Source of the DNA: Fonticula-like sp. SCN 57-25 | Taxonomy: Eukaryota | Direction of reading: 5' to 3' | Length of the DNA stretch: 48,450 bases | Assembly (NCBI GenBank): GCA_001724245.1 | Contig: MEDX01000679.1 | Location: forward strand, 1-48,450 | Shown: one piece after another, positions 1-48,450 of the stretch | How the letters are laid out: every line of letters starts with the position of its first letter | Position numbering within the stretch: position 1 is the first letter of the stretch | The notes under the pieces: generated by a model | Seen by the model: the letters and a program-made list of their open reading frames with translations, nothing else | What the model was told of the DNA's origin: nothing | Databases searched by the model: none | Position numbers and translations under genes: made by a program

Positions 1-22
1 CACGGGGCAACAGCATAATCAA
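1..22 (+). repeat. Left terminal inverted repeat (22 bp, starts CACGG)
   Basis: Perfect inverted match to 5860-5881. A 5'-CA start is typical of P-superfamily termini. Confidence 0.92.
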
Positions 23-26
23 GCGC

Positions 27-37
27 CCACGTGGATG
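27..37 (+). repeat. Left subterminal inverted repeat ccacgtggatg (candidate transposase-binding site)
   Basis: Reverse complement catccacgtgg occurs at 5833-5843. Confidence 0.7.
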
Positions 38-341
38 AGGGATATTTGGCTGATTTGGCGCCACTTTACCCACATATGTGAGCGCGTTGCCTTGAAGAGT
101 AATCATCTGGCTCTTTGCGGTAATCATTTTTTTTTTGTCGGTTGTCTATCCGCCGAATCTTTTTTTTTCCAGATCGCGTTCCGATTGCCCGAATTCTTCG
201 GATCCTCGAAGTGGTCATCACCGACATCGATTGCTTGATTCAGTTCCCTCCCTTTTGCTCGTCTACAGTACGCTTTTGCGCTCGCGGACGCCCAACACCT
301 CTTGCTAACACCTCTCGCTTGCAGGGCGCAGTAGGATTATC

Positions 342-2570
342 ATGGAAAAGAAGCAAGGTGGCAAGGTGGAGGTCGTCGTGCCGGGTGTCATCGATGAGGC
401 GCGTGGAGATGGCGTTCCGATCGGGCGAGTCCTGTGCTGGACTTACAAGAAGCGCCGCGCGACCAATTCGATCACCCTTGACGATAGCGGCTCAGTAGTG
501 TACAATATTGAGTACAAGTCAAGGAACGGTAAGAAGCAGTGGCTCGTATCTGGCCGCACGGTGACAAGAGCGGCCGATCTAATCCGCGGGCGCAAGCAAG
601 GGGGCCGTGGACCGGCTGGTTGGGTTGTAGGCCGCCTTCCAGGCAAGCATTTGTTTGGCCTTCACGACGACGGGCCTTCTACAACCGAATCCACCGGCGG
701 GTCCGAGCCCGCTGGCCTGGAGGAACCCCTGACGCTTGTACCCGACCCGCCTAATGTAGCTGAAGACAGCGACGACGAGAGCGGATGGGAAGAGGAAGAA
801 GAAGAAATGCCCGAAAATGAACATTCAACGGGGCCCGTGCCCCTCACACGCGCGAGCAATTTCTTGCTTCCACACGTGTTTGGGCTAAAGGACAATGATA
901 TCATTGACCACCTACCGCACCCGACAAAAGATTGTGCGGCGTCAGTTCTGCACCCCGCGAAACTCGAGCGGGTACAATGGAAGCCAATGACGAGAGCGAT
1001 GGCGGAGGAGGTAGCGGTCTTCTCAAAGTCGAACCGCATTAAGAAGAGTAGCAAAAAGAGCGCAGCGGGGCAAGCTGTTGCATCTCGACTGACTGGCCAG
1101 TTCGGCTGCAGCGTTACCGTTTCAGCGTGGCGAAACCAGCTCACCAAGATTTCAACAAAGGGCGGATTGGTGTCAGAGTTGCTGGCCAAAACACGTCATG
1201 AGCGCGACGCGCCGTGCGAAGGCGACCCACACGCACTAAACGCCATTGACGCGCTCCTCGTGTGCAATCACCAGCAACGTGAGGATGTGTTCCGCTATGT
1301 CGCGGCACGCTGCTTGGGAAGCGACCCATCGCGCGATTCCTTCTATCGCGCGATATTGCTTCTGCCTGGCGCATTGCGGCATGGTGAGACCGTCACCGGC
1401 GATGTCTTTGCAACGACAACCGGCAGTATGGTCACCGATTTTTTGTCTTTGCTTGCATTCGGCCAGATGCCAAAGCGCAGCATCTTTGCGCACACGATTT
1501 TGGCCGGCTGCCAACTAGGGTTGCAACCTCCCGCGCAGGGCGTGTTCCCAGAGTTTGTAAAGTCGTTCTATTCTTCAGTTTTCTTTTATGCCCGGGGCAA
1601 CGGGTACAACGCGATGCGCGGGCACAGCGGGTTGCGCCTGGCGTCCATGAACGTTCCCGGCATGCCGGCGGAATCGACGATTCGGGCATACGTAAAACGC
1701 CAGTTGAAGACAGTGCCAGCCATGGCAGAGAGGGGCATTGATATGACGGCAGTGGATGATGCGGTCAAGGCCGCGCCTGCCGACACCCTTCTGTGCGCGC
1801 AGCTCGATGGGCGCACGATTGACCACCGCGGCGGTGGCGATGTCGACCATGGAAGTACGATTAGAACCTCCTTTATCAATCTATACCGCCGGCATCAGCA
1901 TTGACTCACATCTCATTGGCGGGGTAGATGCTCAAGTAGGGAAAAGCTCCCGGAAAAGCCATTTGGAGCGAGTGGCGGCTGCGACTGCAGCACAGAACGC
2001 CGATGATCCCGTCGCGTTAAGGCAGCTGGCAGTTTCTGCCCTGAGCGATGTGCAAGGGGACATGGCCGCTTTTCGTGGTGACCTTAATAAGCGCCTATCT
2101 AAACTGGTAGCCAAGCAGGAGCGCTCCGCCGACGTCGCAAGGGCCCGCAAGTTGGAGGAGGTCCGTGAAATGCTTCGACAACTTGACGACGTTGCGGGTC
2201 GTGTTCCCTTAGTAACCCACGGGGTGGCGTACTTGCCCCGTACAATCGTCCGCCTTAACCCTGGTAGGTACTTTAAAAGGCAAACAGCGAAAGCCCTGGA
2301 GGACAGCGATCACTACCTTTCGAGGTGCGTCGAAAAGGGCATGTGGGGATAGATAAGGGGAGGTGATAGAGGGAGAGAGAGGAAAGGGAAAGGGAAGGGG
2401 AAAGAATGATATGGTGGTATCAAAGTCATCGTATAGGCAGGGAGATGCCTGGGAATCGAACCCAGATGCAATGCACATAACGAAACGTGCTGCAAAACCC
2501 ATCGTCTCTTCAAGAAGCCAACACGGTGATTTGAAGCGAAAGATACACACATACACACATGCACATACAC

Positions 2571-2614
<44 letters not shown>

Positions 2615-5161
2615 ATAGCCCTATGCAGTATAACTGAGATTAGGAATTCTAACGCGTACGCTTCTGTGAATAGATCCGGGAAAAATATCTTGTCCTTAGC
2701 GGGTTTACTCGGTGCGGGCGCACAGCTGTTTAAGGAGAACGAGCGGCGCAAAGCAATCAGCTACCCGCTGTATTTCGCAATGTGGAGCGTACCCGAGCCG
2801 GAGCTGAGACTGTTTAAAGGCGCAGCGCAAGGCATACCACTCTACACCGGCGATAGTCTACATTTTAGCAAGGGCGAAATAAACGCACGAGTAGGGGACA
2901 AGGCGTGGAACTTCACGATCCCCTATTTTAAAAGCGGAGATAAGATCTTTGACGTCGTGACCGGCGAAGCCGACATTGAGTCGTGTGCGCGCGCCTGCCT
3001 TATTGCGGCGGTCGAGCAGAGGGAAGTCGTACACATCGCGCAATTCGTCGCCGCGTCTAGCACGTTCGTCATTTACGCGAGGACAATATCGGCCGAATTG
3101 AGACAAGCTGCGTTGGATATGCTGAGCCGCATCGAGGACGAAAAAGCCGTCATGAAAAGAGTGCACGAACTACGTGCTCTTAATCGAACCCGCATCACGC
3201 CCTTGTTCTGCATGTCCGCGCCATCAACTTCGCCGCAATGGAGCGACACCGCGCTCGTGGGCAAGGCCCTGTCGGAGCTGCTCATTGCCGCGGACGACCT
3301 GCTGCGAGTGACGCCGACGGAGATGGTAGTGGTGATGGTCAGCGACACGGCGCGCGAGTCCACGTCGGAGGTGGGGCTCATGCTGACGGCCAAGGGCAGA
3401 GGAGGCGACTCCATTCGTCAGGCGTTCAAGCTTGTGTCGGACCGCGTGCTCGCTACCGCCGGGGACTCGCGTGACCACCTCACTGGCGACCACTCGGCTG
3501 TTGCCGAGGTCACTTGGCCAGACTCCTGCTCGCTGCCCCCCTTTCTCTGCGAAGCCCCGTCGCCGCCCCATGTTAAAGTCCACCCGCTCGCCCACATGGC
3601 TGTGGATGGGGAACACCATGAGCTCCTTCTCCGTGGACGTCGTCAGTCGGAAAACGCGGATGTTGAGGATGTGCCCCAGATGTTGTCGGAGGCCATCCGC
3701 ATGGTGCGCAAGGAGGTCTCAAATATTCTTCATGATATCGCACCGGTGCGCCAGTGGACCGTCGACGTAGTGGCACAGGCGGCGGAGAGCGTTGGTGGTG
3801 CAGAATGGTCGGCGCTGGTCCAGGCTGCAGCCGAGGATGTGGAGATGACCGCTGATGTTCCTGCGCACGAGCCGACATTATCAAGGAAGAGGAAAAAGGG
3901 TGAGAAGCGGGCAAGTAAGAAAAAACAGAAAACAAGTTGCGACATTGATGGAGAGTTGGGTGAGATAGAGAAGGGGATACGGGAAGAGGAGGGCGATGAA
4001 GAGGACAAGGACAAGGACAAGGACAAGGACAAGGACAAGGACAAGGACAAGGACAAGGACAAGGACAAGGAGTTAAAGAGAGCGCAACTTACGGCGGCGC
4101 TCGACAAGTTTCGAGAACTGGTGTTCGCCTTGCGTGCGCAAGAACTAGAGTGGAAGTGCCAGGGCGTTCGTTTCTCGTTCGCCCAGCATTTTTACGTCCC
4201 ATGCCCGCGAGGTGGCCGCGTCGCGTGGACTTCGATTGATGCCGGCCATCTGCTGAAGCGCCTTCGGTCAGCCACGGGATGCGGACACGCTGCTGCCAAG
4301 GAAGTCCCGCGCCTCCTTCCAAAGGACATTCTGGAAGCGGCGGCCGCCGACGACAAGGCGCTCGCCGCGATCCTGCGCGGGGCTGACCCGCAGTCGGTGC
4401 GATTCGCCATTTACCTCTTCTCGGAGAAGGTGGAGGCGACCATCCGAGCTGCCAACGCAGCCGCCGCCGACATTATCGCCCGCTGCCGCCGGTTTTGGAT
4501 GGCGCACGACCAGCGCGGCCTGACCGCCGAAACGCGACGCAGCCATCTGCTCGCCATGCGCTCGTGGCTGCTGGAAGGCGTCGACTTGCGCCAGTGGTTG
4601 AAGGTGGGGGTGCCTAGCTACGTGAAGGGCATTCCCATCGACACCTTCGAGGCCTTGGTGGCGTCTGCCGAAGCGGTCGCCGCTTTGCAGGCGTTTTCCC
4701 GTGCGTTTAACGCGAAATTTCTACGTGGAATGCTAACAAAAAATGACGCTATAGCATTTTTGCATACCCGCGCGCTTGGCTCGGATAATGTTGAGTGCCT
4801 ATTTTCCATCGTGCAGTCCCACGTGGGTACTCCGACCGCATCGAGCGCCCTGCAGTTGTTCGGCAAGCTGGTGCTGGAAAGGCGGAAGGCGGCAGATCGT
4901 CTGCTGCCGTGGCGTTATAAGAGGAGAAAGGCGGCGAAGTACCTTCATCGTCGCGATGAGGTACAACACCGCCGGTCGTTCAACACGCCATCCTCCGCCG
5001 CCAATACCACCGATACCACCATTCGAGCGCAACGGCCGCAGAGGGGATCCCTCCTCAAGGCCTTCATGTCGGCGCCAGAAGCGCGGGCCGCCCAGCGCGG
5101 AGCGGAGGGCGACCTCATAACTCCTCGCCAGCACAACAAGAGGCGCGCCGCGCGTGTATAA
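342..5161 (+). CDS. Large P-element-like DDE transposase, ~1465 aa; predicted exons 342-1854, 1928-2324, 2674-5161
   Basis: Introns 1855-1927 (gtacga..gtag) and 2325-2673 (gtgcgt..ttctaac..aatag) join three ORF-track ORFs in frame. P-transposase-like motifs occur in the expected order: GYNAMR..MPAESTIRAYV (cf. AYxxLR..LPSxxTLxxW), AQLDG (D1), AVDGE (D2), DAGHLLKRLRS (DxxHLxKxxRN), DPQSVRFAIYLFSEKVE (cf. KMxVxxAxQLFSxxV), LHTRALGSDNVECLFSIVQSHVGTPT (cf. SQDxLExxFSxIR..PT). A 5'UTR intron is predicted at 268-324. Confidence 0.8.
2571..2613 (+). repeat. (ATAG)n microsatellite, ~10 units, inside transposase intron 2
   Basis: Seen directly; preceded by a CA-rich tract. Confidence 0.95.
4004..4069 (+). 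repeat. (GACAAG)11 coding microsatellite encoding (DK)11
   Basis: Perfect hexamer tandem, in frame within the transposase. Confidence 0.95.
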
Positions 5162-5229
5162 TATGTAAATGTTTTTCTGTATCATAGCTGCATACCTTGT
5201 GTACATTATTGTATAATTATCCTTGTAAA

Positions 5230-5772
5230 CTATGTATTAAAACCAACATGAAAGGGAATACAAGTGACCGAAAACTGGACCACAACGAGCTTAGTAAAAA
5301 TGCACCAAACCATCTCTAAACGTACCATAAATACTAATACAAAAGTCGTAGAAGAAGGTGAAAAGGGACGTGGGTACAAACGAAGAAGGCTCAACAGGAT
5401 GCGGTCATAGGATGCCATCCGCACGACAAAGGAGACACGGCAGCCCGCTTAACGTGCCCTGTGCGAGGAAAGGTGAGCAAACGCAGTGAAAACAGCAGCA
5501 TGTCGCACCGAGCAATTAAATAAAACATATCGCTCTCATAACATACCAAAAACAAAAAGTTTCCGGCACGTTGGCGTCGTCTGTACGCGATGGAGAGCAG
5601 CGTTCGGATCAACAACCAAGATTACCGAGCATATGAAATATTAAAAAACTCGAAATCCAACTGCCGCCCGCCCTTCCGACACTTGAAAATTTTCAATAAT
5701 ATGATACCTGTGTATCTTGTGAACATGTTAGTACCACTCAAGTGTCCCCCGGATGCGGTCACCGCGCACCAT
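5230..5772 (-). ncRNA. Putative spliced minus-strand transcript within the transposon right end (non-coding or micropeptide)
   Basis: Host-style intron signals on the minus strand at 5708-5769, 5459-5508 and 5275-5325, plus a weaker one at 5581-5625. No long ORF after splicing. Transcript boundaries are unknown. Confidence 0.35.
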
Positions 5773-5832
5773 CGAGAATCCCGCGCGGGCGTTCGCGCTT
5801 GCCGCGCTCTTTTCAGAGGGGCGTAACGATAC

Positions 5833-5843
5833 CATCCACGTGG
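5833..5843 (-). repeat. Right subterminal inverted repeat
   Basis: Inverted copy of 27-37. Confidence 0.7.
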
Positions 5844-5859
5844 TCCGATCCGTAATTTT

Positions 5860-5881
5860 TTGATTATGCTGTTGCCCCGTG
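5860..5881 (-). repeat. Right terminal inverted repeat
   Basis: ttgattatgctgttgccccgtg is the reverse complement of 1-22. Confidence 0.92.
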
Positions 5882-5929
5882 AAGCCAGTTTGCAGATTGC
5901 AATTTGCAGGATAGTTTGCAGGCTCGAGG

Positions 5930-7619
5930 ATGCTGGTGTCCACGACGGCACGGCGGTCGGTGCGGCTGCTTGGCGTGGCGCGCCTCGCGGCAGCCGACGC
6001 TGCGCGGCAGTGCATCGGCTGCGGAGCGCACCTACAGGTCACTGACCCTGCGGCGGCCGGGTATGTACCGCCGAGCCGGCTGGTCACTTGGAGCGGGGCC
6101 TCACGCCGCGCTCGCGAGCGACTCGCATCGCTGACGGCGGGCGAGCCGGGCGAGGCACCGGCCGACGAGCCGGTGGCCGACATCAAGGTCGCAGAAGAAT
6201 CGATGAAGCTTGTCATGGCGCCGCGGTCAGAGTTCCAGGAGCTCGATCCCACGCTTGTGACGGACGACATGGCCGTGATCTCGGCGGGCGATATCAAAAA
6301 GGCGCGCCGCGAGCTCAAGTCGGCGACGCCTCGCGTCTCGTGCCAGCGCTGCTATCACCTGAGCAAGTATCGCGAGGTGCTTTCAGTGTCGGTGACTGCG
6401 AGCGACTATGAAAAGGTGCTCAGGCAGATCCGCGAGCGGCCCGCGCTCATCGTGCTGGTGGTGGACGTGCTCGACTTTCCGGGCAGCCTGCTAAGCCAGC
6501 TGGCCGCAACCGTTGGCAAGCATGAGGTGCTTCTCGTCGGTAACAAGGTCGACCTGCTGCCAACGGACGCGCGCCGCGTCGGTCTCAAGCACTGGCTCGA
6601 AGGCGAAGCGCAGCGGCTGCTCGACAGTACGCGAGTCGGAAAGTTTTTATTGTGCTGATGAATGTCGATAGCGCGCATCCGTGGTGTGCACCTTGTGAGC
6701 GCCCGCAGCGGCGAGGGCGTCGACGACCTTTTAAAGGACATTAAAGAGTCTCGCGGCTCGCGGTCAGTGTACATTGTGGGCTGCGCCAACGTGGGCAAGT
6801 CGGCTGTCATCAATCAGATCCTGCGCCGCGACGGCCGGTCGTCGCGGACGCTCACCACGTCGCCTGTGGCCGGCACAACGCTCAACCTTGTGCGCTTTAC
6901 GCTACGGGACGGGACTGTTGTCCACGACACACCCGGCCTTATCCCCGACAAGCCGCTCCTCCACAAGGTGCGCTGATTGCCTTGCCACTTTGCGTCTTTT
7001 ACTAAATCTTTTATAGTACCTCACGCATGAAGAAATGGAGCTGGTGATGCCCACCAAGCCGTTCAGCGCGCCAATGTTTTCACTGGTGCCCGGCCGCTCG
7101 CTGCTGCTCGGCGGCCTCGGTCGGATTGACCACGTTGGCCCCGCTCCTTCGGTGCTGCTGACGGCCTTTGTCGCGCCGGGCGTTACGCTGCACGTAACGC
7201 GCACGGACACGGTGGACTATTTTGTCAAGAAGCACATGTCGAGCCGGCAGCTGCGGCCGCCGCTCCCGCGCGACAAGTTTGGCTCGACCGAGGAGGGCGC
7301 CCTCCCGGTCAGTGTCCCGCCGATGCCGCCGGCCGAGCAGATCGACTTTGCCGCGGCGCCCGTCGTGCCCCACGGCTCCAACTCGTGGCACGCTGCGCTT
7401 GACGTTGTGTTCCCCGGCCTCGGGTTCGTGTCCGTCACGGTGCCGCCGGCGAGGGCTACCGACAGGCAGGCGTCGTTCGACGCCGACACGGCCCTGCGCG
7501 CGTTCTACCCCGAGGGGCTCGGCGCCGTCACGCGGAGGCCAATGCTCCCGTACGAGGCGCAGAAGCGCGGGCCAAAGGAGCGCGGGGGGATGCACGCGCG
7601 CGTCTACTACAAGCCGTGA
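5930..7619 (+). CDS. NOA1: Circularly permuted GTPase, NOA1/YqeH/Gep3 family (mitochondrial ribosome assembly); introns 6627-6671, 6968-7016
   Basis: Split zinc motif CIGCG..CQRC; VVDVLDFPGS, NKVDLLP (G4), SA (G5), GCANVGKS (G1), GTTL (G2), DTPG (G3), LGGLGRID. The Arg-rich N-terminus resembles a mitochondrial presequence. Confidence 0.9.
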
Positions 7620-7720
7620 GGCCCAGTGTCCATACTGTTGAGTGTACATATACTTGTATTTACAATAACACGACGGTCTATACAATGTGGCAGAGAGCGC
7701 AGAGGCAAGGCGGGGTGGCT

Positions 7721-8509
7721 CTACATGACGTGGGCGTACGCCGCCGGGTCGATGCGGTACATGTTGCCGTACTGCAGGGACGACTCTTTCTTGTCGTCCA
7801 CCTCTACGATCGTCACCGCCATGCCTGTCGGACTGTGTGAGCAGCGCGGTAAACAAGGAGGCGTCGCGTACTGTCGCTATCTAAAATTCTATACATGACA
7901 GTAATGCAGGCCGTCTTGGTCCAAAAATTGAGCACCACGAGGCCCACGTTGGCCATGAAGCGCCCCGTGCACAGCGATCCCGAGTACTGCCACTCGAGGT
8001 TCATTTCGTTCGAGCGCGACACACACGTGCACTTCATTACATAGCCGCTTCTCAACTCGCCGCGCTGAAGAGACTTGCCAAAGCTCCACCGAATATGCCG
8101 TACGCCAATCTCGGCCTCGAACCGCTGTACCTCGTCGATCTACCGCGGCGCGTGTTACCAACATGAGATAGAAATACAGGGCGATCGGCGTACCTGCACA
8201 ACCGTGTTGGTCTCGCGCAAATGCCCGTATCCGCCACCAAACTCACGCCACTCGAGCGTGCGCTTCCACGTCCCAAGCCAGTACTTTACAAGCTCATTCT
8301 CAGAAATATGGTGCTCCTGCCGTCGCCGACGGTGAGCGTCAACAAAAGGACGCGCGGCGCGATCGTACCTTTGCGCTTTTGAGCCCCCGAGGTACCACCT
8401 CGTCATTGTCGCTGTCGTCATCATCCTCCGCCAGAGCCGCCGGCCCGGCGCCCTTACGCGGGCTCTGCGCCGGCGAGTTTGTCCTAATTCCAAGCCAGCT
8501 AAGGTCCAT
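7721..8509 (-). CDS. Hypothetical protein, 4 predicted exons (MDLSWLGIR..WKRTLEWREFGGGYGHLR..YGNMYRIDPAAYAHVM*)
   Basis: Three gtacg..ag introns join minus-strand ORF fragments into one frame. Family not recognised. Confidence 0.65.
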
Positions 8510-8595
8510 TGCCGCGCGTCGCCGTCGCTTAGAGGAAACGAAAACTGCAAACCCGATGACAGTTTGCAGTTTGCATCGTGACGCAACGCCTCATC

Positions 8596-10851
8596 ATGGG
8601 CGACGGCGGGAGCGCGGCACCTCGGCAGGGCGGCCACGGCGGCGGCCGAGGAGGCCAGGGATCTGGCGGACATAACAGAGGGCGCGGTCGCGGCGGCGGT
8701 GGTGGCGGTGGCGGAAAGCCCGCCGGCCAGGGCGGCCGCAACGCCCAGAAGCAACCCAATAATAGCAAGCCTGCGCAGCACGACTCGCGGCCAAAGCAGC
8801 AGCGCGATCCCAACAAGCCGACAAGAGAGGAACAGGCGCTGGTGGCCAAGGCCAAGCAGACCAAGGTACAGGGCGACGCGCTGGACAAGACCGGCGTATC
8901 GGCGGCACTGTCGCGGGACATTGAGTTTGCGCTGTACGTCTCGTCGGCATCGGTATCGCATCTCGAGGAGGCATCCGGGACGCGTCCACCGCCGCTTCCC
9001 GCTTCTTTTTATGTCGATCTTTTGAAATTGATTGATGGCGACCTGAAACACCTTATCAAGGCGCCGTACCGTTCCTTTTGGAGCTACGTTCTACACAACG
9101 CGTCGTTTGCATCGTGCATCGAGTCGTACCTGCAGCAGGCCCCTCGGTTTTACGACGCGCCCGCTGCCTCGGACGCCGGCAGCGAGCACGCGCAGCTCGA
9201 ATCGGCTGTCCGGCGGTCCGTTCTCGTCGTGATTGCGCGCATGTCCACGCTGGAAGAGTCGCCATCGTGCTACTGGACGCGCCCCGGCTACGAATCGGCG
9301 ATGCGCAAGACGGCCCTCTTTACCGTGCCCAACATCATCGACATGTGCGCTGTCTACTTCAAGGTCGCCAAGCACATATTGCCAAAGCTGCTAGAAAAGC
9401 TCTTTAGCAACTTGACGTACTTGCGCGCCGAGGCGACGCGGGAGGCGCGCAAGGTCATCGACTCGCTGACCGAGCTCGAGCCGTCCGTCCAGCAGGCCGC
9501 CGCGGGGGGCGAGGCCGCGTTCCCGTCACTTCTCGACCGGCACCACTACGTGCACGATGCGATCGAGTCGCTGCGCGCTTTTTACGCAATGTCGCCGGCC
9601 GACATTACCCACGCGGCTGTCGACGCTGGCCTTCTTCCGTACGTTCACACATATCCTTTGCAATTAAGGCTCACAATGGATCCAAAGGGTTCTTGTCAAC
9701 TGCTACCAGCGCACACTGCCGCTGTTTGTGGCGCGCAATCTGGACTCGCTCTGGTCGGAACGCGGCCGCGAGCGCCACCGCCGGCTGCAGCGGACAGCCA
9801 TCCGGTTGATATCCGACCTCGTCCAGGTGGCCGTGCTGGACCGCCTCTACGACGCGCAGAACGACATTGTGGCCTCGGCCTTCGACAATCTGATTCGCTT
9901 CATGGACCTCACGGCGGCGTTTGAGCACAGCGACGCCGACACGATCCCGTCGCAGCCGCTGCTGCTCGCCGTCAACAAGCGGCTCGACCTGCTCCGCATC
10001 CTGCACCGCCTGCGAAACGCCACCCTCCATAGCGAATATCCGCTCATACTGTTGCATTTTCATGTGTCGTTTATGTATTTGTCAAGATGTGGTTTTGTTC
10101 ACGTTTTTGCTATTTTAGTTGTGTGTATTTTCTGTGTTCACTTTTTCCATTTTTGCATTCTCTTTTGTTGATTTCCTTGACCGATCTTACAGCGTTTGAC
10201 GCCGACGCCATGCTCCGCTTCCACCTCGTCTCCCTCGACGCGCTCGTGAACCCCGTGTCGAGCGCATCCAAGCCCGCGTCATCGTACGACGGCCTCGCCG
10301 CGGCGAGCGACCCTCTTCCGGCGCCCGCGGCGTCGTCCGCCGCCATCGTGGACCCGATGCGCATGTCGCTCGTCTCGGCCGTCAAGGACATCCTGCCGGA
10401 CCTCGGCGACGCGTTCGTCGACGCGTGCCTCAAGCACTATGGCGACAACGTAGAGTCTGTCATCAACGCCCTGCTCGAGGACAATCTGCCGCCGCGGCTG
10501 GCCTCGCTCGACCGCGCCACGGGGAGGGTGCCCTTGCCCGCGGTCTACCAAGGCAAGGGCAAGCAGCCGGCCGCCGCTTCGCCAGCGCCAGCGCCGGCAC
10601 CGACGCCGGCGGCCGCGCCCGACGGGCTGCCCACGATGGCCACCGTGGTGCAGGTCACCAAGCGCGCCAAGGGAAGGCAGCCGCAGGTGCACGTCGACCT
10701 CGGCATCGACGAGAGCGAGCGGCGCGCGCTGCAAAAGTTTATGCGCGGGCGCACGTTCGACCTCGACGACGACGAGTACGACGACTCGTTTGACGAGGTG
10801 GACGTGGTACCGCTGGAGCGTGACGGGGCCGTGTTCCAGGCGCGAAACTAA
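8596..10851 (+). CDS. ASCC2: Activating signal cointegrator 1 complex subunit 2 (CUE-domain protein); introns 9639-9687 and 10036-10190
   Basis: FWSYVLHNASFASCIESYLQQAPRFYD, ARMST and LFTVPNIIDMCAVY motifs; CUE domain VKDILPDLGDAFVDACLKHYGDNVESVINALLEDNLP; DDEYDDSFD. Confidence 0.85.
10036..10190 (+). other. Predicted U12-type (minor spliceosome) AT-AC intron
   Basis: Starts ATATCCG, has branch site TTCCTTGAC at 10173-10181, and ends ..TTAC. Removal gives GA|A GCG TTT GAC and restores the ASCC2 frame. Confidence 0.75.
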
Positions 10852-10961
10852 TGTGGGCAAAATGGGTCATGTACGTATCACTGTAAATTGCATTGGGGAT
10901 GCGCGGGGCAATACGCCACCGGGGCATGCTAATAGAAAGTATTCATACGCAAATATGTACA

Positions 10962-11013
10962 CGAAAGAACAGTCGAAGGATCAGTCGAAAGAACAGTCGA
11001 AAGAATAGTCGAA
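10962..11013 (+). repeat. 12-bp tandem repeat (cgaaagaacagt) x4 in a convergent intergenic region
   Basis: Four near-identical units seen directly. Confidence 0.8.
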
Positions 11014-11120
11014 AAACAACAAACAATAGCAACAACGATATACTCTGGAAACATATCGCGGCTTGCCACGAGGTGGCCTAAAAATTTACAAATAACAATA
11101 ACAACAAAGGACGAGCGCGG

Positions 11121-11819
11121 CTACCACGCAATGCTGGTCTCTGGCTTGTATGAAAAGTACGGCACCGGCTCGGCGGCGTTGGGGGCAACACCGCCGATGC
11201 GCCTCTGCAGCTGCGAGAGCATGGTCTCCTTCTCGGCCGTGACGTGACGCATGAGCGACTCGGGCAGGTCCAGGGGCGCCTGCGTCGCCGCGGGCTGCTG
11301 GGCCGCCGCCGGGGCTGCGCCGGCAATGTAAATGTCATCGGCCATGAGCTTGCGGCGACGGACGAGACCTCCCCCCACGGAGGCGGCCGGGGCAGACGCC
11401 GACGGCACCATGCGCGACGAAGAAAGCTGGCGTGACAGCAGCGACGGGCGAAGCTCCAGGGTCGGTTTCCGCTTCTGGAAGACATCGCTCGTGCCGGCGA
11501 GCTGCGACGACGGGGCCGGCGTGGCGGGCACGTCCTGGCCGCTCGGAGCTGGTCCTTCGGCAGTCATCGGCGGCGTCGGCGAAAAGCCAAGAGTGCGGCC
11601 GGGGGTGGTGGCGGTGGCGGTGCGCGAGCGCGGGTGCATCGACGTAAAGGAAATCGTCTCGCTCTCCTCAAGCGCGGTGACGGCCTCGGCATCAGCCGCG
11701 GTGGAAGCGTTGCGGAGGCCGCTGGCCGTGTAGGCGAATCCGTTCGCGGCGGCATTGGTCATCTTGAGCGACGACGGGGAGACCGACTCGGAGATGAAGA
11801 AGAGCGTCTTGCCTGCCAT
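11121..11819 (-). CDS. Hypothetical low-complexity protein, possibly related to the fungal DUF3295 family
   Basis: Single-exon ORF from MAGKTLFFISES. The motifs FQKRKPTLELRPSLLS, LPESLMRHV..EK and a terminal ..W resemble DUF3295 motifs as recalled. The family assignment is weak. Confidence 0.5.
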   Translation of the reverse strand: MAGKTLFFISESVSPSSLKMTNAAANGFAYTASGLRNASTAADAEAVTALEESETISFTSMHPRSRTATATTPGRTLGFSPTPPMTAEGPAPSGQDVPATPAPSSQLAGTSDVFQKRKPTLELRPSLLSRQLSSSRMVPSASAPAASVGGGLVRRRKLMADDIYIAGAAPAAAQQPAATQAPLDLPESLMRHVTAEKETMLSQLQRRIGGVAPNAAEPVPYFSYKPETSIAW

Positions 11820-12413
11820 CAGAGGTCTAAAGGCTTCCAAAGCAGCAGCAATGGGTAGGCAGAGGCAGCAGAGCAAAACAAAAAAAATGTGCGCCGCGCG
11901 CAGATTACGTCCTCCGATCAGATCGACAGACAACCGGGAGACGGTCGACTGTGGGCAGATCAAGGGGACGAGGAGAGCCGCCTGTGTCCGTCGGCTACCC
12001 TTGAGACAGAAAGCAAGATAGAGAGGGTTTTCGAGCGAGCCTGGAGGGAAAAGAAAGGATAAAGTTGTAGGTCGCCCTGATTATGAGGCGCTTTACCGCG
12101 GGCAAGCACTCGGTCACTAAGGAACCCACGCAGGCGAACGCTCCTCGAAACGTTAACTGCGTTCCCTGGAACGGCCTCCTGATTGGCTGAGGCCGTGGAT
12201 GGCGAGCTTCTTTCGCATTATTGGCGGATGATTTGCGCAACTTGGACGCCATTGGCTGGCCGACCACCCCTATAAAGCTTCGCCTAGGGTTCCCCACATT
12301 CTGGGGACAACAAAGGGTCCAGATGGATCGCGATTCACACGGATCGGGATCGAAAGTGACGTCGTTTGTGTTTGGCCGCGAGTCTGCCCTTGACCCTTGT
12401 TTGACACAGAAGC

Positions 12414-14173
12414 ATGCGGGGGTTGACAGTGCTGGCGCTGGTGGCGGTGGCGGTGGCCGCCGCCGCGGCGTCTGCTGTCAAGAACGACAATGCAGACCCG
12501 AGAATGATGCGTTGGACAAACGCCGAGATTGACGCCAAGCGCGCGGAGAATTTCGAGAGGGTGATGAGCGGGCTGGTGCACCAAGAACGGGTTTCGGTTG
12601 GCGTGCCAACGATTCGGTCGCGCGCTGAAGTGTCCGGCGAGGTGACGCTCCGCCTGTCCGCGTACGGCAGCGAGTTCAAGATTGACCTGCACCGCAACGA
12701 CTACCTGTTGTCGGCGGGCTGGGAGATTGACGGCGAAAAGTATGCCGTCTCGCCCGAGGAGAACTGCTTTTATATCGGCACGGCCACGGAGGTATCGTCG
12801 AGCGACGACGCGGCCCGCAGCGGCATTGCGGCGTTCAGCTTTTGCCACGAGCGTGTTGAGGGTACTTGGACGGCGGGCGGTGATACCTACGAGTTAATCT
12901 CGCACGAGCAAAACATGCGCAAGCGTGACCCCTCTTTGCCGACTCACATTGTGTACCGCATGTCGGACCTCGATGAGGAGATCGCGCGCGCGTGCGTCCC
13001 TCACGCGGCGTCCGCGCTTGCCAAGTCGTACGCGGCGCGCTCGTCGGACGACCTCGCCGATCTTTCCGGTCTGTCCGCAAAGGGCGTCGAGGCGCGCAAC
13101 ACCGATCGGTACATCCTGATGCACCTGTACGGCGACGCTGCCTTTACGCTCCGCTGGGGCACGTCTGTCGGCCTTCAGCGCCTCTACATGATTGCCAACG
13201 GCGCCGCGGCCATCTACGAGAACGGCAACACCGGCACGACTGTGTTCAACCCAAAGCTTCACTTTGCCAGCGTCAAGGTCGCGATGTGGACGCTCAACCC
13301 GTTCACCGCCTCCAAGGACGCCGACGTCTACATCGACAACCTTGCCTGGTGGTTCTCCACGCAGCCCGACGTCACCCAGGTCGCCGTGCACATCATCACG
13401 GGCCTCGACCTGCACGTGGACGGCGAGTACGCCGTCACCGGCTACGCGCCCATCGCCTCGACCTGCACGCTCGGCGTACGACCCGCTCTCTTTTTTTTGT
13501 GCAATACTGACGTGTTTTCGCAGTACATTGGCCTCGCCGAGGACTCGCCGTATTCGCTCGCCTTCACGTCAGCGACGCTGGCGCACGAGGTCGGCCACAA
13601 CCTGAACGCCATCCACGACAGCGCGCCCGGCGCGGCCAACTGCGCTGCCAGCGGCTTTGTCATGGCAGCTATCTCGTACCAGAGGGAGACGCTCGAGCAG
13701 TGGTCGTCGTGCAGCATCTCTAGGATGAACGCCTACATGACGTCGACCAACGTGCGATCCGCGGTACCTTACGCGCGCCGATGCTAACACAGACACTGTA
13801 GGCCTTTTGCATGATGGAGCCGGCTGGCGGGTTCACGCCGCCGACCGTCATGAGCGGCAACTGCCTCGGCCGCCCCACGCTCCCGCCGGGCGTCACCGAG
13901 AACGCGTACTGCGAGATGGACGGCTTGATTCTTCTCGTACGCCCGATAAGCCACTTTTTTTGTTGCTTATACTTTTTTTCTCAGTGCCCGCTCGGCCGCT
14001 GGGGCGTCTGCCCGCCGGACTTTATGTGCACCGTGCTGACCAACACCACCGCGGCGTGCCAGAATGCCGCCGGCGACATCGCCGAGCCGACCCTTGTCGG
14101 CGCCGCGTCAAGGGTCGCGGGTGTCGCGCTTGCTATGATTGCCGCGCTCGTCTCTGTTGCACTGCATAGTTAG
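12414..14173 (+). CDS. Secreted/anchored metzincin metalloprotease, reprolysin (M12B, ADAM-like) with prodomain; 3 introns
   Basis: Signal peptide; propeptide with ENCFYIG..AAFSFC and HIVYR; zinc motif HEVGHNLNAIHD; Met-turn FVMA; WSSCS; Cys-rich tail; hydrophobic C-terminus. Confidence 0.85.
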
Positions 14174-14370
14174 TATGTTTGTATCGATCTGTTTTCAGTT
14201 TTCAGTTACCGCGGTGTGCCATTATTCCGCCGCCGCAGATCCACGTTTCCATCCTGCGTATGTTATATAAAATAAGCATGTCCTGTATTACGCAAACCCC
14301 TTTTCAAACAAAAAAACAACACAAAACTGTACAGATCGATCAAAAACGGCCGGGGATTATATGCCGGGCG

Positions 14371-15997
14371 CTACTGGTGTCCGTCGTCGGCGACAGCTGC
14401 GTAGCTCTGCGTAACGACGCCGAGGTGCAGGATGCGGTCGCCCGACGAGCAGACCGGGTTGACGCTCTTTCCGACGACGATGCCGCTCGAGGGCGCCTCA
14501 TACTCGTCGACGACGTCGCCAAAGATGTTGTGGATGCGTGCAACGATCTCGCCCTCCTTGACCCAGCTGTTGATCTCGGGCACGACGGTGAGGATGCCGC
14601 CAGCGCGGGTAAACATCCAGAACGAGCGCGTGCACACGACGGGCTCAAAGTCGGCCTGGGCAAACTCGCGCGGGACCATGTTGAGCGAGCACATGATGTT
14701 TTCGACGCCGAGGAGCGCAAAGTTGATGAAGCGCTTGTGGAAGCGCTGCGGGTCGCCGACCTCGACCGTGATGGCGTGGATGCCGCGGTCGAGCGCTGCG
14801 CTGCGCAGCGACCCGTCGGGCCCGGTGTTGTGCACAATGATCTGCGGGTTCTGCAGGATGGCCATGCGCGCCGTGATCGGGTTGATCATGTTGGCGCGTA
14901 CGTAGAGCGAGTTGATGCGCCCGACCGAGGCGGTGTGCAGGTCAATGAGGTAGTTAAAGTGGCGGATGATGCGGTTGATGAGCTGGAAGGCAAACTGCTG
15001 AGAGCCAGAGCCCGACGCCTTGCCGGGCATCAGACGGTTCAGGTCAGCGCCGTCCTGGTAGCCGCGCTGCTGACGCAGAAAACCGGGCGGGTTCGCCACG
15101 GGCACAGCGACAACAATGCCGGCCAGCTCGCTCACGTCCACCTCGCGGAAAAGGCGGTGGATCAGCGGGATGCCGTTAAGCTCGTTGCCGTGAACCGCAG
15201 CGGTGATGCCGAGCACGGGGCCCTTGCGCACGCCCTTGGCAATCAAAACGGGCACGCGGATCGCCTGCGAAAGACCGTCCTGCGCAATAAAGATCCACTG
15301 GCGCGTTACAGTGCCGGGCGCAATATTGTCCAGCAGCAAGGCGTCAAGTGTCGGGAGCTCGGGCATCAGCGACATGCGCGCAGTTTCAGACACAAGATTG
15401 GACGTGGACGACGCCTCGCGGTCAAGCTCTTGAACGGGCGCAAAATTGACAAGCTCCTTGCGCGTCCACACAAGGATCTCGCGCGGCATCTGCGAGTTGC
15501 ACACAAAGCTCGCCTCCTTGATCTGAGGCAGGATCTCGCTGACAAACCCAAGCCACGGGGCGCGCTTGTCGCACTTTTTGATAATCTTCATAAAGCCGTG
15601 CTCATTCAGAGCGCCATAGTCCAGGAGACGCTCCATCTCGTCGCTCAGCGCGGACAGAGCAAGATTGACCTCGGGGCTCCCTTCATTGTCGTGGCTGCGG
15701 ATCTGGCAAGATCAACACGTCGGGTGAGCGGCTGCGTTATCGCATCCAAAAGCGTACCATCTTGATGATCTCTTCCCTGCGCTTGCGCGCGTCATCGAGC
15801 TTGCCTGAGAAAAAGGCGTCCACCTGCTTGAGCTCGCTGAGGATGGCGTTGCGCAGCTTGTCGGCGGCCTCTGGCACAGGCTTGTTGCCGCACTCTTCGA
15901 GCAGCGTGGCGAGCTGCCGCTTGAGGCCGCGGTAGTCCAGGTACCCATCCTGGTACACAAGCTGGACGCGCAGGCCGAGCTGCTTGCCAAATTTCAT
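14371..15997 (-). CDS. SPX domain fused to succinylglutamate desuccinylase/aspartoacylase (M14-like) domain, ~523 aa; intron 15703-15757
   Basis: SPX: MKFGKQL, YLDYRGLK, ELKQVDAFF, LNEHGFMKIIKKCDK. Enzyme: AAVHGNELNG, DLNRLMPG, IDLHTAS, TVEVG, plus a C-terminal barrel-sandwich-hybrid-like segment. Confidence 0.88.
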
Positions 15998-16290
15998 CGG
16001 CGGTTCGCGGGGGGGCCGAGGGGTCGCGGACTGGGCGCGATCGGGCAAATCGTTTAATTCGGTGGTTGGCGAAAGAGACATGCGTGGGCGCAGACGTCAA
16101 GAGATCACGGCAGATCAGGCCTACCACTCAATACCCGACGAGGGACGACGTGGACTAGAGCCACAGGCAACCTCGCACAAGTTTGAGAATGGCAGCCGCG
16201 CAAGGAAGCAGCGTCACACCACACTAAGAAAACCGGGTTTCGCTGACAATGCAAACGCGCCAAGTTGCGCACCAGTTGCGCCACCAAACG

Positions 16291-18019
16291 ATGACCGAAC
16301 CGCCGCCGAGCTGCCCGGTGTGCGCGCTGGCGTTCGCGGCGGGCACGCCAGAGCATGAGCTCAGCGGCCACGTCAACCGCTGCCTGGACGGCGGCCCTGC
16401 GGACGATGAAGCACCGCCTTTGGTTCGAAGCTCGTCTGCGCCCGCCGTCCAGAGCAGTCTACTCTCGTTCATGACACGGCGAAGTGGGAGCACGCCAGCA
16501 TCGACGCCGACCGCTACGACGCCCAAGCCAGGGTCAGTCGAGGAGAAGGAGGAAGAAGAGGGAATAGAAGACGACGATAATGGCAGGGGCGATGTGGACG
16601 TGCGATCCCCAGCACGTCGCTGCCCGTTCTACAAGTGGATCCCCGGGACGACCATCACCGTAGACGCCTTCAACTATGGCCGCCTGGCGGGGTGCACCGC
16701 GTACTTTTTGTCGCACTTTCACTCTGACCACTACGGCGGCCTATCAAGCACCTTTTCGCACGGCAAGATATACTGTTCCTCCATCACGGCCTCGCTCGTC
16801 GCGTCCCAACTACGTGTCTCGTACGTCCTCGGTGCATCGCACTCATGCATCTGACCCTTTTTGCAGGCCAACGCACATCTGTCCTTTGGAACTGGATCGC
16901 CCACACGTGGTTGACGGCGACGTCCGTGTCACATTAATTGAGGCCAACCAGTACGCTATTTTACTTTGCTACTGCCAATGCTCACCGCCGCCGCCAGCTG
17001 CCCCGGCGCCGTCCTGTTCCTGTTCGAGCTGCCCGACGGCGCGTCGTACCTGCACACGGGCGACTTTCGCGCGTCGCCGCGGATGCTACAGCACGCGGCG
17101 CTCAAGCGTTTTGCCACGTGGTCAGCTTCTGCTCCCCCAGACGATGCGGCGCCCCTGCCGTCGCCCGCCAAGCGCTCGCCGATGGACGTGTTCCGCGCTT
17201 GGGCCCCGCAGGCCGCCGTCGCTGTCGCCGACCAGCCGGCGTCGCTGCGTGAGCTTGTACAGAAGACGGCGTCGCCGCTGCTACGCGTTGCAACGGACCC
17301 GTCCTTTAGCGAGCGCGACCGCCAAATGCTTCTCGGTACGCATTGATATTTTTCGTGCTTTGCTGAGTTGGTATTCAGATATGCCGCGCGGCGGCGCTGC
17401 GCGTCTCACTGGTCTCTTTCTTGACACGACGTACTGCCGGCCCTCGTACGTGTTCCCACCACAGGAGCGCGTTATTGCGCACGTACTCGAGACGGTGCGC
17501 GCGTGCCTGGCCGACAACAAGCGAACGCTGTTCCTCGTGGGCAGCTACCAGATCGGCAAGGAGCGCGTGTTCCTCGCCATCGCCGAGATGCTAAAGTGCC
17601 GCATTTACGCCGACGCGCGCAAGCGGGCAATGCTCGCCAAGATTGGCGATGCGCACCTCGCGTCGCTGCTGACGGACGACTCGACGTCGAGTAACCTACA
17701 CGTGCTCCACATGGGCGCGATGAACGCCGCGCGGCTGTCAGAGTACCTCAAGATGTACGCGAGCCAGTGGACGTCGCTTGTCGCCTTCCGCCCGACGGGC
17801 TGGACGCACCGCGGCGGGGCAGACGTCGAGCTCACAAGGCCCGCCGTCCACGGATGCGTAAAGATATTCGGGCTGCCGTACTCGGAGCACAGCTCGTTTC
17901 TCGAGCTCGAGTGCTTTGTGCGGTCTTTGAGGCCGACCCGCGTCATCCCGACTGTCAACGTAGGGGCGCCGGCCGAGCGCGCGGCCATGCAGGCGCACTT
18001 TGACGCGTGGCTTGGTTAG
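16291..18019 (+). CDS. DCLRE1A: DNA cross-link repair nuclease SNM1A/PSO2 (UBZ + metallo-beta-lactamase + beta-CASP); 3 introns
   Basis: [76 protein letters not shown]. Confidence 0.92.
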
Positions 18020-18159
18020 GCATGAATTGTTCTGTATAGAGTTGTATTTGTACCATTTTGTACTGCACCGTTTGTGTACATATTCAAGACTTTTTTGTTG
18101 TATAAAACGAATAGATGGACACTGTATATTTGCGCCATGTGCGGTATAACAAAATGCGT

Positions 18160-19456
<1,297 letters not shown>

Positions 19457-19707
19457 CCTGTCTTCTTTCTTCCTGGGTGGTCGAGACCGGGTCGAGGGAA
19501 AATGACAAACCGGCACGGCCGCTACACGTGATACGGCGCGTCACATCATTCGGCCGGCCGGGTTGTAGTGGTCCCGACACCCCTCATCTCACAGCGGGGG
19601 TGGGCTAAATCGGCTCCTCATTGACCTATTTCGCCGTGGCGCTGAGCTGCTCACATTCCAGAGGCTTCCCTTCTCTTTCCCCTGTGTCAAGGTAATCCCG
19701 TAAAAGC

Positions 19708-20335
19708 ATGAAGCGCAACGATCTCCCCGCGTACGGCCTCGACGCCGACCTGAAGAAGAAGGTGCGCTTGCTTGGTAAATATGCTACTATTTTACTGACC
19801 AGCGGTGATCTCTCAGATGGCGGACAAGTATGATCCCAAGCTCGAGGAGGAGGCGCGCAGCTGGATGGGCAGTGTTTTGCAGGAGGCCTTCCCCGAGGGC
19901 GACCTTCACGACATCCTCAAGAGCGGCGTCGTTCTTTGCCGCGTCGCCAACGCCATCAAGCCCGGCTCCGTGGCCAAGGTCAACGAGTCGAGCATGGCGT
20001 TCAAGCAGATGGAGAACATCAACAAGTTCCTCGAGTTCTGCTACGCGCTCGAGGTTCCCAAGAGCGATCTCTTCCAGACGATCGATCTCTTTGAGAACCA
20101 GAACATGATGCAGGTCATCACGGGCGTCCACGCGCTCGCTCGCCACGCTGCCGCCAAGGGCCTCTGCTCGGGCGTCGGCCCCAAGCTCGCTGACGCCAAC
20201 CCGCGCCAGTTCACCGAGGAGCAGCTCAACGCCGGCGCCAGCATCCCCTCCCTCCAGATGGGCACCAACCAGGGCGCCAACCAGAGCGGCATGTCGTACG
20301 GTCGCCGCCGCGACATTGAGTCTCACGTCGTGTAA
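19708..20335 (+). CDS. Calponin/transgelin/myophilin family (CH domain + one CLIK repeat); one intron
   Basis: PAYGLDADLKKK|MADKYDPKLEEEARSW, LKSGVVLC, FKQMENI, LFQTIDLFE, PSLQMGTNQGANQSGM. Confidence 0.92.
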
Positions 20336-20518
20336 CCGAAAAGCACCTTTATCCATTAAATAGTTTGAATGTTTAGCCCCATATGTGTGCAGCCGATTTT
20401 CCACTGTTTTGCTCAAATATATACGCGCGTCGATGTGCGCTTCCGCACCAAATAAACGAAACATACAATAAACGCCAATATTGCCCAATATATTAAAATG
20501 TGCTTATATCAATGCTTC

Positions 20519-23500
20519 CTACGCGGACACGTGCGTCACGGCGACGCCGGCCGCGCGGAACTTTTCGAGCCACACGAGCTTTGACTTGTTGCTCTTGAGC
20601 ACGATCACGACGTTCCTGTTGTTTGCGAGGCCAATGCGGATAAGGCTGCTCTCGGTGGGCAGCTCAGAGACGCTCAGCGTGTTGCCGCGGTGCACCTGGC
20701 GCACGTCAAAGCGGCCGTCGGGCGCCTCATTGGCCGTCACGAGGCACTCATTGAACAAAAAGAGGTGCGTCTGCTGGCCGCTCGCCTGCGACGTGTCGCC
20801 GTTCTTGCGCGGCGCCATCAGCGTCACGGGGCCCTCATAGATGTACTGCAGCGTCGGCTGCTCGAGCGCCTGCGCAGCCGCGTCAGCACAAAGACGACAA
20901 GAAATGTTCACGTACGGCCAAGACGGCGGCGTCGGTGGACCGGAGCAGGCCGCGGACGCGCGCGAGCTCGACGGAGGCGTCGCCCGACTCGGTGCGCACA
21001 TAGTTGGCGGGCACCCAGCCCGTCGCGCCGCTGCTGTTCTCCACCCACAGCCAGTCAACCTTGTCCTCCAGCACGCGGAGAGCGTCGCCCTCTTGCACGC
21101 TCAGACGGTCCGGCCCATCCGCAGCATAGTCAAAGAGCACCTCGGCAGCTGTACGCGGGACACGAATCAGAAAAGCAGCACAAAAAGATGTAAAGCGCAC
21201 TTTTCTGGGTCTTCTTGCTCTGCTTCTTGGCCGCCGGCGACGGGCGAACGATCGGCGGCGCCGAGCCGGTGACGGCGGGAGCCGAGGGGGTCGGCACCTG
21301 CTCAGCGGCGGCAATCAGCGCGTTGGTCGAGTCGCTCACCTGAACAGCCGACGACGGCGACTCTGCCGCCGCCGCCGCCGCCGCAGCAGCAGCAGCAGCC
21401 GGCGAGCGCCTCACGGGCGGGGGCGCACCCTTTGCCGCGGCCGACGGCTTCTTCTGTGTAAAACAAAAAGAGCAGCGTCAGAAATCACTTTAAACACAAC
21501 CTTTAAGCGCGTACGGCAGCCGCCGCGGTTTCGTCGTCGATGGGCTCGACGTACGACTCGGGAAAGTGGCCACGGGTGCCGTCGAGGACGCCCTCCCACC
21601 AACCGTCGGCGTGACGCGCAGCGACCTCGATGATGGCGCCGCTCTCGAACGAAAGGTCGCCGGCCTTGCCCGCATAGCGGTGCAGCGCGCGGACGTACTT
21701 TGTCTGGCCGGCCGCCCCTGCCGCCGACGGCGTAGCGGGGAAGGTGACCATGTCACGGTGCGCAAAGCCACGCATGCCGTCGACCTCGGCCTCCCACCAG
21801 CCGTTCTCCACCTCGCTGTGCAGCGTGACGGTGGCGCCGGCTGAAAAGGACAGCTCTTGCGCAGTGCGGCCCTCATAGTCCGAGTTGGCGATGCACTTGA
21901 TGCCGAGCAGGTTGGCCGACGAGCGACGGCGCGATGACTTGTCCTTCTTGAGCTTGGCCGAGCTGCTCGCCTTGCGCTGCTTCTTGGCAGGGTCCTTGGC
22001 CTCGCCGTCCTTGGCCTCGTCAGCGGCGCCCTCCTTGGCCTCCTTGGCCTCCTTGGCGCTCGACTTGCGGCGGCGCGGCTTGTCAGACTTTTCGGCCTTT
22101 TCCTCCTTGGTGCGCGACGACTTGCGCGACTTTTTCGGCGCAGCCGTGTCGGCGGCGGGAGCGGCCGCGTCCGCCGCTGACGGCGAAAAGGCGTCGTCAA
22201 AGACGTTGGACATGGCGTCCGTGGCGGGTGCGGGCGCACCAAACGCGTCGTCCAGCGAAAAGCCGTCGCCGCCGCTCGGTGCGGGCCCGCCAAAGTCGTC
22301 GTCAAACGCGTTGGCAGACCACGAGTCGTCCTTGAAACCATCATCAAACTCGTCGTCAAAGCTGTCCTCCGAGCCAGACTGGTCAAAGTCGTCAAAGTCG
22401 CCAGCGGTAGCCTCGACAACGCCCTCAAAGTCGTCAAAATCGGACGTAGACGGGGCAGCGGCAAGCGCAGGGGCAGAAGCCAGAGCGGGCGCAGGGGCGG
22501 GCTTGTCAAACGCCTCGTCAAACGCGGCGTCAAACGACGGCGACGCGGCCACCGGGCTGGCAGCAGCGGCAGCAGCGGCGGCGGCAGCCGGCGAGCGGCG
22601 CTTCGGGGGCGGCGGGGCGACCTTTTCGGTGCTCGGCGACGAGGCCGCGGCGGGCGACGGGCAAGTGGGCAGCGCCGGCACCGCATCGGCCTCGGCCGCG
22701 ATGGACTTTTCAAATGCCTGCGCGCTGCCAAAGGCCTCGAAAGAGCTGCTCGCAAGCGGCCCCGACATGTTCATCGCCGAAAAGGCGCTGTCAAACGACG
22801 CGAACGAGTCTCGGGCAACCGCGGGGCTCGCGGCCGGCTTGGTCTCCTTCTCGGCCGCCTTTGGCCGGCTTGGCAGGGCAGGGGCGCTGCTCTCAGCAGC
22901 AAACAGATCGTCGTCAAACGCATTGGACATTGAGGTGGCCGGCTCGGTGGCAGCGGGTGTCGAGTCACCAAACGCATCGTCGCCAAACGCATCGGCGGCC
23001 GACGTGGCCGGCGCGGCGGAGGAGCCGCCAAAAGCGTCGTCACCAAAGACGTCCGACGACGACGCGGCGGGCGTGGGTGCCTTGTCGGCTTCGCTGAAAA
23101 AGTCGTCGCCAAACCCGTCCGACGACGGCTTGCTCGCCTTGAACATATCATCATCGAAGGAAGCCGACGGCGCTGGCGAGGCAGTGACGGGGGTGCCCTT
23201 GAGGGGCGACGCGGGGACCGCCTCCGGCTTGGGCGACGCGGAGGCACCAAAGAAATCGTCGTCAAAGGAGGCCGACGCGGCGGGAGAGGCAGTCACAGGG
23301 GTACCCTTGAGGGGCGAACCGGGCGCAGCAGCAGGCTTGGGTGAAGCACCAAAGAAATCGTCGTCAAAAGAGGCAGAAGACGAAGGAGCAGGCGCCGGCT
23401 TGGTCGACGCGGCGGCGCCAAAGAAATCGTCGTCAAAGGAAGCGGACTGTGCAGGAGAGGCAGCGGCAGAAGACTTGAGCGGCGACACCGGCGCGGCCGC

Positions 23501-25919
23501 AATCTTGGGCGAAGGGGCAGCAAACAAATCATCATCAAAGGAGGCAGAGTGCGCGGCGGGCGACGCAACGACCGATGCAGTGACGGCAGCCGCCTTCATC
23601 GGCGACGCGGCCGCAACCGGCACCTTGGGCGACGGGGCCGCAAAAAAGTCGTCGTCAAACGCAGCCTTCACGGCCGATCCCTGTGCGGCCTTGGCCGACG
23701 ACGGCGCAGTGCCAGAGCCCATCGTAAACGAATCGCCAAAGCCGCTACCGCTTGTCTTGATGGCCGGCGGCACGGCGGAGGTCTTGGCGGCCTTGCCAAA
23801 CACGTCATCGTCCTCAAAGGCGTTGCCGCCCTTTGCCGGGGCCGACGCAAAAAAGTCATCGTCCGAGCTGCTGCTGGTCGCCGGCGCGGCGGGCTTGGCG
23901 CCAAACGCGTCATCGTCAAAGCCATGAGAGGCGGCGGTGGCCGGCTTGGCGCCAAAGGCGTCGTCAAACGAGGTCGACATGCTCGCGGACGTCGACGCGG
24001 TGTCAAAGGCGCCAAAGGGATCGTCGAATCCGGCGCTGGACGATTGGCGAGCGGCCGCGCGCATCTCGCGGCGGCCCGCGGCGGTGTTGGGGGTCGCCTT
24101 GATAATGTTGCGCTGCTCCTCAATCTGCTGGTTCAAGGCGAGGATGGCCGCCTTCTCAGCTTCCGCCTCCTTGGCCATCTTTTCGTTTTCGAGCGTGAGC
24201 TGCTCAATGTTTTGCTTCAGCTCGGCCAGCTGTGCATTGACCTGGGCCTCGTTCTTGGCTAAAAAAGTCATTACGTGAGCCGCCCCGCTATTGCAAAAAT
24301 CATCGCAATGCGCACCCAGATAGTCGCCCTCGGCCGTGACGCCGGCGCGCATGTTTTCGAGGAAGCTACGCATCTGCACAAGCCTCGCCTCGTTCTCACC
24401 CTTTTCGTGCAGCAGCTGCTGGCGCGTGATGCTGATCTGCTGCAGGTCGCGCTGCACGTTCGCGGCGTTCGTACGCAGCCCGCCGAGAGCCTCGGTGGTC
24501 GACTGGCAAGGAAATGGCAACATTAATACCCACATAAACTAAAGTTCCACGCGCGCACCTCTGCCTTTGCCTGAAGTTCCTTGAGCTTGGCCGTCTCCTC
24601 GTCGTGCGACATCTTGATGCGCGCGTACTCCATCCCGACCTGCTCCTTTTGGCGACTGAAATAAACGGCACCATCGTTAGTCACAGCGCGCCACCGCATT
24701 TCTGCGTACCGCTGAAGCTCAATCTCGGTGCGGATCGCCTGCAGCTCCTGGTCGCGGCGCTTCCGGTTGTACTCTTCCTGGCGACGCTCGTTCTCTGCGC
24801 GGATTGCGGCCTCGCGCTTCTCCGTCGCCTCGCGGCGCACGCGCTCCGCAGCAGCTTGACTGAAAAGAAATTTAGATACACAACTCACACATAGAGTGTA
24901 TACGCACCGCTCTGCCTCTTCGCGCTGGCGAGCGCGCTCCTGCTCTTCCATGGCCTGGCGCCTGCGCTGAAGCTCGGCGTCGGCGGCCGACATGTTCTCG
25001 CGGCGGCGCATCTCAAAGTCGGACGTCGCGGCGGGGCTCTGCGCGGGCATCGCCGTGGTGCGCGTCTGCGACGGAGGAATAAAGTTGGCCGGCAGCACCT
25101 TGGGCAGCGGCGTGTTGGCCTGCACCTGGCGCACAAGGTACATGGCCAGCGCAAACTCTTCGGCGTCCAGCGCGCCGCGCTTACGCGTATCGACCAGGTT
25201 CCACAGCTCGGCAAGGATGTACTGCGGAAGCGACGTGGACGACAGCACCTGCGAAGCCATGTTGCCTATCAGCCACCGCCACGCGTCAGTCACAGCCGAT
25301 CGTTGCAAGTCAGCGCACCAGGCATCAGCCCCATGGGCGATCCGACGAGGTTGACAAACGTCCGGTCCGACTCGGCCTTTTCGGCAGGCGAGACGACCCA
25401 TTGCGACCCTCCGGGCGCGCCCAATGATGCAGCGGGGGCGCTGCCGCCCGAGCGCAGCGCCTTGAGGTTGGCGTGCTGGAGCGACGGGGGTAGCTTGGCC
25501 GGAACGGGCACGCCAAACTTGCTGCGGTCCACGAGAAACATGGCAACGATAAACTCGTCAATGTCAAGGCGACCGTCCCGAGAAATATCGGCCAGTTGCC
25601 TATCACATGCCGGGTGAGACAAAGATGAAGCGGTGTGACATCTGCGTACCAGATGGAGGCGAGGGTTGTATGGTCCAGCCGAGATTCAATCATCACGGGC
25701 CGGCATGCATCGCCTGTATCAGCCGTGAATAAGCAGAGGGACATAAAGTTGGGCATAGCGTACCGGAAACAAAGCCGTCGGGGCCCTTCAGTTGGTTGAA
25801 CTGGTTCTCATACCTGAGCCGCTGATCGGCGTTCAGCACAAACTGACTCGCTACAAGTCGCAATGAAAAGCAAAGAACGATACATAGTATTAGCTAAATG
25901 GACGGGCAAAAGGGTTCAT
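20519..25919 (-). CDS. ITSN: Intersectin-like endocytic scaffold: 2 EH, coiled coil, acidic FDDxF repeat region, 3 SH3, PH; many short introns
   Basis: EH motifs LASIWQLADISRDGRLDIDEFIVAMFLV and LAELWNLVD..EEFALAMYLV; intersectin-type FEMRRRENM..ELQRRRQ; SH3 motifs GWWEAE, GWWEG..GHFPESYVE and GWVPANYV; PH HLFLFNECLV..KLVW. The start codon is uncertain (atypical gtccat donor). Confidence 0.8.
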
Positions 25920-26193
25920 GTGGTAAAACGAGGAGAACTAGACGCACAGGCCATCGCCGTAGGATAAACAGGAGGGCGTCCGGCCCAGCGTTCCCCTGCA
26001 GCGGCCAACCAAAAGTTTACTTTGGTGGTAATGTACAGTCAGCGTTACGGTAAAGATCGAAACTGTTTTCCAGAGAGGTCCGCTGAGAGGATTCGCAGGT
26101 ATGGCAAAATGTATAATATTGTGCACAATAATATCAATAATTGACAAACAATGCAAACTAAGCAAACAAATTAACTACTACGCAAACGTCCAG

Positions 26194-29100
26194 CTATAGG
26201 TTTGATTCGCTCCCAAGAAATACACCTGCCGACTTGCAATTCTCTGTAAAGCGCTGCATCTCGTTGCGTAATGTGGACACGGTGTGGGTCCATCCGATAG
26301 ACTCTGCCGCGTCGATGGCGCGCTGTAGAATGGCATGCGCCTGCACGTGGTCACCCTTGATCATGAGGTAGTGCGCGCGGTGCTTGAGCGAGCAGACGCG
26401 GGCGCACTTGAACGTCCGGGCAAACTCGGCCATGTCGGTCATCCACTTTTCGAGCGACGCCTCGATGGGCGCGTTCGCCGGCAGCACCTGCGAGCCCTCG
26501 GCCGGCCTCAGCTTCTGCTCGAGAAGACGCAGGTACACCTCCGTCACAAACTGGAACGTGACCAGCTCCTGAGTCGGGATGAGGGTGAGGAAGTCCTTGG
26601 GCGGCTGGAGCGACTCGACCAGCTCGAGGGCACCGCCAAAGTCACCGAGGCGCGCCATGATCAGCGCGCGGAGCGTAGAGTGCATCGTGCGCAGGTTCGG
26701 AAGGCCGCCTTCGGGCCAGCTGATCTTGTCCGCCTCGGCAAGCTGCTCGCGGAGGTTCTCGGGCGTGGGCTCGACAGAGCGGAAACGAACGATCTGGCGC
26801 GACACGTCCAGCATCGTCATCATGCGGCGGTCCTTATCAACGCCGCCGTTGCTGACTTGCATCAGGAGACGGTCGGCTTCTAAAAACGCAACTGTGGTCA
26901 GCCAAGCAGGAACAAGACATTAATCGGCGCCGTACCGCCCATCATCTCGCCCGTGCTGCAGTACACCGACGAGGCCATCAGCAGGTTGAAGCACCACAGG
27001 TTGGTGTAGCCGGTGGCGAGCCTCATATCGGCAGCCTGCTTGAGCAGCAGGACGCTCTCGGAAATGTTGCCCTCGGCAAACGAGCGGAAGCCGAGCGACA
27101 CAAAGAATCGCGCGAGGGCCGAGCGGTTGTCCGTGTCGGTGAAACGCATGCTGTGCATGAGCGACACGCGACGCAGGGCACTAGAGAAACAGCATGAGTA
27201 CACGGGCGGCGCTGCCAAAGGCGCTGGAACGTACTCGGAGAGCGACATCAGAGGGCGGCGCATGAACGGGATGCGCATCTGGACGAACGTGTTGGAGAGC
27301 TTCATGCACACGACGGCATACACAGCGTCGTTGCCGCTGCCGAGGATGCACCTAGAGTGGGTGTTAGATCACCAATGGCAGCACAATCGAGTCGTACGCA
27401 TTGAGCGCCGTAAGGTGGGCCGCAATCTTGCGCAGGCGCATGCAGTTGGAGGACGACTTGGTATCGTTAAAGGCATCGAGAGAGTTGCTCTGACGGGCCA
27501 AATGTGAGCTAAACAAAAGTGTACACAAGGAAATTCCGTACCATGTAGAGGAACATTGCGGTATTGTCATAGTACGCGGTCGTGCGGCGGAACTTGATCA
27601 CCGACTTGCAGAAAAAGCGCGCCAGAGGCATGTGCAGCAGCAGGTGCTTGAGGCCTTGCGAGACAATGGTGTAGATGAGATAAAGGACATTTTGGGACTC
27701 GAACAGGCGCTGGAAGCCGAGCAGCTCGATGCCTTGCACGGCCCATTTCTCCGCGTCCTGCAGGTGGCTCGACCGATAGGCGTAGACCATCGACTTTGAA
27801 ATGAGACCGACGCTCTTCATCGCGGACGAGCCGTCGGCGGGGGCGGGCACCATCGCCTGCAGCAGGAGCAGAGAAATGACCGCGATGAAGGAGAAGTACG
27901 CGCCCACCAACCAGATATTCACGACAAAGTCCATTATAATGTTGATGACGTGCGCGAGGCCAAGCACCACCACAGAGTCAAACTGACCCATCGAGAACTG
28001 GCTCAGCGAGAACGACTGCAGCGCGCGGCCCAGCGGAGCTGACGTCACCTCTGTGCTCGGCGTGATGTACGAGAAAGAAATAGCAGACATGCTCATCATG
28101 AACAGCATGGCGCCCTAGAAACCTCATTGTCAGCAACCCCGTAGTATTCCACAATCACGCTCGCACCATCATGACCGTGACTGTGCGCGCCACCGTGCTG
28201 CCCATCGACTGCGCGGTGGTCGGTCGCCCGGATCGTAACGACGCGATCTGGTCTTGTAAGGCGGCGATTTCCAGCTTGTTTTGTTCGTTTTCCTACGAGC
28301 ACGTGGGTTTAGCACAATCGAGGCCGAAATATTTCTTCCGCACGCACCCTTTTTAACCTGCCGTTCGCCTTGATCAAAAAGGACATGTATTCGACAGACT
28401 TGTTGAGGATGGCTCCCTTGGAAACGCGCTTGCCCGACGGCAGATTTACAGGGAGCATGCTCCGGAGCGTGCCAATGGCATCATTGATGGTCGCCTGGCG
28501 CTTGCGCTCGCTCGCATTGTGGCGGTCCTTGAACGTCGATTTAGAATTTGGGTTCGACTGGTCCGACCCGCTGTCATCGTCGTCGTCGTCGGCCTCGCCG
28601 GGAGCGTTCCTAAAGTTCGCATAGTACTGGCCGCTGCCGCTAAAGCCGAACGACTCGTCCTCGGTCACGCTGTCTGAAGGGGTCGCCGTCGATGTCGACG
28701 CGGGCGACGTGCTCTGCTCGCTCGGCGACCACGACTGCTCAAACGGCGAGTGCGGGACCACGGGGACAGTGCCGGGGGAAATGTCAAACTTGATGTTTGG
28801 GGCGAACGCAAAGGCCGAGCGGAAGGCAACGTCGTCGTGCATATCGGCACTCTCAGCCGTCGAGTGCAGCGGCGGAATCAGTACATCCGCCGAGTCGTCT
28901 GCGCATGCGCGGCACCCGTGAGCAAAAGCAAAAGGAGTTTTACCCGTGGAACATACCGATGGGAAGCATGGAAAAGTGGCTAGCGGCCTGCGGCAGCGCG
29001 CCAAAGTCAATTGGATAGGCGGTCTCCTGTGCCGACGCGGCCACCTGCTGCTCAAAGTACTCAAATGTCTCGTTCTTGAACGGTGTCGTGCCACTCATAA

Positions 29101-29242
29101 GGTCGGAAGTGGCCCACCCTTCATCGTGCTCGCTCGCACCGGCAAACAGGTCGCCTGCGCCATCCCTAAGCATATTTGTAAGCCCAGGCCCTCCCTATAT
29201 AGGGATGACGTACATCCACGGGCCAATACCGTTGCCGTCCAT
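26194..29242 (-). CDS. Membrane-tethered bHLH-ZIP transcription factor with SREBP-like topology; multi-exon
   Basis: Acidic N-terminus; bHLH KDRHNASERKRQATINDAIGTLRSMLP..SKGAILNKSVEYM; zipper; TM1 RTVTVMMGAMLFMMSMSAISF; loop with GRALQS; TM2 VVNIWLVGAYFSFIAVISLLLL; long helical C-terminal domain. Canonical introns join the segments. Confidence 0.75.
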
Positions 29243-29444
29243 CCCGAGCGAATCAACAAAGACTTGCACGGAAATAACAAACGGACGCAAAAATAGAGCC
29301 CCAGCACACGTCAACGCCTGAAAATACTGTAGGGCGGGCCACGGCGTGCACCACGGTGTGGTGAGAGAGAAGTTGACGACGAACGCACGACCAGCTGATT
29401 TACATTGCAGTTTGCATGAGCAAACACTGAGGCCACGTGATCCG

Positions 29445-30203
29445 ATGGCGAGCGCAAAGGCGACGGCCGCCCCGGCGGTGCCTATCGACGCGTCGGCGAG
29501 CGAGCCGCTCCGCCTCGAAGAGGAGCATGTGCATCGTGTGTACGAGCACATTGCCGGTCATTTTAGCGAGACACGGTACAAGCCGTGGCCGGTTGTCCAG
29601 GCCTTCCTTGACCGGATCCCGGCAGGATGCTTGCTGGCTGACGTGGGATGCGGGAACGGCAAGTACATGGGCGTCCGCAAGGACATTGGTGTCGTCGGGG
29701 TGGACAGGAGCAGCGGCCTGGTAAAGATATGCAGAGACCGCGGGCTAGAGGCGCACGTTGGGGACGCGCTCTGTACACCCTTTCGAAGCGGCTCGTTCGA
29801 CGCTGCCATCTCGGTTGCCGTGCTTCACCACATGGCCACGCCCGAGCGACGGCTCGAGGGGATCAAGGTACGCCGTCAACTGGGTTTTTGCTTCGAGCGA
29901 CCACATTCTGACGCGGTTTTATTGCAGGAGTTGCTGCGGATTGTGCGGCCGGGAGGGTCGATTCTCATATACGTGTGGGCACTCGAGCAGACGGGCAAGC
30001 GCTTTGACGCGGCCGACAATCTCGTACCGTGGCAGCTGCAGCAGCGGTTCAGCGACGACGGGTCGTCGACCAAATTTATGCGGTACTACCACATGTTTGC
30101 CAAGGGGGAACTAGAGAGCCTATGCGCGCAGGCGAGCGAGGCCGAGCTCGTGGCCTCGGGGTACGACCGCGACAACTGGTGGGCCGAGCTCAGGAGACGC
30201 TAA
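29445..30203 (+). CDS. TRM9: tRNA wobble-uridine carboxyl methyltransferase (Trm9/ALKBH8 MTase domain); intron 29868-29927
   Basis: LEEEHVHRVYEHIAGHFSETRYKPWP, DVGCGNGKY, ISVAVLHH, YVWALEQ, RYYHMF..GEL, DNW. Confidence 0.92.
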   Translation: MASAKATAAPAVPIDASASEPLRLEEEHVHRVYEHIAGHFSETRYKPWPVVQAFLDRIPAGCLLADVGCGNGKYMGVRKDIGVVGVDRSSGLVKICRDRGLEAHVGDALCTPFRSGSFDAAISVAVLHHMATPERRLEGIKVRRQLGFCFERPHSDAVLLQELLRIVRPGGSILIYVWALEQTGKRFDAADNLVPWQLQQRFSDDGSSTKFMRYYHMFAKGELESLCAQASEAELVASGYDRDNWWAELRRR

Positions 30204-30493
30204 AGAGACAGTTTGCGCAAGCGCGTTGTATGATTATGTATAAGTAGAAAAATTGCCAATGGATGATAATAACAAGCAAAATTACATTATTTTGTTGCTG
30301 TTGCTAGTGTTGTTACAAGGGGATGCAGGAGCGGAACAATAGAGAGGGAGGATAGCGGAAAGGCAGGGAGGTGAGAAAGATCTATAGGAAAAACACACCC
30401 GCCGGATGCACGTTCCTGCAAAGCCACTGGGAAGGCCCGATAAATACAGAGATAATTTTTTTGGCTGCCAGCAAAGAAGAAGAAGAAAACAAC

Positions 30494-32577
30494 TTAGCCG
30501 TGTCTTACCTTGACGGGCTTTTCGTCCTCGCCGCCCACTTCGCCCGACGGGATCTTGAGCAGCTTGAGGCGCTTCGCCGGGTTCGGGGTCGCCGGCGACC
30601 CGCCCGGCGGCGGCGGCGTGCCGCTCGTGTTGAGCCCCGGCGTCACCTTTACAAGAGTGGCGCCGGCGCGGCCGACCAGCCCGCCACGCTGCAGGCGGCT
30701 GCGCGCACCGTCGCCGCCGTTCAGGCTGCTCAGATCGGGCGGCGTGTAGAAGGGGATGGGCACGCTGAACGGCGGGCGCCACGCAAGGGCCGGATCCACG
30801 GCAAGGTGCGCGGCCGCATCCTGGTCCTGCGCCTCCAAAAAGGGCACGTCGTACTTGGAGCCCGCTACGAGCTCGCTCGAGTCGATTGGTGGGCGGCGGT
30901 CAATAATGCGCCTGCCGCCGCGACCAATGCGGCGCCGTACGCTGAACCCGTTGCTGTCGCGGCTGCTGGGCACAAACTCAAAGCACGCGCGGCGTTCGTC
31001 CACGGGCGCCTTGAAGGACACAGAGAGCGCCGACGTCATGTCAAAGAACTGGCTCTCCGACCATCTTGGGTGCGATACGGACGACACGTCGTGCAGCACA
31101 TACGTCGGGTAGGCGGGGTCGACGCCCATAACCACGCGCTCTGGTGGCAGCCGCAACTCGGGCTGCACCTGCTCGGCTTCCAAGCGCGGGTCGAGAGAAG
31201 GGATTGTGATGGCCGAGTCGCGGTCGCTCGAGACTTGCTTGACGCCCGACCCGTTGATGCTGATCCGAAGCTTGGGCGGTGGCGGCTGCATTGGCCGCTT
31301 CTTGGTCTGCGGGCAAAGGATTAGATATAGGAAGAGAGGCACAAGGCATCCGCGTACCTTGAGTTCGTCGTCCTCGAGCAGGAGCGACGGCTGATACTTT
31401 TTGTAGAGGTCGTGGAGCTTGACCTTTTGGTCGAACGCGAGCATGTCGAGCAGCAGAGCCTCGCGCTTAAGGCGGTCGCGCTTGAGCGTGTTGTCCATCA
31501 GCGTGCGCGCCTGGGCAAGACTGTCCCGCAAACTCTTGAGCTTTTCGTAGGAAATCTGGTCGTTGCGGCGCATCTTGCGCGTCTGCCTGAGCTCGCGCCT
31601 GCGGAAGCAGACAAAGGGATCGGGGTCATTCGCCTTGGTTTCCGGCTTGGTCGACCAGATCAGCGGATGCTTTGCAGCAGCGCGCTTCTCCTTCCAATAG
31701 TCGCAGACGGTGCTCGCCTGGGGATGCGCCCCGAGCTGAGGCGCAGCAGCCGTCAGGTCCGCCAGCGTGGGGTAGTTTTCCTGCAAGATAGTGAGCAAGC
31801 GAATGCAAAAATGATCCAACCCAAGCCGTACGGGTGTTTCAGCATAGGCCTGCTCGAGCTGCGTGAATATTTGCTCAAAGACTTCTTCCGAGATGGCATT
31901 CTTGCCGGTGAACTGCTTGAGCCACTCGGCGTCACTCTCGTCAAGGTCATATGTGTCGTTGGCAAGCTCATCGATACCTAAACCGCACAGTCAGGGCCCA
32001 CTCACAGAGTATAGTCGCGCGTGCATACCTCCATGGTACCGGATAAGCCTGTGAGGCGTGGTAAATGTCGAAAGGTAAAGGCTGTCATAGTCTGGAATCT
32101 CGTTCGAGGCGTCGGGGACGGGAATAAACACTTCTGTCTTGGGGCCATCCACCTGCGCGGCAGAAATTACGGCTTGCAAGTGGTGTTCCTAGAAGGAATG
32201 AGAAAATGTAAGACACGGTCACTGCCCCTCAAGAAAATGGGCGCGCAAATAACGGAAACGGAAAGGACATATGCAAGCATCGGGTAGCGGCGCCGCATCC
32301 CATAGTATAATACGTCATTCGACAGATCAAAATACGCCCCACCATAATTTGAATTAAAAGCAAACACCACAAAGACACCATACGTAGAGTCAACGCGGTC
32401 AAAGTGCCAGATCGGCGATCGTACCTCTTCCTCTTCCTTTTCGACACCGGTGATGACGGGAATAAACGTCCGGCCAATTAAAGCCTCGTCAGCGTCTTGA
32501 AGCTCTTCAAGACGGAATACTCGGAGCCTTTTTCCTATCTCGAGCTTGCGAGCTCGCACCGCTGGCTTCGTACTCAT
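30494..32577 (-). CDS. EPC1: Enhancer of polycomb (NuA4 subunit EPC/Epl1); multi-exon, 3' end uncertain (may splice on to ~30282)
   Basis: RARKLE, TGVEKEEEE|EHHLQ, IPVPD, YDLDESD..W, YWKEKR, DPFVCFRRRE..TRKMRRND, RRRIGRGGRRIIDRR. Confidence 0.9.
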
Positions 32578-32915
32578 GGTGATGATGACGTCAGGAGATC
32601 ACGATGGTACCCTCCGATTGTGTTAAAATTGGTGTACCGATTCAAGCGAAAACGCCAATAATACCAACCAGCATTATGCTCCAAAAGCCAAGGAACAAAT
32701 TGGCACCCGCAGAAAGCGAGGTCAAATAGGGAAAAAAAGACTTGTACTATGAGGCAACGCCCGGCTCAGCCCTTGATCCCGAGAATCAGCGACGTCTTTC
32801 CCGTGGCGCCCAAACCGATTTTTTCCTTGTTTTTTCTCGATCCGGATCGAACCATTCCGGATCCAGGATCAAGATTCAGCTGTGCTGACGGGCAGGAGGC
32901 AGGAGGCAGGAGGCG

Positions 32916-33687
32916 ATGGCGGAGCTCAGAGTCGATCCGCTGGCAACGGCGCTCGGGAAGGGAAGCCGACCAGAAAGCTGGGGCCTCGTTTTGGTAACCA
33001 ACTGGCCTGCGGACGAAATCTTGCGTGTTTGTCTTATGCCATATCCGTCAGCATGCTGAATTCCGCGACTAGGAGCCGTACAAGACGCTCCGGGACCGCC
33101 TCCAGGACGCGGATGGGGAGGGCGTCCTTTACGTCTACCCCTTTCAGCACCTGCACATTACCATTGCAACGCTGTCCAACTTTAAAACCGGCGCCCTTGC
33201 CAAGGATGGGACGTCGGCCAGCGACCGGGCGTACACTATGGACGTATGGCAGAGGCATCTTTCCAATGAATTTCCTTCTTCAGAGCGTCGTCAAACTACG
33301 CTCTCGCCGTTGGCTTTCCAGAGACCCAAAATATCAGAGAACGCGGCGTTTTTCATGGTTGGGGACCCCACTAGCGTGGTGGCAGACGTGCGCGCGAGGC
33401 TCCAGTCTACCGTTGTACCCCGGGTAGCCGCGGCGTACCCTGCCGTCGCCCTCGACGACCATACGTTCAATATCCCCTCAATAGTGCACAGCACGTTTGC
33501 TCGTTTTCAGCGGCCATCATCGGATTCCGGAAGCCTGCGCGCGCAGTTTGATTCGATATCGGAGCAGGTTTGGCCGTCGGCGGGCATTCCTGTTTCGGTG
33601 TCTGAGATGGCGCTGGCGGAAGAAATTCATCCCTACATGCATATTGGCCAGTCCCCTCTCCGCTTCCCTTTGCCTGCGACAAGTTGA
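32916..33687 (+). CDS. 2H phosphoesterase superfamily protein (LigT/CPDase-like), ~241 aa; intron 33027-33072
   Basis: Two Hx(T/S) motifs: YVYPFQHLHITIA and IVHSTFARF. The upstream exon MAELRVDP..LVTNWP joins in frame. Confidence 0.7.
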
Positions 33688-34250
33688 TCAACGGCCGATC
33701 CATCCTTCTGTATCGTATCAACTTGTTGGCTGGGCAACGATACGGTTGCACAATTACTGCCATGTATGGCGCTAATATACCAAATTCATTTTCCCGCGTT
33801 ACTATTCGCACCACCACCAATCTTAAATTGGTGCGTGTTTCCAAAAGTGCAACAAGCCACAGGAAAACGTGAGATTTCGACTTTGCATGTTGCCGTCCAA
33901 TACGACGCGACGCCGATCGGACTTTGATGATGTAATCTCGCTTCGAATGTTTATTTGCAGGTATGTTGACCACGTGGACTATTGTTTTGATTGGTGCGCT
34001 TAATCTTCTTGTCCAATCAGCCGGTATCAGATTGCCGGTCACCGTGCATTTTTTTCCTGCCTGTGCGCTCCCCACCACAACGAGTGAGGGATCCAGCGCT
34101 GCCGTGTGCCTCGTTTTTCCTCTTGGGGCGCACGCTTGATACATACTGCACTCGCCTCGCCTTGCGTGTGGTGTAGAGTGTGGCAGGTTCTTTTCTTCTT
34201 TAAGAGATTTCAGCGATCGTTTCTAGCGATTCGTTCGTTGCGGTGACGGG

Positions 34251-35508
34251 ATGGGCTGCTGCTCGAGCACCGACGATAAGGCCAAGAGCCAGGACATTGA
34301 CAAGCAACTAAAGTCGGAGCATGACCGCATGAACAATGAAGTCAAGCTTCTGCTGCTGGGTGCGTACTGCGACTGCCTGCGGCCCGCGCTCCTTTTTTGC
34401 ACGCTTTGACTTTTTTTCTCACGTGGCTCGCCCCAGGCGCCGGCGAGTCGGGTAAGAGCACAGTGCTAAAGCAGATCAAGATCCTTTACCAAGGAGGGTA
34501 CAGCGAGGCGGAGCGTGACTCGTACAGGGAAATTATTTGGAGCAACACGGTGCAGTCAATGCAGGTGCTGCTCCGCGGCCTGTCGACGCTGAACCCGCCG
34601 ATCTCGACGGAAGGCGATGCCGAGCTGGAGAAGAACGTCGAATACGTTCTCGGCCTTTCCCCGCAGTCCGACGACTTCAATTTTTCAAAGGAAGTGGCCA
34701 AGGCGATCGGGTTCCTTTGGGCGCACCCCATCGTCCTTTCCTGCTACTACCGCTCTTCCGAGCTCCAGTTGAACGACTCGGCGAGCTAGTGCGTGCCACC
34801 GTCGCCGCTCGCCTGGCCGCCTTTCTCACGCTCGTGTGTTCGCAGCTATTTTGAGAGCATAGATAGACTGTCTGCGCGCGACTACCTCCCGACGGAGAGC
34901 GATGTTGTTCACTCGCGCGTGAAGACGACGGGCATCTCGGAGACGACCTTTACGCTCGGCGGTCTCCATTTCCGCGTGCTCGATGTCGGAGGCCAGCGGT
35001 CCGAGCGCCGCAAGTGGATCCACTGCTTTGAGGGGGTGACCGCCGTGCTCTTCTGTGTCGCGCTCTCCGAGTACGACCTCGTGCTCCGCGAGGACGAGAC
35101 TCAGGTACGCACCGCAAAGGCTGGTCGATGGCGAGTGACTAACGTTCCCCGTGCCCCTTGCAGAACCGCATGCAGGAAGCGCTTCAGCTCTTTGACTCGA
35201 TCTGCAACTCGCGCTGGTTCGTGGAGACGAGCATCATCCTGTTCTTGAACAAGGTGGACCTCTTGAAGGAGAAGATCACACGTGTGCCGCTCACGCAGTG
35301 CTTCCCCGAGTACACGGGCGGCGATGACGCGACCAAGGCGATTGCTTTCATTGAGCGCAAGTTTACAGAGCTCAACCGCACGCCAGAAACCAAGACGGTT
35401 TATGCGCACCACACCTGCGCCACCCAGACCGAAAACATTCGGTTCGCGTGGGCGGCGGTGAACGATATTGTCACTCGCACGTCGCTGCGGAAAGCCGGTT
35501 TGATGTAA
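34251..35508 (+). CDS. Heterotrimeric G-protein alpha subunit (Gi-like); 3 introns
   Basis: MGCCSS lipidation motif, [53 protein letters not shown]-terminus. Confidence 0.96.
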
Positions 35509-36044
35509 TATGGGCTTAGCTTTTTTGTCTGTCACTGTTATTTCTTTTCAATTGCTATTTTATATCAGTCAGTTCGCACTATCCTCCCATATGCACCCCC
35601 ACCCGCCTAGAGTTTCGTAGCGGGGCCTGCTATTGTAACTGTTTTTTTTTTGGTTTTTTTTTCTGATTCTGGCGATGTTCGCTTTTTGCGCACTGCGCTA
35701 CCAAAGTATATTTTTGTATATTGTTTTTCTGTCTCTATTCGCATTGGCTTGATTATATTATAATACAGTAAACGTTCTCAGTGAATTTGATGACCCCGCC
35801 GCGCCTCGAAAGAAAATCCCTTTCCAATCTGACCAATCAGATCGCGCCGCGCCAATTGTCGTTTCCTCCGTCACCGAACACTTTCATTCCAGCCCTGCTG
35901 GGACGGCCTCTGGTACCTACGGTCCGGCTAGCAGGCTCCGCTTCGTATTCCACCCGCGGCGCTTGAAGGCACAACGGACGGATTACCGCTGTGACATATT
36001 TGGAAACTCTTTCGCCGCTTTATGGTCAGAGGCTGACGGGAACA

Positions 36045-39002
36045 ATGTTCGTATCTCACATGCCGGTAACGGCCGCGGCGCTGCCATAATGCTAACAATA
36101 CACCGCAATAGGGAACTGCGCTCGTCTACGCCCAGAAGGAGTATGCGAAACATGCCGCGCCCTGACTACTCCATCTTTGGGTCGACGGCCTCCCACCGCC
36201 ATTCGCGCGGGCATCGTTCCCCCCGACCGTACGCGTGGCCGCTTTTTGATCTGGCGCCTTTGCGACTTACCATGCGTCACCAGGGATGGCGAGCCGTCAT
36301 CGGGCCGTTCGGTTAGCCCTTCTTCGTCCAGTGTATCTGAGGCGAAGAGCAAGCCGCGCCGCCGCGTGGATCGCGACATCTTGCCAAAGAGCCTCATTGA
36401 GGGCCCTTCGTCATCGGACGACAGCGACAACGACTTTGAAGAGTCGGAGGTGCGGCTCGGCCTTTCGCTCGCCGCCGCGCAACTAACAGCAGCTTTTCTA
36501 TTGCAGCCGGCCACGCCACCGCTCTTTTCTTCGCTTTCTGAGGCGCCGGCCACCGCGTTCCGGAGCAGCGCTGGTGCGGCTCCCTCGTCGGACGCGCCGG
36601 CGTCCCCCTCGCCGCAACGCCGCGGCGCGTCTGTGACGGACGACAGCGAGCGCGGTCTGACGGACGGCCTGGCCGACCTTGTTGATGTGCCGGCGGTGGA
36701 CGAATCGCTGCTGGACGCGCCGTACGACACTGACGCCTTTCTCGTGGACGAGTCGGAGCCGCCCATCATGGACGAGGCGCTCGATGAGACCGCTTTTCAC
36801 GTGGAGCCTCCCGCTGGGAGGTCCCGCCGCGGCATCCTGGAGCTGGTTGCGCCGCTGACGCCCGACGCGGGGTGGGGGCGGCGGCACCTTAGCACGCCGG
36901 GCACCGCAATCGGCACGCTCTGGCGCTCGATGTGGGGGGCGAGGGGCGAAACCGCCGCCACAGAGCAGGCGGCGACTGAGCAGACTGAGACAGAGCAGGC
37001 AGCAACTGAACAGACTCCAGTCCCAACGTTGTCGGAGCCTTCGCCGCCGCCGGAGCAGGAGCAGGAGCAGGAGGAAGAGGAACCCGCCGTGGAGGCCGAG
37101 GAGATTGAGGAGGATATGGGCGTGCCGGTGGCGTTTAGCGTCGAGTCCATCGACCTCGACACGCAGCAGCACGGCGAGACGTTCTTTTTCGGTGCGCTCT
37201 TTGTGTACCTTTGGTGGCGTGTGTCTAACTGGCTAGCAACAGCTTTGCGGAATAGCCTGAGCGAACTCCTTGTCAATATCGTTGCGTTCCCCATCATCTG
37301 GGTTGCAAAGTTTGTGATGCTGCTCCGCTCTATGTTTAGCTTCCTCGCCACGCTGGTGACGGAGAGCGTGCGCGGCTTGTTTGGGCTGCTCTACCACGTT
37401 CTCGGTGGCGTGATTGGCTCGACCTTTAACCTTGTTGCGAGCGTTCTCTGGTTTATCATTGACCTCGCGTGGTCGTTCATTTCTACGCTGCTAAAGATCC
37501 TTGTCGGGGCGACCGTCATTGGCGTCCGCGTGGTCGCGGCTATCGTCGGAGCCCTTGCCAAGAGCAAGATTTTCTGGTACTTCATTGCTGGTCTCGTGGG
37601 CGCGTGGCTTCTCGCGGGCTTTTACGGCGCCGTCGTCAACCCTCCGCATGGCGCTGTCTCTGACCGTGCGCAGTCCCTGGCCACGGGTTCTGGTTCTAAC
37701 GCGACTTGCAGGCGTGCCGCGGCTCGAGCTGACTCCGTCGCAGGTGGCCGAGGTGGCCGAGGTGCAGCAAAAGCTCGGCCTTCTCTTTGACCAGGTGCAG
37801 TCGATCTCTGGCAAGGTGCGCTTCGCTCTCTGAACCGCCGCTCCGTTTGGCTGACACACCGCTAGCTTTCCGACCTTTCCAGCGAGCACGCGGCCGTCAA
37901 GCCGGCGATCCTCGACGCCGACGTTGTTGGTCGCAAGGTGAAGGACCTCACTGAGCGCCTCGAGAAGACCGCGGCGGCCCTGGGGTCGATGCAGGAGCAC
38001 CAGAACGTTCTTGGCTCGAAGCACTCGCAACTGGACGCTGATGTGCGTGCGACGCTGAGCAAGCTCACTTCAGGGTCAGTTGGCTCGGACGACCACGAGC
38101 GGCGCATCCAGGTGCTGGAGCAGTCGGCCGGCACGCCCGCCGCTGCCCCGGCCAACGCCGCGACCGCCGAGGAGCTCGAGCACATCCGCCAGGACATGAT
38201 TCAGCGCCTTCTTGACGAGTCTGCTCGCACGCAGGCGTCGCTCGGCAAGCTCCGCGGCGACATCAACGACCGGCTGGAGGCGCTCTCCAACGCCAAGGAC
38301 TCGTCGGACGAGATTGCAGAGCTCCGCAGCTCGTTCATCGCGCTGGACGGCGAGCTCTCGTCGCTCAAGGCGCACACGAACGAGCTGCGCGGCCTCCAGG
38401 GTGAGACGCGCGCCTCGGTCGACGCCCTCGATAAGCGCATCGATACCGTGCGCATCTCGCGGGAGGTCGGCGAGCGCCTTGCCGCCGACACGATCGGCGT
38501 CGTTGACCACGCGCTGCGGACCGGCGGCGCCATCATTGTGCCGGCGCTCACGTCGGCGCCGTTCGAGCACGCCAACGGCGGCTTCTGGCTGACCAAGCTG
38601 CTCAGCCTCGGCGAGCGCCGCCAGCCGCCGTCCATCATGCTGGACAGCCGCAACCAGCGCGGCGAGTGCTACGCGCTCGCGGGCCACAGCGGCACCGTCG
38701 GCGTCAAGCTGGCGTACCCCGTGCGCCCCACCGGCTTTAGCATTGATCACATTCCACAGTCCATCGCGCTGGACAGCGCCAAGTCGGCGCCGCACAAGAT
38801 TGAAATTTACGGCATCAGCGAGGACGGCAAGTCGGTGCGCCTCGTCGAGGGCGCGTACGACCTGTCGGGCAGCGCTGTGCAGACGTTCTCGACGTCGCTG
38901 CGCTCTGCCTTTAGCACGTTCCAGCTGAGGGTGCTTTCTAATCACGGCCACGAGAGCTATACATGTGTCTACCGCTTCCGCGTCCACGGGCAAAAGGTCT
39001 AA
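36045..39002 (+). CDS. SUN-domain (Sad1/UNC-84) nuclear envelope protein; start uncertain
   Basis: Disordered N-terminus, hydrophobic membrane region, coiled coil, then SUN domain DHALRTGGAII..GECYAL..FSIDHIP..SAPHKIEIYG..SNHGHESYTCVYRFRVHG. Confidence 0.88.
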
Positions 39003-39354
39003 TCGCCAGTGCGGCTGAAGCTTGGCGGCTGTAAAGTGGCTGTGGCGCTCAATGCGGATACAGCCTTGTTTAATCAGTTTGAAATTTTCTCGCCTTTATT
39101 TATACTCTCTTTACCACCATTTTTATGCTTTGCTGCACAATAAACCAAAGTCGTGCCTTTTACTTGACATGTCCCCTCGTCATCTGACACCGCCTCTCCC
39201 TCAGATTGCTTGAATGATTGCATCGCAAACTTCACCACGTGGCCATAATGGGCCCCTGACTGCGTCATGCACGGCAGGCATCCTCTCTGCCTAGCGGGCG
39301 GCCTTGAATGGGTAAGGAGGCGCGCTTCCCTTGGCCGACGGCTTGCCTCTCAAG

Positions 39355-42300
39355 ATGGATACGCCGCTCGACAAGGTTGAGAAAAAGATCGATTCGGCGC
39401 TGACGAGAAACCCCAAGCTTCTGGTGGTGACGCCGCTGTCGGTCGTTGCGCTGCTGTCGTACTTTTCGGGCGTCCTAGGCTGGGGGCCCATCCTTCCATG
39501 TCTCGTGGTCGCCGGCCTGCTTATGGCGCTTTCAAGCCGGCAGAAGAGGGCGGACATTGTGCGCCTTGCGTGGCTTCGCGGCGAGTCGCGGCGGATGCGC
39601 GTACGCCGCCATGATTATCTTTGCCGATCGCTGCTCACTCGTGGCAGTCGCTCGATGACTGGGAGACGGTCGAGTGGCTCAACCAGCAAATTGGCACTAT
39701 TTGGGTGACGTTTGGTACGCGCATCGGGATCAAGGCGGCCGAGTGGCTCGACGCCTTTCTCGCCGCCAACCCCCCGATCCCGATGATGGTGCGACCCTTG
39801 TTCGCTGCTTGCCTCTGAAAGCTTACACGTCCACCAGAAACGTGTGTCTATTAAGCGCATATTCCTCGGCACGCAGCAGGCAAAAATCACAAAGCTGCGC
39901 TCCTATGCACGAGTGCCCTCAAACGAAATGGTGCGCATTTTTGCCTCGTCTGTGCCACTGGCTCATTTGCGCGCATAGCATATGGACGCCGTGGTCGTCT
40001 GGGCGGACAATGACGCCGAAGTCGTCATGGTATGTAACTTTGGCGTATCGCTGCCCATCCTGGTGCACCGCCTCTACTTTCGCGGCAAGGTGCACGTTCA
40101 GGTCCGGCTGGACGACGAGTACCCGTTCATCGATACGCTGCAAGTGTCGCTGCTTGAGGAGCCGACGGTCGAGTTCTCCGTACGCCCGCTGCACTCTGTC
40201 GACGTCATGGACGTACCGTGGATCTCCAACCTCATCCGGCAGTCGGTCAACGAGTTTGTGCACAACGCGCTGCTCGACCCCAACTCGCTGACCATCCCGA
40301 TCAAGGCGCTCTTCCTCGACCGCGAGATGACTGACGCCGACTCTGATTCACCCACCTACTTTCGTACGCGCTCTTTTGCTTATTTGGTGCTTTAACTGAA
40401 CTTGTACAGGGCCGTCCGTTGGTATCATTAGCGTACGTGTGCAGTCTGCCAACCACGTGCCGCGCCGCGAGATCCTCGGCTACTCCAACCCGTACGTCAA
40501 GCTCGCCGTCTCGCAGCAGTTCATCGAGATGCAGACGCAGACCCGCAAGCGATCGTCGCAGCCGACCTGGAACGAGGGCTTTTACTTTCTCGTGCAGGAC
40601 CTTAAGGAGCAGGTACGCGCTATGTGCCACTTTTGCACGTATTAATCGACCGGCAGCAATTGGTCCTCAAGCTCTTTGATCACAAGAGCGTCGCGTCCGA
40701 CGAGCTGCTCGGGACGAGCACGCTGCCGCTCTCAAAGCTGTCGAACGGCAAGGACAAGAAGCCGCAGACCTTGTGCGCATCGCTCACTGCAATGTATTGT
40801 TCAGCTTACAGGCGCGCCTAGCACTCTGCCGGTCGAGGGCGGCGGCGAGGCGACGCTGCAGTTTGAGGCACAGTTCTTTAGCATTGCACCGACAACAGCT
40901 CCTGCTCTTCCCGCTACAGCCGACGGGCAGGCGCCTGCTCAGTCAGAGGTGCTCAAGGTGGACAAGGGGATCCTGCAGGTGACAATCAACGGCGCCGAGC
41001 AACTTTCCTCTGCGCGCGCCGACGGTACACCTCTTTCTTTGTTGTATGTGCGTGTACTGATGCGTTCCTGTAGGCGAAATTGACTCGTACGTCATTGTCA
41101 AGACGGGCGGCACGCGCCTTTTCCGTTCTGTGGTCAAAAAGGACACGGCGTCCCCCTCGTGGAATGAGACGTTTGAGACGCTGATGCTGGACCCGTCGAT
41201 GCCGCTGCACTTTGTCATCAAGGACTCGAACCTGCTCATGAACGCCTTTCTTGGCGAGTACATTCTCAAGCTTGAGGACGTCAAGTTTTCGCGCGCCGAG
41301 CCGACGACCATGTGGCTCACGCTCTGGAACACGGACTGCGGCAAGCTGTCGGTCACGCTAAAGTACACGCCGCTCGACATCCACGAGCTCCTCGATGATT
41401 TTGGTGCGCGCTGTGAAAAGAAATCGTTTGCATTGCTGACGTGAATGTTGTCCAGCGGGCGGTCACGGCGCCACGCCACTCGCCGCCGACCCACAGAGCC
41501 GCCGCGGGTGGTTTGACAGGCGCTCGCGACGCGCCGCGGCGTCCTACTCGAACGACATTATGCACTCGACGACGGCCAAGATGCTCAACCTCACCATTCA
41601 CAGCGCCACCGACCTCATCGCGGCCGACTCAAACGGTGCGTAGCGCTGCATCACCATCATAGAGCTAACAGATATCATGCCATCAATAGGCCTGAGCGAC
41701 CCGTATGTCACGGTGCAGGTGGGCGGCATGACCCTGTTTCGGAGCAGCGTCAAGAAAAAGACGCTCTCGCCCGTGTGGGAGGAGACCGTGCAGATTCCAG
41801 TCGACTTTACGCGCACGCCGCTTGTCATTTTTACCGTCATGGACTATGACGCGCTCACGTCGGACGACTTTCTCGGCTCGCTGTCCCTCGACGAGGCCAC
41901 CCTGGTACGCCGTGCATAATAGCATAAGCAATGTACTAAAGCCGCTTGCTACCACAGAAGCAGGCACAGTCAAAGGCGTTCCCGCTCAGTAAAGTGCCGT
42001 CGGGCCGCCTCTGCATATCGGCCGAGATGAAGCCGCTCTCAGTTGGGCCAGGGGATGCATCGGCTGCAGCAGGAACGAGCTCAGCGTCCATCGCAGCGGC
42101 CTCGAACAACACAATCACAGCAAACAACACATCACGCACGACGAATACGACAACAAACGGGGCACCGCATGCAACAACTACGGCGACTGATGAGGCGAAT
42201 GCGCCGCCAAAGCGGAAGCGATCTTTGCTGCTTCAGCGGCCGAGGCTGCACCGCGGGCGTTCGCAGTCGGTCGACCTTGGCAATGTCGAAGCGCCAGCGG

Positions 42301-43038
42301 TCGCCGCTGTGGCCGCCAATCGCGTTGCTGATACAAGTAGGAGTGGCGGCGTTGAGACGCGCGTGGTTGCAGGCGCAGATGTGCTCGTTTCGGACTTGTC
42401 ATCTGACGAGGACCTTTCGGCGCGCAGCAGCGTCAGCACAGTTCGGCGCATGTCGGCGCCCACGGCCACAACATCACAGGCGCTCATCAACGGTACGCCG
42501 GTTACCATTCACAGCCACTTTTTTCTGATAGCCACTAGATCACCTGTACACGGTCGCGCTCAATATTCACGCGCTGACCTTTGGCGACGCGGCCTCCGAG
42601 GCGCACGTGAGCCAGCCGTACGTTGTGCTGCACATTGATACGCACCGCGCGTACAAGACCAAGCCGGCGTCGCGTAGGGAGCTCGCGGCCGACTGGAACG
42701 AGGTTGTTACGCTGCGCCACATGACGCCAACGTCCATGCTGTCGTTCACCGTCAAGGACAAGCCGCTGCGCAAGCTCATCGCAAGGTCTTTCTTTCACTG
42801 GTACGGCTCCATGACGCTCGCCGAGATCAGCAGTGCGCACAAAGTCTCTTTTCTGTTCTCTATCTGATTATGTAATTCAGCGCTGCGCGTCGAGGAGCAG
42901 CACAAGCACGTGATCGACCTCGCGACGTCGAGCTTCCAGGGGCGCTCCTTTGAGCGGCCGCAGCTCCATATCAAGCTGACCGTGACGGACGAGGGCCCCA
43001 GGGCGCCCGGCAAGCCAATCCCCATCGAGGTAACATGA
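39355..43038 (+). CDS. Tricalbin/extended-synaptotagmin-like protein (N-terminal membrane hairpin, SMP domain, several C2 domains); many introns
   Basis: ETVEWLNQ, PFIDTLQVSLLEEPTVEFSVRPL..DVMDVPWI (SMP); C2 motifs SNPYV..PTWNEGF, SPSWNETF, SDPYV..KKTLSPVWEE..DDFLG. Confidence 0.88.
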
Positions 43039-43227
43039 AACGGCCATACGGATATCTATATTTCGCATACAGCGTCGCTATGTACTACTGGGAGGGGAAA
43101 CGCAATACACACGGGGACGAAAAACCGCCGCAAATAAGGGACGCACAGAGCAATCCATAATCAAACTTGGAGCGGCACAGAGACTGGCACATGAAAAAGC
43201 AACATAAATAAAACAAAACATGATTGT

Positions 43228-46200
43228 CTAGAAAGCGACCTTTGCGCTTGGCGTTGACAGCGTGTCGTAGCACGGCCCGCAGAGCCTTACGGCGCTCTTC
43301 TCCCCAAACTTTTCGATTGGCAGCTTGCGCGAGCTCGGGAGGCAGTTTGAGCACGCAATACGCCCGCAGTGGCGGCAGTGATGCTTGCGCTTGTTGACCG
43401 TAAACTTTGACGCGCAGATCTGGCAGTTTGGCAGGTCCACCCACACCGGCGGCTCCTTGATGAGCTCGAGGATCCTGCGCTGAAGCAGTGACCGCCCGGG
43501 CGTCTCCTGCTCGAGCTGCGGCGTCACAACGTCCAGCACGCTCACGCCGTCGGCATTCTTGGTCATGAGCGACGCGCCGCGCGGCACCAGCTCGAGCGCC
43601 ACGTACTCATTCACCGCGAGGTACGCGAGCAGCAGCGCGGTATTGCCCTGATAGTCGGCCTACATGTCATGCTATGTCAGTAATCCGCCCCTAAATGCAA
43701 ATTATCCGCGCGTACGTCATCGATTGCGACGCCGCTGTCGACGAGAAGGTTGAACAGCGGCAGGCAGCGCTTGCCGAGCGGCGCGCCAAAGCTGGCGAGG
43801 AGGTGCAGCGCCGACTGCCCCATGAGGTTGACCTCGCCGAGGAAGAGCCCGCTCCCCGACGACGCAATCATCATGGCGACGTCGGGCTGCCCCGCCGAGA
43901 TGGCGGCGAGCAGCGCCGTCGCGCCCTCGATGTCCTTGAGCACGGGCGACATGCTGTGCGGAAGCAGCAGCGACACCATGTCGACGTGACCGGCCGTGGC
44001 GGCCTCGTGCAACGGCGTGCGGCCGCGCGTGTTCTGCAGCGTGCACGCCTCAGGGTCAACGGCAATGATGCGCCGCGCCGTCTCCAAGTGCCCCTTGTGC
44101 GCAACAACGTGCAGCGGCGTGTCAAACGTCTTGCTCCCGGCAGTCTGCTTCGGGTCAACGGAAAGCTCATCGAGCAGGAACGCAGCGCCGTCATAGTCGT
44201 CGTGCTTGACGGCAAACATGAGCAGCGTCGAGCCAAACGCGTCAACAGCGTCCGTCGAGAACCGGTCAGAGTGCGCGGCGAGAACGGCACCACACGACGC
44301 CTCGCGAAGCTGGTACACGAGCGAGTACACCGTCTGGCCGCTCGCATTCCGCTGCGTCACATCGGCCTATACGCCTGTGTCAATAAAAGTAACAAAAGAA
44401 AAGATGCGCACGTCGGCCGCGACCAGCGCCTTGACGGCCTCGGGCTGCTGCGCCTGCACAGCAACATGCAGCGGCGAGTCACCCGCCTCGTTGCGCCGGT
44501 TCACGTCCGCCTTGCGCTGAACAAGCTCGGCCATAATATCCGACGCGCCAATCCGCGCGGCAAAATGGAGCGGCGCATCTGCAGACAAAAGTCAGATTTC
44601 AGATTCATAGTACAGGTAACGCGTTGCGCACCTCGCTGCGGCGTGCGGCCGGGCAGGTCGCCGTTCACCTCGGCACCGGCGAGGATCAAATACAGCGCCG
44701 CTGCCGTATCGCCCACCTCGAGGCGGTGCTCCAGCAGCGTGCGTCCCTCTATTCGCCCACAAAACGTCAGCCAAACAAACACACATAAACCATACGCACC
44801 TGGGCCGGGCGACGGCTTTCCGTTCACGTTCGCGCCGTTCTCGACGAGGACGCCGACGCAGTTGCGCGCGCCCACAGCGAGCGCGTGGTCGAGCGGCGTC
44901 TGGCTGCCCTCGGGCTCGTCGACGCTGGCACCGCGGGCGACCGCCGCGCGCGCCGCCTGCGGCATGTCATGCTCGATGGCGAGGAAGAGCGCCGACGCGC
45001 CGTCCGCCGACACGGTGTCGATGCGCGCGCCATTCTCGAGCAAAAAGACCGCTGCGCGCTCCTGCTTGCCCGTGATGGCGCGGCAAAGCGGGCTCTGCGC
45101 GGCGTTGGCGGGACCGCACGGCGCGTCCACGTGCGCGCCCTTGGCGAGGAGCGTCTCGGCAAAGGAGAACTGCTCGCCGGCGAGGCTCAGCCAAAGCGGC
45201 GAGTCGCCGTTCTCGTCGACGGCGTTCAACTCGAGGCCGGGGACGTCGAGCAGCATCGAAACAATGTCGGTCAGCTTGTGCGCCATTGCAATGTGCAGCG
45301 GCGCATTGCCTGACGAGTCGCGCTTGTTCACGTCGGCGTTGTACTTTAGCAGCAGCGCCACCATCATAGTGTGGTTCTGGAGAACGGCAAGATGGAGCGG
45401 GGCTGTAGTGAAATGGTAAGAAAATGAGCAAAGAAATCATATAATGCGCACTCTGAGACTCGCTCGTCGCCGCGTTCGGGTTCGCCTTGTTTTCAAGGAG
45501 GAACTCTGCGGCAAACTCGTTTCCTTCAAATGACGCGCGGTGCAGCCACGTTAGCCCAGCGGCGTTGGTTGCCGTCTGGATTTGGGCGCCCGACGTGAAG
45601 AACAGGTCGGCCATATCGCGGCGGCGGCTCGTGAGCGCCATCCAGAGCGGCGAGTCGCCCGCGGCGTTCTGCGCGTCGACCCTGATCAGCGGCTGCTGGC
45701 ACAGCAGCGTAGCCAGCGCCATGTCGCCAAGCGACGCGGCAATGTGCAGCGCCGTGCTGCCGTCATTGTACGCAAGCTCATTGGGAACGGGGCTGTGTGG
45801 CAAAAAAAGTTAGACCAACATTAGACGCGAACCGGAAGCGTACGAGCTGATGGGCGAGGTGGGCGTCTGCGCCGGGCCGCTGAGCAGGGCGATCGCGTTC
45901 ACGTTGACGCCGTTGATGAGGAGCTCCTCGACGACCTGGGTGAGGCTCTGGAGGCACGCCACGTGGATCGGCCAGCGGCCGTTCTGGCGGTCCTGCACCT
46001 CGCGGTTGGCGCCCTGGCGGATGTAAAAGAGCGACGAGGGCGTGTCGCCGCGCAGCAGGGCGCGGTACAGCGACGAGTGGCCCGTCTTGCTGTCAACCGC
46101 CTCCATGTCACAGTGGTGCTCAACAAGAGACTGCGCGACAGACATGTACCGCAGGCTCAGGGCGACCTCGAGCGGCGTCTGGCCAGACTCGTTGCGCGAG

Positions 46201-47199
46201 TTGATCAGCGCAAAGGCGTCGTCGCCCAAAAGGTACAGGAAAACGACGTCCTCGCGGTTCTGCTCGATAGCAAAGTGCAGCGGGTACGAGGACTTTCTGC
46301 GGTAGATCTACGGAGAGAGCTTGTTAGACAGCCGCGAAAGTAGCCGCATTCGTACCTCGGCGAGGAGATTAGAGTCGAGAAGTGCGAGCGATTCTTGTGA
46401 AAGAGTGTCAAATTCATTGACAATAACCTCAAGAGCGCTCTTTCTCAGATCGTCGGCGTGCACGTCATCGGCGGCCTTGAGCAGCTGGGCGCAGTTGAGC
46501 CGCGTGATCATGCCCTTGAGCGCGCTCTGGGGACAAACACAGCGTTAGCTTGATCCCCAAAACACAGCACAACGCACCTCTGTGACGGTGAAAAGACGGC
46601 TGATCTTGAACTTGTGTGAAAGCAGCATGAGCCCCTTGACATAGTCGGCGTCGGTGCTGAGGGTGATCGCGTCCGTATACAGGAACTGGACCAGGTCTGT
46701 GGCCATCTCTACCGGCACGTTCTCGCCCAGCATAATAGACTGCGGCAACGCCTCCTCCTCTGTTCCCTCCTTCAGCATCGACTGGAAAATGGTCGAGCGA
46801 GCCGCCAGCACGAGGCGATGCGCGGGGATTGTCCGCCCCTCGGCGCACTCTAGCTTGATGTCGCTAAACTTGCCCGACTTTGCCAGCTGGGCACACGTGC
46901 GAGTGAGATCGCCCACAATGCCGCCCGACGTGGACGTCGGCGAAGCTCCTCCCGCATTCGTGGCGTCCACCGTACGCTGCAGGTTGGCCAGCGACTGCGT
47001 CAACTTGGCATACTTTTGCCGCAGAAGGGAGAGGTTCTTCGACAGGACGCGAACCTGCTGCTCGGCCGTCACACCGGGCGCTGAACGAGGTCAAAGTACG
47101 TCAATCGTCAGTATATATGACAAACATCAGCGCGTCAGAGCGCAGAGCAGAGCGCGTACGGATCTCGGCACTCGCGGCCGCATCAAAGTCGTCGCCCAT
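43228..47199 (-). CDS. ANKFY1: Rabankyrin-5 (coiled coil, BTB, ankyrin repeats, FYVE)
   Basis: LSLLRQKYAKL; BTB FSDIKL..IPAHRLVLAARS; many ankyrin repeats; C-terminal FYVE W..CQIC..F....RKHHCRHCGRIAC..C..VRLCGPC. Confidence 0.92.
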
Positions 47200-47410
47200 C
47201 GCGGCTTCGACACAAACAAGGTGACCTGCAACTGAAGTAGCCCGCGCGCACATGCTTGTCACAAGATTGCTCGCTGATAATAATCGCATGCGATTTTGTG
47301 GGAGCCTTGGAGAGTTGCTCCAGCCAATCACCGCCGCCGATTGATGCCTCTTTTGGATTCCTTCAGACGAAACGCTGCCCGCTTCGTTGATTCTCCTCAG
47401 CTGTTGAAAA

Positions 47411-48169
47411 ATGCGCGCTGTTGCGGTCATTGCGGCGGCCACTCTGGTCCTTGCCTTTGCGTCCTCTGCTAACGGTACGCTGCCTCTTTTCGCTTTGCCA
47501 TCTCTGCTAATTTTGCCTTTTTTGCTTTTCAGCCCAGTCGTGCAACAAGACGTGCGTGTCTGTGGAGACCTTTGAGACCAACACCAACCCCAAGCTCTGG
47601 GAGGGACCGACGAGTGGCTCGCTCGAATTCTGCAAGGATGTCATTACCTGGGCGTTCTGCCCGCAGAAGGTTGTCTATGACAACGTTACGTATGAGACCG
47701 CCAACCTCGACAACTTTGCCAAGGTGCGCTAGATCCATCTTTGCACGCCTCGCTCACGCCAATCTAGGCGTACTTTGAAGAGGGCATGAAGAACCACAAC
47801 AGCCAGTGCAACAGCGGCCTTGCCGGGAACCAGTGCCACACTTGCGAGGAGCACTTCAAGTAGTACGTTTCCGATCGGCCGATCCGCGCCATTTTCTCAC
47901 CTCTTTGCAGCTACTCGTGCGTCCTTGCCTTCCAGCCGTGCACGGAGAACACCAACAACCTGACGCCGGCCTGCAACACGGTGTGCTCGGCGGTCGTGAA
48001 GGCTTGCACCATTGCTGTCGGCCAGTGCACCCAGGAAACGACGCCGTTTTACATTTTGGCCCCGGGCGACTCGACGCAGAACTGCTCGGACGCCTCCAGC
48101 CTCGCCCCGGTGTCGGCCCTCGCCTTCATCGGCCTCGCTATCCATGCCATCCTCGCGCGCATGAACTAG
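47411..48169 (+). CDS. Small secreted, probably GPI-anchored cysteine-rich protein (frizzled-type CRD; Mid1/FAM155-like Cys pattern); 3 introns
   Basis: Signal peptide MRAVAVIAAATLVLAFA; C..CEEHFK|YYSCVLAFQPC..PACNTVCSAVVKAC; SDAS followed by a hydrophobic tail. Confidence 0.65.
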
Positions 48170-48360
48170 TCGCGCTGCTTGATGCAGCCGCGCCCTATCG
48201 ATTTATTTGTATAGCACCTTTTGTTAGTTTCGCTTTGCAGCCTGTTTTGTAGCTTGCTCGACATGGTTTCTTTTCTGTGCCCTATATCCTCCCGCTCGCC
48301 ATCTCTTTCATATCAGTTGTTGATGCGAATACATTTTATCGAGTGGTACACAAGGACCCT

Positions 48361-48450
48361 CTATATGATCTCGTCCAGTGAAGAGTCGCTGTCTTCTGGC
48401 TCCGAGTCAATGTTGCCGTCCGAGAATGGGTTGTCCCCGAGCCCCTCGTC
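48361..48450 (-). CDS. Probable 3' end of a gene extending beyond the window (acidic tail ..DSEPEDSDSSLDEII*)
   Basis: Open minus-strand frame from the window edge to a TAG at 48361-48363. Confidence 0.4.
   Translation of the reverse strand, partial: DEGLGDNPFSDGNIDSEPEDSDSSLDEII

Follow-up and report, generated by a model that had tools for sequence, protein, structure and literature searches.

How does a DNA transposon tell its left end from its right, and how does it avoid the pairing of two like ends? The problem has been solved for few systems, namely RAG with its 12/23 rule, piggyBac and, in part, the P element. It arises again at the start of contig MEDX01000679.1 of Fonticula-like sp. 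SCN 57-25, where a transposon carries the same 11-bp word near both of its tips, at unequal distances from them. We analysed the contig over 48,450 bp (the whole of this stretch is called the window below), examining the two ends, the transposase encoded between them, the candidate binders of the repeated word, and the ends of better-known transposons.

Architecture of the two ends

The element (positions 1-5881 of the window) is bounded by perfect terminal inverted repeats (TIRs) of 22 bp. The left TIR (1..22, forward strand) begins with CACGGGG and is complementary at 22/22 positions to the right TIR (5860..5881, reverse strand). When up to 3 mismatches were tolerated, the TIR was found at two places in the window, which are the two ends of the element, with 0.01 matches expected. 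Behind the left TIR lie a spacer of 4 bp (GCGC, 23..26) and then the subterminal 11-mer CCACGTGGATG (27..37, forward strand). An exact copy of the 11-mer is found on the reverse strand at 5833..5843, and a spacer of 16 bp (5844..5859) separates it from the right TIR. Both spacers were read directly from the sequence, and the coordinates and spacer lengths given in the earlier note proved exact on this re-reading.

The core of the left 11-mer (27-34) is the palindrome CCACGTGG. Because this palindrome accounts for 8 of the 11 bases, only the 3-bp extension, ATG, gives the site an orientation. The centre of the core is located 30 bp from the tip on the left and 42 bp on the right, and the resulting offset of 12 bp between the site centres corresponds to about 1.1 helical turns. 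The complete bipartite ends are short, 37 and 49 bp, respectively. There is also a likeness between their two parts, in that the tip heptamer CACGGGG and the heptamer CACGTGG of the site core agree at 6/7 positions; this was noticed post hoc by direct reading, and a rough estimate of its chance probability is ~0.01.

The edges of the blocks are sharp: a conserved block is followed by an unrelated spacer, another conserved block and an unrelated interior, with 22/22 and 11/11 bases matching and nothing else alike. When the left-most 400 bp were compared with the right-most 400 bp in reverse complement, only two common blocks exceeded 8 bp, namely the TIR (E=8e-9) and, at E=0.03, the 11-mer, and no similarity was seen between the left and right spacers or interior to the 11-mers. 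There is one site per end; within the subterminal 400 bp, no degenerate copy of the 11-mer came nearer than 2 mismatches, and those at that distance overlapped the site itself. Single-strand folding of the ends was the same as that of shuffled sequences (z -0.20 and +0.38).

Could a word of this length recur at both ends by accident? Dinucleotide-preserving shuffles of both subterminal regions, with 2000 trials per region length, produced a common inverted word of at least 11 bp in 2/2000 trials for regions of 50 bp and in 3/2000 for 100 bp, rising to 11/2000 for 200 bp and 91/2000 for 400 bp. Given the 2-3 successes per 2000 shuffles at 50-100 bp, the pair of 11-mers exceeds what chance would give as long as the search stays within about 100 bp. 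A meaningless match would be easier to accept at 400 bp, where part of the 91 successes arise via T-runs, and the octamer is common in the window. Yet the probability that both 50-bp regions hold the octamer is ~1e-5 at its frequency outside the element (4 in about 42.6 kb), and the 3 extra bases agree as well, in the inverted orientation, so that coincidence appears very improbable as an account of the repeat.

The window starts exactly at base 1 of the TIR, and for this reason the left flank and the target-site duplication, expected to be 8 bp long in a P-type element, are out of view. The TIR could in principle reach beyond this point. The right flank starts with AAGCCAGT, and the base that follows the right TIR does not belong to a TTAA, the target of piggyBac. 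The first ATG of an ORF for a YqeH-like GTPase follows 47 bp after the right TIR. Neither an Rfam family nor a tRNA was found near the insertion.

The transposase, its family and the age of the copy

The predicted transposase gene consists of three exons, all on the forward strand, and codes for about 1,480 amino acids; a frame check gave a continuous coding sequence of 1,480 codons with 0 internal stops. Exon 1 (342..1854) is an ORF with its ATG at 342 and a GT donor at 1855. It contains a lineage-specific N-terminal module (amino acids 10-60), a P-like region of HTH type and the presumed first strands of the RNase H fold. Exon 2 (1928..2324), whose predicted splice sites were read by eye, codes for a coiled-coil-like segment with a weak match to DUF1664 (E=0.02). 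The presumed remainder of the RNase H fold and a P-like insertion domain are found in exon 3 (2629..5161), which also includes a tandem repeat, (AGGACA)n, at 4002-4071 on the forward strand, encoding a DK run.

The candidate catalytic residues are D1 in QLDGRTI of exon 1 (codon 1806-1808), D2 in AVDGEHH of exon 3 (codon 3605-3607) and E in DNVECLFS of exon 3 (codon 4793-4795). A candidate D(2)H motif, IDAGH, is located at 4238-4249 in exon 3; all four are read on the forward strand, and all four are conserved in the family alignments. The assignment of the candidate D, D and E to strands is tentative and follows the P/THAP9 motifs. Another motif, MVSDTAR, was considered for D1 and dropped when the alignment of long relatives pointed to QLDGRTI. 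In alignments with the long relatives, the N-terminal half of the RNase H domain appears to be interrupted by a large insertion.

Judged by profile comparison, the element is a DNA transposon of the P superfamily with a distantly related transposase. A family profile built from 47 sequences matched residues 317-444 of the Drosophila P transposase (PDB structure: 6p5a) with E=1.7e-6, and a profile of 76 sequences matched the same structure with E=1.1e-4; the region that aligns to the P transposase is the insertion domain. The P element, to which the earlier note had likened these ends, is therefore a relevant comparison. The domain TNP-like_RNaseH_N was detected in 7/76 family members (E<=0.1) and lies above the Pfam curated cut-off in 2/32 long relatives. 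The nearest Atlas clusters are P-transposase families, at a score of 0.90 that serves as a lead only. Membership in the superfamily is distant, since the window protein on its own matches nothing in Pfam at E<=1. No NKxD-type GTP motif is evident in the window protein or in the family profile at the place where P has NKSD, as read from the alignments. Searches of Pfam gave no match to the piggyBac transposase family, and neither Pfam nor PDB searches matched RAG1 or Transib.

Exon 3 aligns with the long relatives at E=5e-20 (hhalign, Prob 99.3%), and the alignment of exon 1 with their N-terminal region is collinear and weak (hhalign E=0.018, Prob 2.5%, 134 columns). Protein searches for relatives of the N-terminal module returned the window's own protein and P0080 only, the latter having 45% identity to the exon-1 protein over 97% of that protein; a jackhmmer search with the module against 80 collected proteins added nothing, and the N-terminal region had no sequence match in PDB. 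A DNA-binding domain different from that of P had been proposed from the first reading, and this is supported: the N-terminal 640 amino acids matched no Pfam domain, THAP included, even at E<=10 (four pieces and P0080 were searched). THAP is likewise absent from the three ORFs (Pfam, E<=1), from the long relatives (0/32, E<=0.001), and from the 25 families listed among the 32 that the 76 members matched, each unlisted family being matched by at most one member.

The copy looks young because its TIRs are perfect, the model of 1,480 codons is intact, an identical 520-amino acid exon-1 protein (P0079) is on record for 6 contigs, and another protein, P0001, is 98% identical to that of the window, the DK microsatellite being the sole difference. 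If the copy is indeed young, its ends are likely to be functional. In the window, no other copy of the element was found: the best blastn match between the element and the rest of the window is 24 bp at 87.5% (E=0.21), and a pattern of 11 tip bases, allowed 2 mismatches at most, has 13 matches against 21.5 expected. Contig searches for related DNA covered bacteria and archaea only. There, the single-protein search produced 201 pattern matches and 0 confirmed relatives, and a 20-base TIR match in a Methylobacterium contig was set aside as chance, with about 1 expected; it diverges right after the pattern and has no octamer. We found no relevant literature on the TIR sequence, nor on CCACGTGG together with a transposase.

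The apparent age of the copy bears on another account of the 11-mer. Read as a single inverted repeat with an interruption, the layout becomes 22 + gap + 11, and the 11-mer may be what is left of a longer TIR, of at least 37 bp, broken by a 12-bp indel and by divergence, with neither site nor spacers under selection. TIRs of 30-50 bp are usual in the P family, according to PMC3688188, and selection is not demonstrable from the one visible copy. Neutral decay, however, predicts graded similarity, whereas the 4 spacer bases that adjoin the 11-mer agree at 1/4 between the ends and sit between blocks that agree at 22/22 and 11/11. Moreover, a very young copy leaves little time for the spacers to diverge completely while 33 flanking bases stay perfect. 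We regard decay of a longer repeat as unlikely.

Candidate binders of the inner repeat

The hexamer CACGTG is the canonical palindromic core of E-box and G-box sites. The 11-mer could accordingly be a site for a host bHLH or bZIP dimer that would act as an accessory factor at the ends or from a promoter or enhancer, in which case the pairing of the ends would not depend on the spacing. In the regulatory form of this explanation, the site would serve the transposase on the left and possibly the adjoining gene on the right.

The distribution of CCACGTGG gives some weight to a host factor. The octamer is enriched in the whole window, with 7 sites against 0.89 expected and 0/100 shuffles reaching 7, and 7/26 CACGTG hexamers in the window have the C...G flanks. 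Since 4 of the 7 octamers lie outside the element, a host factor is a serious alternative. Two of the four, at 33970 and 39235, are found in AT-richer stretches outside any Pfam-supported ORF, with CCAAT-like motifs beside one of them, which also speaks for a host site. (A second element between these two octamers was considered and rejected, terminal inverted repeats being absent there.) The host encodes bHLH proteins, including one within the window (28312-29094, reverse strand, HLH E=7e-15). The left site is upstream of the transposase ATG, and the right site precedes the first ATG of the adjacent YqeH-like gene by 93 bp. The P element offers a precedent, as its DNA is bound by the host bZIP heterodimer IRBP18/Xrp1, to go by the title of reference 76 in PMC7776569.

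Other features of the same distribution point away from a host factor. The remaining 2/4 outside octamers fall within Pfam-supported coding ORFs (DRMBL, 16664-18016; ankyrin, 45813-46307), so that a bias in codons or composition, which dinucleotide shuffles do not model, may account for some of the enrichment. The full 11-mer is present at 0/4 of the outside sites, the best being 10/11, at 45959. A promoter role would account for one end, but not for an 11/11 inverted copy that includes 3 bp beyond the palindrome. On balance, the host-factor explanation seems to us somewhat unlikely. The third octamer of the element, at 4819..4826, is probably incidental; it lies inside the transposase coding sequence, 24 bp past the candidate E codon, and a relative, P0004, has other residues at this position and cannot encode the octamer.

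The account that we favour, with a probability of about 0.45, is that of bipartite P-type ends in which the 11-mer is a site for a transposase dimer and the unequal spacing favours the pairing of left with right. This figure applies jointly to the proposal and to the view of the element as an autonomous cut-and-paste transposon from a divergent clade that lacks THAP. The catalytic core would read the tip of the outer part, the perfect TIR. The inner part, an inverted word in one copy per end with a palindromic core, would be a secondary protein-binding site that acts while the ends are brought together. We infer that the 11-mer is bound, that the transposase is the protein that binds it, and that the spacing matters; contact would be made by a dimeric DNA-binding region with two-fold symmetry that belongs to the element's own transposase. 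With centres at 30 and 42 bp, the two ends would be structurally non-equivalent, and the site would face much the same side of the helix at both. Pairing of left with right would then have the advantage over pairing of two lefts or two rights, a preference that has been shown in piggyBac and suggested for P. Three points that weigh against this proposal come from the sequence: the presumed DNA-binding N-terminus appears to have no recognisable fold or family, the octamer is the generic E-box or G-box palindrome and is enriched in the window, and there is one site per end.

Relation to other transposon ends

A TIR followed by an unequal spacer and an internal repeat is a layout already known from other transposons, P and piggyBac among them. 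The ends described here are probably functional and a variant of this layout, bipartite and non-random, and by analogy the inequality may distinguish left from right.

The P element (31-bp TIR, 10-bp THAP-binding site) and the window element have the transposase superfamily in common, by sequence profile, and each end of both has a single inner site, a putative one in the window element, behind a short perfect TIR, the two sites not being equally far from the tips; an intron-containing transposase gene occupies the element. Mullins and co-workers are said to have reported in 1989 that the ends of the P element are not interchangeable. At the 5' end of P the THAP site occupies bp 53-63, and at the 3' end bp 41-51 (PMC3688188), and the internal spacings of 9 and 21 bp have been likened to 12/23 recombination signals (PMC7776569); what the earlier note says about these spacings and this likeness is thus borne out in print. 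The offset of 12 bp is common to both elements, the sites starting at 53 and 41 in P and at 27 and 39 in the window element. On the other hand, the site of the window element is nearer the tip and has a palindromic core, whereas the THAP site of P is not described as palindromic. The window element also differs from P in its lack of a THAP domain, in the large insertion that apparently splits the N-terminal half of its RNase H domain, and in the absence of an evident NKxD-type motif where P has NKSD. Furthermore, the window element has its short spacer upstream of the gene, where P has the long one according to PMC3688188; the sources disagree on the polarity, which PMC7776569 words in the opposite way.

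In Galileo, a further member of the P superfamily whose transposase has subterminal sites, the THAP sites are inside long TIRs, several per end, beginning about 70 bp in from the tip (PMC3688188). As they lie inside TIRs of 0.5-1.2 kb, the sites are symmetric, and unequal spacing is therefore no constant of the P superfamily. This symmetry and the spacer polarity, which seems opposite to that of P in PMC3688188 and the reverse in PMC7776569, also weigh against the pairing proposal. The left/right rule that the earlier note suggested may be conserved here has the same points against it, together with the generic, enriched octamer; neither is unequal spacing specific to P, since piggyBac has spacers of 3 and 31 bp (PMC2532691).

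By analogy, piggyBac is in fact the best mechanistic model for the layout of the window element. It has the same formal plan, i.e. TIR, short spacer and repeat on the left, and TIR, long spacer and repeat on the right, with an inner repeat that is palindromic (in the window element, its core is). The TIR of piggyBac is 13 bp long, and a dimer of a transposase domain binds its 19-bp palindromic internal repeat (PMC2532691 and PMC7351741). In cells the asymmetry is required: LE/LE is inactive, and LE/RE, the asymmetric pair, is the only one to show activity, according to the same two papers. The piggyBac transposase is unrelated, however, its spacers differ by 28 bp against 12 in the window element, and its right end has duplicated motifs that are unseen here.

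The RAG/Transib signals resemble the window ends in being bipartite, in having spacer classes approximately one helical turn apart, and in an outer block that starts with CAC. They consist of a heptamer, a 12 or 23 bp spacer and a nonamer, and are served by another protein family, whereas in the window element 4 and 16 bp separate the blocks, the inner one being an 11-mer with a palindromic core, identical at both ends. In the Tc1/mariner elements with IR/DR ends (Sleeping Beauty), as in the window element, the inner repeat is related to the tip motif, a likeness that rests here on the post hoc match over 7 bp; these elements have their inner repeats about 165 bp inside long IRs, and their transposase is unrelated. 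IR/DR ends are mentioned in passing in PMC3688188.

As matters stand, the evidence is a pattern of sequence seen in one copy. A bolder proposal is that, in a clade of P-superfamily transposons of a non-animal eukaryote, THAP has been replaced by an unrelated, dimer-forming module that reads the palindromic 11-mer, and that the 12-bp offset, equal to that of the Drosophila P element, was kept or re-invented, the offset being a geometric demand of the P-type transpososome, a pairing rule like 12/23, and not of the binding domain; we consider this improbable as it stands. The element nevertheless lets one ask whether the P-type end offset is demanded by the catalytic core. Should the 11-mer prove to be a host E-box or G-box site, the element would join P, with its IRBP18/Xrp1, as the second P-family member that draws a dimeric host factor to its ends. 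Young and apparently intact, with short, cleanly bipartite ends and a binding domain that is not THAP, this P-like element would provide a compact test substrate outside Drosophila.

Architecture of the two ends

The transposon runs from the start of the window to base 5,881 and is bounded by a perfect 22-bp terminal inverted repeat (TIR; 1-22 and 5860-5881), of which no further occurrence at up to three mismatches is found in the 48,450 bases (0.01 expected). The subterminal 11-mer CCACGTGGATG has an exact copy near each end, a plus-strand one at 27-37 and a minus-strand one at 5833-5843, and is separated from the TIR by 4 bases on the left (23-26) and by 16 bases on the right (5844-5859); re-reading of the sequence and a pattern search bore out every coordinate in the earlier note. 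Repeat, spacer and site thus measure 22 + 4 + 11 on the left and 22 + 16 + 11 on the right, the site having a palindromic core. The centre of the site is 30 bp inward of the left tip and 42 bp inward of the right one, an offset of 12 bp, or about 1.1 turns. The palindrome, CCACGTGG, makes up 8 of the 11 bases, so that the orientation of the 11-mer is carried by its ATG extension alone. The first base of the window is the first base of the left TIR, and the left flank, with any target-site duplication, lies outside the window. The TIR could reach further outward, but only a little: 34 bp beyond its right copy a host ORF opens, with the first ATG at 47 bp.

A comparison of the initial 400 bp with the final 400 bp in reverse complement yielded just two common blocks longer than 8 bp, the 22-mer (E=8e-9) and the 11-mer (E=0.03), and showed no similarity between the two spacers or inward of the 11-mer. 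Perfect blocks set apart by unrelated spacers of unequal length, with an unrelated interior, resemble a bipartite recognition signal and not the neutral decay of a longer repeat. That the 11-mer is the relic of such a repeat, split by a 12-bp indel, is improbable, given the sharp edges of the blocks and the apparent youth of the copy (see below). Chance was assessed with dinucleotide-preserving shuffles of both subterminal regions, scored for a common inverted word of at least 11 bp. Regions of 400 bp leave it some room, as 91 of 2000 shuffles contained such a word (11 of 2000 at 200 bp), but only 2 and 3 of 2000 did so for regions of 50 and 100 bp, respectively, and a fortuitous match is hardly credible. 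The end pattern is real and non-random, and it is probably functional.

Several smaller resemblances were noticed in the same regions. The tip heptamer CACGGGG (1-7, 5875-5881) agrees with the site core CACGTGG (28-34, 5836-5842) at 6 of 7 positions, a post hoc match with a rough chance estimate of about 0.01; the tip motif may have a near-copy in the inner site. GTAATCA, which resembles ATAATCA of the inner TIR (15-21), is found twice in the left subterminal region, 21 bp apart (99-105, 120-126), and CGGTAATC at 118-125 recurs in inverted orientation at 5620-5627 (E=1.8 in the end comparison); both pairs may be noise, or else weak additional repeats of the subterminal regions.

The transposase and its N-terminal region

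Three long reading frames fill the plus strand of the element. The proposed gene model, with junctions read by eye, consists of exon 1 (342-1854, plus strand), a 73-nt intron, a coiled-coil-like exon 2 (1928-2324, plus strand), a 304-nt intron with an (ATAG)12 microsatellite, and exon 3 (2629-5161, plus strand); the predicted join, made from coordinates alone, has 1,480 codons and zero internal stops. The frames have no Pfam match at E<=1 and no PDB sequence match. With the 848-aa frame as query, however, exhaustive HMMER searching retrieved 78 proteins at E<=0.001, with conservation at residues of about 520-790, and a profile of 47 relatives matched the Drosophila P element transposase (PDB structure: 6p5a) at E=1.7e-6 over chain residues 317-444, a match that spans D-x-x-H and the KQ-V--A---FS motif. 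A 76-sequence profile matched the same stretch at E=1.1e-4, and a language-model Atlas placed the frame beside clusters of P transposases with a score of 0.90, which serves only as a lead.

Alignment of 15 long relatives with exon 3 by hhalign gave E=5e-20 (Prob 99.3%), and the C-terminal half of exon 1 is collinear, if weakly, with the N-terminal region of the relatives (E=0.018, Prob 2.5%, 134 columns). That region ends with VDGKKI...GDVDLWG in the relatives and with QLDGRTI...GDVDHGS in the window, which, from P and THAP9 motifs, we take to be the P-type helix-turn-helix region and, after it, the opening strands of RNase H, where the first catalytic D would lie. What remains of the N-terminal half of RNase H reads LVFML...DGQW in the relatives and VVVMVSD...AVDGEHH in the window and, read with the same motifs, appears to resume only past a large insertion. 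The candidate catalytic residues are D at 1806-1808, D at 3605-3607 and E at 4793-4795.

In many long relatives the insertion is a YqaJ-like (exonuclease) domain (P0008, P0026, P0029, P0033, P0035, P0041, P0043, P0064, P0065, P0071 and P0073), placed where the N-terminal domain of the P-type RNase H seems to divide, after its first strands and before its second half. Pfam at E<=0.001 detected YqaJ in 11 of 32 long relatives and TNP-like_RNaseH_N in two, both above the curated cut-off, and TNP-like_GBD and THAP in none; at E<=0.1, the 76 family members yielded YqaJ in 15, TNP-like_RNaseH_N in seven and TNP-like_GBD in one, with THAP absent among the 25 families listed. The corresponding gap in the window (1855-3330) holds an insertion of about 365 aa unrelated to YqaJ, made of the coiled-coil-like exon 2 and about 235 residues without a family match. 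YqaJ is reported with ISL2EU/PHIS elements (PMC4482050); our literature search found no paper joining it with a P element transposase.

For the N-terminal 640 residues, Pfam gave no match up to E<=10, to THAP or otherwise, and PDB gave no sequence match. P0080, a diverged relative, is 45% identical over 97% of exon 1, and the two have in common a module at residues 10-60 that was found in none of the other stored relatives, nor, on the weak evidence of a word-based search, elsewhere in a large protein collection. The 'different DNA-binding domain' proposed earlier therefore stands in so far as THAP is absent.

The copy appears to be young, with ends that are probably functional, because the TIRs are perfect, the frame is open, and identical or 98% identical proteins are recorded on several contigs. 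The exon-1 protein is recorded letter for letter on six contigs. P0001, a 478-aa protein from another contig and the sole near-identical public one, shares 98% identity with the beginning of exon 3 and departs from the window only in the (AGGACA)n / DK repeat, so copies or alleles differ there, possibly with a frameshift; in the window the repeat is a perfect (AGGACA)x11.7 microsatellite (4002-4071) that encodes the DK run. A search of bacterial and archaeal contigs for related DNA gave one chance match and nothing else. The window carries SH3, EH, SUN, ankyrin, BTB and bHLH genes. On sequence grounds, the element is an apparently young P-superfamily-like transposon of a eukaryote.

The octamer in the element and in the host

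CCACGTGG is a classical E-box/G-box palindrome. It occurs seven times in the window against 0.89 expected, a count reached in 0 of 100 shuffles, and accounts for the 7 of 26 CACGTG hexamers that have C...G flanks. Three copies are in the element (27, 4819, 5836) and four outside (17114, 33970, 39235, 45959). The copy at 4819-4826, within transposase coding sequence and 24 bp past the candidate catalytic E codon, is probably incidental, because a relative, P0004, has other residues there. The right-end copy is 93 bp upstream of the ATG of a YqeH/NOA1-like ribosome-biogenesis GTPase gene that adjoins the right end (two exon-like ORFs, 5882-6655 and 7017-7616, matching TIGR03597 at E=1.1e-31 and 1.8e-7); the element lies in the 5' region of this gene, 47 bp upstream of its first ATG (about 5929).

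The enrichment may reflect a host regulatory word or an effect of composition, and the 11-mer might accordingly be read as a site for a host bHLH or bZIP factor. The identity of the octamer and its abundance agree with this, as do two outside copies in AT-richer stretches without Pfam-supported ORFs (one adjoining CCAAT-like motifs) and a host bHLH gene at 28312-29094 on the minus strand (HLH E=7e-15, basic region RHNASERKRQ), which bears solely on the host having E-box-type factors; a host bZIP heterodimer binds the P element, to go by the title of reference 76 in PMC7776569. We nevertheless regard a host-factor site as doubtful: the inverted copy is exact, 11 of 11, at both ends, and the other two outside octamers lie in Pfam-supported coding ORFs (DRMBL, ankyrin), so that part of the enrichment may be compositional.

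A possible role in end pairing, and comparison with other elements

By analogy, and as the reading that we favour (with a rough probability of 0.45), the 11-mer may instead be a secondary site for the element's own transposase. A two-fold symmetric portion of the enzyme would bind it while both ends are being paired, and the 12-bp offset would make the ends non-equivalent. The layout is formally that of piggyBac, here borne by a P-type element: each piggyBac end combines a terminal inverted repeat of 13 bp with a subterminal one of 19 bp, spaced 3 bp apart at one end and 31 bp at the other (PMC2532691). The internal repeat of 19 bp is a palindrome to which a dimer of the transposase C-terminal domain binds, at one end only, and in cells an LE35/LE35 pair is inactive while the asymmetric pair works (PMC7351741).

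The earlier note had further suggested a pairing rule conserved with the P element, for which the computations gave no support. Primary P-element work reportedly places the longer distance at the 5' end. Mullins et al. in 1989 are said to have found the P ends not interchangeable. The 10-bp transposase sites of P lie 9 and 21 bp inside 31-bp repeats and have been likened to 12/23 signals (PMC7776569), and the THAP site covers bp 53-63 at the 5' end and bp 41-51 at the 3' end (PMC3688188, citing Rio 2002). The longer distance is at the 5' end in the latter, whereas our element has its short spacer at the gene-upstream end, an apparently opposite polarity; the former, a review, gives 9 bp for the 5' and 21 bp for the 3' end, so the papers disagree on the matter. 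In Galileo, of the P superfamily, the THAP sites are inside long repeats (PMC3688188) and are therefore placed symmetrically. This speaks against common descent of a pairing rule, as do the polarity, the unequal spacing in the unrelated piggyBac and the fact that a difference of 12 bp is one of many possible values, here with n=1. A P-type one-turn rule independent of the binding domain is very unlikely. The bipartite asymmetric end is an architecture already known from P and piggyBac; what is new here is that a P-type core without THAP goes together with an inner site that is palindromic and E-box-like.

Follow-up and report, generated by a model that had tools for sequence, protein, structure and literature searches.

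The window analyzed here is the whole of contig C679 (48,450 nt) in G000, a 9.5-Mb, 749-contig assembly of an intron-rich microbial eukaryote. Bases 1-5881 of the window are a DNA transposon. The element is bounded by short terminal inverted repeats (TIRs) and carries a P-element-like transposase gene on the plus strand. Tail to tail with this gene, a second, inward-facing unit is well supported on the minus strand by sequence features, with predicted exons and introns that occupy the right end of the element. The coordinates of all features are collected in Table 1.

Table 1 Features of the transposon, with exons and introns of the minus-strand unit as predicted by the splice model
Feature	Position	Strand	Remarks
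Left terminal inverted repeat	1..22	+	22 bp, first letters CAC; perfect inverted match to 5860-5881; same end on C35, C294
P-element-like transposase gene, spliced, exon structure partly resolved	342..5161	+	Atlas neighbours; D(2)H motif in 3' ORF
AT-rich gap between two stop codons, 68 nt	5162..5229	.	Palindromic TGTACA 5200-5205; likely shared 3'-end region
Exon 5	5230..5274	-	Ends in TAG 5232-5230
Intron 4, 51 nt	5275..5325	-	Score 13.6, 53rd percentile; in frame, stop-free
Exon 4	5326..5458	-	Single in-frame TAA 5451-5449; ATG 5418 of 45-aa ORF
Intron 3, 50 nt, strongest	5459..5508	-	Score 15.1, 70th percentile
Exon 3	5509..5580	-	Hydrophobic strand and acidic pair aligning with NYN S-G-D-x-D region
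Intron 2, 45 nt	5581..5625	-	Weak: score 6.3, 14th percentile; in frame; holds stop if retained
Exon 2	5626..5707	-	Splice model
Intron 1, 62 nt	5708..5769	-	Score 12.9, 44th percentile of host introns
Exon 1 / presumed inward promoter	5770..5859	-	ATG 5772-5770 immediately before intron 1
Right terminal inverted repeat	5860..5881	-	Same end, other flanks, on C66, C347, L065

The transposon and its transposase gene

Further copies of the left end were found in G000 on contigs C35 and C294, and of the right end on C66 and C347, each stopping after 98-99 nt. The flanks on C35 and C66 have exactly 8 bp in common, which is the target-site duplication (TSD) of one left/right pair. The remaining end flanks do not pair; thus, at least four insertions exist in G000, collapsed to one sequence. 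In a second assembly, a single metagenome match (L065) departs from the element in one substitution and in the length of a microsatellite, is identical to it over 3200-5881 and supplies another right flank. The collapsed insertions, together with this near-identical copy in a new right-hand setting, indicate that the transposon family has been recently mobile.

The 22-bp TIRs and the 8-bp TSD agree with the P superfamily, for which TIRs, a TSD of 7-8 bp, an intron-containing transposase and a D(2)H motif are described (PMC3698922). The feature and structure neighbours of the transposase in the Atlas are P/THAP9-like: the ten best named matches all share P/THAP9 families, with a top score of 0.90 and 164 shared features. 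PF21787 was found in six of the 18 transposase relatives scanned, in two of them above the cut-off. The motif alignment, in which D-A-G-H occurs in three of five rows and D-A-P-H in one, fits a P-type DDE transposase with a D(2)H motif. The transposase ORFs themselves gave no convincing Pfam match, no longer transposase homologs were found by word search, and no THAP domain was detected by Pfam at the N-terminus (342-1901). Since this N-terminal domain was not detected, we class the element as P-like only.

Several other properties of the gene and its relatives were recorded. A very strong intron signal (268-324, plus strand, score 17.4) precedes the transposase ATG at 342 and thus falls in the 5' UTR, and an intron occupies the same position upstream of the transposase ATG in a second P-like element on C684 (score 12.9). 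This second family begins on C684 (L019) and continues onto the end of C15 (L228, last ~470 nt), where the C-terminus of its transposase is unlike that of homolog P0005. A 54-nt, in-frame and stop-free intron (4701-4754, plus strand, score 15.5) is contained in the long ORF of the transposase, shortly before the presumed catalytic Glu; at this place P0005 has a 15-residue gap and homolog P0002 diverges. Retention of this intron could give rise to an altered transposase. The joint of the two long transposase ORFs (2325-2760, plus strand) consists of purine-rich and GATA/CA microsatellite DNA without a well-scoring intron path, and its GATA run differs by 8 nt between the assemblies. A YqaJ-like exonuclease domain is fused to eight of the 18 scanned transposase relatives (P0008, P0026, P0029, P0033, P0035, P0041, P0043 and P0065); the literature searched held nothing on P elements with YqaJ in transposons.

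Predicted introns and surroundings of the minus-strand unit

Splice signals were scored with a gene and splice model trained on 369 kb of G000, with the element left out. The host set that served as reference consists of 261 introns that are predicted rather than RNA-verified, with the donor GTRCGY, the branch site CTRAY, the acceptor YAG, a median length of 51 nt and a median score of 13.4. The initial annotation of this region had listed four GT..AG pairs on the minus strand, and all of them are present where it placed them, with lengths of 62, 45, 50 and 51 nt. Its further statement that they resemble host introns holds for three, which have the consensus and length of host-type U2 introns (44th-70th percentile), and the pair at 5625-5581, which it had itself called weaker, is weak (14th percentile). 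At intron 1, an alternative acceptor at 5716 (54 nt) scores 14.0, slightly above the 12.9 of the listed pair, and a weak alternative donor at 5762 scores 8.2.

A key question is whether such a cluster of signals could be a product of chance. On the minus strand there are three non-overlapping introns that score at least 12.5; the plus strand has none. The comparison with shuffled sequence, which the annotation had proposed as a check, came out in its favour: three introns at this level, a cut-off chosen once the scores were known, occurred in none of 3000 dinucleotide shuffles, and three introns scoring at least 10 occurred in 16 of 3000. In the host, windows of 551 nt with three hits numbered 12 among 477 in sense orientation, one among 477 in antisense orientation and one among 126 without annotation. 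The antisense and unannotated windows with three hits look like mis-called real genes; in one case the re-run model places a gene on the strand in question, and in the other the judgement was made by eye.

These figures bear on the reading that no transcript exists at all and that the signals are due to chance or are a side effect of subterminal motifs, for transposase binding or promoter function, in T-rich DNA. The failure of shuffled sequence to yield three strong introns, the gene-like appearance of both three-hit control windows and the restriction of the signals to one strand make this reading improbable. A degraded relative of the right end adds evidence on both sides. This TIR-less relic between two genes (L021, C63:15236-15407) is 79% identical to positions 5674-5856, and it keeps a branch-like TACTAAC, lacks the ATG and the intron-1 donor, and has a best intron model of only 8.0. 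The conservation of this block in a relic without the donor speaks for the absence of a transcript; the position of introns 3 and 4, which the block does not include, speaks against it. Absence of a transcript is also favoured by a pair of 8-mers enriched upstream of host genes that falls inside exon 2, by an intron threshold set with the scores already known, and by an intron-like signal with a score of 12.8 on the strand opposite the transposase (2888-2842). Beyond 5674, homology with the relic had a score that 48 of 2000 shuffles equalled, as did 19 of 268 host flanks.

Two other P-like families were also compared. The right end of a sister family (C87:20891-20989) is 88% identical to that of the element, and its body was not found in G000. 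On C15, where the 3' end of the second P-like family is presumed to lie, one inward intron signal (score 9.6) follows the stop codon; a score of this size is common by chance, as 1115 of 3000 shuffles of a 551-nt stretch contain at least one intron signal scoring at least 10.

The unit spans from just inside the right TIR to its TAG, and the TAA of the transposase gene lies 68 nt away, a distance similar to the shortest predicted convergent gaps in the host (65-140 nt). The hexamer TGTACA in this gap is the top hexamer of host 3' flanks (34 of 134 flanks). The T-over-A skew on the transcribed strand is 0.35 in the exons of the unit and 0.35 in host introns. Thus, the proposal of a second, convergent spliced unit is well supported from sequence as far as splice statistics, T-over-A skew and the 3' gap are concerned, and its transcription is what we infer from them. 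Since the predicted exons end 68 nt before the transposase stop, any overlap between the two RNAs would be limited to their 3' ends or to read-through.

In the presumed promoter region, CCACGTGG is present at 5836-5843, and another copy lies inside the left end. CACGTG occurs near both element ends, and ahead of host starts it is about twice as frequent as expected (32 of 138, vs 16); none of the most enriched host upstream 8-mers lies within 5773-5859. A right-end 14-mer containing CCACGTGG has 34 matches in G000 with at most one mismatch, vs 1 for the reversed control, and several of these matches are less than 100 nt from predicted starts, which suggests that the 14-mer is a candidate host promoter element. 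In viral contigs, the right-end motif had two matches, both unrelated.

Coding potential and likeness to NYN domains

With the introns removed, the three frames over exons 2-5 contain 4, 4 and 1 stops. The third of these, a frame of ~110 codons, is open except for the TAA in exon 4. The initial annotation had stated that splicing yields only short ORFs. Its 45-aa ORF was recovered as described, from ATG 5418 to the terminal TAG across intron 5325-5275, and the statement had overlooked this long frame. Taken alone, the nearly open frame is not significant, as 964 and 1126 of 5000 shuffles equal it. It has no ATG under the strongest splice path, and one could be supplied by the weak donor at 5762 or by ATG 5726 in a retained intron 1; the first ATG leads to ORFs of 5 or 25 codons. 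Reassignment of TAA was rejected because TAA is a normal stop among predicted host genes, which end in TGA 17, TAG 16 and TAA 14 times. Alternatively spliced ORFs of more than 200 aa, present among 28,535 ORF models, were likewise rejected because they require several very weak splice sites (scores 3-6).

The composition of the exons was also considered. Their GC content by codon position is flat (0.43/0.41/0.43), their coding score is negative, and their T fraction of 0.39 was reached by none of 627 host coding pieces; they look non-coding and have the composition of host introns and UTRs. Searches with the 45-aa ORF and the unspliced halves revealed no homolog in G000 and no match in Pfam (0 of 5 pieces), NCBIfam (0 of 2) or PDB (0 of 1). 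The search for a source gene in G000 returned self-matches only, and the unit had no match in Rfam.

These data bear directly on the possibility that the unit is a working gene for a small protein, i.e., an accessory factor comparable to MURB, encoded either by the ORF at ATG 5418, which has a hydrophobic C-terminus, or by the long frame, as a short product that starts through donor 5762 or from ATG 5726. The 45-aa ORF ends exactly where the 3' gap starts and spans a strong intron, the long frame has alternative starts, and the sequence identity over 3200-5881 in the second assembly is in keeping with a functional product. Against it stand several upstream ATGs, start contexts at only the 7th-34th percentile of host starts, the missing coding signature, the unspliced halves without a match in any of the collections searched, and changes in exon 2 of the C63 relic that alter residues. 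We consider such a gene unlikely, and the micropeptide suggested in the initial annotation gained nothing in its favour beyond the ORF itself.

Another important question is whether the long frame preserves traces of a known protein. By eye, we likened it to the C-terminal half of an NYN (PIN-like) domain. Against a profile of 53 sequences (52 bacterial NYN domains and the genome's own), the spliced frame scored 5.9 bits with a single-test E of 8e-4, while unspliced frames scored -1.6 bits or less. None of the 2000 residue shuffles and none of the 2000 DNA shuffles reached this score, and among 571 host protein pieces a single one did. HHalign of the spliced frame against NYN gave a probability of 57.8, with a score reached by none of 150 shuffles. 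In a phmmer search of 824 targets, 173 of them NYN, the top four were NYN domains, and the best match (E 0.16), ungapped over 54 residues, spans junctions 2 and 3 as well as the stop. The signal requires exactly the junction 5508-5459, with 5.7-6.6 bits when it is used vs -1.0 or less otherwise. The control profiles HAD, isochorismatase, PIN and Usp gave no match, since 78-775 of 2000 shuffles score as well, and these four were rejected as the ancestral family.

On a 32-sequence bacterial profile, the true NYN gene of the genome reached 2.9 bits, vs 4.6 for the frame studied here. Several results count against an NYN ancestry. Six subsamples of 18 NYN sequences gave only 2.0-6.0 bits (0-7 of 2000 shuffles), the score on a profile of the C-terminal half only was equalled once among 2000 shuffles and once among 304 host pieces, and the scores of 120 close NYN relatives of one query were 0.7 or less. 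The only NYN-domain gene detected in the genome (L064, C741:2744-3124, minus strand) lies in a 640-codon open frame with a Gln-rich middle. It gave no alignment with the frame of the unit (HHalign 0.2), and no relatives of it were found that might serve as eukaryote-type seeds for a profile.

By the defining tests, the unit is not a member of the NYN family. Its 5.9 bits on our own profile are far below the family cut-off of 24.2 bits for PF01936, and Pfam found no PF01936 match in the unspliced halves. The alignment covers only profile positions 107-136 of 152, so that the full catalytic acidic set, which includes the N-terminal D-x-x-N strand, is not present, and there is no room before the right TIR for the N-terminal half of the domain. 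The order and spacing of the C-terminal NYN motifs scored above all shuffles and above the four control families, in a match that is weak and to a family picked by eye. For the same reason, a single-test E of 8e-4 would be expected ~20 times over the 24,736 families of Pfam, and we treat NYN as a lead and not as an assignment. An NYN ancestry of the unit is possible on these alignments, at somewhat less than even odds. The suggestion of a decayed gene, one of the options in the initial annotation, has nevertheless gained some support from this weak signal across the junctions.

The same signal has to be weighed against a reading in which the unit was never coding and is a spliced antisense (lnc)RNA that selection maintains because it limits the transposase of its own element, either by transcriptional collision or by double-stranded RNA where the 3' ends overlap, with the NYN likeness a matter of chance. 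It would account for exons that match host introns and UTRs rather than coding DNA and for a first ATG followed by ORFs of 5 or 25 codons. It can also draw on the introns upstream of the transposase ATG in both P-like elements and on the inward signal at the presumed C15 3' end, the latter being of a strength that chance often reaches. In MuDR, antisense RNA is produced by termination failure between convergent genes; however, added antisense RNA failed to silence MuDR in maize (both PMC3440606). The exons of the unit do not overlap the transposase coding sequence, Rfam has no match, and a junction-dependent NYN signal is left unexplained. An RNA of this kind therefore appears to us a less probable origin, to be kept in mind as a serious alternative.

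Possible origin of the unit and comparison with known systems

The reading that we prefer, with a probability of roughly 0.45, is that the unit is a decayed small passenger or accessory gene in a MuDR-like layout. Transcription by Pol II would start just inside the right TIR, the minus-strand RNA would be spliced at host-type introns, and its 3' end would be formed in the shared 68-nt gap. The ancestor may have been a small, fast-evolving passenger or accessory gene, possibly of NYN/LK-nuclease descent, which would have lost its N-terminal part and in-frame start and gained one nonsense codon, recently enough for the splice sites to survive. The present product would be a spliced RNA of ~0.45 kb with short ORFs only, no more than a non-coding or micropeptide RNA. 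If it has any effect, this would most likely be a mild damping of the transposase via overlapping 3' ends or read-through antisense RNA.

A bolder extension of this preferred reading is that the P-like lineage has, or recently had, its own accessory gene for a small RNA-binding or nuclease protein of the NYN/PIN fold, expressed from the right end, acting on the silencing RNAs of the element or the host and intact in sister elements. We regard this as a speculative and rather remote idea; if true, it would bring to the P superfamily a MuDR-like two-gene design with a nuclease-derived counter-silencing factor. An NYN ancestry, if true, would add a nuclease fold to the passenger and accessory genes of transposons, and a dead fragment would be an ordinary relic of a captured gene. 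With a built-in inward spliced unit, a recently mobile, compact P-like element would make self-regulation simple to test in a microbial eukaryote.

Compared with the NYN family (DUF88, LabA-like, Limkain-b1; PF01936), a group of predicted RNases of the PIN-like superfamily (PMC2848206), the long frame weakly resembles the C-terminal half in spacing and pattern, with a conserved Asp, a hydrophobic strand with an acidic pair, a helix, and then a Gly and a strand. It differs in lacking the N-terminal strand with the first catalytic Asp, in its altered acidic motif, in its internal stop and in having no in-frame start.

With the P superfamily (Drosophila P element, 1360, Galileo and THAP9-like elements), the transposon shares short TIRs, an 8-bp TSD, a spliced transposase with a D(2)H motif and P-type RNase H neighbours, and it differs in that no THAP domain was detected and the transposase is much larger. 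The canonical P element has one gene and is regulated by alternative splicing, and the available text of the two sources (PMC5443660, PMC3698922) mentions no second convergent unit. The literature searched, in which subscription journals are thinly covered, likewise holds no description of a P-like element with an NYN remnant or with a second spliced unit in convergent orientation, and the terms antisense, convergent and PIN are absent from the available text of a paper on accessory proteins in Arabidopsis (PMC13547354).

The closest parallel to the layout is MuDR. Convergent second genes and antisense read-through are already known from Mutator elements: in MuDR, mudrA and mudrB are convergent and spliced, the element ends drive them, and the gap that separates them is a source of antisense RNA (PMC3440606); MURB is an accessory protein that binds the transposase (PMC12973397). 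Our element has the same tail-to-tail layout of two convergent units, its mudrB-like unit being a prediction. It differs from MuDR in its P-like transposase, in its TIRs of 22 bp instead of ~215 bp, and in a second unit of ~0.6 kb that lacks an intact long ORF. This unit has no homolog in G000, and its agreement with a MuDR-type second unit, which encodes a protein needed for transposition, lies in the layout. On this comparison, the minus-strand unit is best described as a real feature of the predicted gene structure, a variant of a known convergent design with a putative function.

Follow-up and report, generated by a model that had tools for sequence, protein, structure and literature searches.

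The ASCC2 gene in the window (the whole 48,450-nt stretch of DNA that was analysed, contig C679 of a 9.5-Mb assembly of 749 contigs) carries a 155-nt AT-AC intron that is, to judge from the sequence, probably removed by a complete minor spliceosome with a shifted donor code, such that the donors suit U6atac at the expense of their pairing with U11. Both the snRNA variant and the class of intron are already known, and the part for which no description was found is the match between them at the donor. The intron occupies 10036..10190 on the forward strand, lies in phase 2 and splits a Glu codon. The initial annotation had placed a T-rich intron with AT and AC ends here, and its coordinates, both ends and composition are borne out: 81 of the 155 nucleotides are T (52%), and the GC content is 0.335 compared with ~0.6 in the surrounding sequence. 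The 5′ end is the extended donor ATATCCGCTCATAC at 10036..10049 and the 3′ end reads TTCCTTGAC-CGATCTT-AC, in which TTCCTTGAC (10173..10181) is the U12-type branch site, complementary to the U12 box GUAAGGA, with its branch A at 10180, 10 nt from the 3′ end, and the terminal AC at 10189..10190. Since the donor lacks the canonical TT at +7/+8, the intron is classed as a variant of the U12 type, and it is very probably a real U12-type AT-AC intron. Within the window the donor motif alone is weak evidence (RTATCCGCTCAT, with one mismatch allowed, occurs once where 0.29 occurrences are expected); it gains its weight from recurring throughout the genome alongside the branch motif.

Across the genome, 17 candidate minor introns share the consensus RTATCCGCTCATAC; they begin RTATCCGCTCAT(AC) and carry a canonical branch site. 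In a search that fixed only RTATCY and TTCCTTRAC, which returned 33 rows compared with 10 in the control, the 29 distinct donors included 11 of the form RTATCCGCTC (the ASCC2 intron among them), one ATATCCGTTC and none of the form RTATCCTT (binomial P ~1e-18). A branch-first search for TTCCTTRAC followed by YAC gave 55 rows versus 34 in the control; among its first 30 loci, eight have an ATATCCG donor 100-137 nt upstream, and one ATATCCTG lies inside coding sequence. The extended form RTATCCGYTC occurs at 65 sites in the genome and 46 in the control. A T-rich body with CCTTRAC downstream is present at 17 of these 65 sites, the body only at 3, CCTTRAC only at 4 and neither at 41, an association with a Fisher P of 3e-9 under a T cut of 0.34 that was chosen after looking. 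The dinucleotide AT at +11/+12 is found in 12 of the 17 intron candidates and in 6 of the 48 other sites (P 1.6e-5), A at +13 in 9/17 and 7/48, and C at +14 in 10/17 and 11/48. No search pattern included positions +11..+14; for 4 of the 16 catalogued introns the pattern included +7..+10.

Boundaries were set for 16 of the 17 candidates, L122 being omitted because its 3′ end is ambiguous. The catalogued introns comprise 12 AT-AC and 4 GT-AG introns of 96-275 nt, distributed over phases 0, 1 and 2 as 4, 7 and 5, respectively, and their branch A lies 9-14 nt from the 3′ end. In this catalogue, which was selected on RTATCC, the donors read RTATCCG in 16/16, with C at +8 in 15/16 and TC at +9/+10 in 16/16, followed by A at +11 in 14, T at +12 in 13, A at +13 in 8 and C at +14 in 10. 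The 14-nt ASCC2 donor is identical to the consensus of the 16 introns. The deviation at +7/+8 that had been ascribed to this one donor is thus real but was understated, in that all the candidate minor introns have it as their consensus, it reaches to about +14 and it complements U6atac. Host genes identified by tool are NAA10, KTI12, syndetin/VPS50, UTP23 (donor ATATCCGC), PP2C and eIF1/SUI1, together with a FATC-domain kinase, a GTPase and an EF-hand protein; from their peptides, we presume WDR11, PCID2, ATR, OLA1, GPR137, tomosyn and MICU to be among the hosts. The NAA10 exons stop at K60 and restart at E62 of the human chain, with the split codon encoding Met, and in KTI12 the Pfam positions are continuous across the AT-AC junction. 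The single divergent donor, ATATCCGTTCTT, is found at L012 1400-1520 (contig C32) in the most T-rich intron, where a G·U pair is possible at +8.

Minor introns with canonical RTATCCTT donors were sought and rejected. The canonical-donor search returned 43 rows, versus 16 in the control, with 34 distinct RTATCCT donors; 24 of the 34 were read, including all 10 RTATCCTT, and none was accepted. The bodies of these 24 have a T content of 0.10-0.36 and lie mostly within reading frames, compared with a whole-length T content of 0.37-0.53 in the 16 catalogued introns, and the 10 donors left out of the reading include no RTATCCTT. The excess of RTATCCT over the control may arise because CCTTGAC is common on the antisense strand of coding DNA. 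Other donors among the first 100 of 232 matches, including GTATCCAAAT on contig C5, GTATCTGCTCAT on C48, those on C51 and C288 and others, were not accepted. The C48 locus (L154, 25404-25526), which may yet be a minor intron, combines the donor GTATCTGCTCAT with the branch TCCTTGAC; it has T in place of C6, fits U6atac at +7..+12 and has a body that is not T-rich. A scan of JGI metagenomes with a donor-plus-branch pattern, covering AT donors and lengths of ~106-136 nt, returned 15 loci, of which one (L203) is identical to an intron of this genome; the other 14, with L205 read in detail, were judged to be chance matches and not introns.

The search for minor snRNA genes that the initial annotation had proposed was run on the genome and found all four, each as a single match above the Rfam gathering score: U6atac with 72.8 bits (cut-off 33), U11 with 63.6 bits (39), U12 with 69.3 bits (53) and U4atac with 58.1 bits (53). 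The Rfam scan of the window itself was empty. Two minor-specific protein families were searched, of which the U11 snRNP protein PDCD7 is present (57.8 bits, cut-off 27) and CENATAC/CCDC84 was not found in the assembly, itself incomplete. The snRNA genes and PDCD7 support the earlier proposal that this organism retains U11/U12 splicing. The U11 5′ end is the usual AAAAGGG, the U12 branch box is the usual GUAAGGA, and U6 has a canonical ACAGAGA box; the predicted duplexes are −47.5 kcal/mol for U4atac/U6atac and −12.3 kcal/mol for U12/U6atac. In U6atac, nt 12-16 read GCCGA where the Rfam consensus has AAGGA, which makes it a CC variant. At 193 nt, the U11 gene (L002 1501-1693, contig C224) exceeds its 134-position model; the second stem-loop carries a long GC-rich insertion and the first a smaller one.

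What does the variant box mean for the donors? In the register of the 2008 paper on the CC variant (PMC2396436), which sets AAGGA against TCCTT, U6atac A16 and G15 pair with donor +4 and +5, C14 lies opposite C6, and nt 13..6 pair with +7..+14. The ASCC2 donor forms all eight of the +7..+14 pairs and has one C·C mismatch at +6, at a position that pairs in human. Its duplex is predicted at −12.7 kcal/mol with the organism's own U6atac and −10.1 kcal/mol with an AG-type box, whereas a donor with TT at +7/+8 gives −5.8 kcal/mol with the own box and −14.9 kcal/mol with the AG-type box. Averaged over the 16 donors, the values are −11.1 for the own box and −8.75 for the AG-type box, and the own box is preferred by 15/16, the exception being the L012 donor, which fits the AG-type box better. 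With U11 unchanged, pairing at +5/+6 is possible and the pairs at +7/+8 are lost. What this fit chiefly leaves unexplained is the C·C mismatch and the weakness of the U11 helix. In the human model, as given in the available text, U11 pairs with +5..+10 while proteins read −1..+4 (PMC11874965). A preprint on the U11 snRNP states, in the portion accessible, that U11 has no more than four bases available to pair and that conservation of the donor past those four could reflect U6atac (10.1101/2023.12.22.573053).

An alternative hypothesis is that these are U12-type introns whose GCTC was chosen by the U11 snRNP, through a shifted register, an unseen paralogue or a changed ZMAT5/48K, in which case the fit to U6atac would be secondary or accidental. 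The U11 5′ end would form a 4-bp helix of about −5.8 kcal/mol with the donors, presumably U11 GGGC with +7..+10, compared with −4.8 for a TT donor, and the C·C mismatch at +6 has no explanation from U6atac. Moreover, U6atac/donor pairing may be dispensable, because the CC variant is reported elsewhere together with introns that misfit it, at least in the sections available of that report (PMC2396436). However, the shifted register uses U11 bases that are drawn as paired in the basal stem, the conservation at +11..+14, which matches U6atac nt 9..6, is left unexplained, and a single U11 was found in the assembly. We consider selection by U11 unlikely. The assembly is probably incomplete, since U1 and 18S rRNA, like CENATAC, were not found in it, and a second U6atac or U11 could therefore be missing; a 15-nt pattern with one mismatch detected no second U6atac copy in this incomplete assembly.

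The preferred reading, that the donors are fitted to U6atac, suggests the following order of events. The U11 snRNP would bind first, through protein contacts at +1..+4 and a shortened RNA helix at +5/+6, and it may be on account of this helix that C6 has been kept even though it cannot pair with U6atac. U12 would pair normally with the strong branch site, and U6atac would then take the donor, with the 8-bp helix on +7..+14 offsetting the lost +6 pair. The donor would then have to satisfy both an unchanged U11 and the variant U6atac, holding C6 for the former and +7..+14 for the latter. Because the CC variant is reported from lineages whose introns misfit it, it is simplest to suppose that the variant snRNA arose before the introns adapted to it. 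We propose more tentatively, as a possibility that is somewhat doubtful, that U6atac has replaced U11 as the principal RNA recognising the minor 5′ splice site, every minor donor having been recast as a 12-14-nt code that complements the CC-variant U6atac, with no change in U11.

The gene that holds the intron was assembled from three exons. Exon 1, coding from the first ATG (8596..9638, forward strand), matches human ASCC2 (6yxq_B, E 2.3e-15) and is followed by a 49-nt GT-AG intron at 9639..9687, probably of the major type, whose donor is GTACGT and which is the sole tested GT-AG pair that opens the frame. Exon 2 (9688..10035) was placed by alignment to the family profile, and exon 3 runs from 10191 to the stop codon at 10851, with support from the same profile and from a CUE domain at ~10363-10482 (Pfam CUE, 36.7 bits, cut-off 21.1). 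Removal of both introns yields one uninterrupted reading frame of 683 aa; against a profile built from 72 full-length homologues, chosen by length among the 150 matches listed, it scores 310 bits. A full HMMER search with ASCC2 gave 212 matches, a word-indexed homologue search with exon 1 gave none, and exon 2 by itself matched nothing useful in PDB or Pfam. As had been claimed, the AT and AC ends restore the frame, and retention of the 155-nt intron leads to a stop at codon 509. A perfect match to the canonical U12 donor, ATATCCTTT, lies at 9651-9659, 12 nt into the 49-nt GT-AG intron, by chance or as a relic.

The initial annotation saw no donor of the host consensus (GTRCG) in the needed phase, and no G[TC]RCG occurs within 9940-10075. 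Scoring of 89 open-frame variants of the junction gave 310.0 bits for AT-AC, 311.0 bits for a GC-AG pair at 10032-10192, 310.1-312.3 bits for three other non-canonical AT-start junctions and 306.6 bits for the best GT-AG variant. Protein homology was rejected as a means of choosing the junction, the top variants lying within 2.3 bits of each other. A second alternative is that the major spliceosome removes the GC-AG intron 10032-10192 and that the U12-like signals are unused or left from a converted minor intron. That intron leaves the frame open and scores 1 bit higher, its AG sits 2 nt past the AC, and the ASCC2 minor intron of human and mouse has a GT donor. However, its start, GCGAAT, is unlike G[TC]RCG and does not match the usual GC donor, GCAAGT; the 14-nt AT donor equals the consensus of the 16 introns, the 10 nt from branch to AC fall within the 9-14 nt range, and AT-AC ends are fixed by homology in NAA10 and KTI12. 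We regard removal as a GC-AG intron as very improbable and retain the U12-type AT-AC junction.

The snRNA genes also share a promoter. The motif TCCCACAATT is located 64-70 nt upstream of U6, U6atac, U11, U12 and U4atac, and the small-RNA promoter motif RTCCCACAATT, which we take to resemble the plant USE, has 20 sites in the genome versus 1 in the control. Rfam matches were obtained at 8 of these 20 loci (U3, RNase P, U6, U6atac, U12, U11, U4atac and U13), and no second U11 or U6atac was found among the 20 (L207-L226). About seven of the loci (L207, L209, L210, L211, L213, L217 and L218) seemingly have the same promoter before unidentified RNAs. On contig C599, the U3 and U12 genes are divergent and ~2 kb apart, with the promoter motif on each. 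That the assembly is a mixed bin whose snRNA genes and introns come from different organisms is very unlikely, for although its 749 contigs come without a completeness or contamination figure, U6, U6atac, U11, U12, U4atac, U3, U13 and RNase P each occur once under one common promoter motif, the snRNA loci have a GC content of 0.55-0.61 like that of the window, and the donors complement this assembly's own U6atac.

The introns described here share with canonical U12-type introns (RTATCCTTT, branch UCCUUAAC; PMC2846911, available text) the RTATCC start and the AT-AC and GT-AG subtypes. Also as in canonical systems, the branch lies 9-14 nt from the 3′ end, four minor snRNAs are present and phase 0 is a minority (4/16). 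Unlike canonical donors, these have G and C at +7/+8 and are conserved to +12 or +14, and all fail the "5′ rule" of RTATCCTT, in which one C may be T, as worded in the accessible part of Bartschat and Samuelsson (2010, PMC2846911). The CC variant, [GU]CCGA, was listed for Trichoplax, cnidarians, a sponge, Acanthamoeba, Physarum, Physcomitrella and oomycetes, and two listed fungi, Rhizopus and Phycomyces, have the AG form (Davila Lopez et al. 2008, PMC2396436, sections available). In that work the variant was called difficult to explain, given that the introns considered were unable to pair with it, those of Acanthamoeba and Phytophthora pairing poorly (PMC2396436). The U6atac here is likewise GCCGA, but the donors here pair.

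Two other systems offer a comparison, to the extent of the text accessible for each. In Physarum polycephalum (10.1101/2020.10.12.336362), a core minor-intron motif likewise matches a changed minor snRNA, and the preprint presents this co-evolution of branch site and U12 as the first such case; there it involves more than 20,000 introns, whereas the introns here are few and it is the donor and U6atac that match, with the branch site and U12 in canonical form. Entamoeba and Mastigamoeba (10.1101/2022.06.08.495308) likewise have an atypical, homogeneous donor with extended snRNA complementarity, but in their case it is the major spliceosome in which the first binder, U1, has co-evolved, whereas here U11 is unchanged and it is the catalytic snRNA that matches. 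A donor of this type was not found described in the available text of PMC10639083, PMC11347168 or PMC11732430, and a literature search to which subscription papers, figure logos and supplements were external found no report of this donor and none tying ASCC2 to a minor intron.

Few signals in eukaryotic genes are as strongly conserved as the U12 donor, and introns that fit a CC-variant U6atac in the register of the human model support the U6atac/donor helix from natural variation. Because the donor conforms to U6atac at +7..+14 and to U11 at +6, the roles of the two snRNAs are separated, and the question of how a CC-variant U6atac works becomes testable. If U6atac is indeed the main reader, this genome would amount to a compensatory experiment on the U6atac/donor helix, performed by nature across a whole genome, and the CC variant would be seen to exert selection on introns. 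Lineages scored with few or no minor introns might then hold ones that canonical donor matrices have missed, such that surveys based on the canonical donor may undercount minor introns in such lineages.

Human and mouse ASCC2 contain a minor intron with a GT donor of canonical type, and the preceding exon ends in CTT, according to the files available of a minor-intron table that also holds WDR11 (human and mouse) and Pcid2 (mouse) (PMC6717393). NAA10, UTP23 and OLA1 were not found in any file of that table, and VPS50, GPR137, PPM1G and MICU were not found in its file 1 (PMC6717393). The ASCC2 junction in the window lies two codons ahead of the conserved L-D-E motif (residue 387 in the vertebrate-like P0038), inside an insertion of three residues. 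The human intron presumably splits the Leu codon of this motif; the two positions may be equal or differ by two codons, and shared ancestry of the ASCC2 minor intron with a small shift is plausible. As to the organism itself, the best named matches of a ribosomal protein S18 exon (contig C71) come from early-diverging fungi (81%), with animals at 75% or below and two unnamed proteins at 83-84%; on this one gene, it is probably a fungus-side opisthokont without a close sequenced relative.

Elsewhere in the window, the open reading frame at 14371-15711 on the reverse strand apparently joins an SPX domain to what we take to be a succinylglutamate desuccinylase-like domain. The gene at 12405-13787 on the forward strand presumably encodes a secreted metalloprotease-like protein of the ADAM/reprolysin type, with a propeptide and an HEXXHXXGXXH-like motif.

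Follow-up and report, generated by a model that had tools for sequence, protein, structure and literature searches.

An SPX domain fused to an M14 zinc amidohydrolase in Fonticula-like sp. SCN 57-25, and the unnamed ATP-grasp ligase that travels with its enzyme clade

The window analysed here, a stretch of 48,450 nt (contig MEDX01000679.1), contains a gene in which an SPX domain is followed by a zinc amidohydrolase of the M14 (AstE/AspA-like) type. Both domains are of known kinds, and the interest lies in the unnamed pathway behind their fusion; the main point is that an unnamed ATP-grasp ligase accompanies the enzyme clade and is also encoded in the genome under study (G000). As judged from sequence, the protein is best read as a phosphate-status-regulated amidohydrolase, a function already suggested in a preliminary description of this DNA. 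We give roughly even chances to a more specific proposal, namely that in many microbial eukaryotes the protein is the catabolic half of a two-enzyme system, in which hydrolysis of the ligase's X–Glu/Asp product is gated by inositol pyrophosphates.

The gene occupies two exons on the minus strand, with a spliced frame of 523 aa and one stop (Table 1). The preliminary description had reported one gene with a single in-frame intron. There is one GT..AG intron and the frame is kept across it, but its length is not a multiple of three, and it lies within the SPX domain rather than at the domain junction. Two in-frame GT-AG pairs of 30-120 nt occur within 15650-15800; they use a common donor, and the 55-nt pair has a pyrimidine-rich acceptor. 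Since the SPX lysine cluster and the whole enzyme share exon 2, the fusion is independent of the splice prediction. A gene-prediction chimera is excluded by this same arrangement, by two metagenome loci (L051 and L117) that have SPX and enzyme in one genomic frame, and by complete ORFs in transcriptome collections. The SPX–hydrolase gene is single-copy in G000. That its enzyme part is free of introns, as previously described, is correct; this is weak evidence of transfer, however, since GC3 is alike along the gene (0.86 for the enzyme, against 0.86 and 0.77 for the SPX portions) and the partner ligase has three introns. Convergent with the SPX gene is a gene on the plus strand (12405-14173) for a secreted M12B/reprolysin-like zinc protease with an M12B propeptide, and further flanking frames look SNM1-like and malate-dehydrogenase-like. 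None of the flanking genes in the window suggested a functional link.

Table 1. Features of the SPX–hydrolase gene (positions in the window)
Feature	Position	Strand	Remarks
Exon 1	15758..15997	-	80 aa, starts MKFGK; SPX residues 1-80, including K2, Y22, and K26 of the inositol-phosphate patch
Intron	15703..15757	-	55 nt, GT..AG, phase 0, inside SPX; predicted
Exon 2	14371..15702	-	443 aa + stop; SPX remainder, linker, entire enzyme, and tail in a single open frame
SPX C-terminal half, ~residues 81-166	15445..15702	-	Lysine cluster K119/K122/K123/K126 at 15565-15588
Linker, ~residues 167-195	15358..15444	-	Disordered in the model of homologue P0006
M14 zinc amidohydrolase domain	14668..15357	-	HGNE 15181-15192, H336 14935-14937, R380 14803-14805, E394 14761-14763
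C-terminal all-beta domain, as in DoeB/CphZ	14413..14649	-	Contains K492 and R503
C-terminal tail ending D-G-H-x	14374..14412	-	From alignment

The SPX motifs listed in the preliminary description (MKFGK, YxxLK, and the lysine cluster) are all retained. Alignment to XPR1 showed all seven patch residues (K2, Y22, K26, K119, K122, K123, and K126) to be present, and the same seven are kept in 72-76 of 78 full-length homologues. Once spliced, SPX matched profile positions 1-157 as a single domain with 82 bits; unspliced, its halves scored 18.9 and 19.4 bits, both below the Pfam cut-off of 27.8. A family profile built from 36 homologues, with the protein under study excluded, gave matches of 1e-21 to 1e-16 to the SPX structures of XPR1, Vtc4, and plants (XPR1 SPX, 3e-21), and Pfam SPX was above cut-off in 9 of 10 homologues scanned, Fonticula's model being the one miss. 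The structural model of a Linderina homologue (P0006; pLDDT 88.6, pTM 0.63) was helical over residues 3-171, with a linker (173-189) of pLDDT under 50, and this monomer model gave no confident packing or contact of SPX on the enzyme. We infer that the SPX domain probably binds inositol phosphates. Inositol-pyrophosphate kinases are encoded in G000, where two PPIP5K-type matches and IPK genes were found. According to the accessible portions of two papers, inositol pyrophosphates rise with phosphate, and SPX may either activate or inhibit (PMC7381174, PMC10511240).

Only three SPX genes were found in G000, all of them enzyme fusions. The second (contig C687, L030:2409-5070, minus strand) has SPX followed in line by a stretch resembling RING and by a pyrophosphatase of family II (DHH/DHHA2); the third (contig C87, L031:4122-5881, minus strand) carries SPX, then ACT and phosphoserine phosphatase SerB domains, and is a second unusual SPX-enzyme fusion.

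The enzyme part matched PF24827 (AstE_AspA_cat) with 109.5 bits (2e-31). The amidohydrolase is intact, as the preliminary description had it: the zinc triad (H251, E254, and H336) and the catalytic residues (R293, N302-R303, and E394) are all present, and H251, E254, H336, R293, E394, and N302 are invariant across all 85 rows of the enzyme alignment. In the available parts of PMC9974463 and PMC10998430, the catalytic sets given for CphZ and ASPA, respectively, correspond to these invariant residues. Its earlier assignment to the AstE/AspA type is right at the level of the superfamily, but by curated cut-offs the enzyme is neither AstE proper (TIGR03242; 19.8 vs. 305.65 bits) nor aspartoacylase (NF002601; 26.5 vs. 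180 bits). DoeB/EutE was likewise rejected (TIGR02994; 61.9 vs. 402.7 bits), its pocket Asp being replaced by Arg, as was CphZ/AotO, with 17% identity (>30% expected) and specificity residues D181 and D222/E223 that are not matched (A338 and L379/R380 by offset). Structural matches to the P0006 model ranked DoeB, then CphZ, then AstE, and the match to DoeB (6TWM) covered the carboxypeptidase fold and the C-terminal beta domain (E 7e-26).

The arginine in question, R380, stands at the start of the helix following the third zinc ligand and aligns with the Asp of the DoeB substrate pocket. It is invariant in all 85 rows, including six outgroup paralogues, four of which adjoin RimK-type glutamate ligases. 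Since DoeB has aspartate in place of this invariant arginine, the substrate would be expected to end in Glu or Asp; the leaving group is thus predicted to be Glu or Asp, or a phosphorylated residue, and the acyl half would not be beta-Asp. R342, N344, and R349 are common to the hydrolase clade and the RimK-side paralogues, while K492 and R503 are conserved among the ligase-linked members but not among the RimK-linked ones. The D-G-H-x end of the protein occurs in 46 of 50 eukaryote-type rows and 0 of 29 bacterial rows, and for this reason the tail appears to have arrived together with SPX.

Six basic residues (R342, R349, R380, K492, R503, and H506) are conserved around the predicted site, as would suit a phosphorus store, in which the product would contain a phosphorylated residue (e.g., X-phosphoserine), the basic pocket would bind its phosphate, and SPX would hold back release in phosphate-replete cells. 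The two further SPX genes detected in G000 also end in phosphate-releasing enzymes, and no VTC match was obtained in G000 although the control was positive. However, the assembly is fragmented (749 contigs), so that the absence of VTC carries little weight; R342, R349, and R380 occur also in paralogues adjoining RimK, whose substrate is glutamate; and no kinase or phosphatase recurs in the bacterial loci. We regard such a store as quite improbable.

Homologues of the enzyme were sought with exon 2 as the query, which gave 2162 matching proteins among 8000 scored, and the best 120 of the 2162 were examined. Leaving aside the protein's own entry, SPX was found in 100 of 119; the remaining 19 comprised nine bacterial-type stand-alone enzymes, nine eukaryotic-tailed and apparently truncated proteins, and one partial chytrid model. 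Among the matches listed, carriers of the fusion were early fungi, Pneumocystis, Fonticula, Amoebozoa, Rhizaria, and a stramenopile, the named ones being Fonticula, chytrids, Zoopagomycota, Mortierellaceae, Geosiphon, Saitoella, Pneumocystis, Plasmodiophora, Spongospora, Balamuthia, Acanthamoeba, and Mucochytrium. Database labels call these proteins 'SPX domain-containing' or hypothetical. Rarity of the fusion is ruled out by the 100 of 119 carriers among the matches listed. As to its novelty, which had been suspected, no description of an SPX + AstE/AspA-type fusion was found in the literature within reach (most subscription journals and supplements lay outside it, and an SPX architecture table there could list the fusion), but the architecture itself is widespread. 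Feature matches for the fusion in the ESM Atlas were all below 0.9. One ESM Atlas cluster of 72 Mucoromycota proteins (representative, 730 aa) joins the hydrolase to a HutD domain (97% of members) and shows no SPX family; HutD is possibly another sensor in Mucorales, an order absent among the SPX–hydrolase matches listed (best 120 of 2162).

A tree of the enzyme domain was made from 85 rows (57 listed matches, 27 from loci, and the protein under study); unnamed rows were called eukaryotic from SPX, the tail, or a first tree, which makes the labelling partly circular. The 50 eukaryote-type rows formed one clade (100/97), the protein under study was sister to Fonticula (100/98), and the fungi made up a clade of their own (100/99). 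Although the eukaryotic clade is nested within bacterial rows, the branch to the outgroup is very long (7.6 changes per column), so that transfer may have run in either direction. By these comparisons, the SPX–hydrolase architecture is widespread, old, and of single origin. The preliminary description had supposed a possibly horizontally acquired enzyme: a bacterial source fits the tree, its root resting on that very long branch, whereas a recent transfer into G000 is rejected on the single eukaryotic clade and the alike GC3 across the gene.

Bacterial genome loci around the hydrolase homologue contained a ligase gene in 12 of 19 cases. This gene (~480 aa) lies one or two genes upstream of the hydrolase and is 54-79% identical to the first found; in both of the two unlinked loci that were checked, the ligase was elsewhere in the genome. 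In a set of 301 Bacteroidota genomes that included the query's own, four had the ligase and five had a close-clade hydrolase (over 330 bits; the next match had 150). All four ligase genomes had the two genes adjacent, within about 1 kb, and one genome (G299) had the hydrolase and no ligase match. Another 91 Bacteroidota genomes had weaker hydrolase paralogues only; twelve paralogue loci were retrieved and six were placed in the tree as the outgroup. In metagenomes, 40 of 80 loci (the best 80 of 433) contained the ligase; where at least 3 kb upstream and 1.5 kb downstream were available, it was present in 23 of 34 and no linked ligase was seen in 11 of 34. Since several metagenome loci are near-copies, these counts overstate independence. 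A second bacterial ligase, a GshB-like ATP-grasp protein, was found in 10 of 19 genome loci and 13 of 34 long-flank metagenome loci. Setting aside the enzyme, the two ligases, and the frames opposite to these, every ORF family was confined to at most 6 of 75 metagenome loci. Two side observations concern individual neighbourhoods: a divergent bacterial member without a ligase (L019:4137-4889) directly follows a polyphosphate kinase 2 gene, a single case, and a SET-domain gene lies near the hydrolase in L007, with a similar-looking small gene in metagenome loci L066, L067, L091, and L092.

Scanning of 42 of the 81 neighbour ORFs gave no Pfam match for the bacterial ligases, and no PDB sequence match was found. 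By its model (pTM 0.90), the ligase has a circularly permuted ATP-grasp fold. Its best structural match is 3K1T, a putative GshA (Z 17.6, rmsd 4.0, 331 aligned), yet the ligase has no Pfam match to GshA (PF08886); the next match was at Z 14.0, with ArgX, LysX, YgiC, and GspS at Z 13-14 and RimK and TTLL11 within Z 11-14. We take the ligase motifs G-x-D and D-x-R to be RimK/GshB-like.

ArgX/LysX, RimK, and TTLL11 being among these matches, the ligase might, in the manner of RimK or TTL, glutamylate a protein from which the SPX–hydrolase, as a phosphate-gated deglutamylase, would remove the tag. The acidic-substrate pocket fits such a cycle. So does the neighbourhood of the sister hydrolases, since four of the six outgroup paralogues adjoin a RimK-type gene and three of these also adjoin RimB-like genes; RimK, in the accessible part of PMC11957791, tags RpsF and makes poly-alpha-glutamate. 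However, the closest counterparts of the permuted topology are small-molecule ligases (3K1T and the glutathione and glutathionylspermidine synthetases), and no target gene is evident, given that no other ORF family exceeds 6 of 75 loci. A protein-tag cycle seems to us unlikely, if worth keeping in view.

The same fold match, to a putative GshA, together with the GshB-like second ligase, might instead point to the making and breaking of a gamma-glutamyl-cysteine-like or glutamyl-polyamine compound. Three loci have ornithine/arginine decarboxylase genes nearby and one has a deoxyhypusine synthase gene, and no canonical GCS or glutathione synthase was found in G000, where the controls were silent too. 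Established chemistry speaks against it, in that the M14 site requires a free alpha-carboxylate, which polyamines lack; moreover, R380 disfavours a basic leaving group, and no decarboxylase- or deoxyhypusine-type gene recurs in the metagenome loci. There is very little likelihood, in our judgement, of a thiol or polyamine conjugate.

In G000, the ligase is encoded by an intact gene of four exons (C2:6356-8169; 502 aa), on another contig than the hydrolase, and is exon by exon 45-57% identical to the bacterial query. Among the best 120 of 4403 ligase matches, conservation is 64-80% over Mucorales, Mortierellaceae, Glomeromycota, chytrids, Rozella, and Pneumocystis; the ligase is also found in Fonticula, Naegleria, Reticulomyxa, Cyanidium, Trichinella, Trichuris, Rotaria (a bdelloid rotifer), and sciarid flies. 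By hand count, at least 21 of the 43 named eukaryotic hydrolase genera are present in these lists, and 22 of 43 are not among the matches listed, including all nine genera of what we take to be the kickxellid group. The GshB-like second ligase was not found in G000 with one query, and because of this the eukaryotic product may differ from the bacterial one. Neither six long matches nor 27 scanned representatives showed the ligase joined to SPX or to the hydrolase. A quick ligase tree placed the G000 copy as sister to the fungal clade and Fonticula's copy elsewhere, with bacterial rows among eukaryotic ones; the nesting of eukaryotes in bacteria seen for the hydrolase is not mirrored there.

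Several ligase models are unusual in themselves. P0125, and its tree neighbour P0249, have a ~480-aa insertion exactly within the catalytic E-x-N motif, with no Pfam match; in P0125 it opens with Cys and closes with Asn and is presumably an intein. The sciarid-fly ligases P0194 and P0247 group with Rhizopus (SH-aLRT 100), which suggests a transfer from Mucorales or contamination. Some chytrid ligases show tandem duplication, with two domains in one Entophlyctis model (P0123) and adjacent locus tags in Physocladia (P0207 and P0226), and the long match P0128 looks like a patchwork contaminant model.

That the two genes are unlinked in G000, that 22 of 43 hydrolase genera lack the ligase among the best 120 of 4403 matches, and that the ligase occurs in Naegleria, Trichinella, Trichuris, Rotaria, Cyanidium, and sciarid flies would be expected if the ligase were a fellow traveller and the eukaryotic protein served generally as an N-acyl-Asp/Glu deacylase or acidic exopeptidase. 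However, on the intron-bearing contig L052, an SPX–hydrolase gene (start 2829, plus strand) and a ligase gene (minus strand, matches 2032 to 53) stand head-to-head, within ~0.8 kb of each other. This is the one ligase among five SPX-bearing metagenome loci, the other four contigs being under 5 kb. P0122 (SPX–hydrolase) and P0263 (ligase), each on two contigs (the longest 16,690 bases), are perhaps a second eukaryotic gene pair, and the clade-specific site residues are the same in bacteria and eukaryotes. An enzyme uncoupled from the ligase is, to our mind, improbable.

We therefore return to the gated two-enzyme system, which may be pictured as follows. At the expense of ATP, the circularly permuted ATP-grasp ligase would couple X, a donor of acyl or gamma-glutamyl type, with the amino group of Glu or Asp; the product would be a small amide or a short oligomer of acidic character. 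This amide would be cut in carboxypeptidase fashion by the M14 domain: H251, E254, and H336 would hold the zinc and E394 would activate the water, while N302-R303 would bind the free alpha-carboxylate and R380 the acidic side chain. SPX would read inositol pyrophosphate, and hence phosphate status, and gate the hydrolase, for which the eukaryote-only DGH tail would be the likeliest relay, as a latch or pseudo-substrate. If the hydrolase were active when phosphate is plentiful, the product would accumulate under phosphate limitation and be mobilised once growth resumes. Activation in phosphate-replete cells is narrowly favoured over the opposite direction by analogy with cyanophycin, which accumulates under phosphate limitation. 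Substrate class, gating, the role of the tail, and the direction of control are all put forward here as predictions from the sequence.

To our knowledge, the SPX proteins characterised so far move, store, release, or signal phosphate, and the SPX–hydrolase would link amide metabolism to phosphate status. It also suggests that early fungi, Pneumocystis, Glomeromycota, amoebae, and rhizarians share a conserved metabolite that has no name yet. Since the two enzymes are soluble and the SPX-free bacterial pair serves as a natural control, product and regulation are directly testable. More speculatively, an early eukaryote may have kept the ligase-hydrolase pair for making an acidic peptide or polyanion (polyglutamate-like or phosphorylated) and subjected the breakdown of this compound to control by inositol pyrophosphates, which we hold possible though rather doubtful. 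If true, eukaryotic phosphate signalling would have a second, non-polyphosphate reserve branch that ties amino-acid storage to phosphorus supply and has persisted in lineages ranging from amoebae and rhizarians to Pneumocystis and mycorrhizal fungi. Such a branch would have been missed because the usual model organisms, as far as we know, seem to lack the pair.

Among known systems, the INPHORS SPX fusions (Vtc2-4 SPX-TTM, XPR1/Syg1, and Pho87/90/91) have in common with the SPX–hydrolase an N-terminal SPX with the full lysine patch, and Gde1 is an SPX-ankyrin-GDPD protein; the effector of the SPX–hydrolase differs in being an amide hydrolase without obvious phosphate chemistry. All 10 yeast SPX proteins act in phosphate homeostasis, according to the accessible text of PMC7381174, in which the words 'deacylase' and 'peptidase' do not occur. 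The closest solved fold is that of the N-acetyl-diaminobutyrate deacetylase DoeB/EutE (6TWM; TM 0.83 over target, rmsd 2.8, 21% identity, with the P0006 model), which shares the zinc triad and the beta domain. The hydrolase differs from it in the Arg for the pocket Asp and in having SPX and the DGH tail, and no ectoine genes were among the scanned neighbours. AstE and human aspartoacylase belong to the same superfamily and are weaker fold matches; ASPA uses R168 for aspartate selectivity, as far as the available part of PMC10998430 goes, and R380 is predicted to be a like arginine. The M14 paralogues of RimB-RimK operons, which form the nearest outgroup, have R342, N344, R349, and R380 in common with the hydrolase and likewise lie next to an ATP-grasp gene, but their identity is ~30%, they sit on a long separate branch, and their partner is RimK rather than the permuted ligase. 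On the ligase side, 3K1T and the glutathionylspermidine synthetase/amidase GspS are likewise circularly permuted ATP-grasp proteins (Z 17.6 and 13.1), with only 11% and 9% identity, and GspS, like the system proposed here, pairs a ligase with a hydrolase. The best functional analogy is the cyanophycin dipeptide hydrolase CphZ/AotO (8EIN), an M14 enzyme with the same catalytic set that, in the accessible portion of PMC9974463, cleaves what an ATP-dependent ligase makes for nitrogen storage; judged solely by offset from the third zinc ligand, its D181, which holds the beta-aspartyl half, would correspond to A338 of the hydrolase, and its acidic arginine-binding pocket (D222/E223) to the L379/R380 region.
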